A stretch of 32,000 nt of DNA, taken from Gracilimonas sediminicola (GTDB lineage: Bacteria > Bacteroidota > Rhodothermia > Balneolales > Balneolaceae). The notes beneath the pieces are model-generated. The model was not told where the DNA came from, did not search any database, and was given only the letters and a program-made list of their open reading frames with translations. The stretch lies in the NCBI RefSeq assembly GCF_024320785.1, contig NZ_JANDBC010000001.1, forward strand, positions 737,309 through 769,308. The letters are read 5' to 3'. Position numbers and translations under genes: made by a program. Shown here piece by piece: positions 1 to 32,000 of the stretch (positions within the stretch are counted from its first letter, which is position 1; each line of letters starts with the position of its first letter).

Positions 1-2867
1 GTCAATTTATCAACAGGTCCACGAATTCTGCCAACTTCGAAGTCTCGGTAAACAATCAACAAATTGAAACGGTGAATATCCGGGCTATTTCCTGCTTAAG
101 CAGCTGTGGGAGCTGTTATAACTGTAGTTCCGGGGATTCCGGTGTGGAGGGCTCCTTCAAAACCAGTTTCACCCCATCTATTCAAGATGGAATTATTGAG
201 GCTGAGGCTACTTATAATCACAGCGAATCAAGCTCAAGGGGCTTTTTGGACTGGTTCCGCGTGGTAGTTCGCAGAGAACTTCAGGCACAGAATAATCATC
301 TGTATTTCTATTCCCCCGCCGATGGTTCTTCCAGTGAACTTGCTCAATACCGGCTCTCCGGGTTTGACAACCAGCCTGTCATTCTTGATGTAAGTAATGT
401 AACCCAACCGAAGCTATTGAGTTCAACCGGATCTAACGGAAATTATAGCTTCAATTATTATTCAGGGGATGACTTACGGTTTGTGGCTCAATCCAGCTTT
501 TTCGAGCCGGCCATGGGCACTTTAGTAGCCCCTCAAAACCTGAAAGGAATTACCGATTACCCTGACTATATCATTGTTACCTCCGAAGAGTTTCGGGAAT
601 ATGCCGAAGACCTTGGAAATTACAGGGCTCAAAAGGATGGATTAAATCCCGTTATTGTAACCCAGGAACAAATATTGAATGAGTTTTCGGGCGGGGTTGT
701 CGATCCATCTGCCATTCGTGATTACACAAAATTTTTGTACGACCGTGCTTTGAACAACGGGCAGGAGCCTCCAAAATATTTGCTGCTTTTTGGGGATACC
801 ACCTTTGACTACAAGAACATTATCAGCAATGGCTTCCAAAATTATATCGTCACTTATCAAAGTGATGAATCGCTGAATAGAATACAGTCTTTCGCTACCG
901 ATGATTTCTTCGGTTTTCTGGATGACAATGAGGGAGATTTAACCGGTGGGCAGACCAGCAACTCGCATTACCTGGATATTGGATTGGGCCGAATTTCTGC
1001 ACAAACACGGTCAGAAGCAGCAATAGCCGTCCAAAAAATTAAAACCTACGAAGATCCGGCCAACACTGGCAGCTGGCAAAACCTGTTAACCTTTGCTGCC
1101 GATGATGACTTCCCTGATTCCGGCGACCGAGACATACACGTAGTTAATGCCGATGAAACGGCCCAGCGTATGAACTTCATAGAGCCTGGACTACGAATCA
1201 AAAAAGTGTATGAATTTGCCTACCCGGTTGAGATTACCGGATCGGGACGAAAAATACCCGGTGCCACCGATGCTTTCATAAGTTCATTTAACGAGGGTAC
1301 GCTGGTTATGAATTATTCGGGCCACGGAAACGAGCAGACGCTGTCTGATGAGGAGTTATTCCTGTCCAATTACATTCCCAACCTGACCAACCGCGATCAG
1401 TTAGCTGTGCTTGTAACAGCTACTTGTCAGTTCGGCCGATACGACGATATCGATGCCCAATCTGGTGCTGAGCAACTACTTTTTGCAGAAAACGGTGGTA
1501 TTGTAGGAGCATTTACAACCACCCGGGTCGTCTTCACAAGTTTTACCATAAGTGCAGGAAATAACTTCGGATTGAACGTAGCCCTCTCCCAACGCATGGT
1601 TGAACGTAATCCCGATGGAAGCCCACTTCGATTGGGTGATATTTACATGCGTACAAAAAATTCCAGTATCGGCAGTTCTACCGTTGTTGCTTCCCGGAAC
1701 AGTAAAAAATTCATTCTTATTGGTGATCCCGCTACAAAATTCCGCCTGCCTGAGCAACAAGCCGACCTGACATCCATCAACGGCTACACAGAAACCGGTG
1801 AAGATACCACACTCACCATAAAGGCTCTTGATCAGGTTAACCTGGCCGGACAGATAAAAGACCTGCAGGGAAATCCATTACCAAATTATAGCGGAGAGGC
1901 GGTTATTACGGTTATGGACGCCCCTCGTAACGTGCCTCTGCCATCTGATCGAGAATGGGTTGCCCAGGACAACTGCCGGCTTTCTGGCTGTGATTATGAA
2001 TCGGAGAACGATATTCTTTTTAAAGGCAAGGCCGCCATCACTAACGGGGAGTTTACCTCTTCTTTTATAGTACCAAAAGACATCAGCTTTTCAGATAACA
2101 CCGGCCGTATCATTTTCTTTGCTAACAGCAATGGACAAACTGCAGGCGGCTCATATACAAAAGTACGCTTTAACGGAGTTAACGAAAACGCGGTTGACGA
2201 CGGGTCGGGACCACAAATGGATGTATTTCTGAACGATGAACGCTTTGTAAACGGAAACCTGGTGAACAGTTCACCAACACTGATAATTGAACTTGAAGAT
2301 CAATCTGGCATAAACACTACAGGAACAGGAGTAGGACATGAAATAATTGCTACAATCGATACAGAACCACAACAATCGTTCGTCCTCAACGATTTTTATG
2401 AGGGCAGTTTAAATGATTTCACGCGGGGGCGTATCGAGTACCCTCTGGATCAACTTCCGGAAGGTAGCTATACCCTTAAAGTTCGAGCGTGGGATGTGCA
2501 CAATAATCCTTCAGAAGAAGAAGTTTTCTTTGAAGTAGCATCGAGTGAGGAGTTAACCGTCAGAAACGTGTTTAACTTCCCTAACCCGATGAATAATGCC
2601 ACCCGATTCAGCTTCGAACATAACCAGCCCGGTAATCCACTTGACGTATCAGTTCGTATTTATACACTGAGTGGCAAGCCGGTCCAACACATTGAACAGT
2701 CACTCATAACTACAAGTTCTTATGCCAGTATTTCATGGGATGGCCGTGACCGGGATTATGATCGCCTGGGTAACGGTACTTATATTTATGTGCTTCGGGT
2801 TGCAACAAATACCCCGAAAGGAAGACAAACAGCAGAGCAAGTCGAAAAGCTCGTAATCATACGATAG
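1..2867 (+). CDS. porU: T9SS sortase PorU (C25/gingipain-family cysteine peptidase), 5'-truncated by the window edge
   Basis: The frame of track ORF 72..2867 stays open back to nt 3 with no stop, so the GTG at 72 is not the true start. Clan-CD dyad motifs are present: NYSGHGNE (His codon 1323-1325) and VTATCQFG (Cys codon 1425-1427). The C-terminus has a T9SS-type CTD (FNFPNPMNNATRFSF...KLVIIR). porV follows directly, which is the canonical pairing. Confidence 0.85.
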   Translation, partial: QFINRSTNSANFEVSVNNQQIETVNIRAISCLSSCGSCYNCSSGDSGVEGSFKTSFTPSIQDGIIEAEATYNHSESSSRGFLDWFRVVVRRELQAQNNHLYFYSPADGSSSELAQYRLSGFDNQPVILDVSNVTQPKLLSSTGSNGNYSFNYYSGDDLRFVAQSSFFEPAMGTLVAPQNLKGITDYPDYIIVTSEEFREYAEDLGNYRAQKDGLNPVIVTQEQILNEFSGGVVDPSAIRDYTKFLYDRALNNGQEPPKYLLLFGDTTFDYKNIISNGFQNYIVTYQSDESLNRIQSFATDDFFGFLDDNEGDLTGGQTSNSHYLDIGLGRISAQTRSEAAIAVQKIKTYEDPANTGSWQNLLTFAADDDFPDSGDRDIHVVNADETAQRMNFIEPGLRIKKVYEFAYPVEITGSGRKIPGATDAFISSFNEGTLVMNYSGHGNEQTLSDEELFLSNYIPNLTNRDQLAVLVTATCQFGRYDDIDAQSGAEQLLFAENGGIVGAFTTTRVVFTSFTISAGNNFGLNVALSQRMVERNPDGSPLRLGDIYMRTKNSSIGSSTVVASRNSKKFILIGDPATKFRLPEQQADLTSINGYTETGEDTTLTIKALDQVNLAGQIKDLQGNPLPNYSGEAVITVMDAPRNVPLPSDREWVAQDNCRLSGCDYESENDILFKGKAAITNGEFTSSFIVPKDISFSDNTGRIIFFANSNGQTAGGSYTKVRFNGVNENAVDDGSGPQMDVFLNDERFVNGNLVNSSPTLIIELEDQSGINTTGTGVGHEIIATIDTEPQQSFVLNDFYEGSLNDFTRGRIEYPLDQLPEGSYTLKVRAWDVHNNPSEEEVFFEVASSEELTVRNVFNFPNPMNNATRFSFEHNQPGNPLDVSVRIYTLSGKPVQHIEQSLITTSSYASISWDGRDRDYDRLGNGTYIYVLRVATNTPKGRQTAEQVEKLVIIR

Positions 2868-2921
2868 CATCGTAACTTAACCCTGAATCTCTTATATTCA
2901 ACTATCTTAAATTCGTTTTTT

Positions 2922-4067
2922 ATGAAAAGGACAGTATCCATTATAGCAGCAGCATTATTTTTAATGCCTGCCATCACATATGCACAGGTTGCCATTACAG
3001 CGGTGCCCTTTCTACAAATTGAACCGGATTCACGCGGTGCCGGTATGGGTAACACCGGAGTAGCTATTGCAGACAATGCATCTGCGCTATTTTGGAATCC
3101 CGCCGGTTTAGCCTTTCAAAAAGGTAATAACCAGGCCAGTATCACCCACTCGAACTGGTTGGCCAACTTTAACGTGAGTGACCTTTTCTACGATTACGTG
3201 GTAGGCAAATATTACGTTGAAGGCATTGGCACCTTCGGTGCTCACTTAACTTACCTGAACCTGGGAGAGCAAGTGGAAACGGATGAAACAAGTCCGGAGC
3301 CGATCTCCCGATTCCAGAGCTATGAAGTGGCGCTCGGTGGATCTTATGGATACCAGGTGAGTAAAAACTTTGGGGTTGGAACCAGTCTTCGCCTTATTTA
3401 CTCCAGTTTAGCCAGCGGTACTTCCATCGCAGCCCAGAAAGTAAATCCGGGAAGTAGTGTGGCTGTAGACCTTTCCTTCTTATATAAGACGGACACGTTC
3501 TCGCTTGGAGGAAGAGATGCACGTTTTAGCTTTGGATCAAACCTATCAAACCTCGGGCCCGGCATCCAGTACACCGACAACGCCCAGAAAGACCCCCTGC
3601 CAACTGTACTGCGCTTCGGGTGGTCGTTCGATCTTGATCTGGATGATGAAGGCATTAACCGCATCACCGTTGCCAACGATATTTCCAAAATCATGGCCCG
3701 TACCGATAAGTTTGAAGTGCAAAGCGGTGACTCAACCGTTATCGAAACCAAAGCTGTAGGTCCCATTGAAGCCCTTTACAAGTCATGGAGCAGCTTCGAG
3801 CGTTTTGACGGACAGAATACTGTCGAGGTTGGGCTGATGCAGCAGTTTATGATTGGAGCCGGTATTGAATACTGGTATGCGGATCAATTCGCTCTGCGTG
3901 GCGGTTATTATTTCGAAGATCCCCAAAACGGTGATCGTGAATACATTACTTTTGGCGCCGGTATCCGCTATAGTTTTCTGGGTGTTGACTTCAGTTATAT
4001 AAAAACGCTTGAAGAAGATCACCCACTTGCCAACACCCTGCGATTCAGTTTGCTTATTGACTTTTAA
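2922..4067 (+). CDS. porV: T9SS outer-membrane shuttle/channel protein PorV (LptO)
   Basis: 381 aa with a signal peptide (MKRTVSIIAAALFLMPAITYAQ). It carries the hallmark N-terminal PorV motif VPFLQIEPDSRGAGMGNTGVAIADNASALFWNPAGLAF. The rest shows a beta-barrel-like alternating pattern ending in F (RFSLLIDF). It lies directly downstream of porU. Confidence 0.9.
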   Translation: MKRTVSIIAAALFLMPAITYAQVAITAVPFLQIEPDSRGAGMGNTGVAIADNASALFWNPAGLAFQKGNNQASITHSNWLANFNVSDLFYDYVVGKYYVEGIGTFGAHLTYLNLGEQVETDETSPEPISRFQSYEVALGGSYGYQVSKNFGVGTSLRLIYSSLASGTSIAAQKVNPGSSVAVDLSFLYKTDTFSLGGRDARFSFGSNLSNLGPGIQYTDNAQKDPLPTVLRFGWSFDLDLDDEGINRITVANDISKIMARTDKFEVQSGDSTVIETKAVGPIEALYKSWSSFERFDGQNTVEVGLMQQFMIGAGIEYWYADQFALRGGYYFEDPQNGDREYITFGAGIRYSFLGVDFSYIKTLEEDHPLANTLRFSLLIDF

Positions 4068-4070
4068 TAC

Positions 4071-7000
4071 ATGCAGCATTTGAAGTTTTTCATGAGGAGC
4101 ATGTTAGTTTTTAGCATGCTCTTTCTATTTTGGAACCGCCACACCCACGCTCAACAGATTCCCGTTAAGCGTTCTCACGCTATTTCCAAGCCCCAACCGG
4201 TAATGAGTGAGAACCTGAACGCGACCGGAACGCTTAATGTGGTTGCCATTATGGTTGAATTTCAACCGGACAGTAATCGTCTGACTTCCGGAACCGGGAT
4301 TTTTGGCCCCGATGGCATGGACGGACTTCCTTATTTGGCTAATGCTGAAGACTTCCGGATTGAACCCCTTCCGCACAACCGAAGTTATTTTGAAGCTCAC
4401 CTTGAGTTTGCTAAGAACTATTATGAGCAATCCTCCGATGGTCAGTTAACTATCGATTATCAGGTACTTCCGACTATTTATCAGCTCCCGAAAAAAATGG
4501 AGGAATACTCCCCAACCGGAGAAACCTTTACGAACGAAAAAGTAGCCGAGCTTGCCCGCGATGCCTGGCAAGAAGTTGAAAATGGTCCAAATTTTGATGC
4601 TTCCGGACTGGATCCTGAAACCACTGCTTTTGTCATATTCCATGCCGGGGTTGGGCGCGATATTGAGCTAACGGGCACTAATCTAGACATAACCCCTTTT
4701 GACATCCCTTCCCTTTACCTTCGAAAAGAAAATCTTGGGCAGCTTCTAAATGATCCTTCTTTTAACGGATTTACTGTAAATGATGGCTCGTTTCGTGTCA
4801 CAAACTCCATGATTCTCCCAAGAACAGAAACACGCCGCGGGCTTGATATTCAGGATAATGAATTCGCTTTTCCCCTTTCCATAAATGGGCTTTTGTGTGC
4901 ATCTATTGGAAGTCACCTTGGCTTACCGGATTTATTCAACACTGAAACCGGAGACCCCGCAATTGGCCGCTTTGGATTGATGGATGGAGCCGGATTCTTT
5001 TCCTACAATGGACTGCTTCCTCCCGAACCTTCTGCCTGGGAAAAAATGTATTTAGGATGGGAAACCCCTTTTGAAATTGATGTGAACCAAGCGGGTGATA
5101 TTCAGCTTCCGGCAAATTCCCTCGATCAACCTAATGCCATTGCAAAATACAAGCTCTCCGATTCCGAGTATTTCCTGATTGAAAACAGGCACAGAGATCC
5201 CGATGGAACCGGAATTACGCTGACTATCCGACAACCCGATGGCAATGAAGTTCAGCAAACCTTTACCAATCAGGATGAAGCCTTTGTATTTCAGCAGTCA
5301 GAGTTCGACACTCTTCTGCAGGCCGGAACTTTTGTGAATGCCTCAAATTTTGATTTCAGCCTTCCGGGCGGACTGGATGTCGGAGAAAATGAAAACGACC
5401 CGTCTGATGACAGAGAACTTAATGGCGGGATTCTGATCTGGCATATTGACGAGGCCATGATCAACCTGCAGCTACAAAATGAGCGTGTAAATGCAGACCC
5501 TGCACGGCGTGGCGTGGATTTGGAAGAGGCCGATGGTGCCCAGGATATAGGTCCCGGAGTACCCGGAGCACTGGATAACAGCGCCGCTTTTGGATCCGCT
5601 TTTGACTTTTGGTGGAGTGGCAACGACTACCGCGTGATTTTGCAATCGGGACAGGAGCTCAGCTTCTATCAAAACAGGTTCAGCTCCGACACCCGCCCGG
5701 ATAACAAAAGCAATTCGGGGGCTCCCTCCTTTTTTGAGCTGTACGATTTTTCCGATAATCTCCCCACAGCTTCGTTTAAAATCCGCCCAGACGAACCCAA
5801 TTCCGATTTATATACCTCGGACTTTACGGTACAGCTGGATTCCTCCCAAAGCTATTTCACCGGCGATGATCCCTACTTCAATTACTTTCCGCTTTCCCTG
5901 TCTGTTTATGAAACCGCAACCGACACTTTTTTGATTGTTCCTTCTCAGCAATCGGTGACTGCTCTTTCTACTTCTGATCCTGAGAACATGCAGTTTCAGC
6001 TTTCTGATGCCCCTGTTCAGCAGCCATTTATTGGAACTGAATTGGTATTGGGGGGAAAGCCCGAAGCAGGCACTCCTGATATTACGATCGCTTCCGTTTC
6101 ATGGAACTCAAATACCCAACAATTTGACACCAGCTGGACAGCTACGCTCCCGGCCAACCGTGGCTTTCTGAGCTCTCAAACCGGCGAAACTATTTTAGCT
6201 GATTTTACTGATGCGGGATTGACGGCCGATAACGGTAACCCTACCTCAGAAGGGATTCCTCCTTTTCAACGCTCTGAAGTTATCAGTGGTGAGTTTTCCG
6301 AAGCGTATGATTCCGGCGTTTCATTCTCATCCTTAAGCGGGTATGCTTATACACCTGTATCTGATCAAAACCGGCTCTATACAGGCGCAATCATGCTTGG
6401 TAACCGGGTCATGTTCTATGTTTTTGAAGATAACCGGTTTGTATTGGTTGATCCTGAATCCGACCAAAGAGAGCTCCCTGTTTTTGAAGAAACAGCCGCT
6501 GAATGGCCGGCAATCCTTGACGATGCCACTACCCTTCGGGTTGATAAAACCAATAATCAGCTCATTGCAAATAACCGGCTTGGATCTACAGAGGATTATT
6601 ATCCCGTAGATGCACCGGACGGTGTGCAGTTTATTGGTACTCCACTATACACCGACCTGATAGCATCCGGTTCGGAATATGCAACATTGGTCGTCGGTCA
6701 GGATAGTCTGTCCCAAAACATTTTTGCTTACAACAATCAAGGACAGCTGATTGATGGCTTCCCGCTTTATGTTGGTAAGGCAGTGACCTCTATGACTCAG
6801 CCTATTCACCCGATTATTTACAGAGGAAACTTATATGCCGTCAGTCATGACGGAACGGTGAAATCATGGAATCTGACTCAGGTTACCGATACCAAATGGG
6901 CAACCCGATATGGGGAGGCCCCATTCAATAAGGTATCAGCCCGTGTTCAACCTTCGGAAAATGAAACTCCTTCCGGTTTTGGTGTTCTGAATGAAACAGA

Positions 7001-7265
7001 AACCTACAACTGGCCAAACCCGGCAACAGATCATACCAACATACGTTTTGAGCTTGCAGAACCCGGCGGGAACGTCCAGATTACGGTAATAACCATGAGC
7101 GGACGTATCATTTTTGAACAATCCCTTAGCTCTCCCGGAGGCTTTCCTCAGGAAGTTCAGGTTCAAACCGGTGACTGGGGAAGCGGAGGATACGTTGCCC
7201 GTGTTAAAGCCACCGTTGACGGTAAAACTGAAACCAAACTCATTAAAATCGGAGTCGTGCATTGA
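4071..7265 (+). CDS. T9SS cargo protein with an M6 (InhA-like) metalloprotease-like domain lacking HExxH, plus a C-terminal Por secretion tail
   Basis: 1064 aa with a signal peptide. The M6-domain-like start is LNVVAIMVEFQPD. The block ASIGSHLGLPDLFNT...GRFGLMDGAGFF...PSAWEKMYLGWETP matches the M6 pattern HExxHxLGLPDxYD...W.LM..G...P...A..K..LGW as I recall it, but the HExxH residues are A/S/S here. The C-terminal CTD is NWPNPATDHTNIRFEL...KLIKIGVVH. The gene starts 3 nt after the porV stop. Confidence 0.75.
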   Translation: MQHLKFFMRSMLVFSMLFLFWNRHTHAQQIPVKRSHAISKPQPVMSENLNATGTLNVVAIMVEFQPDSNRLTSGTGIFGPDGMDGLPYLANAEDFRIEPLPHNRSYFEAHLEFAKNYYEQSSDGQLTIDYQVLPTIYQLPKKMEEYSPTGETFTNEKVAELARDAWQEVENGPNFDASGLDPETTAFVIFHAGVGRDIELTGTNLDITPFDIPSLYLRKENLGQLLNDPSFNGFTVNDGSFRVTNSMILPRTETRRGLDIQDNEFAFPLSINGLLCASIGSHLGLPDLFNTETGDPAIGRFGLMDGAGFFSYNGLLPPEPSAWEKMYLGWETPFEIDVNQAGDIQLPANSLDQPNAIAKYKLSDSEYFLIENRHRDPDGTGITLTIRQPDGNEVQQTFTNQDEAFVFQQSEFDTLLQAGTFVNASNFDFSLPGGLDVGENENDPSDDRELNGGILIWHIDEAMINLQLQNERVNADPARRGVDLEEADGAQDIGPGVPGALDNSAAFGSAFDFWWSGNDYRVILQSGQELSFYQNRFSSDTRPDNKSNSGAPSFFELYDFSDNLPTASFKIRPDEPNSDLYTSDFTVQLDSSQSYFTGDDPYFNYFPLSLSVYETATDTFLIVPSQQSVTALSTSDPENMQFQLSDAPVQQPFIGTELVLGGKPEAGTPDITIASVSWNSNTQQFDTSWTATLPANRGFLSSQTGETILADFTDAGLTADNGNPTSEGIPPFQRSEVISGEFSEAYDSGVSFSSLSGYAYTPVSDQNRLYTGAIMLGNRVMFYVFEDNRFVLVDPESDQRELPVFEETAAEWPAILDDATTLRVDKTNNQLIANNRLGSTEDYYPVDAPDGVQFIGTPLYTDLIASGSEYATLVVGQDSLSQNIFAYNNQGQLIDGFPLYVGKAVTSMTQPIHPIIYRGNLYAVSHDGTVKSWNLTQVTDTKWATRYGEAPFNKVSARVQPSENETPSGFGVLNETETYNWPNPATDHTNIRFELAEPGGNVQITVITMSGRIIFEQSLSSPGGFPQEVQVQTGDWGSGGYVARVKATVDGKTETKLIKIGVVH

Positions 7266-10200
7266 TGAGAAGATTTAAGCTAATTTCGGTTTTATTTCTG
7301 CTTCTGGGGCTGGCTCCATTTTTATCTCAAGCCCAAACAGATGTGCGGTTCTACGATTATCCCATGAATCACCTGGATTGGTACACCATCGAAAGTGAGC
7401 ACTTTCTGGTGCACTTTCAGGAAGGCAACAGCCGCTCGGCACAGGTCGTCTCCCGCATTGCAGAAGAAATCCACCCTCCGATCACAGACCTTTACCAATA
7501 CACCCCGGATGAGAAAGTAAGTATTGTGCTCAAAGACCGGGAGGATTACTCCAACGGCGCCGCTTACTTCTTCGATAACAAAATTGATATCTGGCTTCCT
7601 GCTTTAAACACTCCCCTGCGTGGCACTCACAACTGGCTGCGAAATGTGATCACCCACGAATACACTCACATCATCCAAATTCAGAAGGGGATGAAGCGGA
7701 GTCGCAAAATTCCGGCTTTCTACTTGCAGTGGCTGTCGTACGAAGATGTGCGTCGCCCTGATGTGCTTTACGGGTTCCCCAATGGCATCATAACCATGCC
7801 TTTTGCAACGGTGAATATCCCGGCCTGGCTTGCCGAGGGTACGGCTCAGTATCAAACAGCCGGGCTTTTATATGAAACGTGGGACAGCCACCGCGATATG
7901 ATTTTACGAACGCGCATCCTTACTGACACCTACTTTTCGCTTCAGCAAATGGCTACTTTTTCCTCCAAAACCAGCCTTGAGCGTGAAACAGTATATAATC
8001 AGGGCTATGCTTTTGTTATTTACCTGGCTAATCGTTTTGGGGATGAAGTACTGAGAGAAATCACTTCTTCCCTTGGTGAAAAAGGCGTTTATACCGTTGA
8101 AGAAGCCATTAAAATGGCAACCGGACTGCCCGGTAATGAAGTTTTTAATGACTGGATTGATGAACGCAAAGACTTTTATGCAACAGCAACGGAAGGCATC
8201 AACCCAACTCTGAGCGATACCGTTGAGAAAGCCGGTTTCTTCAACTTTTATCCGCAACAATCCCCGGATGGTTCCAGGCTGGCTTATCTCTCAAACAAAG
8301 GCGTTGACTATGGTTTGCTCTCCTTATATCTGAAGGATCTTGACGGTAACGAAAAGGAAGTAGCGGTGATAGACGATCTTGACTTCCACCGGCCCAAAAA
8401 CCATGTGAGTTCTTTGGAGCCGATACTCACTTTTCTGGAATCTTCATTTTCCTTTTCCCCGGACGGCAATCAGATTGCCTATGCCATCAACAAGAAGAAT
8501 AAATATGGAGAACATTACCGGGATATTTTTATTTACGACATCAAGTCGGAAGAGAATAAACGCCTTACAAACAGTGCCCGTATCGAGTCCCCTGCCTGGA
8601 ATAAGGATAACAACAAGATAGTAGCCGTTCAGTATTCGCGCGGTACGCAGAATCTGGTGCTGCTTCACCCCGAACATCCTGACTCGGTAACCCGGCTAAC
8701 CAACTACCAAAGTGGAGAAACAGTGTATACTCCTGAATGGGGACCAACCGATTCAAAAATTTATTTTGCCAAAGCTGTAAATGGAAACCGTGACATCTAC
8801 CTTCTCGATGTAGAATCGGGCGTGGTTCTTCCCTACTTATCAGATAAGTACATCGATTATCGGGATCCTCATATTGGTCCTGATGGCAACTACCTCTACT
8901 ACTCGGCCAATCCTGAAGGTATCTTCAATATCTTTCGAGTTCCGCTGAGCAGTGGAGAATCGCAACAGCTTACCAGTGTAATGGGTGGGGCGTTTATGCC
9001 TTTTATCGGGGAAGACGGAATTCTTTATTTCTCAGAATACCACGCAGACGGGTATAAGATTAAGTCATCGCTGGAGAACAGGCTGCTGGCACAACCCCGT
9101 TTTGGTTATTATGAGCCTCCGTTTCCGGATGAAATCATGGAGCCGGGAGCTGACTTTGAGTACATCAACAAGCTTAATGATTTTGATGATACCGACATCC
9201 GCCCCTTTGGTGAACAGGCAGAAGCCATTGCCGACACCGGCAGTTATCGTTTTGAGTTGTCCACCATTGATGATGACATGGAAAGAACCTACCGCGAATA
9301 CGAAGATACCTATTCCGGGTTCAGCTTTTTCCCGGTGCTTCGGTTTGATAACTACTCCCAGGTCAATGGAAATAACGGCTCACTGATCAGAAATGGGAAA
9401 ATCGGGCAGTTTGGAGAGAACCTGCTTCGGGATGCCAAACCCGGTGTTTATTTTTCTTCTCGGGATGTGATAGACAAACTGAGTTTATTTGGTGGATTGA
9501 TGGTAGGAGTGGCCTCACAACCGGCTGAAAGCATTGGCGGTTTCTTCCGCCCTGACCGACTTTTTGGCCTGGACCGTGATGCATTTCTGATTGCCGAACA
9601 CCGCGGGCTCCCTTTTATAGAGCGCAGCTGGTCCCCAACGGTAGCGCTCGAAATCTATAACCTTCGCCGTAATGTATCAGACGGATTGTCGATTGAAGAA
9701 TTTCGCTGCACTTCCTGCGGCCGGCCCGATACCATCTCTGTGGATATTGCTTATGATATCTGGGAAGCCGGTTTATATTTCAGGAGCAAACTGAGCAGAA
9801 GAAGTATGCTGGAGTTGGGAATTGCTTACAGCCCTTACCGGGTCTCCACCGACGACTTCTATTCCCGGGAACTGAAAGCACAAGTAAGCGGATCTTCTTC
9901 ACAGTACTTTCGAGGCACTACCTTATCCGCATCCTACACCTTCGATTATTACACCTACTCAAACGATGCCGACATTGCCCCGCTGGGTTTAAAAGGATAT
10001 GCACGCTATCAATATCAACCCTCCAAATTACTGGAAGAATATGAAATTGATGATGGATCCCTCTCCCCCGTTTTCAAGAACTCCAATAATCACTCCACAG
10101 AAATTCATATGCGATATGGATTTAAAACATTCGGTGATCAGGCGTTTCAGGCTCGTGTAAGAGGCTTTCACTACTTTAATAACCCCGGCGATTCTTTTTA

Positions 10201-10627
10201 TGCCGATTATGTTGGCGGATTTTTAGGGCTGAGAAGTTATCCCTATTTCGCATTAGGCGGCAGTACTACCGGTTTTGCAAGCCTGTCCTGGTTTGCTCCC
10301 ATTTTCAGGAACATCAACAAACAAGTGGGGCCGTACACACTGGATAAAGTTTTTGCCCGTTTCTTCTTTGAAACCGGCAACGGATGGCGAAGTCCTTATG
10401 ACACGGGCAACAACCTGAAATCCGGCATCGGGGCCGAACTGCGACTGGCTTTAAACGGATATTACTTATTCCCGCTGAAGTTCTTTGTGAGTGGAGCATA
10501 CGGGTTCAATGAGTTTACCTTAACCCTGCCTGAAGATTTCATCACAAACTCACAGAGTAACAAAGTTACCTATGGGCGCGAGTTACTCATTCATTTCGGT
10601 ATAACCTTTGATTTTGAACTGTTATGA
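7265..10627 (+). CDS. Outer-membrane multidomain protein: peptidase-MA-like gluzincin domain + TolB/PD40-like beta-propeller repeats + C-terminal Omp85-like beta-barrel
   Basis: ATG at 7265 overlaps the upstream TGA (TGATG); the track starts at TTG 7262. Signal peptide is MRRFKLISVLFLLLGLAPFLSQAQ. HEYTH lies at 7655-7669, followed by PAWLAEGTAQY (HExxH...EGxA gluzincin pattern). PD40-like repeats include SPDGSRLAYLSN, SPDGNQIAYA, PAWNKDNNKIVAV, PEWGPTDSKIYFA and GPDGNYLYYSA. The last ~450 aa show amphipathic strand patterns and an Omp85-like GIGAELRLALNGYYLFPLKFFVSGAYGF motif. Confidence 0.75.
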   Translation: MRRFKLISVLFLLLGLAPFLSQAQTDVRFYDYPMNHLDWYTIESEHFLVHFQEGNSRSAQVVSRIAEEIHPPITDLYQYTPDEKVSIVLKDREDYSNGAAYFFDNKIDIWLPALNTPLRGTHNWLRNVITHEYTHIIQIQKGMKRSRKIPAFYLQWLSYEDVRRPDVLYGFPNGIITMPFATVNIPAWLAEGTAQYQTAGLLYETWDSHRDMILRTRILTDTYFSLQQMATFSSKTSLERETVYNQGYAFVIYLANRFGDEVLREITSSLGEKGVYTVEEAIKMATGLPGNEVFNDWIDERKDFYATATEGINPTLSDTVEKAGFFNFYPQQSPDGSRLAYLSNKGVDYGLLSLYLKDLDGNEKEVAVIDDLDFHRPKNHVSSLEPILTFLESSFSFSPDGNQIAYAINKKNKYGEHYRDIFIYDIKSEENKRLTNSARIESPAWNKDNNKIVAVQYSRGTQNLVLLHPEHPDSVTRLTNYQSGETVYTPEWGPTDSKIYFAKAVNGNRDIYLLDVESGVVLPYLSDKYIDYRDPHIGPDGNYLYYSANPEGIFNIFRVPLSSGESQQLTSVMGGAFMPFIGEDGILYFSEYHADGYKIKSSLENRLLAQPRFGYYEPPFPDEIMEPGADFEYINKLNDFDDTDIRPFGEQAEAIADTGSYRFELSTIDDDMERTYREYEDTYSGFSFFPVLRFDNYSQVNGNNGSLIRNGKIGQFGENLLRDAKPGVYFSSRDVIDKLSLFGGLMVGVASQPAESIGGFFRPDRLFGLDRDAFLIAEHRGLPFIERSWSPTVALEIYNLRRNVSDGLSIEEFRCTSCGRPDTISVDIAYDIWEAGLYFRSKLSRRSMLELGIAYSPYRVSTDDFYSRELKAQVSGSSSQYFRGTTLSASYTFDYYTYSNDADIAPLGLKGYARYQYQPSKLLEEYEIDDGSLSPVFKNSNNHSTEIHMRYGFKTFGDQAFQARVRGFHYFNNPGDSFYADYVGGFLGLRSYPYFALGGSTTGFASLSWFAPIFRNINKQVGPYTLDKVFARFFFETGNGWRSPYDTGNNLKSGIGAELRLALNGYYLFPLKFFVSGAYGFNEFTLTLPEDFITNSQSNKVTYGRELLIHFGITFDFELL

Positions 10628-11592
10628 GAAAGCTTTCCAGCATCTTAATTCTACTGCTGCTGACTTCAGCCGGAAGCAAAGCCCAGACACTGAGCAGTTT
10701 CAGTAATGAGATTTTTAAGGAAGCTAAGTCTGAGGTACATGATACAGGTGAAATTACGCTTTCAGATTTCTCTTACCAGTCTGCATACACAAATGGACAA
10801 TCATCTTTTTTAGAACTTCCACGAACCAAGCCGTTTGTTGCTTTTGCGGCATCGGCAATTATACCGGGTTCAGGTCAGGCCGCAAACGGGAAATGGGTAC
10901 GGGCCGGAATCTACTTTGCAGTTGAGGCCGTCGGTATTATCTATCATCTCGACCGAAATGCAACGGCTCGCCGGCAGGAAAAAGCTTATGAAGAATTCAC
11001 TCATCAAAACTGGAGCGTATTAGCTTATGCGGAATGGCTGGTGAATTATTCCATGCAAAATGACCTGAATAATGGCTGGCAGGATCTTCAGTCTCATATT
11101 TCCGGGAAAAACCCGGATTTCAGCAATACTACTAACGACTGGTCGAAGGTAAACATCAACCTGCTGCATCAGGTTGAACAGGAAACGCCTTTTGTATTTG
11201 AAAATCGGTATGGCAGCGAATTTTCACACTTGCTGCCCGATTATGGCTCGCAACAGTATTATGAGCTGATCAGTAAATACTATCAATACCAGCCGGGCTG
11301 GCAGGATTGGTACGGACAAGTTACCACCGCCGACAATCAAACCCCCGATATGTACCGATATATGTGGAATGGCAGGGATGAACCGTTTACTCTTTTCTAC
11401 CAGGGGCGGGATCGGGCGCAGGAATTCAATGACAACTACCGGGCAGCCGGGAACATCCTGAAGCTGTTGGTAGTAAACCATGTTGTCTCCGCCTTCGATG
11501 CATTATTCACGGTTCAGCTAAAAAACAGTCGTATTGAGACCAATACCAACCTGATGAAGATGGAGCAATTTTCTGTAACCTGGCACTTTTAA
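10624..11592 (+). CDS. Exported/membrane-associated hypothetical protein, DUF5683-like
   Basis: 322 aa with an ATGA start/stop overlap with the upstream gene. Signal peptide is MRKLSSILILLLLTSAGSKAQ. The segment ASAIIPGSGQAANGKWVRAGIYFAVEAVGIIY resembles the DUF5683 signature (A..PG.GQ.YN.K.WK) as I recall it. The family call is weak. Confidence 0.6.
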   Translation: MRKLSSILILLLLTSAGSKAQTLSSFSNEIFKEAKSEVHDTGEITLSDFSYQSAYTNGQSSFLELPRTKPFVAFAASAIIPGSGQAANGKWVRAGIYFAVEAVGIIYHLDRNATARRQEKAYEEFTHQNWSVLAYAEWLVNYSMQNDLNNGWQDLQSHISGKNPDFSNTTNDWSKVNINLLHQVEQETPFVFENRYGSEFSHLLPDYGSQQYYELISKYYQYQPGWQDWYGQVTTADNQTPDMYRYMWNGRDEPFTLFYQGRDRAQEFNDNYRAAGNILKLLVVNHVVSAFDALFTVQLKNSRIETNTNLMKMEQFSVTWHF

Positions 11593-11615
11593 CACGTTGA
11601 TAGTTCCTGTATTTT

Positions 11616-12476
11616 ATGCGCATGCTCAAGCAGATTCTGACTAACAAGTATTTTTATATCGGCACCTTCTCGCTGATGCTATTCGGTGCCGCTTTTCTAT
11701 ATGTGGCTGATAACTTCATCATGCCCTACTACACCAACTATAATGAAGGGGTAACGGTACCTGATGTAACCCGGATTTCTTTAGAAGAAGCCGAAGCTTT
11801 GCTAACCGACTATGGGCTTCGCTTTGAAGTGGCAGACCGTCGTGCCAATTCAGCCTATCCGGCGAATTACGTAATTGACCAAAGCCCCAGCGCCGATAAC
11901 ATCGTGAAGCCGAATCGGAAAATCTATCTCACGGTAAACAACGAGGTTAAACCACAGGTAGTGGTCCCCAATGTTGTAGATCTTTCCTTGCGAAATGCAG
12001 AAATACAGCTACAGAATTATGGACTGGAAGTGGGCAGCCGCAGTTATGAGTCGTCCCGGTTTAAGACCATTATACGCCAATCTATTTCAGGCGGAACCAC
12101 CGTTCAGAAAGGTACGGTGATAGATCTTGTGGTGGGAGACGGTTTTGGCAGTCGCATCATCACAGTCCCCGAAATTATTGGGCTCAGACTTCCTGAAGCT
12201 CAGCTCAAACTGCGTGAAGCCGGGTTCAGAGTCGGTGAAGTCCAGTTCCGGCCAACCAAAGATGTTGTACCCAATACCGTACTCGACTTTTCTCCTAAAG
12301 CGGAAGAACTTCGGGAAGGAGAAAGCCTGACACTGGTCATATCCGAACGTTTTGAAGTTATCGAACAAAGCGAAGGTGGAGCCGTGATCATAGATTCTAC
12401 CGATAATAATTCAGGTGCTAATCCTGATTCCCTCAACAATCAACAGAACCAACCCAATAACAACCCTGATCAATGA
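11616..12476 (+). CDS. PASTA domain-containing membrane protein (3 PASTA repeats)
   Basis: There is an N-terminal TM helix (YFYIGTFSLMLFGAAFLYVA). Three repeats fit the PASTA pattern: VTVPDVTRISLEEAEALLTDYGLRFEV, VVVPNVVDLSLRNAEIQLQNYGLEVG and ITVPEIIGLRLPEAQLKLREAGFRVG. The tail is N/Q/P-rich and looks disordered. Confidence 0.85.
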   Translation: MRMLKQILTNKYFYIGTFSLMLFGAAFLYVADNFIMPYYTNYNEGVTVPDVTRISLEEAEALLTDYGLRFEVADRRANSAYPANYVIDQSPSADNIVKPNRKIYLTVNNEVKPQVVVPNVVDLSLRNAEIQLQNYGLEVGSRSYESSRFKTIIRQSISGGTTVQKGTVIDLVVGDGFGSRIITVPEIIGLRLPEAQLKLREAGFRVGEVQFRPTKDVVPNTVLDFSPKAEELREGESLTLVISERFEVIEQSEGGAVIIDSTDNNSGANPDSLNNQQNQPNNNPDQ

Positions 12477-13141
12477 ATTTTGAACTTCCTATCGTTGCAC
12501 CATCCATTTTAGCAGCCAACTTTGCACGCCTTGGGCAAGATATAGATGATGCGGTTAAAGGCGGAGCAAGCTGGATTCATTGTGATATCATGGACGGGCA
12601 TTTTGTGCCCAACATCAGCTATGGGCCAGGCGTTGTAAAAGCTGCAAAATCATCTGCTCCCCAGGCATTCATCGATGTACACCTAATGATTGAAAACCCG
12701 GATGACTATGTGGAAGCATTTGTACAGGCCGGAGCCGATTTAATCTCCGTCCACTTCGAAACCTGCCCTCACCTCCACCGAACCCTGCAAAACATTAAAA
12801 AGTATGGGATTATGACAGGTGTCGTTGTTAACCCGGCTACTTCACTTCATAATATCGAACCAGTGTTAAATGATGTGGACCTGGTGCTGATTATGAGCGT
12901 AAATCCCGGCTTTGGCGGGCAGAGTTTTATCGAGAGCAGTTATGACAAACTGAAGCGATTGGCTGAAATCAGAGAAGAACAAGAGCTCGGGTTTCTGATT
13001 CAGGTTGATGGTGGCGTGAACCTCAAAAACGCCAAAAAGGTGGCCGAGTCCGGAGCAGATATTCTGGTAGCGGGAAGCAGTGTATTCAGCGCTGAAGATA
13101 TTACCGCCCGGTTTGAGGAGCTCACGGAAATACTGGGGTAA
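12473..13141 (+). CDS. rpe: Ribulose-phosphate 3-epimerase
   Basis: 222 aa with typical Rpe motifs: IAPSILAANFARLGQDI, HCDIMDGHFVPNISYGP, DVHLMIENP, MSVNPGFGGQSFI and QVDGGVN. The start overlaps the PASTA gene stop by ATGA. Confidence 0.93.
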   Translation: MNFELPIVAPSILAANFARLGQDIDDAVKGGASWIHCDIMDGHFVPNISYGPGVVKAAKSSAPQAFIDVHLMIENPDDYVEAFVQAGADLISVHFETCPHLHRTLQNIKKYGIMTGVVVNPATSLHNIEPVLNDVDLVLIMSVNPGFGGQSFIESSYDKLKRLAEIREEQELGFLIQVDGGVNLKNAKKVAESGADILVAGSSVFSAEDITARFEELTEILG

Positions 13142-13228
13142 TCCAATCCATCCGGCCTTACCCCTGTAAATCATTTCCCTGAAAGATAGCTTCCAAGGCA
13201 GCCTGCATCATTTCTTCTGCTAAATCCT

Positions 13229-13236
13229 TATCTTTG
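13229..13236 (+). promoter_or_regulatory. Candidate Bacteroidetes-type -7 promoter element (TAnnTTTG) upstream of phoH
   Basis: TATCTTTG is an exact match to the TAnnTTTG consensus. It is intergenic, correctly oriented, and about 20-30 nt upstream of where PhoH N-terminal homology begins. No good -33 TTTG was seen. Chance matches to this motif are expected elsewhere in 32 kb. Confidence 0.3.
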
Positions 13237-13469
13237 GGCAATTCTTTCATTCAAAAATTTATACCGCTATAGAAGACGAGAAAACACTTTCAGAACAAGT
13301 CATTGAAATCAAAGGTGCGGATCCTGTTGCCCTGTTTGGACTGCATGATCACAACATCATTGCTTTAGATAAGGCTTTTCCCGAAACCAAATTCAACACC
13401 CGCGGCGACCGTGTAAAACTCACCGGGCCGCAGGAGGAAGTTGATACAGCTACCAAAGTAATTGAAGGT

Positions 13470-14270
13470 ATGATTGAGCTGCTGGATCGCAAGAGCAAAG
13501 TAGCCGAGGACGATGTCAAAACCCTGGTTGCTCTTAAAAGTGGAGAAACCACAGCTGGCCGGCCTCAAATCCGTACGCTGGATGAGACTACAGGTGACAC
13601 CATCATTCATACCCATAACGGGGAAGCTATCACAGCTAAAACTCCCGGGCAGCGAAGAATCGTAAGTTCTTCAGCTGAACATGATATCGTGTTCGCTATT
13701 GGCCCGGCCGGTACCGGAAAGACCTATACCTCTGTAGCATTAGCCGTTCAGGCTCTGAAGAACCGCCAGGTAAGAAAAATTATTTTAGCCCGCCCTGCTG
13801 TTGAAGCTGGTGAAAACCTTGGTTTTCTTCCGGGTGACCTTAAAGAAAAAATTGACCCGTATCTCCGCCCTCTCTATGATGCCCTGGAAGATATGATTGA
13901 CCGGGATCGGCTGGAGCTTCACCTGACCAAGAACGTGATTGAAATTGCTCCGCTTGCCTACATGCGTGGACGTACCCTCAATAATGCATTCGTGATTCTG
14001 GATGAAGCACAGAATGCCACAAACACGCAGATGAAGATGTTCCTGACCCGAATAGGGTTCAACAGCCGGGCCATTATCACCGGTGATATTACCCAGACTG
14101 ACCTCCCCCATCGTCAGCAATCGGGACTCATTTCTATTCAAAAGATCCTGCAGGATATTGACGGAATTGATTTCGTTTACCTTGGCGAAGAAGACGTAGT
14201 ACGCCACAAGTTAGTCCGCGATATTATTAAAGCCTACGACAAGTTTGAGGATAAGAAGAAAAGAAAGTAA
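13470..14270 (+). CDS. phoH: PhoH-family ATPase (PhoH/YbeZ-like). The coordinates give the canonical-start minimum, and the real start is probably upstream at about 13257-13308
   Basis: Walker A is GPAGTGKTY. Family blocks present are ARPAVEAGENLGFLPGDLKEKIDPYLRPLYDAL, APLAYMRGRTLNNAFVILDEAQN, MKMFLTRIGFNSRAIITGDITQTDLP and EDVVRHKLVRDII. The same frame is open from 13224 and encodes an N-terminal-domain-like sequence with no ATG, GTG or TTG (see findings). Confidence 0.9.
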   Translation: MIELLDRKSKVAEDDVKTLVALKSGETTAGRPQIRTLDETTGDTIIHTHNGEAITAKTPGQRRIVSSSAEHDIVFAIGPAGTGKTYTSVALAVQALKNRQVRKIILARPAVEAGENLGFLPGDLKEKIDPYLRPLYDALEDMIDRDRLELHLTKNVIEIAPLAYMRGRTLNNAFVILDEAQNATNTQMKMFLTRIGFNSRAIITGDITQTDLPHRQQSGLISIQKILQDIDGIDFVYLGEEDVVRHKLVRDIIKAYDKFEDKKKRK

Positions 14271-14304
14271 CTGAATTACTCAGTTGCAAAGAGACAGAGT
14301 AAGC

Positions 14305-14655
14305 ATGGTTAAAACTCATCGGGATTTACAGATTTGGCAAAAAGCTATGCAGCTTGTAACTAAAGTTTATCAAGCTGTGGATGATTTTCCGGGCTTTGAA
14401 AAATTTGGGCTTATATCCCAGATTCGACGGAGCTCGGTTTCGGTTCCGGCCAACATTGCAGAAGGTTTTGGCAGAAGATCAAAGAAAGATTTTCGAAGAT
14501 TCTTGAATATCAGCATGGGTTCACTATTCGAATTGCAAACTGAATTAGAGGTATCATTTAACCTTGGGTTTTTAGAAGAAGAACTGTTTAAGGAGCTTTA
14601 CTCCGATACAAGAGAAATTGAGCGAATGATGAGCAGTTTCATCTCCACCCTATGA
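14305..14655 (+). CDS. Four-helix-bundle protein (23S rRNA intervening-sequence protein family)
   Basis: The sequence HRDLQIWQKAMQLVTKVYQAVDDFPGFEKFGLISQIRRSSVSVPANIAEGFGRRSKKDFRRFLNISMGSLFELQTELEVS is the characteristic family pattern (L.vWqka..l...iy......P..E.f.l..QirRaa.SI..NIAEG..R.s..d...fl.iA.GSl.El.t.l). I prefer ATG 14305 to the track's TTG 14284. Confidence 0.85.
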   Translation: MVKTHRDLQIWQKAMQLVTKVYQAVDDFPGFEKFGLISQIRRSSVSVPANIAEGFGRRSKKDFRRFLNISMGSLFELQTELEVSFNLGFLEEELFKELYSDTREIERMMSSFISTL

Positions 14656-14681
14656 CTTTGTAACTCTGTCACTCATTTACT

Positions 14682-15527
14682 TTGTCACACTTAACAACAC
14701 AAAACGACAACTCATTGTCACAAACAGAACAAACCTACGCTGCCACTTTGTATGAGGGCACATTTTCCGTTGGATTAGATAAGAAATTTGTCCGAATTGA
14801 GCGGGATGACCCTCCTGCGAAAGGAGCTTTGAAGCTATCCCTTAATCCGTTACTCATTCATACCCCGGAGCGGAATTACCTGTTTGATTGCGGAATTGGG
14901 GAGTTCGGTGAAGATACCGGACCGGAAACCATTCGGCAGAATTTGAACGACCACGGACTTACTGAATTTGATATCACCGATATCTTTTTGAGTCACCTGC
15001 ACTACGACCATATTGGCGGCTTAGCTCATCGTGAGAATGGCTATTGGGAACTTACGTTTCCGGATGCCAATCTTTGGGTTTCCAAAAAAGGCTGGGAAAA
15101 GATGATGGCTAAAGATGAGTACTATGATGAAGAGAAAACGGAGTTTGTCTCCTTTATCGATGCCAAAGCCGACCTCCATTTTCTGGACGAGGAAGATCAG
15201 CCCTATCCTGAATTGAAAGTCCGGAAGATTGGCGGACATACTGAGTTTCATCAAGTATTGCTTTTTGACGATGGCGAGCATAAATACCTGCAAGCCGGTG
15301 ATGTTATTGGAACCAAAGGAGCCATCAACCGAAAGTACGCAGCCAAGTATGACTTTGAACCCAAAGTGAGCCAGCAGAAGCGTGAAGAATTGGCCAAACT
15401 GGCATTTGATGAAGGATATACTATTTTAGCCTACCATGAAGATCAGAACCCTTTGTTTAAACTGACTGATTACAATGAGAAAACCGGGTACAGCACCGAA
15501 AACATCGAGTCTTATGTCCCTGCCTGA
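14682..15527 (+). CDS. MBL-fold metallo-hydrolase
   Basis: The HxHxDH motif is present (LSHLHYDHIGGL), with a downstream GGHTEFH. The start is uncertain: TTG 14682 lies inside a short repeat, and an alternative in-frame TTG sits near 14748. Confidence 0.8.
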   Translation: MSHLTTQNDNSLSQTEQTYAATLYEGTFSVGLDKKFVRIERDDPPAKGALKLSLNPLLIHTPERNYLFDCGIGEFGEDTGPETIRQNLNDHGLTEFDITDIFLSHLHYDHIGGLAHRENGYWELTFPDANLWVSKKGWEKMMAKDEYYDEEKTEFVSFIDAKADLHFLDEEDQPYPELKVRKIGGHTEFHQVLLFDDGEHKYLQAGDVIGTKGAINRKYAAKYDFEPKVSQQKREELAKLAFDEGYTILAYHEDQNPLFKLTDYNEKTGYSTENIESYVPA

Positions 15528-16305
15528 TTACATCACTGACATCAAAAACTTCCTCACCGATAATGACTTCCCTGAGCAAATAGACTCAGCCGTCATTCTC
15601 GGCTCGGGACTGGGTACATTTGGGGATCACATTCAGGATGCACTTTCTATTGAATATTCTGAGATTCCTGATTTCCCCCAATCTACCGTAGTCGGTCATT
15701 CCGGGTCGCTGATTTGTGGGGTAGTGGAAGGCAAAACCGTACTGGCCTTTTCCGGTCGTTTTCATCATTACGAAGGGCATGCTTTTGCCAAAACCGTACT
15801 TCCGGTGCAATTGGCTAAAGCTTTTGATGTGGACAAACTCATTATCTCAAATGCGGCTGGTGGTATTAACCTGCGTTATCGTGTTGGAGATTTAATGATC
15901 ATCGACAGCATCATCAAGCAGTATATGATGGTCTCTGAACCGGCTGTAAATACCTGGAGCTCAAAGTTTGAAAAGTATGCCCGCGAAGTAAAAGCTATTG
16001 CCCGCGACCTGAATATTGAAACCCAAACGGGAACTTATCTTTACGTGAAAGGGCCAAACTACGAGAGCAAAGCTGAAATAAGGGCCTTCCGCAAAATGGG
16101 CGGTGATGCGGTTGGGATGAGTACGGCCCCGGAATTAATTGAAGCTGCCAAACTGGGAGTTAAAACGGCCGCTGTTTCGCTGATCACTAATGCGGCTGCC
16201 GGAGTCACGGACCAGAAACTGGATCATGCAGAAGTAAAGGAAGCGGCAGATCAGAAAAAAGGAGTGTTTGCTAAGTTAGTGAAGGGATTGATTAAAGAAT
16301 TTTAG
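15514..16305 (+). CDS. Purine nucleoside phosphorylase (PNP/MTAP family, PunA-type)
   Basis: Matching motifs are ILGSGLG, GHSGSLICG, GRFHHYEGH, ISNAAGGIN, GPNYESKAEIRAFRKMGGDAVGMSTAPE and SLITNAAAG. I prefer ATG 15514 (MSLPDYI...), which overlaps the MBL gene end by 14 nt, to the track's 15475. Confidence 0.9.
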   Translation: MSLPDYITDIKNFLTDNDFPEQIDSAVILGSGLGTFGDHIQDALSIEYSEIPDFPQSTVVGHSGSLICGVVEGKTVLAFSGRFHHYEGHAFAKTVLPVQLAKAFDVDKLIISNAAGGINLRYRVGDLMIIDSIIKQYMMVSEPAVNTWSSKFEKYAREVKAIARDLNIETQTGTYLYVKGPNYESKAEIRAFRKMGGDAVGMSTAPELIEAAKLGVKTAAVSLITNAAAGVTDQKLDHAEVKEAADQKKGVFAKLVKGLIKEF

Positions 16306-16309
16306 TTGT

Positions 16310-16341
16310 AGCTGTCAGCATTCAGTTTTCAGCTGTCAGCT
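16310..16341. terminator. Hairpin between convergent genes (possible bidirectional terminator)
   Basis: AGCTGTCAGC occurs at 16310-16319 and again at 16331-16340. With the following T, the two copies pair as a 10-bp stem with one central T:T mismatch and a 12-nt loop. The hairpin sits between the PNP stop (16305) and the convergent lipoprotein stop (16374). Confidence 0.45.
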
Positions 16342-16373
16342 TCTCTCACTTTTTAAATTCCATATATATCATT

Positions 16374-17243
16374 TCACTCAAACTCATTGCAGCCGGGCTG
16401 GTAGTATTCCTCGTTGAAATCGGGATAAGAAGCGGTTAGTTCTTCATCGTCCCAGATCGAGGCCTTGGCCAATTCCCGGTTCTCATCTACGAATAGGGCC
16501 TGCCCGGTGCTGTCAACCCAACTACTTGAGGTTTGGACAAAAAGACACGGGTCAGAAAAATTATCTGTTCGGTCGATTTCACTCACACCATAGGAAGCAT
16601 GTACTAAATAAAACTTCTCCGAACAGAACTCCTCACACGCACTCACCAATAACCGGTCAGCATCAATCCAGGCTACCCCGTCAAAATCATTACCGGGTAC
16701 ATCAAAAGTATTTTGTGGCATCCACTGTCCATTTTCTTCTTCCCAAAAAGCAATATCAATGGTACAATCCGAGCGGGTTTCAAGCACAGCCAGCATACTT
16801 CCATCAAAAGAGGGAATTACATTGATTGACTGAAAATTTCCAATTTTATCTCCGCAAATCCCCGAATCATTAGGCGAAAACGTGAGTAGCAATTCACCGG
16901 TTTCGGCATTTGTCAGGTGGTATTCTTCGGAAAAACTTCCAGAGATCAGGTACCCGGCCTCTTTCATGTAAAACAGGTCTTCTGCATTGCCTTCCAACAC
17001 CTCAGAAACTTCGAAGTTGCCGGTTAATTCTGTATCCGTCAGGTAAACAGAGTATTCCTCATTCTTCACATCGCCGCCGTCAGGATAATTTCTCCTGTAG
17101 TCATACTTATTCAGTATATAAGCTATTTCAGAGCTGTCATCACTCCAAACAGGCGCAGCTATTCTTTCTTTGTTTTTCCATTTCGCACAAGAACCCAGCA
17201 GAATGGCTATCAAAACAACGATCAACAGAGATGGATTTTTCAT
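16374..17243 (-). CDS. Hypothetical lipoprotein with PD40/TolB-like repeat patterns
   Basis: It has a lipobox signal (MKNPSLLIVVLIAILLGSC). PD40-like stretches are WSDDSSEIAYIL and PSFDGSMLAVLE. Several Cys residues are present. I recognise no family with certainty. Confidence 0.7.
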   Translation of the reverse strand: MKNPSLLIVVLIAILLGSCAKWKNKERIAAPVWSDDSSEIAYILNKYDYRRNYPDGGDVKNEEYSVYLTDTELTGNFEVSEVLEGNAEDLFYMKEAGYLISGSFSEEYHLTNAETGELLLTFSPNDSGICGDKIGNFQSINVIPSFDGSMLAVLETRSDCTIDIAFWEEENGQWMPQNTFDVPGNDFDGVAWIDADRLLVSACEEFCSEKFYLVHASYGVSEIDRTDNFSDPCLFVQTSSSWVDSTGQALFVDENRELAKASIWDDEELTASYPDFNEEYYQPGCNEFE

Positions 17244-17408
17244 GGCAATGCACCCACAATGATTATTTCCCGCAGGTAAGCGGACATCCGTTATAAGCTA
17301 TCCATGCTAATGTAGCTCAAAATATTTTTATTTGGAAAAGGGAAAGTATTTGGCTGATTGCGGTCCAACCAACGGTTCAGAAAAAGAGACAACTCAAATA
17401 ACCAACAA

Positions 17409-18260
17409 CTAATTATCATAGATTACAATCTGAGCAAAATCTTCCGTCCATTGATCTCTTTCCAAATCCATTAACCACTTGTTTAAGGTGATCCAGTTAT
17501 TTTTGTAGCTAAGCTCTTCAGCTAATTTTTCAAACTCATATTTCTCTTTGGTAGCAACGGCAAAAATGAGCTCCGAATAGACCTCCTGATTTCCCTCTGT
17601 TTGAGCCGTAAAGTCTATAATCCGACGTTCTTTTTCGTTGGGGATGAGGCGAAGCTCATCACTTTTAACATAATTCTCCTGCAGGTAAGCATTGGGAAAA
17701 AACATAGCCACACTGTTGTCTTCTTTGATAGAAAATAGTGTGATATATGCATCCTTGGTAGTGGTAACTTCAAATTCAATGGGTTCTCCAACGGTATAGG
17801 CCTTTTTGTTGCTCGATATATCTACCTTGAAATACTGATCGTAGTCTTTATCCAGTTTCTGAACCTTACAGGTGTAGGTTATACCAACCATATTCCCTTC
17901 TACATAATATTCAGGCGTATTCTCCCCCACAATTCTCCCCTCTACGTTAATTCGCATCAGTCGCCGAAAGGTTTGAAAATAGGCAGCATCATTTTCTTCA
18001 ATACTTTCTGTTTCCGCCTGGGCATCAAACGATTTAATATTCAAGCCTGTAACTCTTTGAACGGCTTCTACCCGTGCATCTCTTAATAGTTCCTCTTTCA
18101 CCTGATCTAAAGACCGATCCGATTCCTGCATTAGTTCCAGGTTTACGGTTACCGATTGTGGTTTCTCCTGCCCCAAACACTCGCCGGTAAAAACCATCAG
18201 AAGAATGGTAATGACCAAACGCCCCGTTTCCATCAACCCTTTTGTTTCGAATATTTTCAT
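17409..18260 (-). CDS. Secreted DUF4384 domain-containing protein with an LPP20/FlgT-like N-terminal half (weak)
   Basis: It has a signal peptide (an alternative start at M10 would be nt 18233). The C-terminal half AYTVGEPIEFEVTTTKDAYITLFSIKEDNSVAMFFPNAYL fits the DUF4384 pattern (Y..GE.i.f.v....d.Y...f.i..dg.v..lFPN) as I recall it; this region is about nt 17541-17831. Confidence 0.7.
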   Translation of the reverse strand: MKIFETKGLMETGRLVITILLMVFTGECLGQEKPQSVTVNLELMQESDRSLDQVKEELLRDARVEAVQRVTGLNIKSFDAQAETESIEENDAAYFQTFRRLMRINVEGRIVGENTPEYYVEGNMVGITYTCKVQKLDKDYDQYFKVDISSNKKAYTVGEPIEFEVTTTKDAYITLFSIKEDNSVAMFFPNAYLQENYVKSDELRLIPNEKERRIIDFTAQTEGNQEVYSELIFAVATKEKYEFEKLAEELSYKNNWITLNKWLMDLERDQWTEDFAQIVIYDN

Positions 18261-18381
18261 ACTGCCGTCTTTTTTTGCCGAAAATATAAATCAACTGAAC
18301 ATAAGTTCATTATTTTTTTTGCAAATAATCCCCTAATTATATTAATTCAGCTAAATCTAAACACAATTTTCGGGGGTACTT
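18261..18381. promoter_or_regulatory. AT-rich divergent intergenic region, presumed to hold promoters for the DUF4384 gene (-) and the lipoprotein/caspase operon (+)
   Basis: This 121-bp gap lies between divergent start codons and is very AT-rich, including T9 and A/T runs. Only near-matches to TAnnTTTG are present (TATATTTT on the minus strand). A G-rich SD-like GGGGGT sits 5 nt upstream of ATG 18382. Confidence 0.3.
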
Positions 18382-18756
18382 ATGAAAAGAAATATAATTT
18401 TCATCATGCTTTTCTCTTTTTTATTGGCTGCCTGCACTCAAAGGACCTATATAAGAAAGAATCAATCTCATTTTGACTATCCTAACAGCAATGTTACACC
18501 AATAGGAAGCTCAAAAGTATTGGGGACTTCTAAAACAGGTCTTTCAATGAAGCCGCCAACCATCACTTCGACTATCGAAGCACAAGCTTATCAGGATGCT
18601 CTCAACAAAGTTAGCGGAGCTGATATGTTAATTAATATTGATTACAACTGGAAAGTCACAGTAATACCAGTTTACGTATTGACATTATATACCGGAAAAC
18701 TGACTGTCGAAGGATACCCGGTAACCATGGAAGTAGGCGAACAAGAATTAAATTAA
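18382..18756 (+). CDS. Small lipoprotein, paralogue 1 of a tandem pair (family not recognised)
   Basis: 124 aa with a lipobox (FSFLLAAC). It shares the blocks SH..YPNSNV.P.G, AL.K..GAD, IP...LT and the C-terminal EVGEQEL with the next gene. Confidence 0.75.
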   Translation: MKRNIIFIMLFSFLLAACTQRTYIRKNQSHFDYPNSNVTPIGSSKVLGTSKTGLSMKPPTITSTIEAQAYQDALNKVSGADMLINIDYNWKVTVIPVYVLTLYTGKLTVEGYPVTMEVGEQELN

Positions 18757-18768
18757 TCGAGGTACATC

Positions 18769-19212
18769 ATGAATAAGTTTAAATCACTAATTACAGTTTT
18801 TGCATGTGCACTTCTATTAGTTGGTTGTAGCACTAAATATGGGCAGAGAGTTGTAAGCAGCCATTATGTTTATCCTAATAGTAATGTTGTACCACTGGGG
18901 TATACAACAGCTGAAGTATCCAGAGTAGGTATACTTTTCCCCAAACAAGCTAATAAAGAAGTTTATGAAGAACTCTTTAATCAAGCTTTATCCAAGCACC
19001 AAGGTGCAGATATCATTGTAGATATGGGCCTTGACGTAACTTATACACAAATTCCCATTCCTATTCTTACTATCTGGATTACAAAAATGAACCTTACCGG
19101 AACTGCAGCGTCGGTTGAAGTTGGTGAGCAAGAGTTATCTCAAATAAGAAACCAAAACTTCGAAGAAGTGGTTGATAAATTTCACTCCTTAGACATTACG
19201 AAAATAAGGTGA
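18769..19212 (+). CDS. Small lipoprotein, paralogue 2 of the tandem pair, with a 23-aa C-terminal extension
   Basis: 147 aa with a lipobox (ALLLVGC). It is collinear with paralogue 1 over the whole mature region. An SD-like GAGGT lies upstream. Its stop overlaps the caspase gene start (GTGA). Confidence 0.75.
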   Translation: MNKFKSLITVFACALLLVGCSTKYGQRVVSSHYVYPNSNVVPLGYTTAEVSRVGILFPKQANKEVYEELFNQALSKHQGADIIVDMGLDVTYTQIPIPILTIWITKMNLTGTAASVEVGEQELSQIRNQNFEEVVDKFHSLDITKIR

Positions 19213-20462
19213 GCACGAATAAACCACTAAATATTTCACTATTACTTTTTACAGTACTGGTATTTTCTGCATGTAGTTCGGTAGGAGTATTAAGCTCTGA
19301 AAACGAGTATCTGCCAAAAGCTTCAGATGATGCCAGTATTGTTTTTCAACTGAATTCCAATGTACCTAGAACAACCTTCTATGTAGATGGAAAAGAAGTT
19401 GTAACGGCAGAAAGAGCAAAAATCTTAGTTAATGGTAATGCTCATACCATTACCGCATCTCCTGAGGGATATAGATCAAAAGAAGAGTACTTACAACCTC
19501 CTTACGATAAGACCAATTATCTGCGGTTTACTTTTATGATTGGCGACAAATTGAATACTGATGATGATACTTCAGATCCAATACTGGCCGATCGACAAAG
19601 GAAGCCAGATCAAGCGGCAGTTGAAAAACAGACCCCGGTAGATATTGAATTCGATATCCCAAAAGCCAATAAAATTAATACTGATGCGGTTGGTGTCATC
19701 ATCGGTAATAAGGATTACTCAAAAGACATCCCGAATGTTGATTATGCCGTGAATGATGCAGCTCTTGTAAAAGAATACTTTATAAACACCCTGGGGATCA
19801 AACCCGGAAATATTATTTATGAAGAGAATGCCGGTAAAGCTACTTTTGATGCTATTTTTGGAAATGAAAACAACCATATGGGAAAACTTCACAACTTCGT
19901 GAAACCGGGAAAAAGTGATGTTTATATTTTCTACTCTGGGCATGGTTCCCCCGACGTGAATTCTAACTCGGCTTACATGATGCCTATTGACTCTGACCCC
20001 GCCTTTGTATCCTTCTCAGGCTACAGCACCGACCTTTTGTACGGCAACCTTTCCAAACTGAACGCCAAATCAGTAGCCGTTTTTCTGGATGCCTGCTTTT
20101 CCGGAGCATCCGGTTCCGGTGAAATGCTGATTAAGAATGCCTCTCCCATAGGCATTAAAGTAAAGAACAAAGCTTTAACCATCGATAACAGCCTTATCAT
20201 CACTGCCAGCAGTGGAGAGCAAATTGCCAGCTGGTATCCTCATATGAGACACGGACTCTTTACCTATTTTTTATTGAAGGGATTTAAAGGCGAAGCGGAT
20301 CTTGATAATGATGGAATCTTAACTAAATCAGAGCTTCAAAATTATTTGACCGATCAGGATGATGGAATACCCTACTTCGCAAGGCGACTACACAACCGTA
20401 TCCAAACGCCCGAAATTATTTCCAATGAATACGAAGAAACACTGATAAAGTATAAGAATTAA
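19209..20462 (+). CDS. Caspase-family (peptidase C14) lipoprotein with an N-terminal PEGA-like domain and a C-terminal EF-hand-like loop
   Basis: GTG start. Lipobox is LVFSAC. The PEGA-like segment is TFYVDGKEVV...GNAHTITASPEGYRSKEEY. The caspase dyad is FYSGHG (His codon 19941-19943) and FLDACFSG (Cys codon 20094-20096). DLDNDGILTKSE (20298-20333) fits the canonical 12-residue EF-hand loop. Confidence 0.85.
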   Translation: MSTNKPLNISLLLFTVLVFSACSSVGVLSSENEYLPKASDDASIVFQLNSNVPRTTFYVDGKEVVTAERAKILVNGNAHTITASPEGYRSKEEYLQPPYDKTNYLRFTFMIGDKLNTDDDTSDPILADRQRKPDQAAVEKQTPVDIEFDIPKANKINTDAVGVIIGNKDYSKDIPNVDYAVNDAALVKEYFINTLGIKPGNIIYEENAGKATFDAIFGNENNHMGKLHNFVKPGKSDVYIFYSGHGSPDVNSNSAYMMPIDSDPAFVSFSGYSTDLLYGNLSKLNAKSVAVFLDACFSGASGSGEMLIKNASPIGIKVKNKALTIDNSLIITASSGEQIASWYPHMRHGLFTYFLLKGFKGEADLDNDGILTKSELQNYLTDQDDGIPYFARRLHNRIQTPEIISNEYEETLIKYKN

Positions 20463-20511
20463 TTTTAGTGCTTGCTCAGTGTGTATCATAGCCTTTGCCT
20501 AATAGGACCTG

Positions 20512-20539
20512 CTGTTCCCAACCTAGTGGTTGGGAACAG
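20512..20539. terminator. Perfect 12-bp stem / 4-nt loop hairpin between convergent genes
   Basis: The sequence is CTGTTCCCAACC-tagt-GGTTGGGAACAG. It lies between the caspase gene stop (20462) and the carboxyltransferase gene stop (20564). There is no U-tract on either side. Confidence 0.55.
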
Positions 20540-20563
20540 TGAGGGCTCAGACGCATCAAAATA

Positions 20564-22114
20564 TTACAGCGGCAGATTGTCGTGCTTTTTCTTCGGCACA
20601 GATTCCACTTTGTTATGGGACACTTCCAGTGCTTTAATCAGTTTCTCACGGGTTTCGGAAGGCAGTATTACATCATCCACATAGCCGCGCTCGGCCGCTT
20701 TATAAGGGTGAGCAAAGTTCTCGCTATACTGATCTTCCAGTTCCTTCTGCTTGGCTTCCGGATCATCGGCTTTGGCTATTTCTTTACGGAAGATGATTTC
20801 CACCGCACCCTTGGTACCCATTACGGCAATCTCGGCTGTTGGCCAGGCTACGTTGTAATCAGCCCTTATGTGCTTGGAGTTCATCACATCGTAAGCTCCA
20901 CCATAGGCCTTACGGGTAATCACGGTCATTTTTGGAACCGTAGCCTCGCAGAATGCATACAGCAGCTTAGCGCCGTGTTTGATGATTCCATTCCACTCCT
21001 GATCGGTACCGGGCAGGAAGCCGGGCACATCTTCAAATACAACCAGCGGAATGTTGAACGCATCGCAGAAACGAACAAAACGAGCTCCTTTCAGAGAAGC
21101 ATCTATATCCAAAACTCCAGCCAGTGAAAGCGGCTGATTGGCAACCACGCCAACACTACGGCCTCCAAGTCGGGCAAAACCGACCACGATGTTATCCGCA
21201 TAGTCTTTGTGAACCTCGAAGAAGGAATCTTTATCCATAATTCCATCAATCACATCATGAATATCATACGGCTTGTTGGGGTTAAGCGGCACCAGGTCTT
21301 CCAGTGCTTTGGCTTTGGCCGAATCCGGTTCTTTGGATTCTACCATCGGTACTTTTTCCTCACAATTCTGAGGCACGTATTTCATCAGCTGCCGGATGTC
21401 ATTCAGACATACCGCATCGTTAGGGCTGGAAAAATGAGAAACCCCGGATTTGGTGCTGTGTGTGGAAGCACCGCCTAATTCTTCGGATGTAACTTCTTCA
21501 TGCGTTACCGTTTTCACCACATTCGGTCCGGTTACAAACATATAGCTGGAATTTTCCACCATAAAAATGAAATCGGTAAGCGCCGGACTGTAAACGGCTC
21601 CACCTGCACAAGGCCCCATCACAGCCGAAATCTGAGGCACAACGCCCGAGGCCATACTGTTTCTCCAGAATACCTCAGCATAACCGCCCAGCGAGGATAC
21701 CCCTTCCTGGATGCGAGCGCCTCCGGAGTCGTTAAGTCCGATGATCGGTACTCCATTCTTCAAGGCCAGATCCATAATCTTGCAAATTTTCTCTGCATGG
21801 GTTTCTGACAGAGAACCGCCAAATACGGTAAAATCCTGACTGAAAATATAAACCGGACGGCCGTGAATTTTAGCGTGGCCGGTTACGACCCCATCCCCTA
21901 ATATCTTTTTCTTATCCAATCCGAAAGCTGTACTCCGGTGGGTCACAAACTTGTCAATTTCCTCGAACGAGCCTTTATCCACCAACAGATCGATTCGCTC
22001 GCGGGCGGTTAGTTTGCCTTTATCATGTTGCTTCTCGATTCGGGCCTCACCTCCGCCTTTAAGTGCTTCTTCCCGCAGTTTCTGTAGTCGTTCTACTTTT
22101 GGATTGGATGCCAT
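20564..22114 (-). CDS. Acyl-CoA carboxylase carboxyltransferase (beta) subunit; propionyl-CoA carboxylase beta / methylmalonyl-CoA carboxyltransferase family
   Basis: 516 aa. Family blocks seen are [122 protein letters not shown] and [13 protein letters not shown]. Confidence 0.92.
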
Positions 22115-22128
22115 AATTAAGGTATTGT

Positions 22129-23787
22129 TTAAGATTTATATTCGTCAAAATAAGATTGAAGCCGGTCGGTAAAATCGATGGCTACTTCAGATGTCATATC
22201 AACTTTATTAGTCGAAAATACTTTTTTTTCAATGAATTCAGTAGCCTCATCCCAATTGTCCAGCTCCTGAATTTTACTCAGGGCTTTTTCGTATTTCTTA
22301 TCTGATCCTTTGAAAATTTTTTCTACAAAAAAGCCTTCATTGTTGATCATAAAGTCCTTCAGTGTGGGCATGGTCTGGTCGTCTTCGTCCTCTTCATCAA
22401 CGAGTTCATCGACCAGCGTTTCCTCATCAATCAGCATCTCGTCACTATCCGAACCCTTACTGCTCATCAACATATCCATTTGGTCGGGACGTATAAACTG
22501 CTGCCACATGGGCTGCTCGTCATTATCTTCGGCTTCTTCCTCAATAACAGATTCATCCGTATCATCTTCCGCAGCTAATTCATCCAGCACATCCTCTTCT
22601 TCTTTTTCAGGCGCCGGTTCTGCAGGCTTCTCTTCTTTTTTGGAAGACTTCTTTTTCTTCTTCTTTTTTGATTTTTTCTTTTCCTCTTCCTCTTCTTCCG
22701 TCAGGTTTTTGAACGAATGTGCTGCCTGATCAAGTACCGTTACGAGGTTCTCCCGAAACTTCTTGATTTCATCGGTTTGATCTCCGGTTTTGAGTGATTC
22801 CGAGATCTTTTCAGCATCGGGCACTTCTTCAAACTCCTCAAAAATGGACTTATCTTTCTGCTCGGTTTTAAAGAGAGCATTGAACGACTCTTCGTCCGTC
22901 ATTTGCGGACCTTCTTCACTGTAATCGCCAAAAAAACTATCCAACAATCGCTGTTCTTTTTCATCAATTTCTTCCATCTCCTCTTCATCAGGATGGTCAA
23001 AGCGATTTTTCTGAGCAATTAACTCCTCCCGGAACTGATCCCGAAATTTCTCCTGAAGCTTCACGTCCAGCAAGTCTGGATAGGAAAGAATTTCAATAAA
23101 ACGCTCTTTGGTAATCTGCTCATTCAGTTCGTTAAAAGCTTTTGCCGTGAGGTACAATCCCTTGTCTTCAAAAAATAGCTGAATGAGTTTGGCATCTACT
23201 TCTCCTCCAAATAGGGTAAACAAAAGCTCAAGGACCTGCGCCCATTCTTTGGCTGTATAGGATGCAACAAGGTTTGCATCCAGGTTATGGATAAGCAGCT
23301 TACACCTTTTCTTCTCCAGTGTTTTCAGCTTCCTTTTTTTCATATACAGCGGAATGGCTTTACCAAAGTGCTTATAAATAGTCAGCTTGTCGGTTCGCCG
23401 AACCAGCTCTTCGTAATCGAGTTCTTCTTCGCCTTTGTAAATATAATCCGCCATGTGATGACGCGGTTCCAGGTACACCTTCACAATCTCGGTCATTACC
23501 CGGCTGGTAACTACGTAAAACTTGTCTTTAGGAATGCGGGAATTTGCAAATAATGCTTGCTGAAATTCTTTCCACGCATCTTTAACCAGCTGCTGATCAG
23601 TGTTCGCCCATTCCGTGTCTTCTAAAACAAATTCTTTCTTCAGCTTTTCGTTGATTTCGATGCGAATTCGTTCAACAATAAAGGAAGGGAACCCCGCTGA
23701 AAGACAGTCTTTCAGGGTATAATAGGGCTTGTCGGATTTAACCGCGCCAATAAGCCGATCGATGATTTCTTCTACTGCCTGATGCAT
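22129..23787 (-). CDS. Hypothetical protein with a helical N-domain, a ~200-aa acidic/poly-Lys low-complexity centre and a small C-domain
   Basis: This long ORF ends 14 nt upstream of the carboxyltransferase gene on the same strand. I prefer ATG 23787 (MHQAVEEII...) to the track's TTG 23838. I recognise no family. Confidence 0.65.
22627..22699. repeat. Near-pure polypyrimidine (+ strand) tract encoding [24 protein letters not shown] on the minus strand
   Basis: Direct reading gives cttctcttcttttttggaagacttctttttcttcttcttttttgattttttcttttcctcttcctcttcttcc. It is low-complexity sequence made of simple A/G codon repeats on the coding strand. Confidence 0.8.
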
Positions 23788-23914
23788 AAGTCGTTTTAGT
23801 ATTTCACTGAAAATAAAGCCTGCCGGCTCGCAATACAATTAAGGATTTAGATATTCCGTTATAGTTTTCAAATTTTATGAACTGAAAGCATATTCTTATT
23901 AGTCACAAACTTGC

Positions 23915-23922
23915 TACCTTTG
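23915..23922 (+). promoter_or_regulatory. Candidate -7 promoter element (TAnnTTTG) ending only 4 nt before the ABC ATPase ATG (intervening nt 23923-23926)
   Basis: TACCTTTG is an exact consensus match in the divergent intergenic region, and the ATG is at 23927. That spacing would imply a leaderless or near-leaderless mRNA. It could be a chance match. Confidence 0.25.
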
Positions 23923-23926
23923 GGGC

Positions 23927-24547
23927 ATGATTTCACTTCAGGTACAAAATCTTTCCAAAAAATATAACCGACATACCATCTTTTCGGATCTCAGTTTTGA
24001 GCACACCGGAGGAATTCTGGGTATTTCGGGAGCTAACGGTAGTGGCAAGTCAACATTGATGAAATGCCTGGCTTATCTGCTTCGCCCAAATTCAGGAACC
24101 ATTATCTGGAAGCAGGATGAAGAATCGATGAATCAAAAACAGGTGAAAGCGAAGCTGGGTTATGCCGCTCCTTATATAAATCTTTATGCAGAGCTTTCGG
24201 TTGAGGAGAACCTGCGGTTTTTAGTGGAAGCCGGGGGCAAATCAGCCCACGAAGACCGGCTTTCCGCCTTACTTGAGAAGGTTCAGATTCCACATTTGAG
24301 CGATCAGCTTTTTGGAAGCCTTTCTACCGGACAACAACAACGTGTTAAATTGGCCGCCGCTCTGGTTCGCAAGCCTGAAATATTAATGCTGGATGAACCC
24401 GGCTCCAATCTCGACGAAAAAGGACATGCATTGGTATCCGAGATAGTCAAAGAAGCAGCTGAGGCCGGTACCCTGGTTTTCCTCGCTTCCAACGATCCTA
24501 ACGAAATTGCCTTGTGTGATACCGTACTTAACGTTAGTGAGGAGTGA
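23927..24547 (+). CDS. ABC transporter ATP-binding protein (short, stand-alone NBD; CcmA/ABC-2-like)
   Basis: Walker A is GANGSGKST, the signature is LSTGQQQR and Walker B is ILMLDEPGSNLD. No permease gene is adjacent. The H-loop position reads ASND (Asn codon 24491-24493) and the Q-loop region reads GYAAPY. Confidence 0.85.
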   Translation: MISLQVQNLSKKYNRHTIFSDLSFEHTGGILGISGANGSGKSTLMKCLAYLLRPNSGTIIWKQDEESMNQKQVKAKLGYAAPYINLYAELSVEENLRFLVEAGGKSAHEDRLSALLEKVQIPHLSDQLFGSLSTGQQQRVKLAAALVRKPEILMLDEPGSNLDEKGHALVSEIVKEAAEAGTLVFLASNDPNEIALCDTVLNVSEE

Positions 24548-24607
24548 TGAGTGATAAAGTGATGGGGTGATTGAAAGCTACTCCTCACTTTATAACTTTA
24601 TAACTCT
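24544..24607. repeat. Cluster of short repeats: GTGAT x4 followed by tandem CTTTATAA x2, with inverted complementarity between the halves
   Basis: GTGAT occurs at 24544, 24551, 24559 and 24567. CTTTATAA occurs at 24588-24595 and 24596-24603. AGTGAGGAG (24536-24544) is complementary to CTCCTCACT (24581-24589). GAGTGATAAAGT (24549-24560) is 11/12 complementary to ACTTTATAACTC (24595-24606). Confidence 0.6.
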
Positions 24608-24627
24608 CAACTGTCTTCGGATTCTCT

Positions 24628-24635
24628 TAACTTTG
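24628..24635 (+). promoter_or_regulatory. Candidate -7 promoter element (TAnnTTTG) upstream of the M29 aminopeptidase gene
   Basis: TAACTTTG is an exact consensus match, 45 nt upstream of ATG 24680, intergenic and correctly oriented. Confidence 0.3.
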
Positions 24636-24679
24636 TCTGCCAAATCGAATATTCATCATTCCAAATCCAATACTGCACT

Positions 24680-25780
24680 ATGATCTCACAAAATGATCAG
24701 AAACTCGCATCCCTCATTCTTGAACACAGCACCGAGGTTCAGAAAGGGCACAATGTGATGGTACAGCTTATCGGCTTAAACGGCATCGACCTGCTCCGAG
24801 CTTTGGTAGAGCAAATCCGTGAAAAGGGAGCGCATCCGTTTATAAAGATCGAAGATGCGGATACGCAGCGTATTTTAATTGAAAATGGTGACGAGGAATT
24901 TTGGAAGAATCAGGCTTCTGTTGATCAGCTTCCACTGATGAAGCAAATGGATGCCTTTATCGGAATCCGTGCTTCACAAAATATCTATGAAAATTCACAT
25001 GCCAGTAAAGAAGCCAACAAGGCCTATTCCGAGCATTTTTTGAAACCGGTTCACTTTGATGAGCGCGTCAACAACACCAACTGGTGCATCATGCGGTACC
25101 CATCGGCTGCCTTTGCGATGAACGCCAAAATGCCAACGCGTGCTTTTGCTGATTTTTATTACGATGCCTGTCTGGTCGACTACGCCCGGCTTGAAGAAGC
25201 AATGAAGCCCCTGGAAAAACGACTGCGAGCCACCGATGAAATTCACCTTAAAGGTGAAGGAACCGATATTAAGTTTTCGGTTAAAGGACAGAACTGGGTT
25301 CCCTGCTTTGGTAAGCGAAATATCCCCGACGGAGAACTTTTTACCTCTCCCGTTCTGGATTCCGTAAATGGAGTGATTTCTTACGCTCCTTCCGTTTATC
25401 AGGGCAAACCTTTTGAATTTGTGAAGCTGGAAGTGAAAGACGGCGTGGTGGTTGATTTTGATTCCTCCAACAACGAGGCCCTTAAAGATATTCTGGACAC
25501 AGACGAGGGAGCACGGCAATTCGGAGAGTTCAGCTTTGGGTTGAACCCGGTGATCGAAAGCCCGATGTATGACATTCTTTTTGATGAGAAGATTTATGGG
25601 TCTAACCACCTTACCCTCGGTAAAGACTATGAAGTAGCACCAAACGGCAACTCCAGTAACATCCATTGGGACCTGGTTTGTATTGGCGCTGATGTGTACC
25701 TGGATGGAGAGCTGGTGCGCAAAGGCCGCAAGTTTGTTGCTGACGACCTTAAAGGATTAAACCCCGAAGAACTACTGTAG
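24680..25780 (+). CDS. Aminopeptidase, M29 (AmpS/PepS, thermophilic metalloprotease) family
   Basis: 366 aa. The N-terminal pattern LASLILEHSTEVQKGHNVMVQ...LLRALVEQIREKGAHPF and the C-terminal pattern GSNHLTLGKDY...SNIHWDLV are typical of M29 as I recall it. Confidence 0.8.
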   Translation: MISQNDQKLASLILEHSTEVQKGHNVMVQLIGLNGIDLLRALVEQIREKGAHPFIKIEDADTQRILIENGDEEFWKNQASVDQLPLMKQMDAFIGIRASQNIYENSHASKEANKAYSEHFLKPVHFDERVNNTNWCIMRYPSAAFAMNAKMPTRAFADFYYDACLVDYARLEEAMKPLEKRLRATDEIHLKGEGTDIKFSVKGQNWVPCFGKRNIPDGELFTSPVLDSVNGVISYAPSVYQGKPFEFVKLEVKDGVVVDFDSSNNEALKDILDTDEGARQFGEFSFGLNPVIESPMYDILFDEKIYGSNHLTLGKDYEVAPNGNSSNIHWDLVCIGADVYLDGELVRKGRKFVADDLKGLNPEELL

Positions 25781-25796
25781 CATATCAGATTTAAGG

Positions 25797-26222
25797 ATGA
25801 AGAAAACAGTATTAATTTACGGGGCTGTACTTGCTGCCGGTGTATTAGTGGTAGAAGCAATTGAGTATTTTTATATGGTAGAAATCATCTCAACTCCGGT
25901 GTATATCGTTGCCATTGCCATTCTATTTACCATATTAGGCATTTGGCTGGGGAAAAAACTAACGGCAAAAGCACCACAGGAATCTGAAAAAGCTCCTTTC
26001 AAACGGAATGAAAAAGCCTTGAAGTCGCTGGGTATCAGCGAGCGCGAACTTGATGTCCTCGAGCATCTCGGGAAAGGTCACTCTAACCAGGAAATAGCCA
26101 ATAAGCTTTTTATTTCTATCAATACGGTAAAAACACACCTTTCCAGTGTTTACCAAAAACTGGAAGTAAGCCGCCGAAGTATGGCCGTTAAAAAAGCCCG
26201 ATCGTTAAAGCTCATCCCATAA
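25797..26222 (+). CDS. Membrane-anchored LuxR-family (HTH) transcriptional regulator
   Basis: It has two N-terminal TM helices (VLIYGAVLAAGVLVV and VYIVAIAILFTILGIWLG). The C-terminal LuxR/GerE HTH is LSERELDVLEHLGKGHSNQEIANKLFISINTVKTHLSSVYQKLEV. Confidence 0.85.
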   Translation: MKKTVLIYGAVLAAGVLVVEAIEYFYMVEIISTPVYIVAIAILFTILGIWLGKKLTAKAPQESEKAPFKRNEKALKSLGISERELDVLEHLGKGHSNQEIANKLFISINTVKTHLSSVYQKLEVSRRSMAVKKARSLKLIP

Positions 26223-26255
26223 AAAAATCCACCGCCCCATTCGAGCCGGTGGATT
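26221..26255 (-). terminator. Intrinsic terminator for pckA (hairpin + U-tract on the minus strand); also abuts the LuxR gene stop
   Basis: AATCCACCG (26226-26234) pairs with CGGTGGATT (26247-26255) around a 12-nt loop. The A-run at 26221-26225 becomes a trailing U-tract for the minus-strand transcript coming from pckA (stop at 26278). Confidence 0.6.
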
Positions 26256-26277
26256 GAAGTTACCTTGAACTTATCGA

Positions 26278-27876
26278 TTAATCGCTGACTTTAGGTCCTG
26301 CGTTTATGATTTCATCACTGCTTTCTGCTTTATACTTATCGAAGTTTTTGCGGAAGAGCTTGCCAAGCTTTTGAGCCTGTGCATCATACTCATCTGCATT
26401 GCTCCAGGAATTACGTGGCTGTAGTATTTCTGAAGGAACTTCAGGGCAGTTTGTTGGAATCCTGAACCCAAACACTTCGTCTTGCACCGTGTCGGCATCA
26501 TCAAGCTTACCTTCATGAATGGCATTAATGATAGCACGGGTGTTTTTGAGATTGATTCGCTCTCCGCCTTTGCCATAGGCTCCGCCTGTAATTCCGGTAT
26601 TCACCAGCCAGGCTTTGGCGTTATGAGTTCGCATTTTCTCCGCGAGCATTTCGGCATATTTAGACGGTGGCCATACCAGGAAGGCTGCCCCAAAGCAGGC
26701 AGAAAATGTAGCTTCAGGCTCTGTAACACCCATTTCGGTTCCGGCAACTTTGGCGGTATATCCACTGATAAAGTGGTACATAGCCTGCTCAGGAGACAGC
26801 TTGCTTACCGGAGGCAATACACCAAAGGCATCATAAGTCAAAAAGATGATGTTTTTAGGATGTCCGGCTGTGCATGGGATTTTGGAATTTGAGATAAAGT
26901 CGATGGGATACGAAGCCCGGGTGTTTTGAGTGATGGAAACATCGTCGTAATCCACTTTTCGGGTATTCGCATCATAGCCCACATTCTCCAGCACCGTTCC
27001 GAACTTGATGGCATTATATATCTCAGGTTCTTTTTCTTCAGACAGATTGATGGTTTTTGCATAGCAACCGCCTTCGATATTAAACACGCCGTCTTCACTC
27101 CAGCAGTGTTCATCATCGCCTATCAGTTTGCGACTTTTATCAGCCGAAAGTGTGGTTTTTCCGGTTCCGGATAAGCCAAAGAAGAGCGCTACATCTTCGG
27201 GTTTCTCCCCTTCGTTTGCCGAACAGTGCATGGAAAGTACATCTTTCTTAGGCATCAGGTAATGCATAACGGTAAAAATACCTTTCTTCATCTCCCCGGC
27301 ATACTCCGTTCCCAGAATCACCATTTCGCCTTTTTCAAAATTCACATCTACACTGGCATCGGAGGTCATGCCTTCAGTAAAACGATTTGCAGGAAATTTA
27401 CCGGCGTTATATACCACAAAATCAGGCTCTCCAAAGTTTTCGAGCTCCTCGGCTGTTGGCCGAATCAACATATTATGCATAAACAATCCATGGTATGGGC
27501 GCTCTGCTATAATCCGGACTTTGAGACGATAGTTAGGATCCCAACCCGCAAAACCATCAATTACATATAGCCGCTCCCGCGTGTTCAGGTAATCGGTGGC
27601 TCTTTGGTGATTGATGCTAAAAGTATGTTCATCCAGCGCAATATTTACATTACCCCACCACACTTCCTTTTCAACACCGGAAGTTTTCACAACCCGCTTG
27701 TCGGCCGGACTTCGCCCCGTTCTTTTCCCTGACCTAACAACCAACGCACCCGAATCGGCTACTGCTGAACCGGGATCAAATTTGATGGCATCCTCATAGA
27801 ATTTTGCCGGGGCCGGGTTCCTGATGATATTCTCTACTGAAATTTTATGTTTAGATAAATCCACTTTTTTTCCCAT
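26278..27876 (-). CDS. pckA: Phosphoenolpyruvate carboxykinase (ATP)
   Basis: 532 aa. The kinase-1a motif [13 protein letters not shown] is present, with flanking blocks [17 protein letters not shown] and [11 protein letters not shown] typical of ATP-dependent PEPCK. Confidence 0.95.
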
Positions 27877-27914
27877 TGCTTTGAGGCTTAAGAGTTCTTC
27901 GATTGAGTAAGTAC

Positions 27915-27930
27915 TGATAGGTACCTATCA
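27915..27930. promoter_or_regulatory. Perfect 16-bp palindrome upstream of pckA (candidate operator)
   Basis: TGATAGGTACCTATCA is its own reverse complement. It lies 39-54 nt upstream of the pckA ATG (27876, minus strand), in the 234-bp divergent intergenic region. Confidence 0.35.
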
Positions 27931-28110
27931 ATCATGAATATTTGATTAATAAACTGAGATTGTTTTCGATTTTTAAATAAAAATATGCCCGTGCATTACT
28001 ATTTACAGCTGGTTTTTACCCGAAAATTTCAAAATCATACTTTCGGGTGATGCATTCCTTTTTCAATTTCACTTACTTGGAGCAGCACATTTAACCAAGC
28101 ATCAAACAAT

Positions 28111-28671
28111 ATGTCAAAAATTATACTCACATTCGGCATACTTGCCGGACTGATTAATGTGGTCATCGCCACCCTCCTCACTAACTTTGCGGGGGATGAA
28201 ATGATGCACGCCAATTCGGAGTGGGTTGGCTATTTGGTTATGATCATTGCTCTGTCCATGATCTTTGTAGGGGTAAAACAATATCGGGACAACTACCTGG
28301 GTGGCGTTATCAAATTCGGGAAAGCATTTTTGGTAGGATTATATATCGCGTTGGTTGCCAGTGCTTTCTATGTAGGCGGATGGGAAATTTACCTCCAAAC
28401 CTCCGATGTCAACTTCATGGAAACTTATTCAACTTCCGTAATTGAAAATATGGAAGCGGATGGTGCATCTGATGTAGCGATAGCGGAAATGGAAGAACAA
28501 ATACAGTTCTATTCTGATATGTATGAAAACCCGTTTTTCCGTGTCCTCTTAACGCTGTCAGAAATTCTGCCTGTCGGTTTGATTATTTCACTGGTTAGTG
28601 CAGCTTTATTGCGAAAGAGCACCTTTATGCCAACCGAAGAAAATATGAACCCGGATGCGTCCGCCATTTAA
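28111..28671 (+). CDS. DUF4199-like integral membrane protein
   Basis: 186 aa with four predicted TM helices. The N-terminal pattern MSKIILTFGILAGLINVV and the overall topology resemble the Bacteroidetes DUF4199 family. This is a call from memory. Confidence 0.65.
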   Translation: MSKIILTFGILAGLINVVIATLLTNFAGDEMMHANSEWVGYLVMIIALSMIFVGVKQYRDNYLGGVIKFGKAFLVGLYIALVASAFYVGGWEIYLQTSDVNFMETYSTSVIENMEADGASDVAIAEMEEQIQFYSDMYENPFFRVLLTLSEILPVGLIISLVSAALLRKSTFMPTEENMNPDASAI

Positions 28672-28689
28672 AATTCAACAAGAAAATCT

Positions 28690-29145
28690 ATGAAAATTGA
28701 AGCCCACAGTCCTGAAGAATACATTCAAAAAATCCCAGAAGAACGTAAAGAACCCATCAAAAAACTTCGATCGGTTATAAGTGATAACCTGCCTGAGGGG
28801 TTCAAAGAACAAATGAGCTACGGGATGATTGGTTATGTTGTGCCCCATTCGCTGTACCCGGATGGATATCACGTAACGCCGGAGCTTCCTCTGCCCTTTA
28901 TAAACATTGCTTCTCAAAAGAATCATATTGCGGTGTACCACTCCGGGATTTATGCTGATGATGAACTCATGAACTGGTTTAAGGGAGAGTATCCCAAACA
29001 TGTAAAAACCAAGCTCGATATGGGCAAGAGTTGTATCCGTTTTCGAAATCCGGATCACATTCCCTACGAATTGATCGGCGAGCTGGCGGGAAAAATGACA
29101 CCCGGGGAATGGATCGAGCTTTACGAAAAGAACATTAAAGGTTAA
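28690..29145 (+). CDS. DUF1801 (YdhG-like) domain-containing protein
   Basis: The sequences PEEYIQKIPEERKEPIKKLRSVISDNLPEGFKEQMSYGMIGYVVP and KSCIRFRNPDHIPYELIGEL fit the DUF1801 pattern. I treat the longer antisense ORF 28675..29178 as a shadow ORF. Confidence 0.8.
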   Translation: MKIEAHSPEEYIQKIPEERKEPIKKLRSVISDNLPEGFKEQMSYGMIGYVVPHSLYPDGYHVTPELPLPFINIASQKNHIAVYHSGIYADDELMNWFKGEYPKHVKTKLDMGKSCIRFRNPDHIPYELIGELAGKMTPGEWIELYEKNIKG

Positions 29146-29160
29146 CCAAACTAAATTACC

Positions 29161-29511
29161 ATGAATCCGAATAATCACTCTCTTTCACTTGCAGTTAAAG
29201 ACATCCATGCCTCTAAAGCATTTTATGAAAAACTGGGGTTTGAACCGGTTGAAGGTACCGGCCCCATCGAGAACAACTGGATTATTATGAAGAAGGGAAA
29301 TTCTCTGATCGGTTTATTCCAGGATATGTTTGAGGAAAATATCATCACCTTTAACCCAACGGATGCCCGAAGTGTCTATAAAGATTTAAAGGAAAAGGAG
29401 GTTACATTCCTGATGGAGTCAGATTCCATCCACGAGGATAAAGGTCCGTGCCACTTTTGCATCGAGGACCCGGATGGAAACCAGATTTTATTTGACCAGC
29501 ATAACGACTAA
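29161..29511 (+). CDS. VOC-family (glyoxalase/bleomycin-resistance fold) protein
   Basis: 116 aa. The N-terminal HSLSLAVKDIHASKAFYEKLGFE and the C-terminal FCIEDPDGNQILFDQ are typical VOC beta-alpha-beta-beta-beta module ends. Confidence 0.8.
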   Translation: MNPNNHSLSLAVKDIHASKAFYEKLGFEPVEGTGPIENNWIIMKKGNSLIGLFQDMFEENIITFNPTDARSVYKDLKEKEVTFLMESDSIHEDKGPCHFCIEDPDGNQILFDQHND

Positions 29512-29536
29512 TAAGTTAGCTTTCAGCCGTCAGAAA

Positions 29537-29577
29537 TCAGCTTTCAGTTTTCTTCAGAGACAAAAACTGAAAGCTGA
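29537..29577. repeat. Perfect 15-bp stem / 11-nt loop hairpin between the two VOC genes (terminator-like or REP-like element)
   Basis: TCAGCTTTCAGTTTT (29537-29551) pairs with AAAACTGAAAGCTGA (29563-29577). No U-tract follows. Its left arm is 15/16 identical to 16315-16330. Confidence 0.55.
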
Positions 29578-29611
29578 ATGGCGAAAGCATACAACAAAAA
29601 AATCAAACTTT

Positions 29612-30034
29612 ATGAAAAAGCGAGTAACCGGAATTGGTGGCGTATTTTTGAAAGCTAAAGATCCCGATGCCACGAGAGATTGGTACCGGAATCATCTGGG
29701 TATCGAAAGCGGAAAGTATGGCGGTACTTTTGAGTGGCGGCATGCCGAAGATCCTGATAAGAGGGGCTACACCGCCTGGAGTATGTTTGATGAAAACACC
29801 GAATACACCAATCCCAGCAAAAAAGACGCAATGGTTAATTACCGGGTAGAAAACCTGGAAGAACTGCTTATGGTTCTTGAAGAGGAAGGCGTAGAAATTG
29901 TCGGTGAAATGGAAGTTTACGAATACGGCAAGTTCGGCTGGATTATGGATCCCAATGGCTACAAAATCGAACTTTGGGAACCGAATGATGAAGAGTATGA
30001 GAAAATTAAGGGCGAGACTAATTTGTCCAGCTAA
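29612..30034 (+). CDS. VOC-family (glyoxalase-like) protein
   Basis: MKKRVTGIGGVFLKAKDPDATRDWYRNHLGIE and GWIMDPNGYKIELWEP are typical VOC ends. I prefer ATG 29612; the track's start at 29474 begins inside the previous gene and reads through the hairpin. Confidence 0.85.
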   Translation: MKKRVTGIGGVFLKAKDPDATRDWYRNHLGIESGKYGGTFEWRHAEDPDKRGYTAWSMFDENTEYTNPSKKDAMVNYRVENLEELLMVLEEEGVEIVGEMEVYEYGKFGWIMDPNGYKIELWEPNDEEYEKIKGETNLSS

Positions 30035-30064
30035 GCTGAAATTCAAAATTAAGAATTGAAAGTT

Positions 30065-30101
30065 AAAAATTGGGTGGTCAAGAACTCCCAACCCAATTTT
30101 T
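30065..30101. terminator. Bidirectional intrinsic terminator between the VOC gene (+) and clpB (-)
   Basis: AAAAATTGGGT (30065-30075) pairs with ACCCAATTTTT (30091-30101). The A5/T5 arms give a U-run on either strand. It lies between convergent stops at 30034 and 30121. Confidence 0.6.
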
Positions 30102-30120
30102 AATACTTAATTTTAAATTT

Positions 30121-32000
30121 TCAATCCTCTTCCGCCCAGGCTTCTACATCATCCAGTACTTCGGCAAAGTCGATGCCATCTTTTGCTTTGTTGATAGTGG
30201 CCTCGTAATGAACCGGGCCTTCTTCTTCACGGCTGATTAACTTCGTGGCCAGTTTATTGGTGATATTCTGTTGAATCACCCGCTTCAGCGGACGCGCTCC
30301 GTACACAGGGTCATACCCCCGAACAGCCAGCCAGTCTTTAACGGTATCAGATACATCAAGGGTCACTTCACTCTTCCGGAGCATTTCGTGCACTCTTCGA
30401 AGCTGAATATCCACAATGGCGCGGATGTGCTCCTGACCCAGCGGATGGAACACAATGGTATCGTCCACACGGTTCAGAAACTCCGGCCGGATGGTTTGCT
30501 TCAACTGCTCTATCAGTTTGTTTTGAAGTTCTTCGTATTTCTCATCACTCATATCACCACCGGTTTTCTCGATCTCGTTGGAAATCAGGTGCGAACCGAT
30601 ATTCGACGTCATAATGATGATGGTATTTTTGAAATCCACCGTAACACCTTTATTGTCAGTCAGGCGGCCTTCATCCAGCACCTGCAGCAGAATGTTGAAT
30701 ACATCCGGATGTGCTTTTTCGATTTCGTCGAGCAGAATTACCGAATAGGGATGTCGACGTGCAGCCTCCGTAAGCTGTCCGCCCTCATCGTAGCCTACAT
30801 AGCCCGGAGGAGCTCCTACCAACCGGCTTACGCTGTGCTTCTCCATGTACTCACTCATATCGATGCGAATCATGGCATTTTCATCATTGAACAGAAAATC
30901 AGCTAGCGAACGGGCAAGTTCTGTTTTACCCACACCGGTTGATCCGAGAAAGAAGAAGGAGCCAATCGGTTTCTGCTCATCCTGCAGTCCGGCCCGTGAA
31001 CGACGAACTGCATGAGATACAGCTTCAATTGCTTTATCCTGGCCGATTACCCGCTTATGTAGTTCTTCTTCCAACTGCAGCAGTTTCTTACGTTCACTTT
31101 GCAGCATCTTCCGAACCGGAATTCCGGTCCAGCGTGCTACAATATCGGCGATGTCTTCCGCATCCACCTCCTCTTTCAGCAAAGACTGATTTTCCTGCAT
31201 GTCATCCAGTTTCTTTTGCGACTCCTGCAGTTCATTTTCAAGCTGGGTGATTGTGCCATAGCGTAATTCGGCTACTTTTTCGTAGTTCCCCTGTCGCTCG
31301 GCTTTATCGGCTTCGTTTCGGGCCGTGTCAATGGCTTGCTTCAGCTCTCTCACCCTTTGGATCAGTTCGCGTTCCTGCTCCCATTGCACCCGCATCGATT
31401 TTCGATCTTCTTCGAGGTCGGCGAGCTCTTTCTCAATCCCTTTCATTTTGGATTGATCTTTTTCCCGTTTTAATGCCTCACGCTCAATTTCCAACTGCCG
31501 GATTTGACGTTCCAGCGCATCCAGTTCTTCCGGAAGTGAATCGATTTGCAGGCGTAACCGGGAGGCGGCTTCATCAATCAGGTCAATAGCTTTATCAGGT
31601 AGGAAACGGTCTCCGATGTAACGGTGTGAAAGCTCTGCTGCAGCTACCACGGCCGAGTCGGTTATCCGAACACCGTGGTGTACTTCATAGCGCTCCTGCA
31701 ATCCGCGGAGAATCGAAACGGTATCTTCCACAGAAGGTTCGCCTACCAACACAGTTTGCAGTCGACGTTCCAGCGCTTTGTCTTTCTCAATATACTTGCG
31801 GTATTCATCAAGCGTAGTGGCCCCGATAGCGTGCAGTTCGCCCCGGGCAAGCGCCGGTTTCAGAATGTTGGCCGCATCCATAGCGCCCTCGGTGGCCCCG
31901 GCTCCAACCAGTGTGTGAATTTCGTCAATGAAGAGAATGATTTCACCGTCAGAATCCGATACGTCTTTCACTACCGCTTTCAGTCGTTCTTCAAACTCGC
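30121..32000 (-). CDS. clpB: ATP-dependent chaperone ClpB, 5'-truncated by the window end (C-terminal ~625 aa present)
   Basis: The frame is open through 32000 (upstream codons read [10 protein letters not shown] before the track's GTG). Motifs present are [14 protein letters not shown], the coiled-coil middle domain, the second Walker [41 protein letters not shown] and [10 protein letters not shown]. Confidence 0.95.

Follow-up and report, generated by a model that had tools for sequence, protein, structure and literature searches.

Genes and features at the locus

Within the analysed window (the whole stretch of 32,000 nucleotides of Gracilimonas sediminicola DNA), five ORFs (A-E) are flanked by the PNP gene (15475-16305) on the left and the carboxyltransferase gene (20564-22114) on the right, as originally predicted. 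The translations were inspected by eye, and the exported-type N-termini claimed for all five were recognised, lipobox-type in A (LLGSC), C (LLAAC), D (LLVGC), and E (VFSAC), and hydrophobic and signal-like in B. The features considered in this study are as follows:

16374-17243, minus strand (from the original prediction): gene A, a 289-aa lipoprotein, a Gracilimonas-only gene
17352..20559, no strand: variable accessory segment with the four-gene module, missing here in two related Gracilimonas genomes
17409..18260, minus strand: gene B, a 283-aa exported protein with DUF4384 at residues ~150-240 (Pfam, E 8e-16)
18261..18381, no strand: AT-rich divergent intergenic region between B and C
18382..18756, plus strand: gene C, a 124-aa position-1 small lipoprotein (lipobox Cys18) of a family without a Pfam model
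18478..18507, plus strand: invariant motif YPNSNVTPIG in C, residues 33-42 (family alignment)
18769..19212, plus strand: gene D, a 147-aa position-2 small lipoprotein, paralogue of C (BLASTP and position-2 clade)
18871..18900, plus strand: invariant motif YPNSNVVPLG in D, residues 35-44 (alignments)
19209..20462, plus strand: gene E (GTG start), a 417-aa lipoprotein with N-domain, disordered linker, and Peptidase_C14 domain (Pfam, E 1e-14)
19314..19553, plus strand: module-specific N-domain of E, residues 36-115, predicted all-beta and PEGA-like
19695..20354, plus strand: caspase (Peptidase_C14) domain of E, residues 163-382, with His245 (SGHG) and Cys296 (DACFSG) (Pfam, alignment, Foldseek)
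20298..20333, plus strand: single EF-hand-like DxDxDG...E loop DLDNDGILTKSE, residues 364-375, within the caspase domain (pLDDT ~98)
20512..20539, no strand: strong hairpin in the gap between E and the convergent carboxyltransferase gene, within the variable segment, with no T-run

The D stop and the E start share GTGA, the overlap reported for the last junction. SD-like G-rich motifs were located 6-11 nt 5' of C (GGGGGT, in the divergent region) and D (GAGGT), and the upstream motif listing contained no such motifs before the neighbouring genes, in agreement with the prediction. From its sequence, the region 18261..18381 is presumed to hold divergent promoters. As for the hairpins said to mark both ends, both folded far better than shuffled sequences (left, 16310-16341, z -3.7 for 16300-16350; right, 20512-20539, -28.2 kcal/mol, z -5.25 for 20500-20550); however, the left one was rejected as a module boundary, as it lies in the PNP-A gap and not in the variable segment. 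The right one is probably a bidirectional terminator, and at locus L001 a different hairpin occupies the equivalent position.

In the related Gracilimonas genomes L030 and L034, the gene order is carboxyltransferase-A-PNP and the module is missing; the blastn alignment of L030 with the window stops at ~17351 and restarts at ~20560. Close relatives without the module at this site have a carboxyltransferase ~98% identical. The predicted GC dip was confirmed: sliding-window GC was 0.35-0.40 across 17.0-20.0 kb (about 0.46 elsewhere), GC was 0.389 in 17244-20563 and 0.456 in the rest of the window, and GC3 was 0.34 (C), 0.26 (D), and 0.37 (E) versus 0.45-0.50 in the flanking genes. The stretch 17.3-20.5 kb, suspected of foreign origin, behaves as accessory DNA: the site is empty in close relatives, and the composition is AT-richer than the flanks. 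L030 and L034 have gene A but no module, and L001 has the module but no A; A is outside the module. Since A is independent of the other four, the module comprises four genes and not, as had been proposed, five, and we conclude that G. sediminicola carries an accessory four-gene envelope module of 3.2 kb at ~17352-20559. Note that the label 'PD40-like' for A was dropped, because A itself matches nothing in Pfam at a cut-off as loose as E 10, and no Pfam domain is recorded for any of its 15 homologue clusters.

Conservation of the module and its constant parts

The family motif pattern [YF]PNSNVxP[LI]G was used to retrieve 21 genome loci, and 25 distinct loci from about ten phyla (Salinibacter, Methylobacter, Elusimicrobiota, Cyclobacteriaceae, and 21 species genomes) were annotated with purpose-built HMMs and Pfam. 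The tandem lipoprotein pair was found in 23 of the 25 loci, an N-domain protein directly downstream on the same strand in 24, and an N-domain protein carrying Peptidase_C14 with an intact His/Cys dyad in 21; no further gene family recurs across the 25. Two homologues of E (80% and 64% identity) adjoin genes of the B, C, and D types; one occupies the same site, and the other is found in different surroundings, where the four genes share a strand. Together, B, C, D, and E thus form a co-conserved module around an exported caspase-family protein, and its core is shown, on the evidence of gene order and profile matches, to be an ancient, order-conserved arrangement of the C-D pair followed by the N-domain-linker-caspase lipoprotein E.

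C and D are paralogous as suggested (31% identity, BLASTP E 8e-22), and C18, P34, N35, S36, and N37 (C numbering) are invariant in the family alignment. In the NJ tree, position-1 and position-2 lipoproteins formed separate clades across phyla, which was counted in favour of the pair as a heteromer. The small-lipoprotein profile matched 104 clusters, and 405 clusters at 50% identity among 1.84 billion representatives. The AF2 model of C (pLDDT 85.5) gave no significant fold match in the PDB. DUF6567 was weakly matched by 8 of 55 small lipoproteins and YbjQ_1 by 2 of 55, all below the family thresholds; hhalign against E. coli YbjQ gave a 10.6% probability, and C and D did not match the LpoB model (PF13036). 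Among known proteins, the closest include LpoB and the YbjQ/DUF6567-like small envelope proteins; one Salinibacter family member is labelled LpoB by its source.

The N-domain HMM matches the gene 3' of the lipoprotein pair in 24 of the 25 loci irrespective of the C-terminal domain. Two C14 subfamilies (DACFSG type and DACRNNP type) occur behind it; in a planctomycete a true LpoB domain (E 8e-21) stands in place of the caspase, and Methylococcaceae have stand-alone N-domain lipoproteins. The retention of the N-domain while the effector varies was counted for the N-domain as an adaptor. Judged from these matches, it is the N-domain of E, rather than the caspase domain, that consistently accompanies the small lipoproteins. 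The E homologues of several Bacteroidota carry a plain signal peptide lacking the Cys, and upstream of the N-domain caspase P0008 lies a 125-aa protein that is not matched by the lipoprotein HMM. The AF2 model of E (pLDDT 80.7 overall) has beta strands across residues 44-111, with moderate confidence in the N-domain (pLDDT 65-80). The original name PEGA for this domain was not sustained, the N-domain being under the Pfam threshold and only 5 of 24 family members matching PEGA (E 0.015 or worse).

The caspase domain and the DUF4384 partner

H245 and C296 are invariant in 59/59 homologues, and Foldseek with the E model retrieved MALT1 (7.8e-13), metacaspase-9, and GSU0716. The assignment of E as a caspase-family lipoprotein accordingly stands, and the invariant dyad together with the caspase-like fold of the model suggests that E is an active protease. 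The 'EF-hand' was not confirmed by Pfam, the score being sub-threshold (15 bits versus a 25-bit cut-off), although a canonical single DxDxDG...E loop is present in E. The loop is a feature of the whole caspase subfamily (canonical in 31/59 members); it is single, family-wide, and degenerate in many module caspases, leaving the proposed Ca2+ gating of E an unsupported conjecture.

DUF4384 follows an N-terminal half of B with no assigned domain. Orthologues of B adjoin the module in L001, L002, L003, L007, and L018, and a DUF4384 protein lies near 8 of the 25 loci. At the other 17 it is absent within 4-7 kb, so it is not an obligatory substrate; the DUF4384 partner of the original prediction is a frequent but facultative fourth member. 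The domain order is Pkinase, TM (289-307), DUF4384 in Methylobacter and DUF4062, TM, DUF4384 in a verrucomicrobium, where a SLATT_1 protein adjoins; in these two phyla DUF4384 is thus predicted to be periplasmic and joined across the membrane to a kinase or DUF4062 domain. The DUF4384-caspase link stated in the prediction is documented (PMC7475262; bioRxiv 10.1101/2022.08.17.504292).

Proposed mechanism, alternatives, and related systems

The best explanation, which we hold tentatively and as somewhat short of probable, is an outer-membrane-tethered periplasmic protease complex, with the N-domain docked on the lipoprotein pair and a DUF4384 protein as target or receiver. All parts would be exported, with C, D, and E lipid-anchored, most simply (from the lipobox reading) on the periplasmic side of the outer membrane. 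A hetero-oligomeric platform of C and D would bind the N-domain of E, perhaps with participation of the invariant PNSN-containing motif, and would tether or regulate the protease domain, which sits on a flexible linker. The target or receiver of E would be the DUF4384 protein; where that protein is joined through the inner membrane to a Ser/Thr kinase or DUF4062, an envelope signal could reach the cytoplasm, and B of Gracilimonas may be a soluble or anchored periplasmic version of this receiver.

It is also conceivable, though unlikely, that C and D are dedicated inhibitors or chaperones holding E inactive in the envelope until released or degraded. Their genes are tightly linked, co-oriented, and directly upstream in 21 caspase loci, the motif is invariant in both paralogues, and protease-inhibitor operons are an established pattern. 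However, the pair stays where the caspase domain is swapped for LpoB or missing (L025, L028, L029) and is kept alongside two different C14 subfamilies, which points to the N-domain and not the active site as the partner, and no resemblance of the C/D fold to known inhibitors could be detected.

Rather improbable is an envelope conflict or defence system of the abortive-infection type, with the caspase fired by envelope damage or phage attack. The module occurs rarely and patchily across phyla, has a higher AT content than its hosts, and varies among close relatives; it adjoins transposase fragments in Salinibacter, DUF4062-DUF4384 and SLATT_1 proteins in the verrucomicrobium, and WD40-caspase genes in Bacteroidota, and E has a generic caspase match in PADLOC (E 2.6e-6). 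However, B, C, and D match no PADLOC system model, and consistent defence-island neighbours were not found at the module loci. The finding of no module relatives in 2.9 million viral contigs is neutral. This reading is compatible with, and not exclusive of, the tethered protease complex.

We regard it as quite doubtful that C and D are substrates cut by E at or near the PNSN motif, freeing their globular domains as signals or effectors. The motif lies ~15 residues past the lipidated Cys, between anchor and globular domain, and E weakly resembles the Asn-specific C13 family as a secondary match (E 0.005), but we know of no Asn specificity in C14, no Arg, Lys, or Asp (the residues that C14 enzymes usually have at P1) is invariant in the lipoproteins, and the motif is identical across two divergent C14 subfamilies and in caspase-less variants. 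That the five genes are unrelated exported proteins, merely adjacent and of low GC through amino-acid composition, is hardly credible: A is indeed unrelated to B-E and exported proteins may be AT-biased here (a 569-aa neighbour has GC 0.418), but the conservation of the order C, D, then N-domain/caspase across about ten phyla already contradicts it for B-E, and GC3 values (largely independent of amino-acid content) down to 0.26-0.37 and the presence/absence polymorphism among close relatives also speak against it.

Pfam, NCBIfam, PADLOC, and the literature were searched, and no characterised system of B-C-D-E composition was found, as the prediction had supposed. Bacterial caspase homologues were surveyed by Asplund-Samuelsson et al. 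2012 (PMC3501461), and signal-like N-terminal helices were noted earlier in such surveys; bacterial orthocaspases/metacaspases (Peptidase_C14, clan CD; PMC3501461, and PMC7475262 for those of cyanobacteria) resemble E in the C14 domain, dyad, and caspase-like fold, and the links to DUF4384, FGE-sulfatase, and WD40 typical of orthocaspases are shared with the module caspases. Unlike the surveyed orthocaspases, E is a lipoprotein with a dedicated N-domain, genetically locked to a lipoprotein pair of an unnamed family, a partner set reported in neither survey (PMC3501461, PMC7475262). Some Csx30 proteins, the substrates of caspase-like Csx29, end in a DUF4384 domain (bioRxiv 10.1101/2022.08.17.504292), a point counted, together with the Methylobacter and verrucomicrobium fusions, in favour of DUF4384 as a periplasmic receiver. 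Like the module, Craspase (type III-E CRISPR, in which Csx29 cleaves Csx30, which controls RpoE/Csx31) pairs a clan-CD caspase-like protease with a separate protein, in some variants a DUF4384 target as B may be, and uses proteolysis as a signalling step, as proposed here; however, Craspase is cytoplasmic and RNA-guided with a CHAT-type protease, whereas the module is exported, has lipoproteins, and has no CRISPR parts. In E. coli NlpI-Prc, an outer-membrane TPR lipoprotein serves as adaptor of a periplasmic serine protease; the proposed logic of a lipoprotein platform that tethers and directs a periplasmic protease is the same, with the interaction in the module inferred only, but folds and catalytic class are unrelated and there is no sequence similarity. 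Staphopain-staphostatin operons likewise place small co-transcribed proteins beside a cysteine protease gene; however, staphostatins are cytoplasmic beta-barrels acting on papain-like staphopains, whereas C and D are exported lipoproteins with no detectable fold match and are kept without the caspase domain.

The recurring set of a lipoprotein pair of an unnamed family and an exported caspase with a dedicated N-domain, often with DUF4384, was described in none of the papers or family models found. Its output may be envelope-stress signalling, conflict or defence, or envelope remodelling.

Gene layout and the variable segment

Five ORFs (A to E) lie between the PNP and carboxyltransferase genes. 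Proteins A and E are each 100% identical to an NCBI entry of Gracilimonas sediminicola (Balneolota).

Genes of the interval and its two flanks
15475-16305: PNP gene, left flank of the five ORFs
16374-17243, minus strand: A, 289 aa, putative lipoprotein, no Pfam family
17409-18260, minus strand: B, 283 aa, DUF4384 protein
18382-18756, plus strand: C, 124 aa, small putative lipoprotein
18769-19212, plus strand: D, 147 aa, small putative lipoprotein, paralogue of C
19209-20462, plus strand: E, 417 aa, Peptidase_C14 protein
20564-22114: carboxyltransferase gene, right flank of the five ORFs

The original prediction described the five genes as one block encoding only exported proteins and hinted at a foreign origin for 17.3-20.5 kb. 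As for export, the translations agreed: lipobox-type N-termini with hydrophobic segments were read in A, C, D, and E, which are putative bacterial lipoproteins by the lipobox criterion, and a signal-like N-terminus was read in B. The GTGA overlap at the D/E junction was present, and G-rich SD-like motifs were found upstream of C and D only, both as described. The five genes did not hold together as a unit. Two related contigs (L030 and L034), both with an A orthologue, have the order carboxyltransferase-A-PNP and lack the module at the same site, and a third (L001; caspase 80% identical to E) has PNP-B-C-D-E-carboxyltransferase at this site without A. Therefore, A is a Gracilimonas resident gene that was lost in L001, and B to E are a separate, variable segment of 3.2 kb, whose limits (approximately 17352-20559) were set by alignment to L030. 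The five-gene unit was rejected, since A is restricted to the genus and is found with or without the module. The carboxyltransferase and PNP are 98.1% and 94.3% identical to those of the window in L030, and 95.2% and 81.7% in L034; the window, L001, and L030 are roughly equally related (carboxyltransferases, ~98%; PNPs, 92-94%), and L034 is more distant. In a 64% relative (L002), B-C-D-E are all on one strand in another genomic context.

The label "PD40-like" for A was dropped: no Pfam family, PD40 or other propeller included, was matched up to E 10, and only 15 homologue clusters were found; those with a name are all Gracilimonas, and no Pfam domain is recorded for any of the 15. An A paralogue (41% identical) is located at another locus (L032) of one module-less genome.

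The composition shift suspected from spot counts was borne out by sliding-window analysis, in which GC fell to 0.35-0.40 over 17.0-20.0 kb versus ~0.46 elsewhere (0.389 for the variable segment versus 0.456 for the rest of the window). GC3 was 0.43, 0.34, 0.26, and 0.37 in B, C, D, and E, respectively, 0.45 in A, and 0.45-0.50 in the PNP and carboxyltransferase genes; in three other hosts, too, the four module genes have a lower GC than the DNA around them. With this shift and the presence/absence polymorphism seen in L030 and L034, the segment behaves as accessory DNA that was probably acquired horizontally, in line with the hint of foreign origin. Repeats, target-site duplications, or mobility genes were not seen at the segment junctions. 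A phage-borne origin was rejected, since no module relatives were found in viral contigs. In the Salinibacter ruber locus (L003), the module is directly preceded by Transposase_mut fragments (3409-4702; the only transposase fragments among the loci), and it has a GC of 0.41-0.53 versus 0.56 for the locus.

The two hairpins said to mark both ends of the block fold far better than shuffled controls, but only the right one falls within the variable segment; the left one is outside. The left hairpin (16310-16341) consists of two copies of the near-palindrome AGCTGTCAGC; because it is located between the convergent PNP and A genes, it is likely a terminator unrelated to the module.

Three other genes nearby were noted. 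A 23S rRNA-intervening-sequence-family gene (14284-14655, plus strand; PF05635, E 1.6e-40; GC 0.395) is placed between phoH and a metallo-beta-lactamase (MBL)-fold gene; since it is missing from this position in L001, L030, and L034, it is a second, independent small insertion. The MBL-fold gene (14682-15527, plus strand) has orthologues on related contigs with a precomputed Pfam match to Anti-Pycsar_Apyc1 (PF23023); in the gene listing, its end runs 53 bp past the start of PNP, which probably means that one of the starts was mis-called. A 569-aa protein (22129-23838, minus strand) is extremely acidic and of low complexity, with long E/D/K runs and no Pfam match; its counterparts (550-567 aa) adjoin the carboxyltransferase gene in all Gracilimonas relatives.

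Distribution of the module

Module contexts were examined in Salinibacter ruber, Methylobacter marinus, an Elusimicrobiota MAG, and Cyclobacteriaceae contigs, and 21 more loci (a lower bound) were found with a motif pattern in 185,579 species genomes. The loci were annotated with HMMs from our own alignments and with Pfam, and removal of duplicates left 25 distinct loci, which span Balneolota, Salinibacter, Bacteroidota, Elusimicrobiota, Nitrospirota, Methylococcales, other Proteobacteria, Geobacter, Verrucomicrobiota, Planctomycetota, and Nitrospinales. Two tandem small-lipoprotein genes were present in 23 of the 25. A protein with the N-terminal domain of E (residues 36-115; hereafter the N-domain) was encoded directly downstream on the same strand in 24, the exception ending at a contig edge, and in 21 this protein carried Peptidase_C14 with the His/Cys dyad. 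The expected co-occurrence of the small lipoproteins with C14 and DUF4384 genes was thus borne out for C14 (21/25), but a DUF4384 protein lay within the flanks in just 8 of 25. Additional conserved neighbours were rejected: clustering of all neighbouring ORFs gave no recurrent family beyond these three. The genes form a conserved, horizontally scattered module, in which a pair of lipoproteins is combined with an N-domain/caspase protein and, optionally, with a DUF4384 protein; chance adjacency of B to E is excluded.

In two Bacteroidota loci (L007 878-5472 and L018 9056-13538), a WD40-repeat caspase of 950-970 aa and a B-like DUF4384 protein stand beside the module as a second gene group, divergent or convergent. 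Additional caspase paralogues adjoin the module in L011, L019, L024, and L036.

Proteins of the module

The caspase-family identity proposed for E was upheld. E matched Peptidase_C14 (PF00656) at 55.2 bits (cut-off, 21.4 bits; E 1e-14), with a sub-threshold NCBIfam match to caspase_w_EACC1; all 59 homologues in the alignment have H245 (SGHG) and C296 (DACFSG), and both residues are kept in the module caspases of other phyla. The AlphaFold2 model had pLDDT >90 across residues 150-417 and a caspase-like fold, its best Foldseek matches in the PDB being MALT1 (7.8e-13), Arabidopsis metacaspase-9, Geobacter GSU0716, and caspases. By profile, dyad, and modelled fold, E falls within Peptidase_C14 (clan CD), and endopeptidase activity is predicted. 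Of the proposed EF-hand, a canonical 12-residue DxDxDG...E loop (DLDNDGILTKSE, residues 364-375) is present within the caspase domain, but EF-hand_1 scored 15.1 bits (cut-off, 25.4 bits) and there is a single loop with no paired helix-loop-helix. Of the 59 homologues, 49-55 keep the residues at loop positions 1, 3, 5, and 12; the canonical loop is common to about half of the caspase subfamily of E and is degenerate in many module caspases. Rather than being a specific gate, the putative calcium loop seems to belong to the structure of this subfamily.

What stays constant beside the lipoprotein pair is the N-domain, and the C-terminal domain behind it varies. Its caspases fall into two C14 subfamilies, the DACFSG type of the window and a DACRNNP type in Methylococcaceae and one Roseivirgaceae locus (Pfam E ~1e-40). 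In a Planctomycetota MAG (L025 3062-3862), an LpoB domain (E 8e-21) replaces the caspase behind the N-domain; in a Nitrospinales MAG (L029 5066-6927), one protein carries two N-domains and no caspase, with an adjacent FGE-sulfatase gene. These two caspase-less variants have one small lipoprotein each. Methylococcaceae encode an additional lipoprotein of ~163 aa made of the N-domain alone. Among 1589 homologues of E, only the few that match E over its full length have the N-domain, and their contigs also hold small lipoproteins. One exception is P0008, an N-domain caspase whose upstream gene (L037 1862-2239) encodes a 125-aa protein that has no PNSN motif and escapes the lipoprotein HMM; since a similar helix-then-hairpin sequence pattern is kept, this protein may be a divergent branch of the family. 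The PEGA assignment of E was not sustained: E itself did not match PF08308, and 5 of 24 family N-domains matched at E 0.015 or worse, below the 20.8-bit cut-off, so that the N-domain may at best be called PEGA-like. Six strands were predicted in it (residues 44-111) at moderate confidence (pLDDT 65-80).

Neither C nor D, paralogues with 31% identity (E 8e-22), has a Pfam match above threshold. A search of 1.84 billion representatives with a profile of C- and D-type sequences yielded 405 clusters (50% identity); another search with it gave 104 clusters (90% identity), and no Pfam domain is recorded for any of these 104. C- and D-type sequences make up a real but rare family of ~125-aa proteins with an invariant lipobox cysteine (Cys18), an invariant P-N-S-N within [YF]PNSNVxP[LI]G ~15 residues past it, and a conserved C-terminal EGTAAKMEVGxQxL. 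The AlphaFold2 model (pLDDT 85.5) has three short strands, one helix, and a long beta hairpin; Foldseek gave no significant match in the PDB (best E 0.16), and a profile search of PDB sequences found nothing. Membership in YbjQ, DUF6567, or LpoB was rejected because matches were sub-threshold only. DUF6567 (8 of 55 members; best E 0.007, all below 27 bits) and YbjQ_1 (2 of 55; 10.6% hhalign probability against E. coli YbjQ) are leads only. The colicin-lysis-protein similarity of C (E 0.013) was also rejected, since it covers the signal peptide and lipobox only. In an NJ tree, position-1 and position-2 lipoproteins were apart across phyla with few exceptions; thus, the duplication is old and the gene order fixed. 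Among the best 150 representatives, no Rosetta-stone fusion of a small lipoprotein to an N-domain or caspase was found, and the fusions seen were to a Q/P-rich linker with a C-terminal domain without assignment, to GYF_2, or to Cys-rich tails. In some position-2 lipoproteins (P0256, P0259, P0295, P0364, and L015 7370-8548), a Q/P-rich linker leads to a C-terminal domain of ~200 aa, without a Pfam match, whose final part shows aromatic-rich strands in a pattern that recalls outer-membrane beta-barrels.

B matched DUF4384 (PF14326) well above threshold (58.4 bits; cut-off, 27 bits; E 8e-16), as had been proposed, and so did all six aligned B-type proteins, which have a signal sequence, an N-terminal half without an assigned family, and DUF4384. 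An LPP20-like N-terminal half, guessed from the sequence pattern, was rejected because neither Pfam nor PDB profiles supported it. Such B-type proteins are found alongside the module in Balneolaceae and Salinibacter and in two lineages of Bacteroidota. The Methylobacter module has a Pkinase-TM-DUF4384 neighbour, and in a Verrucomicrobiia MAG (L026 3491-6452), a DUF4062-TM-DUF4384 protein and a SLATT_1 protein are encoded directly beside the module caspase. DUF4062 and SLATT_1-type domains are typical of conflict or abortive-infection systems. By the two TM architectures, DUF4384 is placed outside the cytoplasm and linked to cytoplasmic signalling or effector domains. DUF4384 has been described as an accessory domain of orthocaspases (PMC7475262) and as the C-terminal domain of some Csx30 proteins, which are substrates of the caspase-like Csx29 (bioRxiv 10.1101/2022.08.17.504292).

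A possible envelope caspase system

The lipoprotein pair would be a platform that docks the N-domain of E, and this docking would keep the flexibly linked protease tethered or regulated at the outer membrane; the DUF4384 proteins would be its target or receiver. The pair could, less probably, be inhibitors or substrates rather than a platform. A defence role for the module is another, less probable candidate, with the conflict-type domains in the Verrucomicrobiia MAG in its favour. The module matched no known anti-phage system in PADLOC-DB: a generic caspase model matched E (E 2.6e-6), and A, B, C, and D gave nothing. A bolder reading, offered tentatively and still rather doubtful, is a new type of extracytoplasmic caspase system in which an outer-membrane lipoprotein heteromer would hold the protease via a dedicated adaptor domain, and regulated cleavage or binding of periplasmic DUF4384 proteins would relay an envelope event; in some lineages, kinase, DUF4062, or SLATT effectors on the far side of the inner membrane would receive it. 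Such a system would be an envelope counterpart of caspase signalling and death cascades, spread horizontally.

No published description of this gene set was found in the literature searched, and none is given in the main surveys of caspase homologues in prokaryotes and of conflict systems; the original statement that no characterised system has this composition stands for Pfam, NCBIfam, PADLOC, and the literature searched. The enzyme class itself is already known; no account of its partner set, of either unnamed family, or of the extracytoplasmic setting was found in that literature. Bacterial caspase homologues are abundant, and to our knowledge a substrate, partner, or location is known for almost none of them. 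The module provides a compact, genetically defined partner set for a bacterial caspase (two lipoproteins, an adaptor domain, and a DUF4384 protein), with E predicted to be located outside the cytoplasm. It defines two protein families currently without a model (the PNSN-motif lipoproteins and the N-domain) and suggests a concrete role for DUF4384, as a periplasmic receiver or target of caspase-family proteases. The role of exported bacterial caspases thereby becomes directly testable in a cultured marine bacterium.
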